Below are positions 1-64,000 of a stretch of DNA of 64,000 nt, one piece after another. The notes under the pieces were generated by a model. That model was given only the letters and a program-made list of their open reading frames with translations. It did no database searches and had not been told where the DNA came from. The DNA comes from Octopus vulgaris (taxonomy: Eukaryota). The stretch is taken from the NCBI GenBank assembly GCA_951406725.2, contig OX597818.1:72664001-72728000 (forward strand), written 5' to 3'. The number at the start of each line of letters is the position of its first letter. Within the stretch, counting starts at the first letter, position 1. The position numbers were made by a program, and so were the translations under genes.

Positions 1-973
1 TATATGCTACTGCTGCAATGTTGGCACTGCCTTCAGAAACCACTCCTAACTACTAATATAGTTTGTAGCCAAAATAATTGAAGAGATTCCTCCGCCATAA
101 CAAATCAGAATAAGGTAGAATAATCTGCTAATAAAAGCACACTTCCCCAGACTCATTGAGAATTCACTTGTATTTGTGAAGGAAGTTTTTTTCTCGGAAT
201 ATTATATGACAATGAAGCAACATATTATGAATTTATACAATACACATTCTCTTTGTTTGCGTTCATTGACATTACCTTACATGTTTTTATAATTCCATAT
301 CTGCAGTGCTCAATGATTTTTGCAAAGATTTAAATAATTTATACGGACTGAAATGTTTGAAGCAAATTACAACCCCCTCCCCATACACACACACAGGCGA
401 ACACAGTCAGGCATACATATATATATAAGTGTCAGTATGACTGTGAATGTATACATATATATTAATATATATAAATATATACATACACACGCACATACAT
501 ATATGCATACATGCGCGTAAGTATGTATGTATGCATGTATGTTCACATGGGGTTTGGTCCATTGAAATTGTTGAGAGCAGTTCTCCGCAAAATAATAGAT
601 TATATGATGTAAATATATCATTCTTCAAAAATGTATATTTGTCTAGCGAAAAAATATAATAAAAACCTTATTCTATCAAAATGCTTATGAAAACAAATCT
701 CAGTATTATGAACTTGCACAAATACATATTACAGTCATGTATAAAAATTAATAGAAATATGGAGAAACACGTATGTTTTTCTTATGTTTAATCCTAGTTT
801 GGTTTGTTAGTAAGTAGAAATGTTAGCAAAGTACACATCCAATGCTGAACCCATATGTATGTGTAAATAATATAATAAATTCATGAATATGTTCCCATCT
901 AGCAGTAATAAAGCTCTACAAAAGGATCAGTATTTATCATTATATGTATTGCTGTTAACGCTGTGAGCTTGTA

Positions 974-1008
<35 letters not shown>

Positions 1009-1009
<1 letters not shown>

Positions 1010-1430
1010 TTTTACTTTTACTTTTACTTGTTTCAGTCATTTTGACTGCGGCCATGCTGGAGCACCGCCTTTAGTCGATCAAATCGACCCCGGGACTTAT
1101 TCTTTGTAAGCCCAGTACTTATTCTATCGGTCTCTTTTGCCGAACCGCTAAGTGACGGGGACGTAAACACACCAGCATCGGTTGTCAAGCAATGCTAGGG
1201 GGACAAACAGAGACACACAAACATATACACACATACTTATATATATATATATATATATACATATATACGTGAGGCTTCTTTCAGTTTCCGTCTACCAAAT
1301 CCACTCACAAGGCATTGGTCGGCCCGGGGCTATAGCAGAAGACACTTACTCAAGATGCCACACAGTGGGACTGAACCCGGAACCATGTGGTTGGTTAGCA
1401 AGCTACTTACCACACAGCCACTCCTGCGCC
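1009..1430 (-). mobile_element. tRNA-headed SINE (family A), full length, with internal TA/CA microsatellite
   Basis: Minus strand starts GGCGCAGGAGTGGCTGTGTGGTAAG (A box) ... GGGTTCAGTCCC (B box) and ends AATGACTGAAACAAGTAAAAG(TAAAAG)n. Close homolog at 10893-11338. Confidence 0.9.
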
Positions 1431-2311
1431 TATGTATGTATGTATGTATGTATGTATGTATGTATGTATGTATGTATGTATGTATGTATGTATGTGTGTA
1501 TGCATGTATGTAATTGAAAAGTTTGAGTCAACAAGAAAGAGTACAGTTGAACATTTATTTGCAATCACTACAATTGATTCTACGCAACGTAGTTCTCCAG
1601 GCTTGCAGGTACTTGATTATGCAACCGTTTGCCTGCATTATGAGATCTAGTTGTGTTTCCTCAAGCGATATATAAATAATGTAAATTGAAGAGCACCCTA
1701 TCTGTCTCTCGTGGCCTGAACTTAGTAGTAGCCACTGAGTGTATCAAGAGATGCGTCATAGCTCATGATCAATTGGCAAACTGCTTTGAATGTGTGGATG
1801 TAGTGAAATGGTGATTTTGCTACTGTTAAAGTGATTGTCAGTTTAACAAACAGCCATTTGATTTCATTGTACTGTTGATTAGTTTTTCATGGCCAGTTAC
1901 ACATGCGATTGTCCTTGGCTGATATTTAAGAACGTACCCATGCCTACACATACATGCTCGTACACACATACATCCATATACATACACATGTTCTGACACA
2001 CTCACACACACACATATTCATTCCCCCCCCCAAACACACACACATAAAGAGATATATACATATACACACGCATGAATGTACATACATACATGCGTGACTG
2101 CATGTATGGATGTATGTATATAAAGATACACACTTAGCCATATACACGCACACATGTGCGCACATGCACTTACCCATACATACGTATATATACACATAGT
2201 TGTTCACATACAGTCACATGCATATGCATACAGACAGACGTAAGCGCCTGCACACAGGCGTTAGTACACAAACACATACATACATATATACACACATATA
2301 CATATATGTAC

Positions 2312-2612
2312 GGAGGCTCAATGGTCCAGTGGTTAGGGCAGCGGACTTGCGGTCATGTGATCGCGGTTTCAATACCCAGACCGGGCGTTTTGAGTGTTTA
2401 TTTAGCGAAAACACCTAAAGCTTCACGAGGCTCTGGCAGGGAGTGGTGGCAATCCCTGCTGTACACTTTCACCACAGCTTTCCCTCACTCTTTCGTCTGT
2501 TGGCCTGCTCGCTTAGCCAGCGGGGTGGCGTCATTGAAGGCTAAAACAGTGCGAAGCGCATTGTGACCAGTGATGTATAGCACCATCTGATGGCCTGGTC
2601 GGTCACGTGGTC
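2312..2612 (+). mobile_element. tRNA-headed SINE (family B)
   Basis: Head GGAGGCTCAATGGTCCAGTGGTTAGGGCAG with A-box-like and B-box-like (GGTTTCAATACC) motifs, flanked by simple repeats. The same head recurs truncated at about 6127-6155. Confidence 0.75.
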
Positions 2613-2864
2613 ATACACACACAGACACACACAGACACACAGACACACACACACACACACCTATATATATAGGTATTACATACATATACATATACACATT
2701 CGTATATGCCTGCACGCGTTTGCATATGCACCCAAACATATACATACAATTATACATGCATACACATGCACCCGCATGCACACACATGATATCTATGTGG
2801 TTGCTATATTATTTGTGTTAATATAGGAAAGAATGGGGATGTGTAGAGGGAGAGAGTTTACTGA

Positions 2865-2953
<89 letters not shown>
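2865..2953. repeat. (ATT)n microsatellite
   Basis: Seen directly. Confidence 0.95.
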
Positions 2954-3882
2954 CATTATTGTTGTTATCATTAATATTATTATTCTTTGTGGTATCGGGA
3001 AAATGTATATTTGGAATGGTGATAACCTCTTGGAATCTGCCAGATTTTCTTTTCTCAACAGGATACTTTTTCAAGGAACAGATCACATACCCCTGATAAT
3101 ATATTATATAGGTGTGCGTTTTTTTATTATTGACCATTCTATTTCATATTTTATTTTTCCTTCTTTTAATCTCTATATTAGGTCCGCTAGTCTTATTCAC
3201 ACACTAGAGAAACTGCAACACAAATCTGGAAGTAGGTATAATACTAATACTGAATAGCACAGGGTGAAATCTGAAGGTGGACCAGCTTCCTTACTATACT
3301 GCGTTCTTAATAGGATATAACATAACTATATATGTATGTATGCATGCATGTGTGTGTATCTATGTGTGTGTGTGTGTGTGTTCACTGTAAGTTATATCGT
3401 GCAAAATTAACAAGATATAATTAAGTTTCACGTTATTGTAGAACTGGTGTGACTAAATATGTTACAAGAATAAGTTGAATGTTGCCATTTGTTGTTTAAA
3501 TTGTAGAAGACAACTGTAAATTCACTTCTCACAATTCACACTTCTGCTTGGTATATTCTATTCACCCTCGAAAGAAATAACGTGAGGATTCTATTCAGTT
3601 GTATCAGAAATTTGCCAATTCCCCACTCTGTGGATTCTTGTAAGTGCACACTATCCTTTCTTTCTTAATTGCTGAAATACTTTATGGTAAATATTTCTGC
3701 GTGTGAAAACATGACGTCTGATTCGCGTTTATATGTAAAAAGTTTCTTCTTTAAATTGGGTCAGTGACATATAATATGGTTGATATTTTTTCAAAACCAT
3801 CGCATATGCCCTACATGTCATTCTACAATATCCATAAATTCATATATTTCAAATTATAACTAGCGTTTTAAACAACGCTTAC

Positions 3883-3954
3883 TTTCAATCCTGGTCCAAT
3901 CTGGTAATCGCAGGCTAACATTCTGGCGTCCATGGTGTAATGTAATGATGAAGG
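3883..3954 (-). CDS. Candidate internal exon (PSSLHYTMDARMLACDYQIGPGLK) of an unrecognised gene
   Basis: 72 nt bounded by TTATAG acceptor and GTAAGC donor, open in phase 0. No homology recognised. Confidence 0.25.
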
Positions 3955-4523
3955 CTATAATATTAGAATCCAGATTTAAAATTGGACCAAACTTGCATCC
4001 ATTTCAAAAAAATATCAGTTGATTTTGGAAGAGTAAAATAACTAATACGATCAATCGTTCTCGATTGTCTTGTGGGGTATCATCCGCCTTGTTTCTTATT
4101 TTCTTAGTCTATATAGTATTATTATTTTCTTAATCTACTATAGTTTATAGTAGTTTCTTAGTCTACATATTGTAATTACTCCCTTTCTCTCTAGTGTGTA
4201 TCATCTAAGAGTGTATGTTTTTGCTTCTGCAGTAGAAGTACTTATCGATTGTTCCATATGTTGCTTACGGTAACATTTTGTAGCCTTTTAAAAGTTTTTA
4301 TGCACTAAAAATTGAGCATGTTATGAAAGCACATCGATAGTAAAAAAGTTGTTCTACGACGAAACAACAACAATTAGCATATACACTTTCGAATCTGCCA
4401 GACTGTATTAAGACTAATAATGTAAGTCATCACTTTGATTTTCGTTGGGTTTCTCTCCGGTGTGAAGGTCTGATCAAAAGGGATAAACATCCCTCTAGTA
4501 AACATCCATTTATGTTATATCAC

Positions 4524-4625
4524 CTGAAGCAATGTACCTATGAAGATGATCAATCCGATGCCCACGGATACTGCGGAATACACTGTAATCTTCCCAGGAA
4601 TACGCACTTTGATCATAAGAGACAT
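4524..4625 (-). CDS. Candidate first exon with hydrophobic signal-anchor (MSLMIKVRIPGKITVYSAVSVGIGLIIFIGTLLQ)
   Basis: ATG at 4625, 34 codons, CAG|GTGATA donor, TATAAA about 40 nt upstream on the minus strand. No homology recognised. Confidence 0.25.
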
Positions 4626-4672
4626 GTGATATGTGGAAACGCGCGTAGCAAAGCATTAAATGTTTATAAATA

Positions 4673-4729
<57 letters not shown>

Positions 4730-4924
4730 TCTACGCATGTATATTTTCTACATTAATCCCAAGCATGATTATTTGCTTATTTGCATCATTATCCGAATAT
4801 TAGCTCACATGAATTCCTATTATTGTCATTCTTTACCCTGTAGATTTTGATTTGGTTTTCGGAGTGCAATTTTAAACCATTTGACCATTACTATGTGTGT
4901 ATCTATCTATCTATCTATCTATCT

Positions 4925-5838
4925 AGAGATCCCTGGCCTGGCGGTGCTACCGAGAAGCGCTACCCGTTCGAGATAAGCTCTATAGGCATGGTTCGAGAAA
5001 CACGGGGCCGACCTGCCCGAGATGCGGGCAGAGCGACGAAAACGCTCTGCACGCAATCGTGCAGTGTCCAGCAATTTCCGACCTGTGGGCTTATGTCGAA
5101 CGACTGCTGTCACGTGTGGGACGTGTCGGTTTATCAGCCGAGTCTATCGTTAATAACGTCACGCCTCCTGCCTTCAAACGCCTCCTTCCTTCAAACGCCT
5201 CCTTCCTTCAAACGCCTCCTTCCTTCATACTTGTGGCTATGGCGAAAGAATGTATCTGGTGGACGCGCCTGAAAGGATTAGAGACAAATACTTTCCTCTC
5301 TGGTCAATCTCTCATCAACTTCTTCAAGTATCACTTGAAGAGGAAAGTGAGAGTAGAGAGGCAAGTTTTGTCTAGTGAATGTTTTAAAAAAAGATGGGTG
5401 AATGTAGCAAGGATGGCACGTATGAATGACGAAGCCACCTTGACTATGATTCTATGAACCGTAAAAATTAATACCGAGAGTTGCTTATTTGCAAAAAAAA
5501 AAAAAAAGAAATACATGTGACTTCATTGACCGAGGTTACCGTGGTCTTTTCCATAGGCTTTTCTTTCCACGAGTAAACCTCACCTGTCCTCCCCTTTACA
5601 CTTCATATTGACATTTCTGTGATTACGATCCCTATTGATCAACTTTTTTTTCCTCTCCCCTTTTCTTCCCCCCCCCCCACTTTTTTAAAAAAATCCTCCC
5701 CTTTTTTTGTCCTCTTTCTTTCCTTTTACGATCCCTTTTGATCGAAAACCAACCCCCTCTTTTTTACCCCCAAAAGAAAAGCTCTACCTTGTAATTTGTT
5801 CTGTCTGTGTGCAGCCCTGTGTGGCTAATAAAGAAACA
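4925..5838 (+). mobile_element. 5'-truncated Tx1/L1-clade non-LTR retrotransposon (ORF2 C-terminus and 3' UTR)
   Basis: Frame 4927-5457 reads RSLAWRCYREALPVRDKLYRHG..CPRCGQSDENALHAIVQCPAISDLW, a CCHC zf-RVT-type motif. Pyrimidine-rich 3' UTR ends with AATAAA. (TATC)n lies on both sides. Confidence 0.85.
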
Positions 5839-6005
<167 letters not shown>

Positions 6006-6589
6006 ACAACATTTTCAGTCTTTTACAGTCGAATTTTCCTAGAATTGAAATAGATTTATTGCCTTCGTGACTACTTATAAAAAAGTCGAAATGCTGATTT
6101 TTAAATGACGTTGATAACCGTGAAGTGGAGGCGCAATGGCCCAGTGGTTAGGGCCATTATAAAAAAAAATTAAGAGGAAATGTACTATTTCTGAGATATT
6201 TCAGTTACACACGAACATCACTAGAGTTTTAGTATTATCAGGATGTTTACAGTGAGTTTGGAACAAGAGCATTTTGAAATCCATATTCACAATTCCGTTA
6301 TCAAAACTTGGAATATATTACATTTGGCGTTTGTGTTGTTTCTGCATAGTGATTAGCTTTCGTGCAGACTTTCTCGCTAAAATGTATTTTGACCAGAAAC
6401 ATCATGCACCAGCAGTTACGTGCTGATCTGTTTGTTACGGTCAAATTTTGAGTTTTTAATTGCTTTGACATCAATAGCCACGTGTTAATTTTGTGTGCGT
6501 TTGCGTGCTAATTTTGACGTTGTATTGCGATATGACTATGCTGATGCCTGATACTAACAGTCCAGAACCCTTCGGCGGGTAACTCTATA

Positions 6590-7104
6590 TCTTCTATATA
6601 TATAAAACTGTAGTTGTGTGAGTGTCTGTCCCCTTCGATTTAGATTCCTAACTACTCCCACATTTTGCGGTGCAGTTTAACCAAATTCGGGTATCTTATA
6701 GTCGTGATTCATATCAAGCCCGTCTGAGTATTAGCGCGCGTCTACGATGAGTCTACGATTTAAAAAATAATTTAACATAATTTTTTATTCCATTTTAATG
6801 CATAATTTTTCGTGTGTCGATGACGGCGGAGTTGGCGTCCATGGTCACACCTGCACCTGTTTGCTTCTCCCCCTTCTTCCCTCCCTCGTGAAGCTGTGGG
6901 AAGGGAGTGTAAGGAAATCAACGTCGTAAAGCGTTGTCAAGCAGACCAGCGTTCTTTTAGAACAACGACTTCATGGCTTGAAGACACCAAAACAGAAATG
7001 GCTAAGAAAGCCCGAATTGGCATCTATAAGGGAAGTAATTCTCTAAAAATGCTTATATAGTTATTTCCCTTACAAACCCGAGCAACGCCGGGCGATACTG
7101 CTAG
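6590..7104 (+). mobile_element. Non-autonomous Helitron
   Basis: 5' TC(TTCTATATATATAAAA), subterminal GC-rich hairpin CCCGAGCAACGCCGGG, 3' CTAG, inserted between A and T with no TSD. Confidence 0.85.
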
Positions 7105-7344
7105 TATTGCATAAGAAACAAATGAAAAGCCTAATATATTCAATTAAGTTCTGTAAAATGAAACCGTAAAGGCCTTTTAAAGTCGAATATGGATTTAGGG
7201 ACTCTAAACCTTCTAAAGCAACTAAAACAAGCTACAAAAAAATAGGAAAAATATAAATTCCAAAATAGTCGTGTTTTTAAATTAAAATCCATAAAACACT
7301 ACTCCATAAAGAAGTTCCCCACAGGTGTTCCACATAAAAGAGCT

Positions 7345-7477
<133 letters not shown>

Positions 7478-8381
7478 TATCGTAGGCAGCTATACGCAAT
7501 ATAAAGCCAAAGAGGAAAAATTCAATCGTCACTAAATGTGACAGAGGGTGAACCCGGTTAAAAATAGGTTTTTTGATTAGTATAATACTCCAGGTAATTC
7601 TAAAGCGAGGTCTAAGGTTGAAGACTACCACCAGTCGACTTTGTAAATCTATGGTTTTATTAGAAAGTTAATAGGCATAAATAATGGATCGTATGAATTT
7701 ATTTACACATTGTAGACTTATAGCTTTTTCTGATATACAATTTAGGTTCGTTCATGACTAAGTTTACTCACTCTGATCAATTACGATGAGTGAATGATCT
7801 TTAAATATGCTATGAATTTGACACTGGACACGATAACATTTTTAAGGTTCATTCAATATTTTCAATTGATCAATCGACAGGAAAAAGTAACGCACCTAAA
7901 ATGCATGTCAGAAACTGTGTAACTCTCCAATTCACAAATAAGTAATTGTTTGAAGCCTGTTATCTATGCCATTAATAATATTATTCTTAAACAACAATAT
8001 TATTGACAGCGAATTAGTAGTAGCGGTCAGCTAGCCACTGTTCGACTGCAATACATTGAATTCAATCATGTTTTATATAGTCTCTGTTGAGTTAAAAATC
8101 TCCCATGGGTATGTCGCTTTGTGTTAATTAATTTGTAGGGTAAGATGTGGTAGAGAGGCGTTTTAGAGAATTTTTTATTTTATTAAATTTTGTGATATGT
8201 TAATGTGTAGAATTTGATAATGTGTGCAACTTTGTAAGCAAGTGTTTATATTTAGGTGTGTGTTCTCTTTAGATTCTTTTTAGTGGTTCACAAAATGTAT
8301 ATACTAAGGTATAGGAAATGTCAATAATTTTAGTTATTTTTGGTTTCCTTGAATTCAGTACTTTACTGTAAAGGCGAAAGG

Positions 8382-10060
8382 TTCAAAGTTTACATTATTT
8401 ACATTTGACGTTTCGGCTGATATACCCTCCAACCTTTACCAGATGTCTTTGGGATTATTATTATTATTATTATGCAGGTCACTGCCTGGAATGGAACTCG
8501 GAAATCTTGGGGTTAGTAGCCAGTGCTCTTAACAACTACGCCATATACCCGTGGGCAATTATGGAGTGAATTTTAGGGCTTATAAATCTAATAATTTCCT
8601 ATCTTTCCATAATACCGATTCTCATATGCTACTCATATCTGCACTCGGTCAGCTTAGAAGGTTGTTGTGTCCTAGCATATGTGCTGCTTCCTTTAGTTTC
8701 TGTATTTTCCAGAGGTGTTCTCTATCTATTATTTTAACTTCATCCCACAGGGGGAGGTGGTCTCCATTTTTCCATACATGATCATCTATACCCGATTTAT
8801 CAATATCTTCTCATGTCATAGCTTTGCGATGCTCGTCTACCCATATTTCGAGGGGGCGGCATGTTTCGCCTTTGTATAACCTACCACAACATCATGGAAT
8901 GGAGTACACGCAGCCTTTAGTATATTCTCTTCTATTGGTTTTACTTGAAGGAGATATTTGCGAAGTTGTATTACTCTTGAACACTGTCCTGATGTCATAT
9001 GGGCCGCATATCTTTTGTATCTTTTCGGAGAGGCCTTTCACATAGGGTAGACAGACTGCGGAGAGTTTATTGGCCTCATCCTCTCTTTTCTTCATAATTA
9101 GAGTGGATAGTATGTTTTGAGGGTAGTTGTTACTTAACAGATTATTACTTAGCTTCATCATTTCTTCGTGGTGGGTATCACGATCACTACTTATATTCTT
9201 TGCTCGATGTTTTAGGCACTGAGCAATCCATCTCTTTACATTGTATGGATGGTGGAAATTGAAGTTGAGGTATCTTCTAGTGAAGGTCAGCTTGTGGTAT
9301 AAGGATGATCCTAAATCCATACTTGGTGCGCGTTATTAATACGTCCAGGAATGCCAGCTGATTGTCTTTTTCCTTTTCCATTGTGAACCGTATGGATGGC
9401 TTTATTGAGTTCACATGATCTAACAGCACTTGGAAATTTTCCTGATGGGGCCAGAGTATAAATGTGTCATCAACATATCGCAGTCATAGGGTTGCTTTTA
9501 GTGATGTTGATCATAAAGCTAAATTCTCAAAGTATTCCATGTATATATTGGCTATTATCAGTGATAATGGCGAACCCATAGCTTAACCCTCTTCTTGTCG
9601 ATTTATATCCCTACTGAAGTAGGTAGTTTCTTGTGTCTGTCACTAGTTTTTCTTGCATCACCAACAGTGCTTCAACAGTTGGGACTTTGGTGAACAGACT
9701 TATCACATCTAGACTCACCATCTGGTTAGATTTAATGGGAGTATCCTTGATCAATTCGGTGAAGTCGGTGTAATTTTTCACGTACCATGTTGACATTCCT
9801 GCTAGTGGACTAATTATATCCACAAGGAACCGGCTCAGTGGATGACATGCTGAACCTCTACAGCTCACTACATGTCTTAATGGAGCTCACTATAGATCTT
9901 AGGAAGACGGTACATGTGCGATAGTTTACTGTAGTGTTGAGTCAGTTGTCTGTACTTCATTGGTATAAAGTGATCCTTGTTCTTGATGAAGATCTGTGAC
10001 GACTTCCTCTGTTTACAGAATGGGGTCTTTCTTTTCTTTGTTGTAGCTACCATCACTTAT
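8382..10060 (-). mobile_element. Decayed Penelope-like element (RT plus GIY-YIG) with terminal tRNA-like segment and degenerate hammerhead
   Basis: Motifs MVSLDVISLFTKVP, GSPLS, RYVDDTF, AFLDV, YLNFNFHHP and LPYVKGLSEKI; GIY-YIG region GCVYSIP*CCGRLYKGETCRPL; many stops and frameshifts. Confidence 0.9.
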
Positions 10061-10069
10061 AAGACTTGC

Positions 10070-10606
10070 CAATTTTTGCAGAGTAGTCAGATTTGTTCGC
10101 AAGGTTCCGAGCTGGAGATTGTAACCTTATTGATAAAGAGCAATCAGGCAGACCATTCACTACAGTTGATGACCAAATCAAGTCATTGACTGAGAATAAC
10201 CCACATTGCGCAATCTGAGAATTGGCAGAAAGCCTCAACCTATCAAAATCCGTCGTTCATGAGCACCTGGTAAAGCTTGGGTACACAAATCGCTATGATG
10301 TTTGCTTATCACATGAGTTGAGTGAGAAGAACCTTTTGGATCGCATTTCCCTCTGTGATTCGCTTTATGAACGGAATGAAAACGCCCCTTTTTTAAAGCA
10401 AATTGTGACAGGTGATGAGAAATAGATTATCTACCGAACGTTCAGAGAAAGCGATCCTGGAGTAAGCGACATGAGCCACACTTCGCCACCCCAAAAGCGG
10501 GACTTCACCCTAAAATGTTTTGCTTTGTGCTTGGTGTGATTGGAAAGGAATTTTGTACTATGAGCTTCTCCCTAGTAACCCGACAATTAATTCTGAGAAA
10601 TGGTGC
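10070..10606 (+). pseudogene. Mariner transposase fragment
   Basis: SGRP..VDDQIKSL..ELAESLNLSKSVVHEHL..HELSEKN..FLKQIVTGDEK, with stops; no TIRs retained. Confidence 0.85.
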
Positions 10607-10614
10607 ACAAAACT

Positions 10615-10718
10615 GGCTGTGTGGTAAGAAGCTTGCTTCTCAACCAAATGGTTTCGGATTCAGTCCCACAGCGTAGCACCTTGGGCAAGTGTCTTGTACT
10701 ATAGCCTCTGGCCAACCA
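10615..10718 (+). mobile_element. SINE family A head fragment
   Basis: TGGCTGTGTGGTAAG..TTCAGTCCCAC..GGCAAGTGTCTT matches the head of the copies at 1009 and 10893. Confidence 0.75.
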
Positions 10719-11388
<670 letters not shown>

Positions 11389-11484
11389 TCTAATTTATTA
11401 TAATATAATATTTTATTATAAAATTGGATTCAATCTTAAATCTGATTTTTCCTTGTAAATTTGGATTTATTCCCTAATATTTAT

Positions 11485-11533
<49 letters not shown>

Positions 11534-11544
11534 CCATACACACG

Positions 11545-11695
11545 GATTCACTCTCAGTTCTTTTCGTTCTGTCTTCATCTTTCCTTCCTCACGTCCCTTT
11601 CTGTCGAAGAGCTTAGTCTCGAAACACCAAAGACTTTTCCATTCTTCCCTAGCGTCAAACTAATAGAGCATCATGTTGTTCCCTCACCTGTCCTT
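11545..11695 (+). mobile_element. Short dispersed element with degenerate hammerhead core
   Basis: CTTT-CTGTCGA-AGAG..CTC-GAAAC..AAAG at 11597-11632. Related sequences at 52140-52305 (+), 35715-35920 (-) and 56085-56262 (-). Confidence 0.55.
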
Positions 11696-11893
11696 CGGCT
11701 AGTTGTTGCGGTTTCAAAGTGACGAAAATATTTTGACACAAGTTAAATTTAAATGTTGAAGTGAATCTAACAGATTTTTGTGTGTTTTAAATGACTTATA
11801 AACAGCTTGCACACTGCCATTGTTTTTGTATCAGCAAACGATCTCAGATCAAGTCACTTGCTATATACATGTACATCTCCCTAATATATACAT

Positions 11894-11976
<83 letters not shown>

Positions 11977-12059
11977 AAACACACACAGAGTTTGTCGTCT
12001 TTTTTCTTTTATTATTTTCGGCCAACTGGTGCACTGCCATTAGTTTCCCTAAACCTTCA

Positions 12060-14200
12060 GTACTTGAAAACTTTTAGTGAATGTGGGTATTTAATGTTGA
12101 TGCTGTCATCTGCGATTCTTGATGCAAGGTAGCTTCATTTGGAAGAAATTCCATTTTGTTTTTAACTTATGTGTTTATCTCAGGCTTTTGGGAGGATATT
12201 GAAGAGATGTGGACCCTTGAAAGCCGAGCTGTGTCCTCTTGACCATCACTCATTATTTGCTTTATTTTGGCTACTACTACCGGATTTCTATATTTAAGAA
12301 AGTCGTATAACCACTTTCTAAGTTTTCCGTTTATGTTGATATCCCCCAGCTTGTAACATATAATAGGGTCTTCATTGTCAAAGCCTTTTTCAAAGTATAG
12401 TCATACCATACTCACATTTGATTTGTTGAGCAGTTGCTTTAACATCCAGTTATAGTGGTGTTAGAGTTGTGCCAGACAGCCTCTACCTATGCAAAAACCA
12501 GGCTAGGTTTCAATCAGCAAGTCATTCTCTTCACGAAATGCAAGTACTTTTATTCGGACTATTTGTTTCATGACTTTGCTAATGTGTGCTGTCAGAGAGA
12601 CAGTCCTATAAATTTCAGCATCTATTCTATTTCCTCATTTATTGGATAGGACATATTATTCCGTTCTTCAATTTGCCTGCTAGCGTACTACATGCAAGGA
12701 AGCACCGAAAGAGAAGCTGCATTGCTTTTGCAAGGGCTCGTTTGCATGATCCGAAAAGGATTTTTTGGAATTCATCAGGACCATCAGCTGAGATTGAACC
12801 TACTTCATCTACGGCCAGTATTACATCTTAAGTGATGTCGATGTAATCATTCATTACTACCTGTCTCTTTACATCTGTAGGGGTAAGAAAAGAACAAAGC
12901 CCTACAGAATTGCTGACTTGCATGATAAATAACACATTTGATTTGTTCGTTCAGAATTCCACTAAACTTTATTGGGTTTCCCGCGAGGGCATCTTTTTAG
13001 AGGAGTGGTCCAACCCCGCAACAGACGGAAGCAGTTTCTATGGCATATTTAAAGAAGACTTTAGAGTTTTATTTTATATTTTTTATAAGCCAAGGTCTTT
13101 TCCTCTTTTTTCCGTGCAGACTTTTCTCAATCTCCAGCCATGTTGTTTTCAGACATGGTTTTTTACTTGACATTGAATTGTCTGTTTAGGCGGTATGTCT
13201 GTACGTCTTCTCGTATGAACTTTCATATCGCTGGAAATTTTGTTTGTATGTGCAGTGGCCTTTGGCATTGGGACAAACTTGTAGCATATAGCTTGCATTA
13301 CGGACATGAATTCTTTGAATTCCATATCCATGTAAGGTATGGAGATACGCTGAGACCAATCCTGTTTGATGAACTGTTTCTCAATCGATTTCCAGTCTGT
13401 GTTTTAGCAGTTAACACTGGATAGAATTTAGGTGTTTCTCTTAGGTTGTATATCTGCAGGTTTCTCATTTCCATATTGGTCAGCCCTGTTATATCGTTAT
13501 CTAAGACTTGCCTCGTTGTCATTTGTACATTATAAATTAGATCCATACTGTTTGTGAAGCAGAAATCAAGTATATTGTTTGCCCTGTTTAATTCGCGTAC
13601 TACTTGCTCCAAATATAATATGTTAGGAAATTTGGGCAGGTTAAAATCACCTACCAGAAGTACACTAATGTTTTGTTCTTAATTGGTTAGGACTTCTATT
13701 TTGGCAAAGAGGTCTTCAAATAAGCCCGTATGATTTGGAGTATCTGATAGACGTAATACATATTTCTGTTTCGAGTTGTCTTATATGTGCAATTAGTGTG
13801 TTACAAACCGAGTTTGAATATGACAAAAAAAGCCTGGAATGTGAGGTCTGCACAAATGTTCATTGCAACTCCAGCATAACTCCCGTCCTTTCAGTCGTTC
13901 GCATTATAAAATACTTTGGTATGTGTATTTCTGCATCTGCAATGTCAGATTACAGGTGCGATTTGGCTGGTGAGAGTCATGCATAAGGTTTGATAGCATG
14001 CCCATCTCGAGGGAAGGGAATTTTGCTTCTGTTACTGAGTAGTAATACTCCTTTAATGTTTACTTCTCTAATGTATCGAAGAAACAACTGTGCTGATGCC
14101 AGTGATGACCACTCGGGATTCATTGGGTGTGGTTGTCTTGTATAATAGTGGGTCGGCTCCATTCTAAAATTGATATAACCAGGTCAGTTGCTGTACAATC
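12060..14200 (-). mobile_element. Decayed CR1-group LINE (APE endonuclease, partial RT, C-terminus), internally deleted
   Basis: Remnant motifs DAEIHIPKY, VLLVGDFNLP, NILDFCFTN, YRTVSLT, FEKGFD and FKGPHLFNILPK. Confidence 0.8.
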
Positions 14201-14394
14201 ATTTATGCCATGCATAAAAGAGATTGTTGCTCGGTTGCAGCCCTTAAATATACTCGAACATAAACACAATTATATATATAAACACATGAACATAAACACA
14301 TAATTACACACACACACACACACACACGCACACACACACATACACACACATACACATATATATATATATATATATATATTCACATATAAAAGCA

Positions 14395-15070
14395 GTCTAC
14401 TTCTCAAGGATATGGTTCGGAGTTCAGTCTCACTGCGTGTAACCAGAAGCAAGTGTCTTCTACTATAAACTTAGACCTTGTGAATGCATTTGGTACACAG
14501 ACACTGAGATAAGCCTGTCGCATATATATATGTATATATATGTGTATGTGTGTGTGTGTTTGTGTGTGTGTGTGTCTGTGTGTCTGTGTATGTGTGCATG
14601 AGTAGGTGTGTGTATTTCTGTGCGTGTCTGTGTGTGTTTGTGTCTGTGTATGTGTGTATGTATATATATATTAAAATTTTGCAAAAGTAACTGAGTTTCG
14701 TGCGTTGGCACTTAACAAACTAATGCCAACACAAGAAACTCTTGGACCTTGAGTCTCTCTTGTGTCTACTAAATATGAATAAAAATATACATATACTCAT
14801 ATGTTTAGTTCTATTTTCCATGTTTCCATCACCAAAGTTGTATATATGTATATATGTGTGTGGCTTTTGTCTCTGCGTCCCCACTGCCACTAACGCTTGG
14901 CAATCCCGGCTGGAGTGTTTATATCCTAGTAACATAGCAGTTCAGCAAAAGAGAGCGCTAGAATAAGTCCAACTTGAAAAAGAAAATTAAGCATTGCGGT
15001 GGATTTGTTCGATTAAAATTTCTTTAAGATGTTGCCTCTGCAAGGCCGGAATCCAGTGAGTGATTAAATG
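14395..15070 (+). mobile_element. Degraded, interrupted SINE family A copy
   Basis: GAGTTCAGTCTCACTGCG..CAAGTGTCTTCTACTATA..CCTTGTGAATGCATTTGGTA; the 3' half resumes near 14860. Confidence 0.6.
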
Positions 15071-15499
15071 ATTAAATATTTGTGCGTGCCTATATTGCAA
15101 TTAAAACTCGCACCGAATTGTTGAGAGACTGTGTCATGCATATAACTAGATTGGTGTGTCTAAGAAAATTTCTGTGCGAGCCAGTGTGATATATTAGTTA
15201 ACGTGTCAATACATGCAATGAATTTTATCAAAACCTAATTAAAATTTAATTTAATTTGATTATTATCTAATGAACTAACGGGAGATGCTCTACTATATCG
15301 CTCGACGTACTAAACATAGCGGTTGTATGTCCCTCAAATAGTGGCTTAATTATACTATTGCTAGAAACAAAGTCGTGGTGGGCTTGGCTTGAAAAATTTT
15401 GTTATAGACGTTCTATTTCAGTTTATAAATGGGATTACACAACAACAATAACCCTAACCCTGCTTTGACATGAATCAGAATCACATACATTCAGACATG

Positions 15500-15800
15500 C
15501 TGGTGAAGACGAAAGAAAATGGGATGGTAAAAAGACGCACGGGCAGTTTGCGTGAGAAGTAACAGAACTATAATGCCAATGGAAGGTCGCACTGATTAAA
15601 AACATGAGTGAATTCAAGCCAAGTACAGAATCGCTTCTCTGCTCCGTGCGGGATAATGTACTTAGGAGAAATGAAACTAAACGTGTGATTTACAGTGCAC
15701 CAGAAAGTGACAAATGCAGGGTGTATAGTGATAAAGGTGATGCTGCATGGCGTATTGAGAATGAATGCAAGAAGCTTAGCCCAAAAGAATACCGAATTAC
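15500..15800 (+). pseudogene. R4/Dong-clade LINE C-terminal fragment
   Basis: W..KKTHGQF..FKPSTESLLCSVRDNVLR..DKCRV..CKKL..KEY resembles the C-terminus of the element at 19523-24026. Confidence 0.7.
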
Positions 15801-16374
15801 ACTTGATATATAACCACATACAGGCATAAATACAGGAACCGAAGCACAACTTTCTCCGATATCAGAAGGTTCCATTATAAATATCAACTAAAACATAGAC
15901 TACTATACATTTCACAATGGATAGTGTATTCCCAGGTTCAAATAAACATAGTCTGAGAATAACATAGGGAATTTCCATGTTTTGAACATCTTTTTTGTTT
16001 GGTCGATTTATACTTGGTGTAAGCATCACAATCATCCTTCACAACCACAACACCAAAAACAATATCAACGGTAACGCCAGTAGCATGGTTATTACGCAGT
16101 AGGTTTAGTACAGTAAATCAACTTGACGCTGTAACCTGGCAAATACATACCTTCAGAGAAGACAAATAACTTGTAAACATTTCCGGTCAAAACTTCTAAT
16201 TCTAAAGAGAAATTCTACTTATCGGTTTCGGATAATTTAACAAAGATAACAGAAACTGATATTATCCATACGGATAAACTGTACGTACACTTAATTACCC
16301 ACACAAAGACATACAAGCATACACAAACACACTCACATATATACACGCTCAAAAATACATACACACCTATAAAA

Positions 16375-16498
<124 letters not shown>

Positions 16499-16569
16499 AC
16501 ATATGTATTATGAATATGTGCTCGCATATTACCATACACGTGACTGAATACATACACACACACACTTAT

Positions 16570-18100
16570 ATATATATAAACAAGGTGCAAAGATAGTGAA
16601 GATTCAGTAAACACCACGTGGCAAAATTATGGTTGAAAATATGTGGAAAAAAAGTTAAAGAGAAATGCCTTCGTTTCATATAGTTTAATATGTTTTTTAT
16701 AAATATATACATATTATATGGAATATAACATGGAAAAGATACCTAGACGATTGTTTTTTCATCTAGAATGAAGCCTGTGATAAACTCCTGGATTTCAAAT
16801 CCACACTAAACAATATAAACTTCAGCATCCAATTTACAATGGAATATAGTAAGGAACAGCTCCCATTTCTGGACATTTTGATTTTTTAAAAGTCCAACAA
16901 CCAAATTGCAACCGACATTTACTACAAACTAACAGACTCAAAACATTATCTCCTTTTCAGTTCATGCCATCCTAAACACACCAAAATAAATATCCATTCA
17001 ATCTAGCAAAAAGGATCTGTATAATTGTATCTGACACAACCACTCGGGAACTTTGCCTCCAAGAACTTAAAATAACACTCATTGAACGTCAATACCCACC
17101 TACACTTATAGAACATGGAATTAAGCGTGCCAAGAAATTGGACACAAACGCACTGAGGACAACAATACAAAACACCACACCTCACCTTAAATCACTCCCA
17201 TACATATCAACCCACAACCCCAGAAACAATGAAGCATACAACACAATTATACAAAATCTCCTTCTGTTCACTCAAGACCCGAAAATGAACAACATCCTAA
17301 ATACACACAAACAACTAAAATGCAAAAGACAAGACAAATTACTCAAGAGACTCTTAACAAATGCAAACCTATACTCAATACAAACGATACCAACAGCTAA
17401 AAATGCAAACGACCTAATTGTGGTACATGTCCATACCTAGCTGAAGGCTCGGAATTCACATTCCAGCAAGGACAAATATTCTCAATTAAGACCAACTTCA
17501 TATGTGCTTCGCAGAACCTTATCTATATCCTAACCTGCTCAGATTGTGGTCACAATTATGTGGGTCAAACGAGCCTTGCTTTGAGGCGCAGAGTCACCCT
17601 ACATAAAGAATAGATTCGTTTCCTCGATACAGGCAGATAGCACTGAGCGGACATATCGACAAATGCTTAAGTAATAAAAGCCCGAACTTTCATATCTTCC
17701 CATTATACCAATGCAAAGATTCAATCTCAGTATAAGAACGCCTAAACAGGGAAAACCTGTTCATTCAAAAGTACAGACCACATCTCAATATACAAATTTG
17801 ATCATTTTAAAAATTATACTAAGGAGCCAGTTGTTCCTCTTGCCACCTGTTGTTTCCCTTGGTTCACTCTCTAGACTCATACTTCTTATTCTCCAAACAT
17901 CCAAAATGACGAGATCCCTCCGTCACGAGAACTGATTACTATACAATGTCCCTTGAAAAGCTAATTTAAATAGTGAAAACCGGTTGGATTTCACGACATC
18001 CATATAATATATATATATTTATAAAAAGATATTAAACTGTATGAAACGAAGACATTTCTCTTCCACTTTTTATAGGTTTTCCACATATTTTCAACTATAT
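16570..18100 (+). mobile_element. 5'-truncated Penelope-like element with inverted terminal copy
   Basis: IQFTME..LPFLDIL..TDIYYK.TD..YL.FSSCHPKH; GIY-YIG NLIYILTCSDCGHNYVGQT; degenerate HHR at 17949-17988. 16630-16722 is an inverted copy of about 17998-18096. Confidence 0.9.
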
Positions 18101-18547
18101 ATACATATATATATATATATATATAGATATATACATGCACAAAAGCGCGTGCACACGCACATATATCTACACGCACATATACCTACACGCACACAGGCAC
18201 GTTCACATCCATGTGTAATGACTTAACCATATTTCGAACCGTATTTCTCAATGACAATAGAAGCATAATTTAAAATAATGAACATTATTTTATTATCATT
18301 TTGAAAGTTTTGCCACAGCCATCTTAGCCTCTAGAGCCACATTGCAATGACTCATCATTTACATATATTAATATGCGCATGCTCTTAGGTTACAGAAAGT
18401 ACATCTACAAATCAACGTACACAATAATAAGCAAGATATTCCAGGTAGAAACAAGTATGAGCGATCTTTCAAACATTAAGTATTCGAAGAGATGTAGTGT
18501 TTGATTTTAAAAGGATATCGGTGACGATTTAAATTTAGTGATATATG

Positions 18548-18643
<96 letters not shown>

Positions 18644-18920
18644 CATACACATATGTACATAAATGCATACACGTGGGGACTATGTCCTCAGATGTCGATA
18701 TATTGGGGAGCAGACATTACACTTTCAATGAATTGAATATATTCTGAAAGAAAAAAGAAATATGGAAGTGTTCGCCTTTGGCGATCTAACTAGCGGTAAA
18801 GTGGAAGGAAACTTCTCTGTGGCGAGGATACTGAAAATAATATGATTTCGAATATACATATATATATATATGCATGTGTGTGTATGTATGTTTATATACA
18901 TACATTCGTACATACATAAT

Positions 18921-18958
<38 letters not shown>

Positions 18959-19259
18959 GTATATATACACATACGATTATACACATACGAGCAACCATAT
19001 ATTCATTTGTCGACGCTTGCACTCATGCATACATCTGTCAACCCCACTCACACATGCACTCTTACCAATCATATATCTAATGTTTCGCAAGTCCCTTTAA
19101 AGACTTGCCTGAGAGTAAGACGCCACCGGCTTCCTGTCCCGTCACGTGGTCCAAGAAATTTTCGTTTCTAATGCATTTAAATCTAATAGAAATGTCGCGC
19201 AAGGCTACTATAAAATACATAGGAAACTCTAAGTCTTATGAGGCAGAACCAAAGTGTTT

Positions 19260-19522
<263 letters not shown>

Positions 19523-22500
19523 ATTCAGCTCCGTACTGAATAACAACATGGATATGTTACACCGGGCTCTCTATTCAAAAACAAATCTAATTTAATAACG
19601 TTGGTGGAACGGGATAAAATAACCTGTGTAAGACTTGAAGGAAGCGGCCTTTTAGCGAAAATAGTCACAAAAACGAAATTTTGCTGCCATGTAAAGCACA
19701 GTTTCTCCTATGCATCATGTCTCAGTGAAACATGCGCTAAATACACTCACGAAATGAACATCGGAAAGTTTACAAATTATAAAATATAAATGCAACAAAA
19801 CAGTAAGTACATAAATTCATAAATTACGCATACAATCGAATGTCTAACATTCATATATACATTTTAATACCCATAAGACTACACTTATATCCCAATGGTT
19901 ACACAACTACATGAAATTTACAGGATACACATAAACACGTATGAAAACACGTGCACAAACAAAGCAAAAACCACCAGTTTTTTAGTTTTCGTACTAACAC
20001 AGACAGAGTGAACAATTCATAAGTTTAAAAACACCACAAACAAAGACTATGCCCAGAGAAAAATCTTTACACGAAAATATGCAGACGAATGCAGATCTGT
20101 TAGCCTTAAGAAGCTATGTTACGAGCAATCTTTTCATTTAGAGAACTCGGAGGCGGTGTTGTCTCAAAAAATTAATCCTAAACAGTCACATCCATCCACT
20201 AATGTCAACGTCAAAGTTCGTGATGATAACAATGCAAAATACAAACCATATCGGCCGTCATCTGGATCATCAAGGACCGCGTACTCGAATGATGAACCAG
20301 ATTGCGTACGAAAAATCAGCTACAGGCTCAAATCTTCCCGAAACACAGGAGCTGGAAATACTCCACAATCGGAATATTCCAACAAATGGCCATCCATGAT
20401 CGTCATCAAATAACCAAAAGAAATAGAATTGAAAATGATCTAGAGGACATAATAAAGAAGTTCTTTAGGATTTCTCTCGTGCCATGTAATTCCTCACAAA
20501 TAAATCTAATACTGTACAAACCTACTTAAATTGGAGGCAGAAATACCTTGAAGTACGACCCTACATAGACAGTAGCAAACTTGCTGGCGTCAGAAGAAAC
20601 ATTATAAAAAAGAAATTACTAACTTAATTAGAGACTGACCAAATTAAACAGTGAGTAAATGATAAAATGGACGAAGCTGCCGCGAAAGAAGTTACTACAG
20701 AGTAAATAATTATAGACCAACCCAGATCTGATAAAAATACAATAATATTTGAAAGAGGTAATGTAACTGATAAGCAAAGCGAAATATTCTCGAAACCAGC
20801 CAGAAACATTAAGGCAGATGAAAATCAAATAAATGAGAAAATTCACGCAGAAATTGACCCAACAGAACTACATAATCTAAAACATCAAGTCATGATTGAA
20901 TGGCTGAAAATTTAAGAAATCTGTATGAATGTACGCGGCACTCTCCCGAAAAATTCGCACTTCTGACCAAAATCTGAAAGTAATTGGCAACATCTGCCTT
21001 GCACTTAAGGATATAATTTCAGTTAATGATGTTGATATTACATATATATCTGTACTATGCATCCGCGAAAATCTCAACGATTCTATGTGGTGAAAAGATT
21101 AGAAAACGACAACATTCCCACAAAAAGCCTACTTGGCAAGAGCGTATTCAACACCAAATTCAACTGCTTAGGTCTCACATAGAATGTTTAAAACACTTTA
21201 AGTTTGACTAGACTATCAAAACAACAAAAATCCAAATATTAAAGAAAAAATATATGAAAACCATACTTGACATCGATACCATCATAGAAACTATCAAGCA
21301 GAAGGTTCGTACTAAAGCTGCCCGTATAGAAAGGTATGAAAAGCACGTTAGATACTTGAAAGACATGTTAAAAATTGATCCAAAAACGTTTTTACAGGAA
21401 TATAGGGAAAATACCAGTTACAGTAAAATCTGTCCCATCAAAAGAAGAAGTGCAGGAATTTTGGAATAAAATTTGGGGAGAAGTAAAAATACACAATTAA
21501 AAGGCCTCTTGGTTTGATAGAATATCTACAGACTTAGACACTTTAGAAGAGCAAATGTGTGAAGATATCAAGGTAGAGGATGTGCGATCTGCTCCCAGAA
21601 AATCAAGCAGATGAAAGTCTCCAGCAAAGGATAAAATTCCTAACTTCTGGTTGAATTCCTTCCTAAAGAGGTGTGATCTGCTAACAAAAGTTTACAGTGA
21701 TGATTTGCAACAACCTAGTATGATTCCCTTCTGGTTAGCTAATGGTGTAACATTCCTACTTCCAAAAAATGAAGAAACAAACGAACCAAGAAAGTATAGA
21801 CCCATAACCTGCTTCACCACAATGTATTAAATACTAACATCTGTCGACTGAATATACCTATAGTTTTTTAATTAGAAAGTGGCATATTCCCTAATAAGAA
21901 AAAGGATGTAAACGCGGGTCCTATGGTTGTAAAGATCAGCTACTCATCAATAAGGTGATCTCGGAATTTTTTTACAAACTACACAAAACGTTGTCGATAG
22001 CCTGGATGTGTCGATAGCCTGGATAGACTATAAAAAAATGTTGATAGTCTACCACATAGCTGGATTAAGAAATGTCTGGAAATGTATAAAATAGCACCTA
22101 CTCTGCGAAACATCCTGTCTGTAAGTATGAGATCATGTTGAACCATACTGACTTTGAACAGTGACAATGAATCTCTTAACGCTGGAGATGTAAGAATTTC
22201 ATGTGGCATCTTCCAGGATGACTCTCTATCATCACTCCTCTTTTGTCTAGCCTTAATGCCTCTCTCGAAATTGCTCGATGATGTATGATACGACTATAAA
22301 ACGTTTGATAAAAATACAAATCATCTCATTTACATGGATGATTTAAAACTCTTTGCAAAAAATGACCAACAACTACAGGACTTACTAGCGACTGTTAAAC
22401 AATTCAGTGATGATTGTTAAACAATTCAGTGATGAATTTTTAAGCAGTTCAGGATGCAATTTGGCCTCGATAAATGTGTAAAAGCTACCTTTACCAAAGT

Positions 22501-24025
22501 TAAAATGACAGAAACATCCAACGTAATCTTGAGCATCAGAATGTCATAAAGGAGTTAGAACCAGTTGAGAGATACACATACCTATTTGAAGGAGACGGAA
22601 TCAAACATTCAGTGATGAAGGGAAGGATCAGAAGAGAATGTTATCGCAGGGTAAAGGCAATACTCAAGTCATAGCTGAATGTAAGAAACAGGATCGAAGC
22701 GATCAATACTTTAGCCACACAAGTCGTGTCTTACAGTTTCAATATCATTAACTGGTCAATCACTGAAATATGTAATCTTGACAGAAAAATATGAAAATTG
22801 TTGACAATACATAGAATGCACCACCCTAAGGCAGATATAGAACGACTTTACCTGACAAGAAAGGAGGAAAGATTTCCACTATTAGACTAGACACCTACCT
22901 GAAAATCTCTGATAACTGGATGTTAAAACGTGTCTCAAAGCATGGAAACATACTCAGTAATAAAACAAGTAAAGGAAAATCTAAGTGAATTCCAAATACA
23001 ACAAATTCCAGAATTAGACGTACTAGAAAAAGCACAGAAAAAGCTATGCGTAAGAAAACCCGTGCTAAAACTGCTGCTTTAGATATTCTTACTGATAAAT
23101 GACAAGAAAAACCTCTCAATGGTAAATACCCAAAGAGAGCTAATAGTGCCGATGTTGACTAAGACCTTACCCATTAATGGTTATTGTCTTCTGACTTAAA
23201 ATCAAAAACAGAAGGGTTTATCATAGCAGCCCAAAATCAATGCCTACCTACAAGGAACTACCAGGCCAACATATTAAAGAATGATAGTAGCCCAACATGT
23301 CATGTATGTCAAAAACAAAATGAAACCCTTGATCATGTTTTCTCCATGTACAGCAAGCATGATAGAGCAGCACAATATACTCACTGGGTAATTTGCAAAA
23401 AACTTGGACCTGCCCCATCATAAAAAATGGTGGGAACACAAACCACCTCTAGTGTTTGAAAATGATCACATCTCACTCCTCTAGTACTTCATCATTCAAA
23501 CTGACAGGAAGACAGATGCGAATAGGCCAGACATTATATTGAAAGACCTCATAAAAAATCATGCCTCCTCATTGATATGACTGTCCCAATCGACATAAGT
23601 GTGTCTTTTAAGACCTTCCAAAAACTAAGCAAGTACGAAAATCTTGAAATAGAAATTGCCAAAATGTGGACCCTCAAGAATAAAACAATGCCTGTTGTCA
23701 TAGGTGCCCTAGGAATGATAGCAAAAGGGGCTGATTCCTACCTAGCTCAGTTACCAGGAAACCTCAAAAGGGCAGAAATTCAAAAGATAGTGCTCATGGG
23801 AACCGACCACACCCTACGTAAAATACTCTTTATGTAATCTCAAATTTTAAAACAAACTCATAATTTTCTTGTTTTCTTAAACATTCTCTAGAAAAATATT
23901 ATGTTAAAAACCAAATATATAACACTCTGGGCATAACACCAACATAAACTTCTAACTTGTTTTCTCTTGAGGTATCTGGGTGAGACTTAGAGTCAACTTG
24001 TACAAATACAAAGCAAAAGTCAAAA

Positions 24026-24026
<1 letters not shown>
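19523..24026 (+). mobile_element. Near full-length decayed R4/Dong-clade (RLE-type) non-LTR retrotransposon
   Basis: YRPITC, FQDDSLS (22211), HLIYMDDLKLF (22331), FGLDKC, a CCHC region (CHVCQKQNETLDH) and RLE motifs NRPDIIL..IDMTVP..KLSKY..PVVIGALG. Flanked by (AAT)n on both sides; many stops. Confidence 0.92.
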
Positions 24027-25583
<1,557 letters not shown>

Positions 25584-25636
25584 TCACTTACACACACACA
25601 CACACGTATGTATAACAGATAAATATCAGTTACCTT

Positions 25637-26005
25637 GTACTTGTTTCAGTCATTAGACTATGGTCATGTTCGGGCAGAAGCCTTGAAGAACTTCAGTCGA
25701 ACGAATCGACCCCAAAACCTATTTATTACAATGTCTCACTTGAGAAATTGTTAAGTTATGGCGGGGGTAAACATACCAAAACTGGTTGACAAGTGGTTAT
25801 GAGAAACAATGACACAAAGATAGATATACACACACACATAGACGTACGATGTGCTTATTTCAGTTTCCCTCTACCAAAGCCATACCGAAATATTTGTTCC
25901 GTCCAAAGTTACAGAAAGAGATATTTCTCCAAGATGCCATGCAGTGGAACTGAACCCATAAACATGCGGTTAAAAAACAAAATTCTTACTACACAGCCAG
26001 ACGTG
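25637..26005 (-). mobile_element. Degraded SINE family A copy
   Basis: TACTTGTTTCAGTCATT tail and CCAAGATGCCATGCAGTGGAACTGAACCC..ACACAGCC head match 1009-1430. Confidence 0.75.
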
Positions 26006-26013
26006 CGTCTATG

Positions 26014-26109
<96 letters not shown>

Positions 26110-26388
26110 TATACAGAGACACACACACATACATATAACTAATATAGACAGCGGTGTGCAATGTGTTACCAAAAAGGAAAACTATAATTGTCATTAAATA
26201 TGAGTAAAGGTCTTAAGGAACCTACATTGCTAGAAATAAGAGCTAAAGTGCTCTAATGCTGCAGTCAAAACCCATAATTGTATACATATTTATTGACAGA
26301 GACAGCTGCCTATTTTAATTCTTTGTATCCATATAAATCATCCATATATTTCTATGGCGAATACATACATTCTGAGAGTGAATTTCGT

Positions 26389-26495
26389 CCGGAATCAGCC
26401 GAGTCGTGCTGTTCCTAGTGATAAGGCTACGGCGAAAGCCGAAAGTGATCAACCGGTATAGGGAAATCTCGACTGCTGCCTTCGGGTGGTTACGG
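26389..26495 (+). ncRNA. Structured RNA-like segment with degenerate hammerhead and UUCG hairpin
   Basis: TTCCTA-GTGATAA-GGCT..AGCC-GAAA..GTA-TAGGGAA, outer stem AGTCG/CGACT, and GCTGCC-TTCG-GGTGGT. Confidence 0.5.
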
Positions 26496-26509
26496 TTACT
26501 ATCAGTATA

Positions 26510-26989
26510 TGTCTATACACTTAAGTGCTTTGACTACAACAACAGTCTAGCTTTCATTTCTAGCAATGTAGGTGTTCTAACACCCTTAGTCATATATGTG
26601 CATGTGCATATATATATATATATATGTACTTATGTATGCGTATATACATATGTATATATGTGTATATAGAGTATATATATATAGATGTGTGTATGTGTGT
26701 GTATGTGTGTGTGTGCGCATGTGTGTGCGTGTGCATTTCTGTTAACATTCCGTATACCTCCACCAACTGTTCGTCTTTAATATCCAGAGGAAACCCGTAC
26801 GACATTTTTTAACCTCTATAAATGCCCAAATATTTCTCTAAGAAACGTAAAATCGACACAACTTATGTACATTTGATATAGCTTAGATAAACCATTTTAA
26901 GCGTTCCAATGAAAATACTACTGCTCGTACAACTAGGTTTCACAAATATAGTAGCACTCCATTATTAACAAATGCACCAACGTCTCGTG

Positions 26990-27035
<46 letters not shown>

Positions 27036-28031
27036 GTGTGTATGTGTATGTGAGTTAAAAATGACTTCAATTCCGGTGGTACCGTTTGCTGTAACTCTCT
27101 AAGTCACTTTATCATTTCACCTCTGAAATTTACAATCTCCTCAAGTATTAACATGTCATGAAGATCCACTAACCTGGAACCAAATCCCAGAAAGTCTCCA
27201 TTACACACACACACACACACACATCACACACACATCACACACACACGCACACACGTACGCGCGCGCAAACAGGGTCTTAGACAGAGATTGTATGGTACCT
27301 GTTACAAAATATCCTGGTATATTTCTCAGTTCTTTAAGCCTCCTATACACAATTCCCTTTTATGGTCACATCTATATTTCTGAAGACATTATACAAAAGA
27401 AACCCAATATATTCAAAGCCAACATATATACGTCTTTTTCCCGGACTTCGTCATTCGCTACAATGCTTCAACCCTCTCTCAGCCAGCAACTAATTGTCTA
27501 TACACTGCAGTGCTTTGATCCTCACAACAACAGTCTAGCTTTCATTCTAGCAATGTAGGTGTTCTAACACCCTTAGTCAAGTATGTGCAGTTGTCCATAT
27601 ATATATATATGTAAGCTGAATCGCAATCTAATGAACGATTTTCTTTGATATACACAAACGTATATGTATATACACATGTGTGTATGTGTGTATGCGTGTA
27701 TGTGTGTGTGTGTGCATGTGTGTGTGTGTGTGTGTGTGTACAATGCTTTCGTTTCGGCACAGCTATCCTAATAACCTGCTGTTAGAACCGCGATATCCAT
27801 ATGATTCTGAATAAAGCATTAGTCGAATACAGAGCACAATGCAAGATTAATGAAATAACACAACTTATGTACATTTGATATAGCTTAGATGGAAATCCAT
27901 TTTAAGCGTTCCTAATGAAGCAGCACATTCAGAACTGACTGCTTAGGCACACACAAGCATCACGCATATAAATGTATGTAAGTATATGTATATGCACATT
28001 AATTTCAAGCATGCTCGTTTAACCTTATTCC

Positions 28032-28105
<74 letters not shown>

Positions 28106-28700
28106 CTCTATATAACACACACATGATATCATCTGTTTAATTAAACATTATTGCGCGCGCAAACAGGGTCTTAGACAGAGATTGTATGGTACCTGTTACA
28201 AAATATCCTGGTATATTTTTCAGTTCTTTAAGCCTCCTATACACAATTCCCTTTTATGGTCACATCTATATTTCTGAACTGTGGGTAAAATAAAATACTG
28301 TAGGATCTCTTAATTATGATTTTATTCAACATATTCCCCTCTCAGATTCTCATATCCATTGCAGCCAGCAACTAATTGTCCCCTGCAGTCGATCCTCACG
28401 CGCAACACGTTCTCTGGCTCCTTCAACTGAGGTACACATTACAAGTATTCAGTTGTCACCATATTAAGTCCTCAATTTTCAGCAGCTCATATCGCAATCG
28501 ATAATGAACGAGTTTTCTTTGATATACACAAACGTATATGTCTTCCGACAATGAAGATTCATTATTTTGCACCTCCTGGAGCAGGCCTCAGCAAGACTTG
28601 AGTGGAAGAGAACTGATTGCCTATTTACGAAAAATATACGCACAGCTATCCTAATAACCTGCTGTTAGAACCGCGATATCCATATGATTCTGAATAAAGC
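26510..28700. repeat. Mosaic local duplication
   Basis: Blocks in 27250-27920 alternately match 26510-26915 and 28153-28700. Confidence 0.8.
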
Positions 28701-29872
28701 TGAGCGCTAGTATCACTATCAGAACACGAAGATATTGGTATCATAACAGGAAGAGGTACAACAATGCTTCTTATCCTACATTCTAACAATTCTGTAAATC
28801 GATTGCCTTATACTGGTACGATTTTACGGGTCACGAAAAAATAAGAAGCAAAAATGTTTTCGTCAGGATTCGAACGCAAAGTAAAGAGAGTCGGGGACAA
28901 ATATTGGTAAATGTATTACATAATGCTCAAACGCGTTTGTCAGTTCCCCTCCTCAATGTGTATTAACTGGAAGATATAATCAGTTCGGACATAATGTCAG
29001 GTTACATAAAATTCTATGTAAGTACAGCTAATAATACAGTGAAGCCATTCATTTTTATCGTACCTACTGGAATAATAAGAGAAACATAAAAACTAACATA
29101 GCCAAAGAAAGATAGAGGGATAAAGAAGGAGAGACAACTCGGCCGTTTTAACTCTCAAAAAAACAGTATACCATAATGGTGAGCTATATTTTGCCTATAA
29201 CTAATTGAAAAGTCTAGTACTACATTTTCTTTTTCCTGTACAACTTGTCTCTTCCTCTCTCATTCACACATCTCTCTCTCTCCCTCCTCATTCTTCATGG
29301 TTTCCTCAATCGGAGCCATTTGCCCGTGGTCTTGCTCCTCCTCCCCCTTCCCGTCGTCCACCTGCGACGATTTCCGCTCTGACAAATGTTGGGGAACACT
29401 TAAAAATTATATAGTAAAATATTTGGTACTACATTAGATTATATAAAGTGATATTACATATCTGCATAACCATACATATATACATACATACATACATACA
29501 TACATACATACATACATACATACGTACTTACACGCATATTTAAAGATATGTATATATATATATTTTAATTGATTTGCTTTTCGCAGGAAGGAAAGTTTCT
29601 TGTCGGAGATACGTCTCGCTTTTATCCTTCGAAACGTAGAGTAGATGAAACCATAGCGACTGAAGAAGGGGTTTTTTCTTTGTGTTAATTATCCTGTACT
29701 CCATTTTTTGTTGTTTTTAAAAAATGTCCAGTTCCTTTGGTTTGTGTCTATGTTTTCGTTTCTCTTTGTGTTCGACGTCCCTTTGGTGTCCTGTACTCAT
29801 ATATGCGTGTATATGTACATGTAGAGGTAGGTACGTACATATATGTTTATATATATGCATATGTTTTATTTC

Positions 29873-29933
<61 letters not shown>

Positions 29934-30029
29934 TAGATAGATATATAGATAGATAAATATATAGATAGATAAATAATCTCATTTACATATATATGTATAT
30001 ATTTACATATATACATATGCAAGTATTTT

Positions 30030-30283
30030 TATCCTGATACGATCAATAGAACAGCTTGCTCGTGAAATTCACGTGAAAATGGCTGAGCACTCCACAGATA
30101 CGTGTACCCTTAACGTAGTCCTCAAGGAGATTCAGCGGTACTACTCATTTTTGCAAGCTGGGTGAACTGGAGCAAAGTGAAATAAAGTGTCTTGCTCAAG
30201 GGCACAACGCATCGCCGGGAACTGAACTCACGACTTTAAGACCGTGAGCAAAATCCCCTAACCACTAAGCCACGCTCCTTCAC
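30030..30283 (-). mobile_element. tRNA-headed SINE (family C)
   Basis: Minus strand GTGGCTTAGTGGTTAGGG..GAGTTCAGTTCCC..GTGCCCTTGAGCAAGACACTTTAT..GCTCCAGT. The body start is shared with 60378-60440. Confidence 0.75.
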
Positions 30284-30325
30284 ACTTAATATATATATAT
30301 ACTTATATACATACATATATAAATA

Positions 30326-30383
<58 letters not shown>

Positions 30384-30427
30384 CATACATATCTACATGA
30401 ATATATTTACTTACAATTATTTAAATA

Positions 30428-30651
30428 GCTGGCAGAAACGTTAGCACGCCGGGCGAAATGCGTAGCCGTATTTCGTCTGCGGTTACGTTGTGAGTTCAAA
30501 TTCCGCCGAGGTGGACTTTGCTTTCATCCTTTCGGGGTCGATAAATTAAGTACCAGTTACGCACTGGGGTCGATGTAATCGACTTAATACCTATGTCTGT
30601 CCTTGTTTGTCCCCTCTGTGTTTAGCCCCTTGTGGGTAATAAAGAAATAGG
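30428..30651 (+). mobile_element. SINE family D with Meta-like central domain and 10-bp TSD
   Basis: B box GAGTTCAAATTCC, central GCTTTCATCCTTTCGGGGTCGATAAATTAAGTACCAG, and direct repeat TATTTAAATA at 30418-30427 and 30652-30661. Confidence 0.85.
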
Positions 30652-30950
30652 TATTTAAATAAGCCTAAGGCATATAGCGAGCACGGTGCAATGACTAAGA
30701 AAAATAGTTTAATCATGGGGCATTTAAGCCCTTGACAGAAAAGAAGTAGGCTTTCCTATACGCGTGGAATTCGAACCCACATCCATTTGTTAACACAAAT
30801 AGTCACGTTAACAAAGGCATGTGTATTCGAGTCCCACACGGATAGGAAAGTCTACTTCTTCCTGTCAAGGGACTTAAACGCCCCATTATTGGTCTATTTT
30901 TGGACATTATTGCACTGTGATCGCTACAAGCTTTGGGCTTGTATAAATAA
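30652..30950. mobile_element. Imperfect palindromic element of about 300 bp (MITE/foldback-like)
   Basis: Arms of about 140 bp, e.g. GGGGCATTTAAGCCCTTGACAGAAAAGAAGTAGGCTTTCCTAT versus ATAGGAAAGTCTACTTCTTCCTGTCAAGGGACTTAAACGCCCC. Confidence 0.8.
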
Positions 30951-31256
30951 CACTTATATATATATATATATATTTCAACAATTGAGGGTAAAATTAATTA
31001 ATTATTAATCAATTTCACCAAGTATTCAGTATGTAAAGGGACCATTTAAGGCGAATTCAAAATATTACATTTTATAAAGGGCTTAGTAAAATAAATTACT
31101 TTGCCACATACTGAACTCATTAGAAATAGCAGCCAAAAAAATTTTTTAGCCGAATTCTAATACTTAAAGAAAATTTCTCTCAGATAGTGCTTACTCAGAA
31201 TAGCCCACGAAGGTATGGGGGTAAAAACATTAAAAAAATCACAAATGCAAAGGTTA

Positions 31257-31318
31257 TTTGAGAACGTACGTTTCTAGATCAGCCAAATACAATTCGACAT
31301 TTCTTTCGTCAGCCCAAA
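31257..31318 (-). ncRNA. Type I hammerhead ribozyme (array unit)
   Basis: TTTGGG-CTGACGA-stem II-GAAA-CGTACG-TT/CTCAAA. Confidence 0.75.
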
Positions 31319-32633
31319 ATTCCTTAATTCGGATTTGCAAACACTGAAAGTAGGAGCATACCCTTTTGGCGAATTTTCACCTCAGAAGATCCGCTCAGAC
31401 TATCAGTGCCAACAAATTCAAAATATGTAAGCGAAGAATTTCTGCCCTCCCCTTTCCACCCACGTGGTCTAATCTAGCAAACACCATAATTTTATCGGTG
31501 AAAACCGAAGCATTAAACAGAGAGAAATGAATTATAATTTCAACAATTGAGGGTAAAATTAATTAATTATTATCAATTTCACCAAGTATTCAGTATGTAA
31601 AGGGACCATTTAAGGCGAATTCAAAATATTACATTTTATAAAGGGCTTAGTAAAATAAATTACTTTGCCACATACTTTGTATTTGGCTGATCTAGAAACG
31701 TACGTTCTCAAATAACCTTTGCATTTGTGATTTTTTTAATGTTTTTACCCCCATACCTTCGTGGGCTGTTCTGAGTAAGCACTATCTGAGAGAAATTTTC
31801 TGTAAGTATTAGAATTCGGCTAAAAAACTTTTTTGGGCTGCTATTTCTAATGAGTTCAGTATGTGGCAAAGTAATTTATTTTACTAAGCCCTTTATAAAA
31901 TGTAATATTTTGAATTCGCCTTAAATGGTCCCTTTACATACTGAATACTTGGTGAAATTGATTAATAATTAATTAATTTTACCCTCAATTGTTGAAATTA
32001 TAATTCATTTCTCTCTGTTTAATGCTTCGGTTTTCACCGATAAAATTATGGTGTTTGCTAGATTAGACCACGTGGGTGGAAAGGGGAGGGCAGAAATTCT
32101 TCGCTTGCATATTTTGAATTTGTTGGCACTGATAGTCTGAGCGGATCTTCTGAGGTGAAAATTCGCCAAAAGGGTATGCTCCATACCTGAGTAAGCACTA
32201 TCTGAGAGAAATTTTCTTTAAGTATTAGAATTCGGCTAAAAAAATTTTTTGGGGCTGCTATTTCTAATGAGTTCAGTATGTGGCAAAGTAATTTATTTTA
32301 CTAAGCCCTTTATAAAATGTAATATTTTGAATTCGCCTTAAATGGTCCCTTTACATACTGAATACTTGATGAAATTGATTAATAATTAATTAATTTTACC
32401 CTCAATTGTTGAAATTATAATTCATTTCTCTCTGTTTAATGCTTCGGTTTTCACCGATAAAATTATGGTGTTTGCTAGATTAGACCACGTGGGTGGAAAG
32501 GGGAGGGCAGAAATTCTTCGCTTGCATATTTTGAATTTGTTGGCACTGATAGTCTGAGCGGATCTTCTGAGGTGAAAATTCGCCAAAAGGGTATGCTCCT
32601 ACTTTCAGTGTTTGCAAATCCGAATTAAGGAAT

Positions 32634-32695
32634 TTTGGGCTGACGAAAGAAGTGTCGAATTGTATTTGGCTGATCTAGAAACGTACGTTCTCAAA
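32634..32695 (+). ncRNA. Type I hammerhead ribozyme (array unit)
   Basis: Stem I TTTGGG/CTCAAA, core CTGACGA, stem II AGA..GTCGAAT/ATTTGGC..TCT, GAAA, palindromic stem III ACGTACGT, GUU site. Confidence 0.75.
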
Positions 32696-33200
32696 TAACC
32701 TTTGCATTTGTGATTTTTTTAATGTTTTTACCCCCATACCTTCGTGGGCTATTCTGAGTAAGCACTATCTGAGAGAAATTTTCTTTAAGTATTAGAATTC
32801 GGCTAAAAAAATTTTTTTGGGCTGCTATTTCTAATGAGTTCAGTATGTGGCAAAGTAATTTATTTTACTAAGCCCTTTATAAAATGTAATATTTTGAATT
32901 CGCCTTAAATGGTCCCTTTACATACTGAATACTTGATGAAATTGATTAATAATTAATTAATTTTACCCTCAATTGTTGAAATTATAATTCATTTCTCTCT
33001 GTTTAATGCTTCGGTTTTCACCGATAAAATTATGGTGTTTGCTAGATTAGACCACGTGGGTGGAAAGGGGAGGGCAGAAATTCTTCGCTTGCATATTTTG
33101 AATTTGTTGGCACTGATAGTCTGAGCGGATCTTCTGAGGTGAAAATTCGCCAAAAGGGTATGCTCCTACTTTCAGTGTTTGCAAATACGAATTAAGGAAT

Positions 33201-33262
33201 TTTGGGCTGACGAAAGAAATGTCGAATTGTATTTGGCTGATCTAGAAACGTACGTTCTCAAA
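33201..33262 (+). ncRNA. Type I hammerhead ribozyme (array unit)
   Basis: Same motif 567 bp downstream of the previous copy. Confidence 0.75.
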
Positions 33263-33644
33263 TAACCTTTGCATTTGTGATTTTTTTAATGTTTTTACCC
33301 CCATACCTTCGTGGGCTATTCTGAGTAAGCACTATCTGAGAGAAATTTTCTTTAAGTATTAGAATTCGGCTAAAAAAAATTTTTTTGGCTGCTATTTCTA
33401 ATGAGTTCAGTATGTGGCAAAGTAATTTATTTTACTAAGCCCTTTATAAAATGTAATATATATATATATATATATATACATACATACACACATACATATG
33501 CACATGTATGTATATATACACATATATGCATATATACACACGTACATACACATATACACACAAATACACGTTTATACACATACTCACATATACTCATACA
33601 CAAGCACACAGACACACACAAACATAAACCCATATACATGCATG

Positions 33645-33708
<64 letters not shown>

Positions 33709-33828
33709 ATAAGAGTAAATAATTTCTATAAAGGTTTCTAAAAAACCCACAATTATTTACTGGTAGAATTCGGTATGTAAATATAGCCGATTACCGGCAG
33801 GAACTTCTGTAAAGTTCATGTGTGTGTA

Positions 33829-33872
<44 letters not shown>

Positions 33873-34800
33873 TACACACGCATATAGATGCACATACACA
33901 CATATATATGCACACATACGTATACATACATACATACACATACACATATACACACATATACAGATACACACATATACATCAATATCTATACGTATACATG
34001 GACATATACGCACATAAGCAAACACACACATATATATATATACACATATACCCACACATATAAATACATGTGTATTTGAAATTGTATGTTTATGCATATA
34101 TGTATATATATATGTGCGTATATATATGTGTGTGTGTGCACATGCACATAGGTACACCTGGAGACATTTGTATGTATGTGTGTACGTAGATGCAGGTGTG
34201 TGTGTGTTGATGTTTTTGTGTATCAGTGCATGTATTCATACGTGTGTGTTTGTGCGAATGTATGTGTATGTGGATGTATGCGTGCATGTTTGAGTGTGTG
34301 TCTATGTGATTAGGTAGGGGGCTCACCATGCTAGCTGTGAAAGATGAATAGAGTGACCAAAGATCAAAGGATTCACAAAGGATTTTAGAAGAACTCAACA
34401 TTTTTTGACCACTCCTAACGTATTCCATTTCTTTATTCCTGACAAACTAAACTCTTCACCCTACCATTTTCAACGTCTGTTTTTTTCTTCTTCCTCTTGC
34501 TTTTCGTCATGTTCGTTTTGTCATTCTTTTCTACCTCTTTCTTTTACTTTTTCCCCTGTTTCTTCTATTCCTTTTCTTTTTCGTTTCTTGTTTTTTTACA
34601 CCTGGTGTTGTATTTACTTTATGTATTCTTTTATAATTTTTTTATATTATTTCAATATTATCTTTATATTGATTTTTACATTTTTTATTTTCTATATTTA
34701 TTTTCTATCTTGTATTTTCTATTTTCTATTTTTCTTCTTTATTTGTATACTTCTAAGAAAAAAATGCTTGTTATACAAGCAACCTTCTAAACCACAGAAT

Positions 34801-34852
34801 TTCAGTCTGAAAACGGCTATCGAAAAGCCCGAAACTCATTAGAGTAACAGGA
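34801..34852 (+). ncRNA. Degenerate hammerhead motif
   Basis: CTGAAAA-CGGCT..AGCCC-GAAA-CTC-ATTA-GAG-TA; the element ends in (TA)n near 34904. Confidence 0.5.
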
Positions 34853-34899
34853 AACTTTATCATAAAAATCAGAATTACCCCACCAAAAGTCAACTCTAT

Positions 34900-34946
<47 letters not shown>

Positions 34947-35586
34947 GGAGAGAGAGAGAGAGAGAGAGAGCGGGAGAGAGGGAGAAAGAGAGATACATAG
35001 ATAGATACATAGATAAATTGATAGATATACGTATGTATATGCACATATACATATACATAAAAAATATATATATATTATAGTTAGGCAGGATAAAATCCCA
35101 GCTGTTATCTCTTGAAGCACATTTGCTAATTCTATATGTAGTTGCTGAAGTTATATTGCTGCACATATCAGATTTGAAAATTCTGAAAATATTGTTTCCA
35201 GACATGTTCCATTTCATAAGAAGAATTAAATAGTTTAAATGTTGAATAGTTATATAAGGAATCCTGTATTAGAAAGTCGTCAGAGAGAATTAAACAATGT
35301 ACATTTTCAAATAATTAGTTATTACATATTGCTTATTATTCTCTACCTGAATAATTTCTAAAAGGAAACGCCTTTCATACATGTCTCATATATAAAACAC
35401 TGTAATTCTTATTAGCAAATGAAACATGCATAATGATGAATAAATACTAATAGAAAAAGGTTCCGACAACCTGTTTTATCAAACATGTAAACAAACACTC
35501 ATTTATAAGCATGCATTAACGTACACATATCCTTATCTATATCCCACACAGTCTATCAATCTATCTATCTATTATCTACGTATATA

Positions 35587-35675
<89 letters not shown>

Positions 35676-35714
35676 ATATATATATATATATAAATATGTA
35701 TATATATATAAAAA

Positions 35715-35920
35715 ATTAATCCAAACAAGAAAACACAAAAAAACACAGCAACGCGAGGACGTGGAACAAATAAAGTATTATTGGACGCTCAGGAAAGAAG
35801 GGAAGGAGGGTCTAACTTTTCGAGCGGAGCTCTTCGTCGGAAACAAAGGAGAAGGAAAGATCCCGAGAAGGGAAGACAGAGGAAAAAAAATTGCTGGCGG
35901 TGCTCACGAGGTCACAACCG
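35715..35920 (-). mobile_element. Short dispersed element with hammerhead-like core
   Basis: Minus strand GTTT-CCGACGA-AGAGC-TCC-GCTC-GAAA-AGTT-AGAC at 35810-35844. Confidence 0.55.
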
Positions 35921-35973
35921 GAGTAAACACATACATTTGAAATAAGTTGGAAAAAAAAATACAAGAGGTAGAG

Positions 35974-36083
35974 TAATATACTTTATTTAAAAGCAGCAGA
36001 AATTTAACAAAAGCAGTTACTCGGAATTTCACGTTCCCTTTCGTCGGACAGTTTTGTTAAATTTCTGCTGCTTTTAAATAAAG

Positions 36084-36090
<7 letters not shown>
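35974..36090. repeat. 39-bp inverted repeat enclosing a degenerate hammerhead-like core
   Basis: 35974-36012 versus 36052-36090; the minus-strand spacer contains CCGACGA..GAAA..GTA; abuts (TA)n. Confidence 0.7.
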
Positions 36091-36159
<69 letters not shown>

Positions 36160-36286
36160 ATATATATATATATAAAACCAGTACATAAATAGAGAGAGAA
36201 ATTGATAGATAGGATGATAGAGGTGGATAGATAGATAGATAGTTTGACACTTAGGTAAGATTCAGTGAGAACTGACGAAGGCCACG

Positions 36287-36339
<53 letters not shown>

Positions 36340-36849
36340 ATATACACTCACACGCATATATAATTATATATATATATGTAAGTGTGTGTGCCTGTGTGCA
36401 TGTGTGTATATAAATACACGCACAGCCACACAATCACACGCACATGTGCACACACAGACACTCATATATATATATGTATATAGGTATATAGAAACATATT
36501 GACACACGTATATAATGAAAAATACTTATTGAAGTTTATGAGTGACTGAAAAATTCGAATCTATTAAGACGAGAATATCGTTTGACGAATTCAAATAGAG
36601 GAAGACATGTATCGGAGATGATTAGGTGTGAAGATATTGACAGGAATACAGGTGAAGAAAAAGATATTTCGATTGTGCGCTGAATGACATTGACCTCTAT
36701 TGAGATAAACTAATCATCTATGCGTGGAAAAGTAAACGAATTCACACCAGCACAGACACAAAACAATGTTATACATATGTTTGCATGCATGCATGTATAT
36801 ATATATATATATATATATACATATATGTATATATATATATGTATATATA

Positions 36850-36884
<35 letters not shown>

Positions 36885-37105
36885 ACATATACGTATATAA
36901 GTATAACTACTAATACATAAATATGTATATATATGCATGAATTATATATATATATACAAAAAGCAATAAAGATTCAAGTTAATTTAAATGAATTTACTTG
37001 AATATGGTACCTAACTTAGATGCACCAAAAAAAACTATACTGATTTAACAATACAGTAATGTGGAGTGATTATAAGCGAGAATGAAGCAACAAGAATGGA
37101 TAGGT

Positions 37106-37196
37106 TTTTAGTACAATCGTTTCATACAAGGACAGGTTTTATTAAAAGTTGCAAAAATTACAGCATATAAACGTGTCCCGTACTCATCAGCTAAAA
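37106..37196 (-). ncRNA. Type I hammerhead ribozyme
   Basis: Mirror copy of 37247-37337. Confidence 0.85.
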
Positions 37197-37246
37197 TACA
37201 TGTGAGTTCTCTAGACATCCTAGGATGTCTAGAGAACTCACATGTA

Positions 37247-37337
37247 TTTTAGCTGATGAGTACGGGACACGTTTATATGCTGTAATTTTTGCAACTTTTA
37301 ATAAAACCTGTCCTTGTATGAAACGATTGTACTAAAA
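37247..37337 (+). ncRNA. Type I hammerhead ribozyme with extended stem II
   Basis: TTTTAG-CTGATGA-GTACGGGACA..TGTCCTTGTAT-GAAA-C-GATT-G-TA/CTAAAA: canonical core, GUA site, 6-bp stem I. Confidence 0.85.
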
Positions 37338-37368
37338 ACCTATCCATTCTTGTTGCTTCATTCTCGCT

Positions 37369-37404
<36 letters not shown>

Positions 37405-37578
37405 ATTTATGCATATATATACATATTTATGTATTAATAGTTATACTTATATACGTATATGTGCATATACATATATATGTATATTCATATATGTACATCT
37501 ATATATATATATATATCATGTATATACGCGCATATATATATATGTATATTGATTGATGGATATTCAATCATATATATC

Positions 37579-37624
<46 letters not shown>

Positions 37625-39956
37625 TACATATACATACATATATATGTGTGTGTATGTATTGATATGCCACATTTATATAGAAGTAACTTGCGTGCCTTCA
37701 CGATTTTAACTATGTATGTAAATCTTACCCTTAATATATAAGATATTATCTTATACCTTTACATACCGCTACTAAAAGAAGCCGGAAGTCATATGAAATT
37801 AACCAGCGGAAGGAATTTGAAATATGTCAAACGAGATCGAATATAGAATAGAAAGGATGGCAGACAAATTAGTTACAATTGTTTGAATGTTCTCAAACTT
37901 ATCATATGCACTGTTGTATTAAACAACGACAACATAGATATATTTGCAGTCCTCAAGGCATTTGGTATACTTGAAAATGTATTCCTACTCAGTACTGCAT
38001 AGGTTCTACGCAACGATTTATTAATTCCGTAACGCAACGTACCACAGTTCTACTACCGGCCAAAAAAGTAAAGAGCAACTGAGACTTAAATATATTACAT
38101 AAAATCACAGAGGAAAAAAAAGAACAAAAATCGTCCAAGAATACATTGTAACAGCCATAATAAAATGAACTTCGATTTGTATGAAGTTACAAGGAATCGT
38201 GTCATATTAAAATGCATATTTCTCTGAAATCAGTCCAGATATTAATTAGCCCAACATTATGTAAAACAAAAATACAGCATGAACAAAACATGAAATATCA
38301 TATAAAACTAATATGGCGCTGATCCTACCGATGACATTTATATTCAGCCACTTAAATTACGAAGCCACCCTCTCGTAAATCATGGCAACCCTATACTCTA
38401 GTAATAACTGCGGAATATATATTTTGCATATTTGCCTCCCAACAATATAATACAGCTTAGAAAACTCTAGACGATTACTGCGAAACCTATTACAATCTGT
38501 AGTTACTTCGTCAGTCACCTATCAGTACTATTACATCCTTTATACACCAATACTTTACATAAATATTCAAACCCTCTAATTCTATAACACCAGATTCACT
38601 ACATACAATCCATATAATCCCAGCTTGAGTTTAAAACATAGTGTCTGTAGTACATATTTTTCACAAATAACGTCCTATACCGTAACACTGGTATTATTAC
38701 ACATAGTCATCTCAATCACTTCCAAATGCTGTTATACATTTCACACAAGACATATTCTACACAATAACCTTCTCAACATAATGCCATACCGCTGCTAGTC
38801 ACAGAGTGGATTCTTTTGGCTGTGTTCCTCTTAAAATAGGTAATACGTAAAGCTTCTATAACGTATGACATATCTATCAACGATATTGTTCATTTAGGAA
38901 TATCGTAGAGATGGTCCTGATTTTACTATCCGCTGATCCATTTGGATCAGACTGAAACGTTCAATAGTACCGAATATTGATGTTTGACAGCTGCAATTTG
39001 AAGAGACTAATTTCAGTCAGCTTTTCGATGTCCATTGTTTTATTATGAAGACGAATTTGATCTGTGGTACCATCAAGGTACTAATTAGTGGAACTATCTG
39101 ATATAGGAATTTTGGATACCAAGATTTGCTCTGCTCATTGTATTTACATTTTTCTGTTTGAAAAACTACCCATAGAAACAAAATAGAAACAGGTGTGGCA
39201 AGCCTTCACAATTCTGAAGAATTAATCTGATTATGTATTAATAATGGCAACTGAGTAGACTTGCATCAGAATATCTATATATATATACACCGTGTCGTAT
39301 CTTCCGATTGTCGTTTGTAGCAGGGCAGATGCTAGAGATCTGTTTCGATTCAGACTTCTAAGTGAGTAAGAACTAGGTTGAGGTTAGCAGCAATAAGGCG
39401 AGGGCCATTCTGAAAGCGGCAGAGAGTAAATGATCCATTAATGATAAGACAGCGATGAGACAGAGTTGATGGTGCTTGAATCCGCTGTGCGATTCATTTT
39501 TCCCTGACTGATGTACCTTCGCATGAAGAGCGACAGACAAATTTGGAATGTCTGTAATTCTGCTTGTCTGTATGTTTATGTTACAAAATCTATAGCACAT
39601 AGAATTATGATAATGTGTAGGCGTGAGCTAATGTTGCGTTTGTGTCTATGGGCAACCTACAAAAATCTTTAACATAGCAGTACTTCACTGCCTTTCCGAA
39701 TAAAATTTATATTTATAGAAGTGACTTTGGTTGAGCTTGTTGAATATGCACGAAAATTTATGTAACAGTTCTGTACAAACAAGATCAGTTTTGGAGCTTT
39801 ACTGTAAAATGTGTTTATGTCCAGCTGCTGTAATTTCGAATAGGAGAGATCTGACAATCTGGTGAGCATCTCGTAAAATAGCATCACTTCCCTCTCTACG
39901 CGAAAATCCACGGATTCCTTCACTCTAATACATTTTGGTTAGAGTTAGGTATTCTG

Positions 39957-40011
<55 letters not shown>

Positions 40012-40012
<1 letters not shown>

Positions 40013-40770
40013 GCTTTCACTTCACTACCGAGCGCAGCTCTGTGTGCCTTGGGTATGTGCTGTGATTGTTGTGATGCTCTGATGGTTACTGTATTGAAAG
40101 TGTTCTGCGTAGTATGTGTGCAGTGCCTATTTGTCTGAATATGTTTTATCAAGCCTAAAGCACCTACTATGATAGGAATTGTTTCTGTTTTTATATTCCA
40201 CATTCTAGTTACCTCTATTTCCAGGTCTTTGTATTTTGAAAGTTTCTCCATTTCTTTTAGAGACACGTTGTCATCTGCTGGTATTGATACATCAATAAGA
40301 AAGCATTTTTTTCTTGATGATCTCTGACAACTATATCTGGTCTGTTGGCCTTAATTTCTCTATCTGTGTGTTTTGGCATATCCCAGAGTATGGTTGCTTT
40401 CTCGTTTTCTGTGACCTTTTTTGACGTGTGCCTATACCATCTTTTTTCTGTTGTTATTCCATAATGTTGGCATATCTTCCAGTGTATGTAGGTCCCATCT
40501 CTGTCGTGTCTGTGAATATATTCCTTCTTAACCAGGACTGGGCAGCCAGAGATAATAGGACTTATTGTTTCTTGTCCATCTCCACATATTCTGTAGTTAC
40601 TTGTTATATTTCTTTTCATTACATGTTTTGGTAATTTCTGGTGGGGAGGTCTTGTGCTGCAATCAAAACTCCCTCTGTCTCTGCTTTGAGTCCTGAGCTT
40701 CTCAACCATTGCTGGGATTTTTCTTTGTCTATTTCTTTTGCATTTAGTTTAATCAGTATTTGCCATGAAG
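40012..40770 (-). mobile_element. R4/Dong-clade LINE 3' fragment in (AAT)n
   Basis: CRICG-like..ET..IISGCP..YIHRHD..ILWD..NRPDIVV..KLSKYKDL..PIIVGALG; ATT repeats on both sides. Confidence 0.88.
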
Positions 40771-40800
40771 GGGCTTATTATTATTATTATATTATTATTA

Positions 40801-41261
40801 CTTTTTTTTTTCTTTCAAATTTGCTTCCATTTCTTGCCGAGTGTCTTTCCGACTCCTAGGGCAAAGAAACTCATAGTATACATTGGTAGGCCATTAAACC
40901 AAACTCAGTAGTTCGTTCACTTTTTTTTTTTTTAAGTTAAATTAAAATACATGAGCAGCAACAGTTCTCACATCGACAATGCTCTTCTCAATACGTGTGA
41001 TGTACCAGTTAAGACAATCTTTTGCACTTCTTGCAGGGATGGTAAGCCAGGGATCATTCTCATATAATTTTCGGTTCCCTTCTTGATCATTCCTAGTGCT
41101 CCTACGATCACTGGTATTGTAACCGACTTGAGATGCCACATTTTCTCAATTTCAATGAGTAGGTCTTTATATTTTCTGAGCTTGTCAAACTCTTTCGCTG
41201 AGATATTATGATCACAGGGGATGCTCATGTCGATCAATAAGCAAACTTTATTGTTTTGGTC

Positions 41262-41263
<2 letters not shown>
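40801..41263 (-). mobile_element. R4/Dong-clade LINE 3' fragment (different 3' UTR) in (AAT)n
   Basis: CLLIDMSIPCD..KLRKYKDL..PVIVGALG..QKIVLTGTSHVLRRAL, open to the stop at 40968. Confidence 0.88.
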
Positions 41264-41325
<62 letters not shown>

Positions 41326-41424
41326 ATTATTATCATTTTTATGGGGGAAGCACTATGACCAATAATGAATAGATTATTATCAATAATAATTATGATGATA
41401 ACGAGAATGATAATGATAATATTT

Positions 41425-41632
41425 TCGAATTTCCTAACAAGCACAGTAATTTGAGGGGTGGGACTCAGTCGATTACATCGACTCCAGTACTTGACTGATA
41501 TTGTTATCGATCCCAAATGGAGGAAAAGCCAAGTAGATTTTGGAGGAATTTGAACTCAGAACTTTTATCTGGAAGAAATACCACTATGCATTTTGTTCGG
41601 CACAGTAACGACTCTGATAGGTTGCCGCCTTA
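41425..41632 (-). mobile_element. Degraded SINE related to family D
   Basis: GAGTTCAAATTCC..GGGATCGATAA..ACTGGAGTCGATGTAATCGACT is shared with 30428-30651; the tail differs. Confidence 0.7.
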
Positions 41633-41638
41633 AACCAT

Positions 41639-41714
<76 letters not shown>

Positions 41715-42964
41715 CAACAACAACGATAATAACAATAATAATAATAAAAGTAATCGATACTTGTGTAACTATGTAGCATATTGCCAGGTGTTATCAAAAT
41801 TATGTTAATTGTTAAAATGAAATAGACAAATAATCGAAACTATACATTAGAAAATAAAAAAAAACTAAGTTGAGCCCTGTCTGTTGCTAGCATTTGGACC
41901 CTCTATCCAGTTTGAGGAAATATTCAACCTTACCTCTCCCCAGTCTGGAAGGTCCTACAAGAGACATGGGTAGCGCTTTCCATTCTGACTAAAGGATAAA
42001 AGAAATGTACACCGAATATAGACAAATAAAGGTATATCAAATATATAAAACACAAAGCGTGGCTTTATGAAAATTATTTCCCCCTTTAGATAATGTTTCA
42101 TAATTACCAGCTGGCAATTAAGACTTCACTCGAGAAAGGGAGATAATCTAAGGTTTAACGTATTTCCTTAGTTGACGTGCCAATAAGTTAAAGAGCGAGT
42201 TTATCTGGATTAGATTCTAATCCACGATATAGTGCCTACCACATTTCTCTGATATCTACCATATTTTAAAATCTTACTCTGCTCTGCAGATCATGCATTT
42301 CTCTATAGCTTATATAAAAGTCTTCTATCAAATTTCATTTCGTTCTCTATCGGGTTGTTTTCTTTTTGTGTACATTGCATCGTGTTTTCCATTTTACTTG
42401 TATAATTATTGAGGTAAATCTTGCCTGTATTTTAAGAAGCAATATGCTTCACTTTTTTACACAACAATACATCACTTCACTGTAAGTCATTCTAGCCAGA
42501 CTTTTATTTTTTCCTTTCAGTATTTTCTTCGAGAAATACTGCAGTGTTTTTATATATTTTTGCGGTGTAGGATGACGAAGTTAAAAATGAAGTTGACGAC
42601 ATTACTGCTGCAGCTGGTGCTGATTATGGCGAAGATGATGATGATGATGATATAGATTATATTATGCTCCTGATAAATATATTACGTTAAAAAATCATTG
42701 TTTGAACAGCCCACAGGAAATATTATTACGTATATTAATTCCATTCTATATATATATATACATGTATGCAAATATATATATAATATATGTATATATATAT
42801 ATACGTACGCATATATATATATATATATTTGTGCACAGGCGTCTATATATGTGTATATATATGTTTGCATGTATATATATACACACATATATATGAATAT
42901 ATATATGCATAAATATATAAATATATATACATATATATGTATGTATGCATATACATACACACAC

Positions 42965-43029
<65 letters not shown>

Positions 43030-43708
43030 TATATATATATATATATATATATGAACACGCACATACACACTCATATATTGTATACATACATTGACTTTAC
43101 TATGTCATGTATTTATCGTATAACTTTGTAGATTTCCTTGTCAGCAAATATAGTATTTTTTAACCCTCTCCAAATTATTTTTACAGTTATATTGGAAATT
43201 CTGCCTTAGTAATTTTTCTTCAATAAAACCATCGTTTTCTGTTTACTTTTTGATTTTCTGTTTTCGTTCTTTCTTTCGATACTAATTGTCTTACTTTACT
43301 GTTTCAGAAACGTCAGCAATAACTATTAAATATTTAAAAATTCTCATCACTATAGTTCTTTATGTTGTTACTCTATGAATCTATTGATTCTTTTGTAGTA
43401 CATGTAGTTATTAAGAACGTTGTTACGTTTTTCTTATTGTTGTTTCTAGTGAAGTAATTCCTGAATAAACGGGTTTCTAAAACGGTGAAAGTATATATTT
43501 GAAATTTTTTCTTTACTGAAAAAAAAAAGAAAAAAACCCAGACAAAGCTTAGTAGACGCCTTATATATATGTTGTATCCTATTCCTATTTAGATCTACAC
43601 ACAGACGCACAGCCATTCATACACGCACACACGCTTAATTTTTATTCTGTCTCAGTCTATCTCCCACAAATATATATACATATGTAATATATATATACAT
43701 ATATTATA

Positions 43709-43784
<76 letters not shown>

Positions 43785-43807
43785 TATATATATACATGCA
43801 TGTATGT

Positions 43808-43847
<40 letters not shown>

Positions 43848-43999
43848 CATATACGTGTATATATATATGTGCGTGTGCATGTGTGTAATATATAAATATA
43901 TATTAGTAGCGCTTAAATACAGGCATCGTACCCTTTAAGTAAATAACATTTATCTTTCAACAGATGGAGTAGTTTTTTCTTGAATTATCTATATATAAC

Positions 44000-44061
<62 letters not shown>

Positions 44062-44199
44062 TGTATATATTTATGTATATGTATGTATATACTTACGTAC
44101 ATACATATTTTTGTGTTTGTGTGTTTCTGTATGTATGTATATATGATGCAATAGAGCGCACGATGCAAATTGCATGTTTAAATACTTATGACTCAATAT

Positions 44200-45100
44200 T
44201 AGGTAGACGTGATTTTAGTGAAGCAGACAGCCAAAAGTCTGCGTTAAGTTCATAAGTTTCGCGCTCATTTTAACATTTTATAGTTCACTTATTCCGAGTT
44301 AGGTGTAATCCCACAATGTGGCATTTTCTCACTTATCTAAAAGCCTTCACACTATCTTCCTGTGAGACTCTAATATAATTTCTGACACTTAGCATCGCAG
44401 ACATAAGATTGTATCACAAATTCGGTTTGTGGATTTGTTCTTTTGCAATTTCTTTTGTCACACATTAATGTATATTTGAGACCATAATATGTCCCACCTT
44501 CAATATTATTCTTTATTTTAAACGCGACAGCTCTAAGGAATTCTTGCTTTCAAATAATGCACTGATTTTCCACCTTTCCCAGTAGACATAACACCCTATT
44601 AAAGCTAGCCATGGAATGATTCTATATTATTTCGCCCTGACTCAATGTTTGAAAGGGGAATACGACAGCCGTGATATGTCAGTTTAGAACGCATTTTAAT
44701 ACAAAAAAATTCATTTTTTTAAATATCAAAATAGATGAAATCACTCTCAACTAAGATTCCGCCTTGGGCGAACAGATTTTGTGATAGCAATATTTATTTG
44801 AACAATGGATGAATTGGATCTAATCACTGTATCTAAAACCTTTGCCAAACTATGAACAATAGGTACACAATACAATTAACATCGACTTTAACCTGCCTAT
44901 AATAATGAACTGAATTCCTCATATTATTTTCAATAATTCAGTGGAAAGCAACCCCGGCTTCAATTACAAAACCAGAAGATACATACCGACAAACATGAAT
45001 TCCCTCTGTTCATAACGTCTCAATAAAGAAATCTAATTGCTTCCTTTCTTTTAGAGAGGATAGCAATATTTATTTATTCTATTGAACAAATGATGACAAA
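44200..45100 (-). pseudogene. Possible highly decayed LINE RT remnant
   Basis: Weak remnants resembling KAFD and GCPLS motifs only. Confidence 0.3.
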
Positions 45101-45109
45101 CCTCGCTTA

Positions 45110-45150
<41 letters not shown>

Positions 45151-45154
<4 letters not shown>

Positions 45155-45320
45155 TATATAGAATAGTTATACAGGACTAGTACTGTTTCATGAAACAGTA
45201 CTAGTCCTGTATGGAAGCTCCTTCTATATAATAAATTAATTTTACTCTGCTATGTATTGAGTACCTTACTTACTGTGGTTAACCCCGAATCAACCCGGGA
45301 CCTACAAATGACTGAAACAA

Positions 45321-45323
<3 letters not shown>
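45151..45323. repeat. 44-bp perfect palindrome (3' half of a hammerhead) in a small (TA)n-flanked insertion
   Basis: ATACAGGACTAGTACTGTTTCA|TGAAACAGTACTAGTCCTGTAT at 45169-45212, outer inverted repeat TTATTATATAGAA/TTCTATATAATAA, ending with the SINE A tail. Confidence 0.8.
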
Positions 45324-45372
<49 letters not shown>

Positions 45373-46383
45373 TCAAATAGTATACGTGGATTGACGTATA
45401 TCCATAAGTATGTACAATGAGCGCTTAGATCGGTTTCCCACTAAAAATACGACTTGAGGTGTTGAAATTGCTTATTCAATGCGGCTAGAAGATAAGTGGC
45501 GACAAAAGTTTTGCTTCTCTGTCTTTAAGAAGTCACTGGACCAATAACAGCCAACACGCAAATCTGTAGCAAACGATATCACACTCCCTTAGAAAAGGAA
45601 AGTACACTGAATGTAATTCTACATACTATATATACAAAGCAGTGGAGTGTCTATGAATGGAACATATTTTATCAGAGATCTACCATACGTAGGGTTACAA
45701 AATGAAATCGTTTAATGTGAAACAAAGGAATTCTCTGTGTATTGGTTTTATCTGTTACTAACAACAACAGTCAACATCTGTCTAAATAATCCCCTTACGT
45801 CTTAGAACATTTCACAAATATTTTACTGAAGTGGATTCTGTAACAATTTACTTGAAATGTGAAAGAGAAGGCTGCCGGTATAACGCGAGCCTATACTTAT
45901 AAAATGCTACATAAGCCGTATGTATCAACATTGCTGAACATACACAATGATGCAATGCAGAATATATTGCATGTCTGAGAGTACCTAATCTTTCTAAATT
46001 CTATTTTGGTACATAGACATAGATAGGTAGTAGATATTCTGTGCCTTTATGTGTGTACGTTTAGTTTGATGTGTAGGTGTGTGTATAATTAGTTCAACTA
46101 TTCTATACGATAAATGTATGAAAATCTACATGTATCTCAATCTATATTTGTAATCCATTTCACACCGCCAGGACTCGCACCGTAACAAGCACCTGCACGT
46201 ACACCGTCACATACACGTGCACACATACATATTGATCCACACTCTACATACCGCATGCACATTAGAATATACATTCTATATGTAAGTATATGGCGTAGTG
46301 GTTAAGAGCGCAGGCTAAGGCGTAGTGGTTAAGAGCGTGGGCTAATAACCCCAAGATTCCGAGTTCGATTCCAGTCAGTGACT

Positions 46384-46421
<38 letters not shown>

Positions 46422-46425
<4 letters not shown>

Positions 46426-46509
46426 TGAACTTCCAACTTATTGTCTCTTGAGGTCCCTGGGTGAGACTTGGAGCCACCTTGTGCAAATGTAAAGCAAAAG
46501 TCAAACAAA

Positions 46510-46510
<1 letters not shown>
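46422..46510 (+). mobile_element. R4/Dong 3' UTR tip nested in (AAT)n
   Basis: AACATGAACTTCCAAC..CTCTTGAGG..CTGGGTGAGACTT..AAAGCAAAAGTCAAA matches 23941-24025. Confidence 0.85.
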
Positions 46511-46598
<88 letters not shown>

Positions 46599-46685
46599 TT
46601 AACAATAATAATAATAATAATAAAAACTTTAAAAATACAAAAAAAATACCTGAGGAATGAGAACCCAGGTTCAAAATTTCCTCAA

Positions 46686-46731
46686 GACATCTGATGAAGG
46701 CTGGAGGGTATATCAGCCGAAACGTTGTGTT
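46686..46731 (+). ncRNA. Minimal type I hammerhead ribozyme
   Basis: GACAT-CTGATGA-AGGCTG..CAGCC-GAAA-CG-TT/GTGTT; stem III is reduced to the ACGT palindrome. Confidence 0.8.
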
Positions 46732-46794
46732 AACAACAAACAAGATGAGGATAAATATCCGTCAAATCTAAATAATGTAAATAATGTGTCTATG

Positions 46795-46985
46795 TTTGTG
46801 TGTCAGTGTTTGTCACCCCCACATCGCTTGACAACCGATGCTGGTGTGCTTACGTTCCCGTAGCTAGCTTTTCGGCAAAAGTGAGCGATAAAATAAGTAC
46901 TAGGCTTACAAAGAATAAGTCCTGGGATCAACTTGACTGCATTACCGCAGTCAAATGACTGAAACAAATAAAAGAATAAAAGAAT
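46795..46985 (+). mobile_element. SINE family A 3' half
   Basis: GCTTGACAACCGATGCTGGTG..GCTTACAAAGAATAAGTCCTGGG..CAAATGACTGAAACAAATAAAAG. Confidence 0.8.
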
Positions 46986-48957
46986 AACAGAATAATATAG
47001 CATATAGCATGCCAATACCAGTTATTGATATCATTTAAACTGACCGATTGCAATATTTGCATGAAAATATGTTAGAACTGTTTAATATCGCCCACATTTT
47101 TCGTGTTGTAATTAAGAATTCTATTTCCATAGAAAATGTTTACTATAATGATTTTCTTTCATTTATTCGATTTTGACATTAATCGATAGACATTGAATAA
47201 TAAATAATGACACTTCAATCGTTAAACTTAGAAAATTCAGCTTTAAATACCAAGTGCCCGAAAGAAATTATTGATCGAACACTTCACTCCGTTATGATAT
47301 ACAACATAGACATTGTGTTAGTATATCGATAATTTACACAAGCTAGTATGTATAGAAAATTTATAAAAACAATAGTAGACTAAGATATCTCTAAAATACA
47401 CAGATTTCTACTAATCTATCTGAAATATTTATTTCACTGTTAAAATATGAAATGCGTTTCCTTTGCAAATTCTCGTAATTTTAAACGGACACGCGGACCA
47501 TAGTGTAAATATCTAGTGGGTACTCGATCTGTTAACACAGAAAGGATAAATCTGTCAAGTGATACCCAAGAATTCTATATACCGAGACTGCCGCTTGCTT
47601 TATTTCTCATAACTTGTGGGTTGATTCTCAGCTCTCCTGACTGTTTCTTATCTTGTACCATTCCTCTATTTCTAGTTATTTTACGCCCTTCCATCATGGG
47701 TTTAATCCTCATTGCCTTTGAAATGGACTTTAAACTCCATGACAAGGAAAGATTTTGTCACGACACGTCGTACCGTTATTTCAGTGTTTTCCTTCCTTAT
47801 TGAAATATAGCTGAGAACACGAGTTCATTCAAATACTCTAAACTTGGCATGCATCAATAGTAATATTCAAAACTTTCGGAAGAGCTTTCTCTTTGTTTAC
47901 GCTTTTTCATTGTCATGTCTGAACCTACTTTCAGTAAACAATTTGGCATTGCTTGGTGTTCCTTCTCGTTATGTTGTCACAGTTCCCTTGTCTCTCATTA
48001 TAAATAATTTTAATATAATGTATATATTTGAGCGTCACAATGAGTGAATAATGTGGTACAACTTCCTCCCATCTCCTAACAAATTCATCGTAATACTACT
48101 CCTAAATTTTCTCTTCCTCTTCTCCTCCTGACAATTTTACCTCTAATATTCTTCCCTTTTATTTTCTTTGATTCTATTTATTGACGGGCACAATATATTT
48201 ATCTATCTATTTACTATTGACATAGTAAATGACTCCATCCTTATATTCACGAAGACCTTTACCTAGTCAGCTTCAATCTAACCAAAATGTGTTTTCTCTA
48301 CTTTTATCCCTCTCCTTTCTTTATTCTTATTTTTTTCTTAACAACATTAGACATATGCCCGCTCCCAAGTTTCTTCATGCATGTTCTTCTTCGATCAAAC
48401 CTCGTCAAGGTCAATTTGGGATCCCTTGACGAGAAAGTGACCTTCATTTAACTAAGGTATCTTCGGCTTGATGAATATCTAGTGGAGTACCCCTCCTTCA
48501 GTAATTATATCTTTCAAAGTTCTGCCAGCTAGGAAACATATGTAACCCGGATTTTACCTCCACCAGTCCTTCAATTTGGGGACACACACACATACATACA
48601 CACACATACATTTACACATATATGAATATACATATATACGCATAGACACACACACACACACACACATATATATGTGTGTGGATATCATTCTTTTATGCAT
48701 TCAACCCAAGTATGTGCCCATAATGCTGGGAAACAACAATTATGTTCCCCTTTGAATTTCTTGTCGTAACGTAGGTTTATCTGTGAACTTGGACAGTAGA
48801 ACGTCAAGTTGTTTCTTGAAAAATATATATCTCCATTCAATGTAGATCTCTCAGTCTGTTTGGCAAAATAATAAATAGTTGTGGGCCCTTGAATCCTAAG
48901 CTATTGCAGATATCGTCCTCACTCAAGAATGGATGGGTAGGACCTGTGTAAATACAG

Positions 48958-48995
<38 letters not shown>

Positions 48996-49056
48996 TATCG
49001 GAAATATTAAATTTCTAAATATCTCATAGAGATATGTACAGTGGGGGGGGGGGCGA

Positions 49057-49282
49057 AGAGTAGCAGAAGCCTGCTAGCTGCAGATATCTGTCTCGACTTG
49101 GTGATCAGTGAATAAACTTCACTGATAATTATATATATATATTTACGAAGTCGAGACAGATATCTGCAGCTAGCAGGCTTCTGCTACTCTAGACCGATGA
49201 TGGGCAAAGACCCTGAAACATGCGTGTCTCTAGATGCAGGCCTAGCTGTTGGGGGTATTTGTCTCCCCTTCGTAAATATATA
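49057..49282. mobile_element. Inverted insertion of a circularly permuted hammerhead element of about 171 nt
   Basis: Inverted repeats 49057-49099/49148-49190 and 49136-49150/49268-49282. Confidence 0.8.
49188..49234 (+). ncRNA. Type I hammerhead ribozyme (CCGA core variant)
   Basis: TCTAGA-CCGATGA-TGGG..CCCT-GAAA-CATGCGTG-TC/TCTAGA, GUC site. Confidence 0.75.
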
Positions 49283-49387
49283 AGGACACAGGAAATGTGT
49301 CGAAGACACAGGAAGCGTCGATGCTTCCTAGGGCTAAACAGCGGTGAGGTAATCCCCTACTGTCACGTTAAAATGACAGTATACAAC

Positions 49388-49428
<41 letters not shown>

Positions 49429-49429
<1 letters not shown>

Positions 49430-50714
49430 GAGGGGCGTTCAATAAGTAATGCCCCTGACCCACTTCCCATACCAGTAGAGCAATGGACTTGGCACAGTTA
49501 TTAGTCTTTTTCTACATAGGAACCACTCAGAGTTAGGCATTTCACCCATCGTTTGATCCAGCTCTGGAGACCGTTTTTGTAAAAGACTCCAGCTTGGTCC
49601 TCCATCCACGACGTGACTTTAGAAATCAAGGCTGCATCATCTGGGAAATGCTTTCCTTTCAAAAACAACTTCATGGCTGGGAAGAGGTGAAAATCAGAGG
49701 GTGCAATGTCAGGAGAGTAGGGGGATGGAGGAGGAGTTCATAGCCGCACGCCTGTGCTTCTGATCTGGCGACACGCGAGTTGTGAACCGGAGCGTTGTCC
49801 TGCAGGAGGAGGATACCTTCGCTGATCTTGCCCCGCCTTTTGATTTTGATAGCTTCTCTTAATTTCCTCAAAAGTGAAGCATAATAGGCACCTGTAATTG
49901 TGGTACCCTTTGCCAGGAAATCTGTCATCACTACTCCGTCCTGGTCCCAGAAGACTGTGAGCATGACCTTGCCAGCAGAGGGCTGCACCCTTGTCTTCTT
50001 TGGAGGAGGTGAGTCACGGTGCTTCCACTGCATTGACTGGGCTTTGGTCTCTGGATCATAGTGATGAACCCAGGTTTCATCCTGTGTAATCAGTCTTTTG
50101 AAAAAGTTTGACTCATCTTGGTACGTCTCGAAATTCATCCTCGAGCATTCGACGCGTTCTTGCTTCTGGAAAAGTGTGAGCAGCCTAGGAATCCATCTGA
50201 CAGACACCTTTTGGATATGCAAATGGTCATGAATGATAGTTTCCACTGACCCGGTACTAATCTTGACCTCATGGGCTATTTGGCGAATAGTTATGCGTCG
50301 ATCTTCCAAAATGGCAGCCTCAACTTGACGGACAGATGCCTCATCAATGGCAGAAGTGGGGCGACCAGATCTGGGAGCTGTTTCCACAGAGTTCCGACCA
50401 TGTTTGAATTCAAGATGCCAGCGTTTTACAAGGTCATATGATGGGGCATCATCACCATAAGTTACTTTCATTTCATCAAAGTCTCCCGTGGTGTGCGTCC
50501 TTTCAAATACAAAAACCGGATCACTGCTCGACACTCAACAGGCTCCATTTCACACTTGATTCAGTTCAAACACCTGTAGATCAGAAACCATAAGCAGTTG
50601 AGAGCTGTAATTTGCCACCTAATCTATAAAGATATAAGTAATTGCACATGCAAAATTTCAACTAGATCAAACACCTGGAAGTGGGTCAGAGGCATTACTT
50701 ATTGAACGTCCCAC

Positions 50715-50715
<1 letters not shown>
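49429..50715 (-). mobile_element. Full-length mariner transposon (1287 bp), irritans-like
   Basis: TIRs of about 39 bp (CGAGGGGCGTTCAATAAGTAATGCCCCTGACCCACTTCC, 3 mismatches), TA target inside (TA)n, transposase on the minus strand. Confidence 0.95.
49501..50548 (-). pseudogene. Mariner DD34D transposase (about 349 aa) with two single-base frameshifts
   Basis: MEPVECRAVIRFL.., WIPRLL, ITQDETWV, QDNAPVH and YSPDIAPSD, with 34 residues between the second and third Asp after correction. Confidence 0.92.
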
Positions 50716-50766
<51 letters not shown>

Positions 50767-51420
50767 TTAACATGAAAACACAAAGAGAAAACACAGAAAA
50801 AGGAAAGGTCAAAGGAAGGGAAGACGGTGAAAGACAATCGCAAACGATATACATACGGTCACATATTGAAATTACCGGAAGGGAATGGGTGAAGAAAAAG
50901 TTCTTTCAAAGACAGGAGATTGCAAGGGAAGGAGGTATGTGTGTGTATGTGTGTGCGCGCATGTCTAGGTGTGTGTGTAATGATAGCACGTGTGTGTATC
51001 TGTGTGTGTGCGTGTGTGTATATGTGTGTGTGCGTGTGTCGTTGTGGCCTTTTATCTATGTGTGTGGTTGGGCTTAGTATCGTTTAAGGTCATAGGAAGA
51101 ATTTATAGTAAAAATTTTGGTAGGAGTGGCTGCCTGTTGTGTCTATCAACACATGTGCGTAGGTGAATGGTCAGTAGAAGGTACTGGTAGTTTTATGTGT
51201 ATGTGCGTGTATGTATATGTAGTGTGTGTTTGTATTTTGTTTGCAGTGTGTGTGTGTATATATATGTATGTGTGTATTCGTGTGTGTGTGCGTGTGTGCT
51301 TGTATGTACGTATGTGTGTACATGTATGTATAATTGTGTGCGTGTGTATTTTGTGTGTGTGCATGTGCATGTATATATATAGATATGTGTGTGTGTGTAT
51401 GTATATATGTATATATACGT

Positions 51421-51875
51421 GCAGGCGTGGCAGTGTGGTAAGAAACTTGTTTCACATCCACATGTTTCCTAGTTCAGTTTCACCGCATGACACCTTGAGA
51501 AGGCGTCTTCCCCTATAGCCTCGGACACACCATAGCCTTGTGACTTGATTAGGTAGATGGAAATTGAAAAAAAACCCTCTCTCTCTCCCCTCTCTCTCAC
51601 TCTCTCTCACTCTCTCTTTATATATATATATATATATATATACATATATGTATATGCGTGTATGTCTTTGCGTCAGTGTTTGTCACCCCGTTGCATGGCC
51701 ACCGGTGTTGGGGCCCTTACGTCCCCATAACTTAGCCGTTCGGCAATATAGCCGATGAAATATGTTGCAGATTGAAAATATTTAAGATAAGTACTTAGTT
51801 CGATTAATTCAACAGACGTTCTTCAAGCCAATGCCCCAACATGGCCTCTCTCTGATGACCGAAAGAAGTAATAGC
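51421..51875 (+). mobile_element. Degraded SINE family A copy
   Basis: GTGGCAGTGTGGTAAG..CCACATGTTTCCTAGTTCAG..CTATAGCCTCGG..internal microsatellite..TTACGTCCCC. Confidence 0.65.
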
Positions 51876-52139
51876 TAAAAGACAAACCATAAAAGATAAA
51901 ATATATTTTTTCTTTGATAGCTTCCGCTCGATACCTGCGGCTATACTGGAGCATCACCGTTAAAAACAGGTAATGAGTGTACATGTATATTTAAAGAACT
52001 ATTGCCCTTTTATCAGCGCCACATCCATCCCATACATACATACATACATACATACATACATACATACATACATACATACATACATACATACATACATACA
52101 TACATACATACATACATGCATACATACATCATATTGAAC

Positions 52140-52305
52140 CGTTAATACCTACTTTTTTCCTCTCTCCGTTATTTTTTCTCTTCATATTTTCTGTCGAAGA
52201 GCCTGGAGCCACAAAGACTTTTCCATTCTTTCCGAGCGTTAAACTAATATACCTGCTTGTTGCTCCGTCACTTCTCTTTGTCGTTTGTTTTCTGTAAATT
52301 TGAAC
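52140..52305 (+). mobile_element. Short dispersed element, homolog of 11545-11695
   Basis: Shares TTCTGTCGAAGAGC..CAAAGACTTTTCCATTCTT..AGCGT.AAACTAATA. Confidence 0.65.
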
Positions 52306-52529
52306 TATACATACATTCATCCATCCATCCATCCATCCATCCATCCATCCATCCATCCATCCATACATACATACATACATACATACATACATACATACAT
52401 ACATACATACATACATACATTACACATCTGTAACTATGGTATCATTTGATATCATAGTTTTATCATTATAGCTATGCCCAAATGAATATTCACTCGGATT
52501 TGTATGATTGTGAATGTTTGCTGGATGAG

Positions 52530-53160
52530 CCAACATGCAGTTTATTTTGGATAAAGATTTTCCAAAATTATACGTCGAAATGTAGAGAGATTTATGGAAA
52601 TTATTTTGGCACATTGTAATGGTAATGCTGAGAACAAATCATCCCGGAAGTGTTGGAATCGTATATGAGCCACATTATAAAATCTCGATAGATGGAAGTA
52701 AGATACACCCCCGATTCTGGAATATAGTAGGTGTTTGAAATAACGTTTAAATGTAACTAACCTTGAGGAACCCTCCACTAAGTCTTCTATCATTGTAAGT
52801 CTTGCACAAGTTAGTGGAACTTTGAGTAGGGTATGATAAAGCAGAAGGAATTATTTATTAGCAAGATTATTTTCTTATGTTGACAATGTTAGAAGGAATA
52901 TATAGTAGAGTGATTAAATGGATTTTCTGAATGAATAAAGCTGCAAGTGTTCAGGCTATAAAATTTCACTTCATGTTGAAGTGAAATTTCATAAAAGTTT
53001 CGCTCTTACTTAAGATCTTAGTTTCCTGACTGCTTTCTCTTGGGAAAATAGGCTATTTCCTCTCAACAGTCATTTGAGGCTATCTAGAACTGTAGGAGGC
53101 AAACGCTATAGCTTATACAGACCTGTTATGCCAAATGCTTTGATTCCATATTTAAGTTGA
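52530..53160 (-). pseudogene. Possible decayed L1/Tx1-like ORF2 remnant
   Basis: LLYSRIGGVSYFHLSRFYNVAH resembles the post-RT GGLxLP..Y motif; weak. Confidence 0.3.
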
Positions 53161-53457
53161 AAGTATTATTCGAAAATATTTAAATATAAAGATCATAAAA
53201 TAAAATGAATTTCTTAGTGCGTAGAATAAAATTAATCCTAGAAATGGTAATGTATGTGGATTTATTGGAGAAATTGAGTGAATCTACGAACACCGGATCC
53301 GAAATGCAGGGATTAATAAATTAATATTACAATACATTTATGGCCAGGCAGACATTGAAAACAAGTGATTACTGAATTCGAAATATTCCTCAGGGACAAA
53401 TTACAATCTACATTAATAGAGGTTACCGAGAAGGTATATAGTAATCATCCACCCTTT

Positions 53458-53530
<73 letters not shown>

Positions 53531-53559
53531 TAGATATAATACATCTATTTGTCTGTCTG

Positions 53560-53708
<149 letters not shown>

Positions 53709-53762
53709 CGTGTGTGTGTATCTATGTATGTATGCATACACATACACGCATATATGTATGTA

Positions 53763-54624
53763 CGAGGTCTGTCTAATAAATATCCGGACTGTTGCCATAG
53801 TAACGAAGCTGAAGCACGCAGAATAAAGTTGCTTGGCACAGATTGACCCTGAATACTGCTGTGCATGCGCACTAAGATTCAACGTTCTAGCTCACTTTCA
53901 CAGTTTACAGTAGTGTTTGGAGTGAAGATGTGTAGCCTGTGATTGTCACATTGACTATGATATAGAAAGTTGAGTAGATAATCTACATCAAATTTTTCAA
54001 AAATGCAAGGCAATACCTGCTTAGAGGCCTACACTAAGTTTTCAAAAAAGTTTCCACAGTTCTTGACACAATCTTCTTGGTCAGCTGAAAGCCTTTTTGG
54101 CACAAGCTTGCCAGACACGTGTCTCATACCCTAAGCTACTGTGATAATGGACTGAACAGAACCGTATCTAATCTGCACATCCTCTGCTAACACACGGATG
54201 GTGATTCGACGATTTCCCCTCACAGCTGAACGCAGATCTGCAATGTTTTTCTCAGTTCTGCTGGTTGCGGACCTCCCAGAACGTTCGTCACTATCGACAT
54301 TTTTTAGCCATCTTGGAAACGTCTGAACCATTCATACACTTGTGTGCGGCTCATACGCTCGTCTCCATACACTTTCTGCAACTTTACGTAGGCTTCTGAG
54401 CAGGTATCGATATGACAACTTTCTCTGTCTTTGTCAAAGCAACGATCACACGCTACACACGTTCCTTCCAAGCACTGCTGTAAACAGAGGAAGTGAGGCA
54501 GAACGTTAAATCTTAGTGTGCATGCACATCAGATTCAAGATCAATCCTTCCCGAACAGCTTTACTCTGCATACTTTTGCTTCGTTAGAATGGCAACAATC
54601 CGGATACTTATTGATTATACCTTG
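53763..54624. mobile_element. Non-autonomous mariner derivative made of two inward-facing 5' ends
   Basis: TA-CGAGGTCTGTCTAATAAATATCCGGA..TCCGGATACTTATTGATTATACCTTG-TA. Inverted similarity extends about 280 bp into the transposase start. Minus strand reads WFRRFQDG..SDERSGR..NRRITIR. Confidence 0.8.
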
Positions 54625-56014
54625 TACTTAATAACAGTGTGATTGGCCTGGTACAAATTATTTAAAGCTTTATGTATGCATAGGGCACGTGCATTTCATC
54701 TGATATCAGATGTTGCACACACATATACATTTCATTTGTATTAATACAAAAATATTTTTGTTTATGTTAATTTTAATTTGAAACATGTTGGGATTTGTTT
54801 AGTCCTGTGATCTTTGTCATTTGGAAAATATCTTCAATAGGTTGTAATAGATTGTTAGCAGGGGTCATTTCGGACTCTTATGTGAAGGACTTTTGTTTGA
54901 TACCTTCTGAATTTCTAATTAAGTTTGGTGTCGGTGTTGAATACAAGACCCTTATATTTGAGACAGTTAAAGACCTGATCCCTTTTCTGTATGAACGAAG
55001 AAATGGAAATATATTTATTAGAATGATCAACAGGGTTCTTCATAATTCAGCTTATACGAGTTATTATCACTCCTGGAGAGTGTTTATTCCAAATCACTTT
55101 CCATGAAAGTAGGATAAGATAAACTTACCTAGAAGTCGTAATTCACGCGTAACTACAGTTATGAGATCTCAATACCTAGATTAATAAGGATATCTCTTTA
55201 GAAATGCATTCCTTCTTAATCGTTATTCATACCTGTTATTTACTTGTATGCATAAACGGTTTCAAACACAATATTTGAGTTTGTTTTTTAGAAATACTAA
55301 TTTACAATTGTTAATGAGAGAAAAAATCATTTTCATCTTTCTCATGCAGCAGCTATGATCATCCAAACTCATGATTAAACTACTAATTTTCCATATGTCA
55401 ACATTTTACGAACAACTAAAACTCTAGAGTTCCTTTAATATGCTACACACAATACATTTGTTTGCATTTATCATGAAGATTTCAAATCAAAGAGATGTAC
55501 ATTATTAATGAAGCACATTTCTACATCTAACCAATATCTTCCGGAATTGACAGTTATAATTTTCTCAAATCCATGAGATATACGACATTTCCTGTCTATG
55601 AAACGAGCAAAAAAGCCCCAGATTGCTTGATAACTAAATATACATTATACACCGAAAACGAAAACAATGAGATTTCAGGATTTTTTTTACTGGTTTCCAT
55701 AATTAGCATGCTCGCAAATTATATATACGAAAAAAACAAAAAAGAAAAAACAATAACAAAGCAAAGCTGGAGAGGTGTTAAATAAGATTTTTGTGGCAGT
55801 TTCTTACAGGAGCTTCAGTAATGTTTACAGTGGGACTATACAATCTAGGAGAAGTAAGAATTGCAAGACTTCATTTCATGCGGGATTCTCAAAATATTGA
55901 CTGAAACATCGGTACGATAACATTATTCAATAATCTATTGATCAGTTCTCCAATTTTATTATGCCTAGCTCGCCAGGTAGCTACCTACATAAATAAATAG
56001 ATGCATTAATACAC

Positions 56015-56057
<43 letters not shown>

Positions 56058-56084
56058 TACACATATAGTAAATCCCCCCCACCA

Positions 56085-56262
56085 CAAAAGAATAAACAAC
56101 ACGAGTACTGGGTACATGCAAGATATTAGCAGACGCTCAAGAAACGAAAGAAATTGGTTTTACGTTTCAAACAAAGGTCTTCGTCAGAAGCAGGAGACGG
56201 AGGAAAATCCAAGAGAAAAGGCAGACGGAGGAAAATAATCGACAACGATCCACATGTGGTTA
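56085..56262 (-). mobile_element. Short dispersed element with hammerhead core
   Basis: Minus strand CTT-CTGACGA-AGAC..GTTT-GAAACGTA-AAACC at about 56156-56191; similar to 35715-35920. Confidence 0.6.
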
Positions 56263-56297
56263 CATTTTGTGTGTATGTATGTATGTATGTATGTATG

Positions 56298-56328
<31 letters not shown>

Positions 56329-56932
56329 GTATATATGTATGTATGTATGCATGTATGTATATATGTATGCATGTATATGGAAGCAATAATGCGGATAGAC
56401 AAATTAGATACATTGAATATATTAAACATGGAAGTCTGGGTATGAATACAAAATACGTATATATGTATACAAAACGAGTGAAAGCAAAAGGTGGCGAATT
56501 TCAGCTGATGAATTTTGGAGTATAATATGTAGATACATATATTAATAGGTCCAACTTACATAGTACAAACAAGTACGAAAATTAATGGGGTGGAAGAAAT
56601 GTGTTATAAGTCCAACGGCTGTTTCTGGTGGCTCGGAGATCCATAATAATGTTGGTAGATCACAAGTTCATCACAATATGCGGCTGTAATGGATGCACAT
56701 AACATTAAATAAGACGAACCTCTGTCATGAGGGAACAGAAGATTTTACATTTCAGATAGTCATACACGTAGACACACACGCATACGCACACATACATACA
56801 CACACATATATACACAAACGTACAATATATATGTATGTATATATATATATATTTATATGCATATATATATATATATATTTGTATTTGAATATAAATGTAT
56901 ATATATTTTTTCATAGATATACATGCATATAT

Positions 56933-56967
<35 letters not shown>

Positions 56968-59900
56968 TACATACATATATATATATTGTGTGCTTCTGCT
57001 ATTGGTAGGATCAACAAAAAAGTATTCCATCCAGCAAGAGATAAATATCTGTGGACGCCCCCAGGCTATGAAGTAGACTAGCCCAATATGTAGATATAGA
57101 GGGAGGAGACTAGAACAGTTGAGCACAGCTGAGAGTAGTAGAGAGAGTCGAGTTGAGTAGTAGAGTCATCCGAACGTGCGACATAACAGTATGTATGGAG
57201 GTATATGTGTATATACATACATACGAGAGTATGTAGTTTGCATTCTAGAGAGTATTTAGAAAGGAAGAAAAGAAGAGGAAAATCTGCATGACAGCCACAA
57301 TTATAGACTGAAATCCTAACTACATATATTAAAGGAAATCTGCTCCAAATGCAGTACTCTACAAGACCCGAAAGAGAGGAATATGGCAACCTAGGAATGG
57401 TGGTGCTAAGGAGGGTGGTGGTGCTACTAGATAAATATAAGTGCATGACCATCATGTTATTTTCGAAAACAGAAAATATTAATGATGCAGCCAATAATGC
57501 AAACTGTGTAACCCAACCTTTGTATTCAGTTTTTGACACCTAGTCCTTAAAAAATCTCATTATACTCACAGAGAGGATCGAGTTAGCAAATATATGACAA
57601 ATATGTGACATAAAAAAACGTAAAAATATTTGAAGAACATACAGGCCAAAGTACGTGACAGCAATTTCACTATAATCAACTGTGATTTACTAATCTAGTA
57701 TGACGTCAAGGTGAAGCCTTTATATACACTTATCAATGACAATAAAGGGCATGTCCCTGATCTACGTCGCAGCAACTTCTGATGAATCATTTTGAGATGC
57801 TAATAATGTGGTATTGCATCATATAAACTATATCAAGTGCCATTGATTACGCTTTACTTTCGACCGGCAATCTTCCAAGATTTCAGTAATTCTATTCATA
57901 GGAACGATGATGTAATCCTATCAGGTGTCTGAACTAAAAGTTAGATGACAAGTAGTATAAAGTTGTGACTAATTGATTGATAATTAAGTAGTGAACCAAG
58001 GGGTTCAGAGAAAGATGGAGAAAGGAAAATCAAACAAAGAGGGATTTTTACAGTAATTATAAAAGAATTGAGAGTCTCAATGCGAACAATCCTAATAGTA
58101 GATGTAGTATTTCAATGTGTAATAATGACAAATGTAACAGAAAACTAATGAAGAATTTATACAGGATTTATTGAAGCAAAATAAATTCATTAGCAAAGAA
58201 AGAAGAATGAAGAGAACAAAGAAGGAAAAGTAGAATTCTATATAGCACAGATCATAATTGAAAGAAAAATTATTAGAAAAGAGTGGAAGAAAGTAGATTA
58301 AGAAACTTAGTAAAGAATATTAGGTGAATGTGAAGTGTGATTGGAATAAAGGATTTTGGAAAAGTTCAGGCTGATATAAAATTCAATATGACAATGATAT
58401 TTCTGTAGAAATCACCAAAAATAAGGTCAAAAACACTAGAAATAAATTATCTCGCAGAAATTGTAGTAACTTAATTGAAAATAAAACAAAGACAAGACAA
58501 CATAATGATACCGAGGGAAGGGGAGAGAGAGGAAAATTAATGAGAATCATTCTAGATTTCATGAATGATTAATCAATTTAGCCAATGTGAAATATCAGAG
58601 CAAACGGTCTGGGATATTATCAAGATAGTATGTCTCTTTATACAATTATATTGTAGAAGTGTCAGAGTCGTAGGCGCATGACAAAACGTGTTCACACTTC
58701 ATAGGGTATTGCAATATGAGTAAAAAAATGAATACTGTAACAGCTGCGTGTTTTTGATGAATCTACTGTGATATTAATGTTTCAGGGTCAACAGATGATC
58801 TCATATTAAATCAGTTGCCACACGCCTTTACCACTAGTATCTCCATATCATACAATGATTGAAAAGTGTCATTTAGAACAATGTTAAATGGTGCCAGGAA
58901 TACAGCACTTAGTTGGTAGATCTAATTTGTGTCGGGTTAATCCCCACGGTCTGAAACTTGGTGCCTTTAGTGGAGTGGATTCCATTGCATACACCAGATC
59001 CCCAGTTTGCAAACAATTTGATATCCACGCAAAATCATTCAGTTTGCAACAGCCTATAATCCTTAATTTAATCTCTGACCCCAGTCAACAAAATCTCAGA
59101 TGCCTTGGAAATTTCATAAGTGCAGTTGTACCCTCTCTGATTCTCGGTCATTCAAGGAATTGATTGAGAATCAGGAAATAATGGAGATGTGTAAATCTGT
59201 ACTTTGGCGAAGAATATCAAAACCATGAATGTCGGTAGTAGGAATAAATCAATCAAGTGAAGATAATGATAAACTAGAACATATCAAACGTACAAGGTGG
59301 AAAATAACATCTGAAAATAGTATTATAAATGTTAATAAATCAGGACAAACTGTATGGCGTGAGAATTCAATATCAATATAGAATACCAAGCCTGAAAATG
59401 TCTGGGTCACACTTAGAACATAATTTTAGATTGACAAAAAGTCACAATCCTTCATTTATTATTGAAATGATGATATTCGGAAAGCTAAATATCGGTCGCC
59501 TCATGAATGAGAACAGCAAAATCTCACAGTATTCACGCAGTTAGAGATGACATGAATTATTAAAGAGAGAAATTGTTTCAAGAATGCTGTATTTATAGCC
59601 AGAGATGAAACCAGATTAAATATATATGATTCTGAGAATACATTACCATATCTCAGATGACAGGAAATAATATCGAATCACATACGAAGAAACATTGTTT
59701 AAACTGAAATTTAAGTAAACAGACCACATGGATTAACCATTTAGCGACGAAGTTCAAAATATTAAAAAAAAAAACCATCTTATGCTTAAGGATATTTGAA
59801 ATCCAAAGCTAAGAAATAATACTTGATAGAGGCTGTTACACATTCCAGCAAGAGAATAGGGTTCTATTGAGATTGAATAGCAATATATGCTTTGAAATCA

Positions 59901-60377
59901 GGAGATAAAAGGAGCATGGCAGTATGATCATGTTTAATCTATGAGTAAATGTTGGAGACAGTTTAGAATATAAGAGATGTTGTAAGTAGATTAAACTAAT
60001 ATATTTGCACTAATGATGAGTGGGGGCGTGTATATGAGCAGCTTCGTCAGTTGATTGAAAATACAGCGACATAGAAAAGAAAGTCAAAGTCAGAAAGGAA
60101 CCGATGTGAACAGATAAAAACAATTATAAAGTTTTCTTCTCCAGGTGTTTCAAAAGAAAGCATAGAAAGCAGAATATAAGTAATGGAATTGAGTAAAAAT
60201 CATAGGAAACAGGAATCCAAATTTCGGGTAAATAAAAATAAAGGATTAGAAGAAGACATAGTCAAATTAAATACAACAAAATCGTGAAACAGAGAAGGGG
60301 TAGGGGAATTTTATTTAAAAAGATCGAATGGTAGAAATTTAGTGTGAGAATATAGAAAAATAGAAGATTTGAATGGA

Positions 60378-60635
60378 ACTGTTGTGTTCTTGAGCAAGAC
60401 ACTTTATATCACGTTGCTCCAGTTTACTCAGCTGTAGAAATGAGTTGCGACGTCACAGGTGCCAAACTGTATCGGCCTTTTCCTTTCCCTTGGATAACAC
60501 TGGTGGCGTGGAGAGGGGAGGCCGGTATGCATGGGCGACTGCTTGTCTTCCACAAACAACATGGCCCGGACTTGTGCCTAGGAGGTTGACTTTCTAGGTG
60601 CACTCCCACTGTAAGTCATGACCGAAGGGGGTCAC
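60378..60635 (+). mobile_element. 5'-truncated SINE sharing a body domain with family C
   Basis: GTTGTGTTCTTGAGCAAGACACTTTATATCACGTTGCTCCAGTTTACTCAGCTG..AAATGAGT, followed by a different tail. Confidence 0.65.
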
Positions 60636-60939
60636 AACATTATTTTGTCCTTATAGGAAAGATAGTATATTTTCTAATGACCTTCCATCGTTAACGAATC
60701 GAAAAAAGGAGTGTAAATAAATATATAAATATTTTATAAACACTCTTACCTATCTTACATATTTGCGTTATACACACACACACACACACACACACAACAC
60801 ACACACACATATATATATATCAATATACCCAGAAGTACATGTTTGCACACACACATACACACATATATATACGCTCGCGCGCGAGCACACACACATATAT
60901 TTAGGAAAAATTCCAAACTCTCTATCAGCTAGATAGTGC

Positions 60940-61370
60940 TAAAATGCCGCAACAAAGATACTTTGGAAAAAAAGGAGCGTCAATCCGAGAGTCAAGTACT
61001 ATGCGTGATGTTGAGATTGATATGAACAACAATGCCTCATTTCACAGAAATATCCCCGAGATGCTGGCTGTGTGCAGGCAAATGGCCGGATGTATCTTTC
61101 AGATCTTTAAGAATAAGGGACCAGTAAACTATGTTGATTCTAGGATATTTGTCGTCCGCTGTCCAGATTGATAGTCTCAACTGTAATCACCACAAAGTGT
61201 CAAATTAATACCGGAACTTGAGTAAGTTCAGGCGTGATACTCTCGGGAAAACTGCATCGACAACCTGAAGTCCAAGGTCCCAGATGAACCTACAGAACGG
61301 CAAAAAACTGAAAAGTGAGATGTCGATCTCCCTCTTCAAAAGAATATGTATACTTAAAGAAGCATACAAG
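60940..61370 (+). pseudogene. CR1-group LINE post-RT fragment
   Basis: RDVEIDMNNNASF..RQMAGCIFQIF.., followed by SQL.SP..ELE.VQ-like remnants. Confidence 0.6.
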
Positions 61371-61503
61371 TACATAAAGACGTACAAACACGCATGCATA
61401 TTAAATATATATATGTTTTTTCAACTAAATCACAATAAGAAAATATATATATGTATATATATATGTATATATATATGTAATATATAGCAATCTATATTCG
61501 GTG

Positions 61504-61552
<49 letters not shown>

Positions 61553-61554
61553 TG

Positions 61555-61611
<57 letters not shown>

Positions 61612-62572
61612 GCCATTTTCGCATGAATATTATACGTTTTCAACATACTCCATTATAATTTTTAGCAAATATTTTATCAGAACTAGAAACTGACAGAATT
61701 ACATGCTGCTATTTCTGTAGCAGAATGAACTTAGAGACGAAATAACCCAACTATAATCTGGATTGGTAGGAGAGAATAACAGTGTGGTCATGAGATGGCA
61801 ATATAGCTACAAAGTTTATTTATCTCCTTATCACCATCAAAAGATCTAATGCAGCTAGTATACTACGTCCACTAAGAGTTAAAACCACTGGGAATTGACA
61901 GTTAAGTTCTATCTGCTGATAAATTCATTAATGTCAGATACTCTCCTAAACCCCTAATTTACTATGGCCATAAATTCCCTATGATCACATAAAGAAACAA
62001 ATCCCAGAAGTCAGTAAGATAATGGAAAATGCCCAGAAAAGGGAGGGTGGGGTGACATATTATCAGTTAAAGTGGTCTAAAATAGAAAACAAAGGACATC
62101 ACAATGAGATCTAAATGGACATTAAGTGTACGGGGCAATGAATGACAAAATTAATATAGTGTTATTCAATTTTGTATAATAGAAACTAAATTTTTAAACA
62201 TTTAGAAAGGGATATGAGGACCAGATTAGATATGAAGGATATATAAAAAGGATATATAAACCAGTTTAAGCCCTAAAAAAGTAGATTACATTTATATAAA
62301 ATAGAAGCTTCATAATACTTCATCCTAGCGAACTTTAAGCTGGTCATGTTGAAACCATTTAAGCAATGAGCCCAGATTCCATTCAGAATTCATCCGAGAA
62401 AGAGGTAGACATTATCTATTGACTGAAAATCAAGGATCAAAGATGAAAAAATGAGATCATTGTTTCTATGCCAGATAAAATTATTTAAAAAATATGATTG
62501 TATAAAAATTCCAGCATTTAAGAAATATCCTAAAGGATGTAAGGATATAAGGAAATATAAAAAAATATGGCC

Positions 62573-62620
<48 letters not shown>

Positions 62621-63376
62621 ATTCTAGCACACGATCTCAGATCAAGTCACTCGCTATGCAAGTACATCTCCGTAATATATATATACGCAAAAATATCATA
62701 TATGTATATATGTATATATGAAGAATATATTATAATTACAAAATGTAATTATAAATAACTAAAAAATATACATGTAACTACCATACTGTATTATATCTTA
62801 CCTTGCTTAACTGCAGAGAAACGTTACAACCCCTCTGCAAATCATAGAATGTTACAGTATATACGATTTTAAATAGGTATACAAAATGCAAAATTCAATA
62901 ATATAATATACGGTGATTACACCGTTTTTCCTTCAATTCCAAGATTTCCGCCCTATCAGTCAGAATAGGTATAACTAGGATGTGATATCAGATAGCACGC
63001 CTCCGTCAGGAATGCTCAATACCCACTAGGAACAATATAATTCTACATACAACTATGCTTGCGATACTATATTTTATAAAACCACATCCAATAGTATTCT
63101 CATCTTACTTTATTTCTTAATTTACTTTGTTTGGTAAACCGCGACCTATTCTTATTATTATTTTATTTTATTATTTTCTTTTTTTAATTTTTTCTTACTA
63201 TTCTTATTTCTATTTTTGTCTTTTTTCTCTCCTTATATCCAGTGTGCTTCTTATGGCTTCGACAGTGAAAAGAGTTTTTGACCTTATATTCATTATTTAT
63301 GTCTGTTTTATCATTTCATAAATGCCTTATATACACACACACACACACACATATATATGTATACATACATATATAT

Positions 63377-64000
63377 ATAGGCCATTCGACTCACTAAAAC
63401 GAGCAGCCAAACTCAAACCGCTAAATAGTAGTAATTCAGAAATCAAAGGAAAATTAAAAACATTTACCCTTATCATCTTTGGACTATGCATAGTTTCGAC
63501 GTACATTTTGGCAAACCAGCTTAATTAAATTAAATTTAATTTAATTAAATCAATTTACCACTGGCCCGTCTCATCGGCAAAGAAGCCAGGGGGAATATAT
63601 ATTCCACGAGGCAACAGCATCGATGCCGTTTTAATTTTAATTTTAGGCCATTTTAATTTTCCTTTGATTTCTGAATTACTACTATTTAGCGGTTTGAGTT
63701 TGGCTGCTCGTTTTAGTGAGTCGAATGGCCTATCAAGGCCATTCCTTAATATTATTGTTGAATGTACATTATATAGTCTGTTGACTATTTTTTTTTCTCA
63801 CTAGACCGCTGGTGGCGAAAAAGTTTCTCTTGAATTTTTGCTACCCTGATATTGATTAATTAATGAATATTTGGCTAATTCTGAAATTAAATCAGCAGTT
63901 TATATTTGCTGCTGATAAGTTGGCGCGATGACGGTAGATTTTGAAAGTTTAGAGTATATATTCCCGAGGCATCGATGCTGTTGCCTCGTGGAATATATAT
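63377..64000. mobile_element. Inverted insertion of a circularly permuted hammerhead element of about 485 nt (reaches window edge)
   Basis: Interleaved inverted repeats 63377-63459/63651-63733 and 63595-63627/63968-64000; starts at (TA)n. Confidence 0.8.
63477..63582 (-). ncRNA. Type I hammerhead ribozyme (CCGA core variant, long stem II insert)
   Basis: CTTTG-CCGATGA-GACG..CGTC-GAAA-CTATGCATAG-TC/CAAAG; palindromic stem III ACTATGCATAGT, GUC site. Confidence 0.85.

Follow-up and report, generated by a model that had tools for sequence, protein, structure and literature searches.

A probable two-armed insertion of a hammerhead-bearing non-LTR retrozyme in the Octopus vulgaris genome and the Penelope-type footprint of its family

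The closest described relatives of the repeat analyzed here are the animal non-LTR retrozymes, for which circles have been proposed as templates and Penelope-like elements as helpers (PMC7229834), and the endonuclease-bearing Penelope-like elements; a Penelope origin of retrozymes has been argued as well (Li, Clavereau and Pollet 2026, 10.64898/2026.07.22.740005). According to the accessible portions of these and the following sources, insertions of Penelope-like elements are recognized by their inverted 5' copy, by a tail that is restricted to one end and by a bias toward (TA)n (PMC8557442). The Penelope enzyme, a predicted dimer, extends both target strands and has two internal start sites that bound the tail; hammerhead cleavage is not required (PMC11167929).

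Judged by its sequence features, the octopus repeat belongs to the animal non-LTR retrozymes and thus to a known kind of element. Its non-coding unit falls within the size range of the units of mussel (350-390 bp) and axolotl (330-350 bp) given in the accessible text of the published descriptions (Cervera and de la Pena 2020, PMC7229834; 10.64898/2026.07.22.740005), and it shares with them a single type I hammerhead per unit, a GC content below 50%, a highly paired predicted circle and, at the level of the octopus family, target duplications of more than 4 bp. The differences from these retrozymes, as far as they are described there, include the U4C core of the octopus subfamily, the predicted status of both the octopus ribozyme and the octopus circle, the mostly dispersed copies of 1-2 units with frequent inverted arms and, at the locus described below, the presence of a single hammerhead. 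The features held in common with insertions of endonuclease-bearing Penelope-like elements, again as portrayed in the available parts of the papers, comprise 5' truncation, partial tandems and an inverted 5' copy (PMC8557442, PMC11167929, PMC4209133), along with a one-sided tail, 3' ends fixed at two sites, targets that are AT-rich or (TA)n, and no pile-up of ends at the cut site. Unlike those elements, the octopus repeat is devoid of an ORF, has a tail of ~56 nt instead of 30-40, and carries a full type I hammerhead with a long stem I extension in place of their minimal motif.

The window, a stretch of 64,000 nucleotides from O. vulgaris (contig OX597818.1, positions 72,664,001 to 72,728,000 of the forward strand), contains a representative of this family at 48997-49393, bounded by (TA)n tracts. 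We read this locus, with a probability of about 0.86, as a single insertion with two arms and a truncated 5' end, derived from a non-coding hammerhead repeat of ~360 nt (a non-LTR retrozyme) that a borrowed Penelope-type reverse transcriptase-endonuclease likely wrote into (TA)n. Its structure, both unique junctions included, was read from the genome assembly and consists of the following parts.

48960-48996, no strand: left flank, (TA)n-rich, the likely target site
48997-49056, minus strand: outer part of the inverted arm, the 56-nt "tail" (unit positions 21-76, C run expanded), ending at the second fixed 3' end, S2
49057-49099, minus strand: inner part of the inverted arm, block A (unit positions ~128-170), 43 nt identical to the forward arm
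49098-49099, no strand: true inversion point between the arms, TT shared
49098-49393, plus strand: forward arm, 296 nt (unit position 78 to 356, then on to ~21), ending at the first fixed 3' end, S1
49098-49135, plus strand: "spacer", forward in the family, containing a hairpin and an ATCAGT hexamer
49136-49150, plus strand: B', reverse-complementary to B, which supplies the 5' strand of the helix closing the hammerhead domain
49162-49178, plus strand: 17-nt site of the kind targeted by a LINE family in other copies, empty here
49189-49233, plus strand: type I hammerhead motif
49234-49267, plus strand: block C, predicted partner of block A (stem I extension)
49268-49282, plus strand: block B, 3' strand of the closing helix
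49283-49393, plus strand: block D with predicted hairpins, ending at S1
49393-49428, no strand: right flank, (TA)18, beyond which lies an unrelated mariner element

The left arm is inverted and has an internal deletion: block A is joined directly to the 56-nt tail at a short ACTCT repeat, ~206 nt being absent between them. A shortened, hammerhead-less subfamily with A joined to the tail was considered and rejected, as this junction is unique in the genome to the locus itself. At the inversion point, four of five bases match across TT.GT; the arms are 98% complementary between 49057-49102 and 49145-49190, and the forward arm is 95.6% identical to the nearest fetched copies. The forward sequence amounts to less than one unit and includes only one hammerhead motif, and the microsatellite flanks render any target duplication unreadable. 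The adjoining (TA)n tract also hosts a mariner-type DNA transposon with terminal inverted repeats (49429-50715), whose ORF of 287 codons, on the minus strand at about 49674-50534, matches the Pfam family Transposase_1.

In the initial annotation, the segment 49057-49282 had been interpreted as two inverted fragments that close into a 171-nt circle. Its description of the blocks is accurate: the plus strand at 49148-49282 reads A (43 nt), the hammerhead motif, C and B; the minus strand from 49150 starts with the 15 nt of B and finishes with the 43 nt of A, both overlaps being exact; the arithmetic does give 171; and a type I hammerhead motif is present in the interval claimed for it. The 171-nt circle itself is refuted at the DNA level. 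The 2.8-Gb O. vulgaris genome was searched with 49057-49282 as the query, and 40 of 1518 candidates were scored; 39 of these 40, all elsewhere in the genome, span query positions 39-44 to 225-226 unbroken on a single strand, as was confirmed for all 28 that were fetched. Since 49098-49282 is unbroken on one strand in these 39 matches, the spacer is not inverted, and the stretch 49100-49150, taken for an inverted fragment, is forward and collinear with the rest of the unit. The AAG at 49148-49150 had been proposed as microhomology shared at the inversion junction; in the family, however, B' directly adjoins A, and the real junction lies at 49098-49099. The genome search for permuted copies found the reverse-spacer-to-A junction once, at the locus itself (up to 1 mismatch, 2.8 Gb), and the B-to-reverse-spacer junction nowhere in the genome. 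Block B is present twice because B' (49136-49150) and B (49268-49282) form an inverted repeat within the unit, closing a long stem around the hammerhead.

Copying of two fragments from a 171-nt circle (A-hammerhead-C-B-reverse spacer) accounts for the exact overlaps of 15 and 43 nt and for the sum of 171; against the junction counts, the forward spacer, the intrinsic covarying B/B' helix and the fact that block D and the tail belong to the insertion, it merits next to no credence. The unit measures 356-368 nt, other copies keep a fixed order of blocks, and the element extends beyond 49057-49282, taking in the inverted tail (48997-49056) on the left and block D (49283-49393) on the right. The statement that each fragment continues where the other ends fails for the A and B fragments but holds at S1, where the forward arm (49098-49393) stops and the inverted tail (48997-49056) begins. 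The suggestion of a circular or multimeric template likewise survives in part: such a template is likely for the ~360-nt unit and not for a 171-nt circle. The assignment to retrozyme-type elements also stands.

Within the unit, the blocks are arranged as tail, spacer, B', A, hammerhead, C, B and D, after which the tail recurs. The reference period is 356 nt, that of the L006 locus is 365-366 nt, and a tandem period of 364-368 nt was seen in all six loci examined (eight natural monomers, GC content 41-45%). Each unit carries one type I hammerhead motif, and the arrays reach about 3.5 units (L036). The exact hammerhead pattern has 192 matches in the genome, the reversed control has none, and the motif of the older subfamilies has 301. 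These older subfamilies (L153-L182) have periods of ~342-355 nt, and a canonical U4 core (CUGAUGA or CUGACGA), and the pair with which their stem II begins at its base is another one; this comparison shows that U4C either originated in the younger lineage or is confined to it. Two insertions, L006 (720-1801) and L035, combine units from different subfamilies that differ by 9%. Such mixtures are not accounted for by a single circle and suggest that the template was switched or that the multimer was mixed. A search for RNA records containing the sequence listed none. In four sequencing runs guessed to be RNA, for which no molecule ends are listed, contig depth over block D and the tail is far above that over the hammerhead. 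This contrast is uninformative because the older subfamilies share D and the tail and diverge around the hammerhead (the 301 matches).

In the motif at 49189-49233, stem I is formed by 49189-49193 and 49229-49233, the core CCGAUGA, a U4C variant, occupies 49194-49200, GAAA is found at 49215-49218, and the cut is predicted after 49228. Stem II has a U.U pair at its base, and stem III is short, with a palindromic loop. Axolotl HHR_Amex2 likewise has a short helix III and a U.U pair where helix II begins at its base; in the accessible text of its description, its cleavage is weak on its own and improves in the dimer (PMC7229834). Dimer action has been described for a short palindromic helix III (PMC4209133), and U4C lowers in vitro activity yet permits viroid infectivity (PMC3088659), both as reported in the available parts of those papers. 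In the octopus family, C4 replaces U4 in 99 of 101 copies, and core positions vary by 1.3%, versus 7.4% across the unit, in 101 hammerhead copies found by BLAST with three queries, two of which contained the motif. Counting conservation on motif-picked rows was discarded as circular; the BLAST-found copies are less biased. When the window was compared with Rfam, nothing reached the gathering threshold; at E <= 10 there were only hairpin-type chance matches, none of them to a hammerhead family. The Rfam miRNA matches in the window were rejected, as they reflect the fold-back.

The stretch 49057-49282 folds at z = -11.7, and 49135-49283 is predicted to form a rod tipped by the hammerhead. The eight natural monomers fold as circles with z values of -4.8 to -8.8 (30 shuffles each) and with 62-65% of their bases paired. 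By energy alone, a single hammerhead motif does not reach the active form in these predictions. Having only one hammerhead, the copy at this locus would not release a circle alone. For the analysis of covariation, 49 copies from 52 candidates were aligned, one per locus except for two from L006. In this alignment, 94.5% of the cells are paired, versus 28-50% for slid controls, and compensatory pairs are found in stem I (AU in 43 copies, GC in 6), stem II (GC in 27, AU in 21) and B/B' (UA in 32, CG in 11, GC in 3). The compensatory cells follow the subfamilies, so the number of events is small, and of five measures of the whole structure, two are no better than shuffles in the 49-copy alignment. 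In terms of the aligned copies, B/B' is a predicted built-in RNA helix of the unit with compensatory changes.

The insertion footprint was analyzed in 101 non-redundant loci, which remained after 21 duplicates had been dropped from the 122 family loci fetched, and which comprise 49 inverted and 52 simple copies. Among the simple copies, 46 of 52 end at S1 (27) or S2 (19) and the other 6 end elsewhere; S1 and S2 are accordingly two fixed 3' ends, about 56 nt apart, with the tail between them. The two arms end at opposite sites in 34 of the 35 scorable inverted insertions, the exception being L002, which has S2 twice; 14 of the 49 inverted loci, with one end outside both sites, were left unscored. 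Under independence with the 27:19 ratio, the probability of such pairing is 3.8e-10, a value calculated with site windows that were set after seeing the data. Target duplications of 13-14 bp are found in L003, L006, L035 and L070, and duplications of ~10-14 bp are visible at the family level outside microsatellites. The flanks are 78% AT, versus 64% further away, and a TA run occurs at the 3' end of 20 of the 52 simple copies. With AT-rich targets, target duplications, two fixed 3' ends and an inverted 5' arm, the family displays a Penelope-type footprint.

The predicted cut site is crossed by 106 of 151 arms, and one arm end lies within 5 nt of it, in a sample that is partly hammerhead-selected. 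In a D-anchored sample, which is not hammerhead-selected, the starts of 12 of 36 arms lie upstream of the cut, at unit positions 17-190, and the cut itself shows no pile-up. Parts belonging to the same insertion resemble each other more than they do the median other locus; this holds for 63 of 69 inverted pairs and for 58 of 63 tandem pairs. Tandem units have a median distance of 3.7% within a locus versus 9.8% to other loci, but only in 20 of 63 tandem pairs are the units at least as close to each other as to the nearest other locus.

The same footprint would be expected if the unit were no more than the terminal repeat (pLTR) belonging to an autonomous Penelope-like element, with the locus as its truncated end-piece. 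The comparison bearing on this alternative covered one Penelope-type family, an abundant and young one (L123-L152) with frames of up to 1200 codons, a pyrimidine-rich 3' region and (TA)n ends. That family carries an unrelated repeat with a minimal hammerhead-like motif, and among its 30 examined loci, of 12,515 candidates, no convincing sequence shared with the unit, and hence no helper, was detected. The 5' flanks of the 52 simple copies share adjacent sequence only where LINEs have inserted into the unit, a Penelope ORF (RT plus GIY-YIG) adjoins none of the 52 copies in this sample, and the arrays of ~3-3.5 units (L006, L034 and L036) have no ORF between their units. Three GIY-YIG-like ORF fragments located near copies, one of which belongs to the Penelope-type family examined (30 loci), are not joined to the unit. 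On this evidence, a terminal repeat of a larger element appears improbable.

Still less probable, by a small degree, is an origin of the fold-back as an assembly or library artefact or as a purely DNA-level rearrangement of a simple copy. Such an origin would be in keeping with the uniqueness of both junctions, the identity of the arms over 43 nt and the microsatellite flanks. However, the positions of the outer ends coincide exactly with S2 and S1, which is also the case in 33 other inverted insertions, and the left arm has a tail while the forward arm is without one, so that the left arm is not a fold-back copy of the forward arm.

If the locus is indeed a single two-armed retrozyme insertion, a Penelope-type enzyme would nick both strands of an AT-rich target, and reverse transcription would start internally on one RNA at both S1 and S2 (twin priming). 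The two cDNAs would then grow toward each other and be joined at a short microhomology, producing inverted arms with a tail at one end only. At this locus, the S1 cDNA would have run 296 nt through the hammerhead to unit position 78, and the S2 arm would consist of the tail followed by block A, with 206 nt lost either when the enzyme jumped on its template or by subsequent deletion within the palindrome. The likeness of the parts within an insertion (63 of 69 pairs) fits twin priming on one RNA but does not prove it. Arms that run past the cut site speak for an uncut multimer or a ~360-nt circle as the likely template, and against a cut linear monomer; within-locus similarity does not decide between circle and multimer.

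We lean slightly toward a broader interpretation, in which the opposite ends of 34 of 35 scored insertions would preserve in the genome how a Penelope-type enzyme, probably dimeric, primes both target strands from two internal positions on a single RNA, maybe a ~360-nt circle, with a U4C hammerhead tuned to stay uncut during copying. If true, priming at opposite sites would explain Penelope insertions that are inverted and tailed and would provide a short natural template for testing. The rule seen at the family level, with the two arms starting at opposite sites, links the two start sites seen in vitro (PMC11167929) to the inverted structures that the accessible text of PMC8557442 calls still unexplained, and it supports the proposed mobilisation of animal retrozymes by Penelope-like elements. 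A literature search, to which subscription papers were mostly external and which is thus a weak negative, returned nothing relevant on twin priming with inverted, tailed Penelope insertions. A search with the same coverage returned no paper on the octopus retrozyme family; the supplements of PMC7229834 may list related invertebrate repeats.

The unit is itself a target in the octopus genome. A LINE family inserts site-specifically at unit position ~142, just upstream of the hammerhead, with a duplication of ~13-17 bp (loci L183, at G000:C2:144685300-144692000, L184, L186-L189 and L190-L219). It is represented by a 5.4-kb form with an AP endonuclease, an RT and a zinc knuckle and by ORF1-only forms of ~1.65 kb. 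The unit follows 21 of the 30 top LINE 3' ends, two of the 30 (L198 and L213) are stacked on a second LINE, and three more LINE copies precede distant hammerhead-like motifs. Tx1 is a tentative label for this family; the comparison run on the LINE returned no Tx1 name, and the literature search found nothing relevant that paired Tx1 with a hammerhead.

The ATCAGT hexamer of the spacer lies 58 nt before 49162, and the same hexamer is found at -57 to -60 in 12 of 15 U2 genes. Comparison of the spacer with the U2 upstream regions gave a best ungapped match not above that of shuffles, only the position of the hexamer being in agreement; as a weak and post hoc suggestion, the hexamer might possibly be an snRNA-type promoter element. 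In 2 of the 15 U2 genes (L225 and L232), a sequence resembling the LINE 3' end (AATAAAG) is located directly upstream, replacing the usual upstream region.

Several other features were noted in the window. A second, unrelated hammerhead-like motif with a canonical core is located at 46691-46731, after (TAA)n, and is probably a stub of another Penelope-type family. Close to it, at 46292-46345, is a 27-bp duplicated tRNA-like head, probably of a SINE. The window further includes a (TAA)n tract of about 1.37 kb (24027-25396) and an exact-looking tandem duplication at 31771-32599, which consists of two 417-bp copies with 99% identity.

Follow-up and report, generated by a model that had tools for sequence, protein, structure and literature searches.

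A head-to-head insertion of a 485-nt hammerhead-bearing repeat beside a (TA)n microsatellite in Octopus vulgaris

The window analysed here is a 64,000-nt stretch of the Octopus vulgaris genome, and two partial copies of a 485-nt non-coding unit with a type I hammerhead motif lie at its right end. The features of this locus are as follows.

63330..63379, no strand: (CA)n/(TA)n microsatellite at the left end, the likely insertion target
63377..63627, minus: inverted partial copy (B, hammerhead, A; 251 nt), with its 3' end at 63377
63377..63459, minus: arm A, 83 nt, exact reverse complement of A'
63476..63583, minus: type I hammerhead motif from the descriptor scan
63502..63566, minus: loop II, 65 nt, with a hairpin of 10 + 13 bp and an AT-only top
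63595..63627, minus: arm B, 33 nt, 5' end of the inverted copy, breaking inside a long predicted hairpin of the unit
63628..63650, no strand: head-to-head junction, 23 nt, outside the unit, with short echoes of neighbouring element sequence
63651..64000, plus: direct unit copy (A', X, B'), running off the window
63723..63744, plus: 9-bp hairpin across the A'/X border, a putative internal RT start site
63734..63967, plus: X, 234 nt, occurring once here, structured and non-coding
63968..64000, plus: arm B', exact reverse complement of B, cut by the window end

Arm A (63377-63459) and A' (63651-63733) are 100% complementary over 83 nt, and arm B (63595-63627) is 100% complementary over 33 nt to B' (63968-64000), which is cut by the window end, whereas 500 shuffled versions of the region contained no exact inverted match above 18 nt. 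These arms bear out the interleaved order A, hammerhead, B, A', X, B' given in the earlier note. Read on the minus strand from 63627 to 63377, the inverted copy has the order B, hammerhead, A, and the direct copy at 63651..64000 has the order A', X, B' on the plus strand. The two copies point away from a 23-nt spacer (63628-63650) that is not part of the unit, in a head-to-head arrangement. Pieces of 168 and 317 nt close on themselves into a cyclic unit of 485 nt; this closure had been proposed before, and the arms in the window plus the contig joins described below confirmed it. The inverted copy ends in the 4-nt loop of the 9-bp hairpin, with the cut site of the hammerhead 105 nt upstream of this end, and the B hairpin is bracketed by a short direct repeat. 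The microsatellite abuts the left end, and the last 3 letters of arm A are common to the TA run; the (TA)n target is seen at the left end, the right end and any target duplication lying past the window. A reading as a DNA transposon (MITE) was rejected because the inverted repeats are interleaved and not terminal. An identical 9-letter match to the 3' end of arm A also precedes a TA run 800 nt upstream (62567-62575). Among 184 TA-run starts, the arm-A 6-mer occurs at that position and at the element and nowhere else, with no longer likeness, and the upstream match is perhaps due to chance or a tiny truncated copy.

Part of the stretch was found in 20 public sequencing runs from 10 studies with four organism labels; three of the 20 runs contain half or more of the sampled words, and one of them all may be the window's own source. 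We compared contigs on 63460-63967 from four of the 20 runs (X2, X3, X4 and X10), leaving out runs with a small share, and aligned 667, 495, 248 and 114 family contigs, respectively. The X-to-B join, which appears as a joint between 63627 and 63967 on opposite strands, was present in all four runs (2, 1, 2 and 2 contigs), with a depth of 726, 347, 57 and 14 at the joint as against 68, 54, 0 and 0 over the bin of the spacer. In X4, one contig extends for 43 letters or more to either side of this joint. Among the loose ends listed, 21, 17, 7 and 6 contigs break off before 63651, and the consensus before A matches the 3' end of the hammerhead by eye in 25 of 30 letters in X2, 22 of 30 in X4 and 16 of 30 in X3; the match in X10 is less clear (consensus agreement of 0.51-0.65 among the loose ends listed). 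The X-to-B join in four of four runs, together with the hammerhead letters before A, indicates that the 485-nt cyclic unit is a repeat family and not a local rearrangement of a linear element, which the earlier note had tied to copies lacking these adjacencies. Every join of the unit cycle was seen in the window or in the contigs, consistent with a multi-copy head-to-tail family. The predicted continuation of B' into the hammerhead past the window end was found in part: one X4 contig reads at least 10 letters into it, as a contig of the family and not of this locus. No contig of the four runs spans the whole stretch, and two complete tandem hammerheads were seen neither in the window, which ends before the second motif, nor in the short contigs, which lack 63460-63559. 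None of the public runs is listed as RNA; X10 may be an RNA run.

The contigs also revealed variation within the family. Joints between 63591 and 63967 in X4 and between 63591 and 63963 in X10 lead from X straight into the hammerhead and skip the B hairpin, which points to a likely shorter form of the unit. Positions 63710 and 63713 differ from this locus in about 90% of the X2 depth, the minority letter being present in both arms here; these common minority letters and the 100% identity of the arms indicate one young event from one source copy. In one X2 contig, 63791 is joined to 63921 on opposite strands, and in one X3 contig 63627 is joined to 63760 with four letters between; both may be other inverted junctions, and the second may alternatively be an allele of this locus. 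In 9 contigs of X2 and 8 of X3, the loose ends listed behind 63748 change to TA-rich letters about 28 nt further on, and similar letters in X4 continue into unit sequence. A second 3' end about 28 nt on, comparable to a PLE 'tail', is only suggested by these ends, which may instead mark a subfamily variant. The loose ends listed behind 63919 carry about 76-109 letters of other sequence in X4 and X10. Summed contig depth, which is not a copy number, peaks over A' and again near 63885-63918.

A hammerhead descriptor scan of both strands of the window gave three hits, one of them in the 485-nt unit, and no hit of equal quality was obtained from 40 shuffled 64-kb windows (one of 40 at a looser threshold). 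The motif is of type I with a complete topology on the minus strand (63583-63476). Stem I has 6 bp (63583-63578/63481-63476), the core at 63577-63571 reads CCGAUGA with C replacing the conserved U4, and stem II has 4 bp (63570-63567/63501-63498), followed by GAAA at 63497-63494. Stem III (63494-63483) consists of 4 bp plus the A15.1-U16.1 pair and forms a 12-nt palindrome, and the GUC cut site lies after 63482. Loop II (65 nt) holds a 23-bp hairpin of 10 + 13 bp. The hammerheads of the unit occur in one polarity only. When isolated, the motif takes the hammerhead fold within 0.6 kcal/mol of the minimum, and inside the circular unit the same fold lies 5.8 kcal/mol above the best fold. The stem III palindrome permits a 12-bp intermolecular dimer duplex with a predicted energy of -15.9 kcal/mol, and the dimer is the form described for animal hammerheads (PMC4209133). 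Stems I to III, the GUC site and a hairpin insert in stem II are thus present as the earlier note had described them, whereas its term 'well-formed' may not apply in the catalytic sense, given the U4C core and the cost of the fold in the circle. With U4C and the 65-nt loop II the motif is not canonical, and the insert is AT-only just at its top.

A U4C variant was reported to have considerably lowered activity in vitro and still to permit viroid infection (PMC3088659). Across 63560-63627, no other letter is listed at 10% or more in the contigs of the four runs; C4 may be family-wide, an unlisted letter being no proof of absence. The hammerhead's 3' half (63460-63559) was left out of the contig comparison, and GAAA, stem III and the cut site were seen there via loose ends only. 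Rfam gave no match at the gathering score in the whole window and, for the element at E up to 10, 12 matches that were all far below the cut-offs, none of them a hammerhead. The U4C core and the long loop II escape Rfam, and such families are therefore easily missed in annotation. The 21-nt core motif had 3 metagenome, 0 viral and 3 prokaryote hits in sequence collections; these six were dismissed as chance since all match for 21-25 nt only.

The 485-nt unit has a GC content of 34.8%, and its longest Met-started frame is 66 aa; no RT or GIY-YIG ORF was found in the unit or near the locus. Its predicted circular fold has an energy of -152.4 kcal/mol, compared with -100.6 ± 5.6 kcal/mol for shuffles (z of -9.3; 0 of 40 shuffles as low), is 70.5% paired and is branched rather than rod-like. 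The antisense strand also folds well (z of -7.0, 25 shuffles). Among the 25 variant sites of the family, 12 are unpaired in the predicted fold, 7 keep a pair and 6 break one; the 6 breaks against 8.0 expected (P of 0.19) gave no sign of covariation, and none of the changes is compensatory. The fold is thus predicted to be strong, and the variants give no support for selection on it. A Pol III A/B-box scan allowing one mismatch yielded scattered hits and no ordered pair.

The window is AT-rich, with a GC content mostly of 27-41% and 141 microsatellite rows, and contains fragments of a mariner-type transposase, of a LINE-type zinc finger and of a Penelope-like element (PLE). Three of its other insertions resemble the locus in layout.

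30967-33459: head-to-head insertion of a 567-nt unit, inverted plus direct tandem copies, with a type I hammerhead-like motif
36957-37370: 151-bp perfect palindrome, each arm carrying a type I hammerhead of canonical core with a GUA site
about 16570-18100: decayed 5'-truncated Penelope-like element with RT end, cysteine linker and GIY-YIG, several frameshifts and stops

The 567-nt insertion comprises about 1.25 inverted units and about 3 direct units with an internal skip, 98-99% identical, and both of its ends lie on TA runs, 94 nt apart in unit coordinates. In its hammerhead-like motif, stem II has an A.A pair at its base and the site is GUU. The palindrome has a 60-nt stem II region; its two ends are unequal and lie on TA runs at distances of 39 and 155 nt from the cut site. 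Frames of the PLE remnant showed 51-70% identity to a protein with RT and GIY-YIG, with GIY-YIG and RT Pfam scores just below the cut-offs; a cysteine linker before the nuclease has been described for Neptune and Nematis (PMC8557442). This remnant has TA runs at both ends and an inverted copy of its 3' end at its 5' side, the left arm of which is about 50 nt longer than the right end. Four unrelated elements of the window accordingly have the head-to-head layout at TA runs, some with diverged arms. The earlier note had stated that the architecture is like that of other hammerhead families, and the two hammerhead insertions, both head-to-head in TA runs, agree with this. It had also called the sequence unrelated to families of 171 and 566 nt; this holds for the two other hammerhead insertions, the longer family being found as the 567-nt one, whereas a 171-nt period was not identified. 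Between the unit and these two insertions, only a 28-33-nt AT-rich hairpin is alike (scores of 33 and 32, with 2 and 1 of 100 shuffles as high), and no likeness beyond AT-rich hairpins was detected to the 567-nt family, the 37-kb family or the PLE remnant. Against the ends of the remnant, the one PLE compared, 36 of 100 shuffles scored as high.

Further observations were made in the window. All three hammerhead families, unrelated to each other, are extended in the stem II region (31, 60 and 73 nt), and their stem III is a full or near palindrome; this may be a design of the whole lineage that short-loop descriptors miss. At 62618-62690 and 11833-11908, sequences of 60-75 nt between or before TA runs are 83% alike and are perhaps very short 3' ends of another TA-targeting element. 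Short palindromic inserts lie beside or contain TA runs at 35974-36090, 45149-45236 and 49057-49190, and a weak RT-like piece lies at 9328-9600 on the minus strand. The mariner-type element at 49393-50751 has 75-nt inverted ends (96%) and a 287-aa frame matching Transposase_1 (E of 2.9e-25). A mosaic at 28153-28700, within 27259-28700, consists of near-exact 58-126 nt copies of sequence 900-1000 nt upstream.

Tandemly arranged short units that carry type I hammerheads are known as non-LTR retrozymes (PMC7229834), which have been argued to be non-autonomous PLE derivatives (10.64898/2026.07.22.740005). In PLE insertions, a partial tandem lies next to an inverted copy that is truncated at its 5' end, a tail of 30-40 bp is often present, and (TA)n is favoured as target (PMC8557442); head-to-head is the commonest inverted form (PMC3846280). 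The layout at the locus matches this signature, with an inverted 5'-truncated copy next to a direct copy and (TA)n at the left end, and the PLE remnant of the same layout and the two other hammerhead insertions in TA runs support the PLE reading. The reading we prefer, with a rough probability of 0.55, is that a PLE acting in trans inserted two partial copies of a non-autonomous non-LTR retrozyme head-to-head, with an uncut tandem transcript as template. That the unit is a PLE-dependent retrozyme, whether its template was a tandem transcript or a circle, is highly probable.

In the mechanism we propose, tandem copies of the unit would be transcribed into a longer-than-unit structured RNA, and a PLE protein would bind this transcript and nick both strands of an AT-rich target. 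Reverse transcription would start inside the RNA, at the hairpin about 105 nt downstream of the ribozyme site and not at the ribozyme cut, the PLE reverse transcriptase and GIY-YIG nuclease serving to copy the unit into the (TA)n run. Two 5'-truncated cDNAs could then be joined via short template jumps, which may have left the 23-nt spacer. The anole PLE offers a parallel: its reverse transcription starts within its RNA in a stem-loop (PMC11167929), 85-92 nt downstream of the hammerhead cut site by our own subtraction from the positions +26 and +111-118 given there, and its protein cuts and extends both strands of AT-rich DNA (PMC11167929). The odd joints in the X2 and X3 contigs suggest other breakpoints. 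Several observations count against the PLE reading, namely the seeming lack of a sequence link between the unit and the one PLE remnant compared, the U4C core, the variants that do not favour the predicted fold and the antisense strand that also folds well. Among frog retrozymes, 8 of 9 predicted ones showed no cleavage in vitro (10.64898/2026.07.22.740005).

The main rival keeps the family and the PLE helper but takes as template a closed 485-nt RNA circle produced by hammerhead cleavage and host ligation, as in the earlier note and the published retrozyme model. Abundant circular RNAs are expressed from the retrozymes of coral, mussel and axolotl (PMC7229834). The 485-nt unit has a strong predicted fold in circular form, its isolated motif takes a near-minimum hammerhead fold, and the dimer duplex offered by stem III is the known active form. 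However, the core is U4C, PLE insertion in vitro uses unprocessed RNA and was equally good with a dead hammerhead in the anole system (PMC11167929), and the DNA would be identical under the two templates. The 'circular permutation' at the locus can arise without an RNA circle, since the same DNA results when a tandem transcript is read from internal sites. We favour the uncut tandem transcript by about two to one and consider the circle a possible but rather unlikely template. It is a good deal less probable that the unit is a solo PLE pseudo-LTR amplified at the DNA level as a tandem repeat and inverted by a later local rearrangement. A local-amplification origin was proposed in the discussion of 10.64898/2026.07.22.740005, and tandem order in contigs is expected under it too, but the left end coincides exactly with a TA run, the two arms do not differ, and head-to-head layouts at TA runs in four unrelated elements of the window are not expected from chance inversion.

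That the pieces are terminal repeats of a longer, possibly autonomous PLE with its coding body past 64000 is also improbable: A'-X-B'-hammerhead-A closes on itself in the contigs with no room for an ORF, although the right end lies outside the view and the loose ends behind 63919 in X4 and X10 leave space for longer relatives. We give very little weight to an endogenised viroid-like or virus-satellite RNA circle. The unit is small, structured, hammerhead-bearing and non-coding as such an RNA would be, but it has one ribozyme polarity, a branched fold, the behaviour of a genomic repeat in DNA-type runs and 0 hits in viral contigs. An assembly fold-back chimera could account for the perfect arms and for the lack of a contig spanning the whole stretch, but it is just as hard to credit, as the arms are interleaved around a 23-nt non-unit spacer unlike a simple fold-back, the spacer bin is covered by contigs in X2 and X3 (68 and 54; none in X4 and X10), and other window insertions share the plan with diverged arms.

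The architecture itself, a head-to-head plus partial-tandem PLE layout, is already published (PMC8557442, PMC3846280). We regard the 485-nt family as a real, young and multi-copy member of the known non-LTR retrozyme or non-autonomous PLE kind with an unusual hammerhead. Our literature search, which reached few subscription journals and had supplements outside its scope, found no paper on the 485-nt family or on head-to-head retrozyme insertions, and a cephalopod-directed search found no hammerhead report. A broader idea, which we put forward as doubtful, is that several unrelated retrozyme families of this genome were inserted head-to-head into (TA)n, their 3' ends lying at internal hairpins at a distance of 39-298 nt from the ribozyme site, as a footprint of PLE trans-mobilisation without cleavage or circle, and that the 485-nt hammerhead is perhaps damped family-wide and kept as a protein-binding or protein-switched fold. 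If true, this would provide direct footprint evidence that PLE proteins move animal retrozymes in trans by internal initiation, and the 485-nt unit would be a minimal PLE cargo RNA with which to study the formation of the inverted structure. The retrozyme-PLE link has so far been proposed from ribozymes in common, co-occurrence and homology (PMC7229834; 10.64898/2026.07.22.740005), with 24 of 57 frog retrozyme families matching a TE (10.64898/2026.07.22.740005), and insertion geometry is a different line of evidence for it. The locus by itself changes little, its kind being known; its value is that of a test case, as the young non-coding unit is a small substrate for studying head-to-head formation and the need for hammerhead cutting.

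Compared with metazoan non-LTR retrozymes (PMC7229834; 10.64898/2026.07.22.740005), the unit is alike in being short, AT-rich, non-coding and tandem-ordered, with one type I hammerhead, a palindromic stem III, strong self-pairing and co-occurrence with PLEs. Those retrozymes have no PBS or PPT, as far as the available texts describe them, and a target duplication of >4 bp when present. The length of 485 nt exceeds the 150-450 bp of PMC7229834 and falls within the 51-972 bp of 10.64898/2026.07.22.740005. The U4C core and the 65-nt loop II differ, and the hammerhead is predicted to be masked in the 485-nt circle, unlike most animal retrozymes. The insertion here is head-to-head at (TA)n, whereas the main texts of these two papers discuss neither inverted insertions nor microsatellite targets (the main text of PMC7229834 has 0 occurrences of 'inverted' and 'microsatellite', and that of 10.64898/2026.07.22.740005 has none in the insertion sense).

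EN-bearing PLEs (Neptune, Penelope/Poseidon and Naiad; PMC8557442, PMC3846280, PMC11167929) share with the locus the head-to-head partial tandem with an inverted 5'-truncated copy, the AT-rich or (TA)n target, the hammerhead near the 3' end and an end away from the ribozyme site; the unit differs in having no RT or GIY-YIG ORF and no sequence link found to a PLE. Chlamys non-autonomous PLEs such as MRC1 (PMC8557442) are likewise non-coding PLE parasites with pseudo-LTRs and multicopy head-to-tail insertions, but they are algal, helper-like at the 3' end and of a clade described in the available text of that paper as being without canonical hammerheads. The pseudo-LTR hammerheads of Schistosoma PLEs (PMC4209133), which form opposite-strand pairs 100-700 bp apart, resemble the locus in being of type I, with a palindromic helix III, dimer dependence and placement on opposite strands. 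They are minimal motifs with a helix II of 7-8 bp, whereas the 485-nt unit combines helices I (6 bp) and II (4 bp) of canonical length with a long insert and a U4C core.
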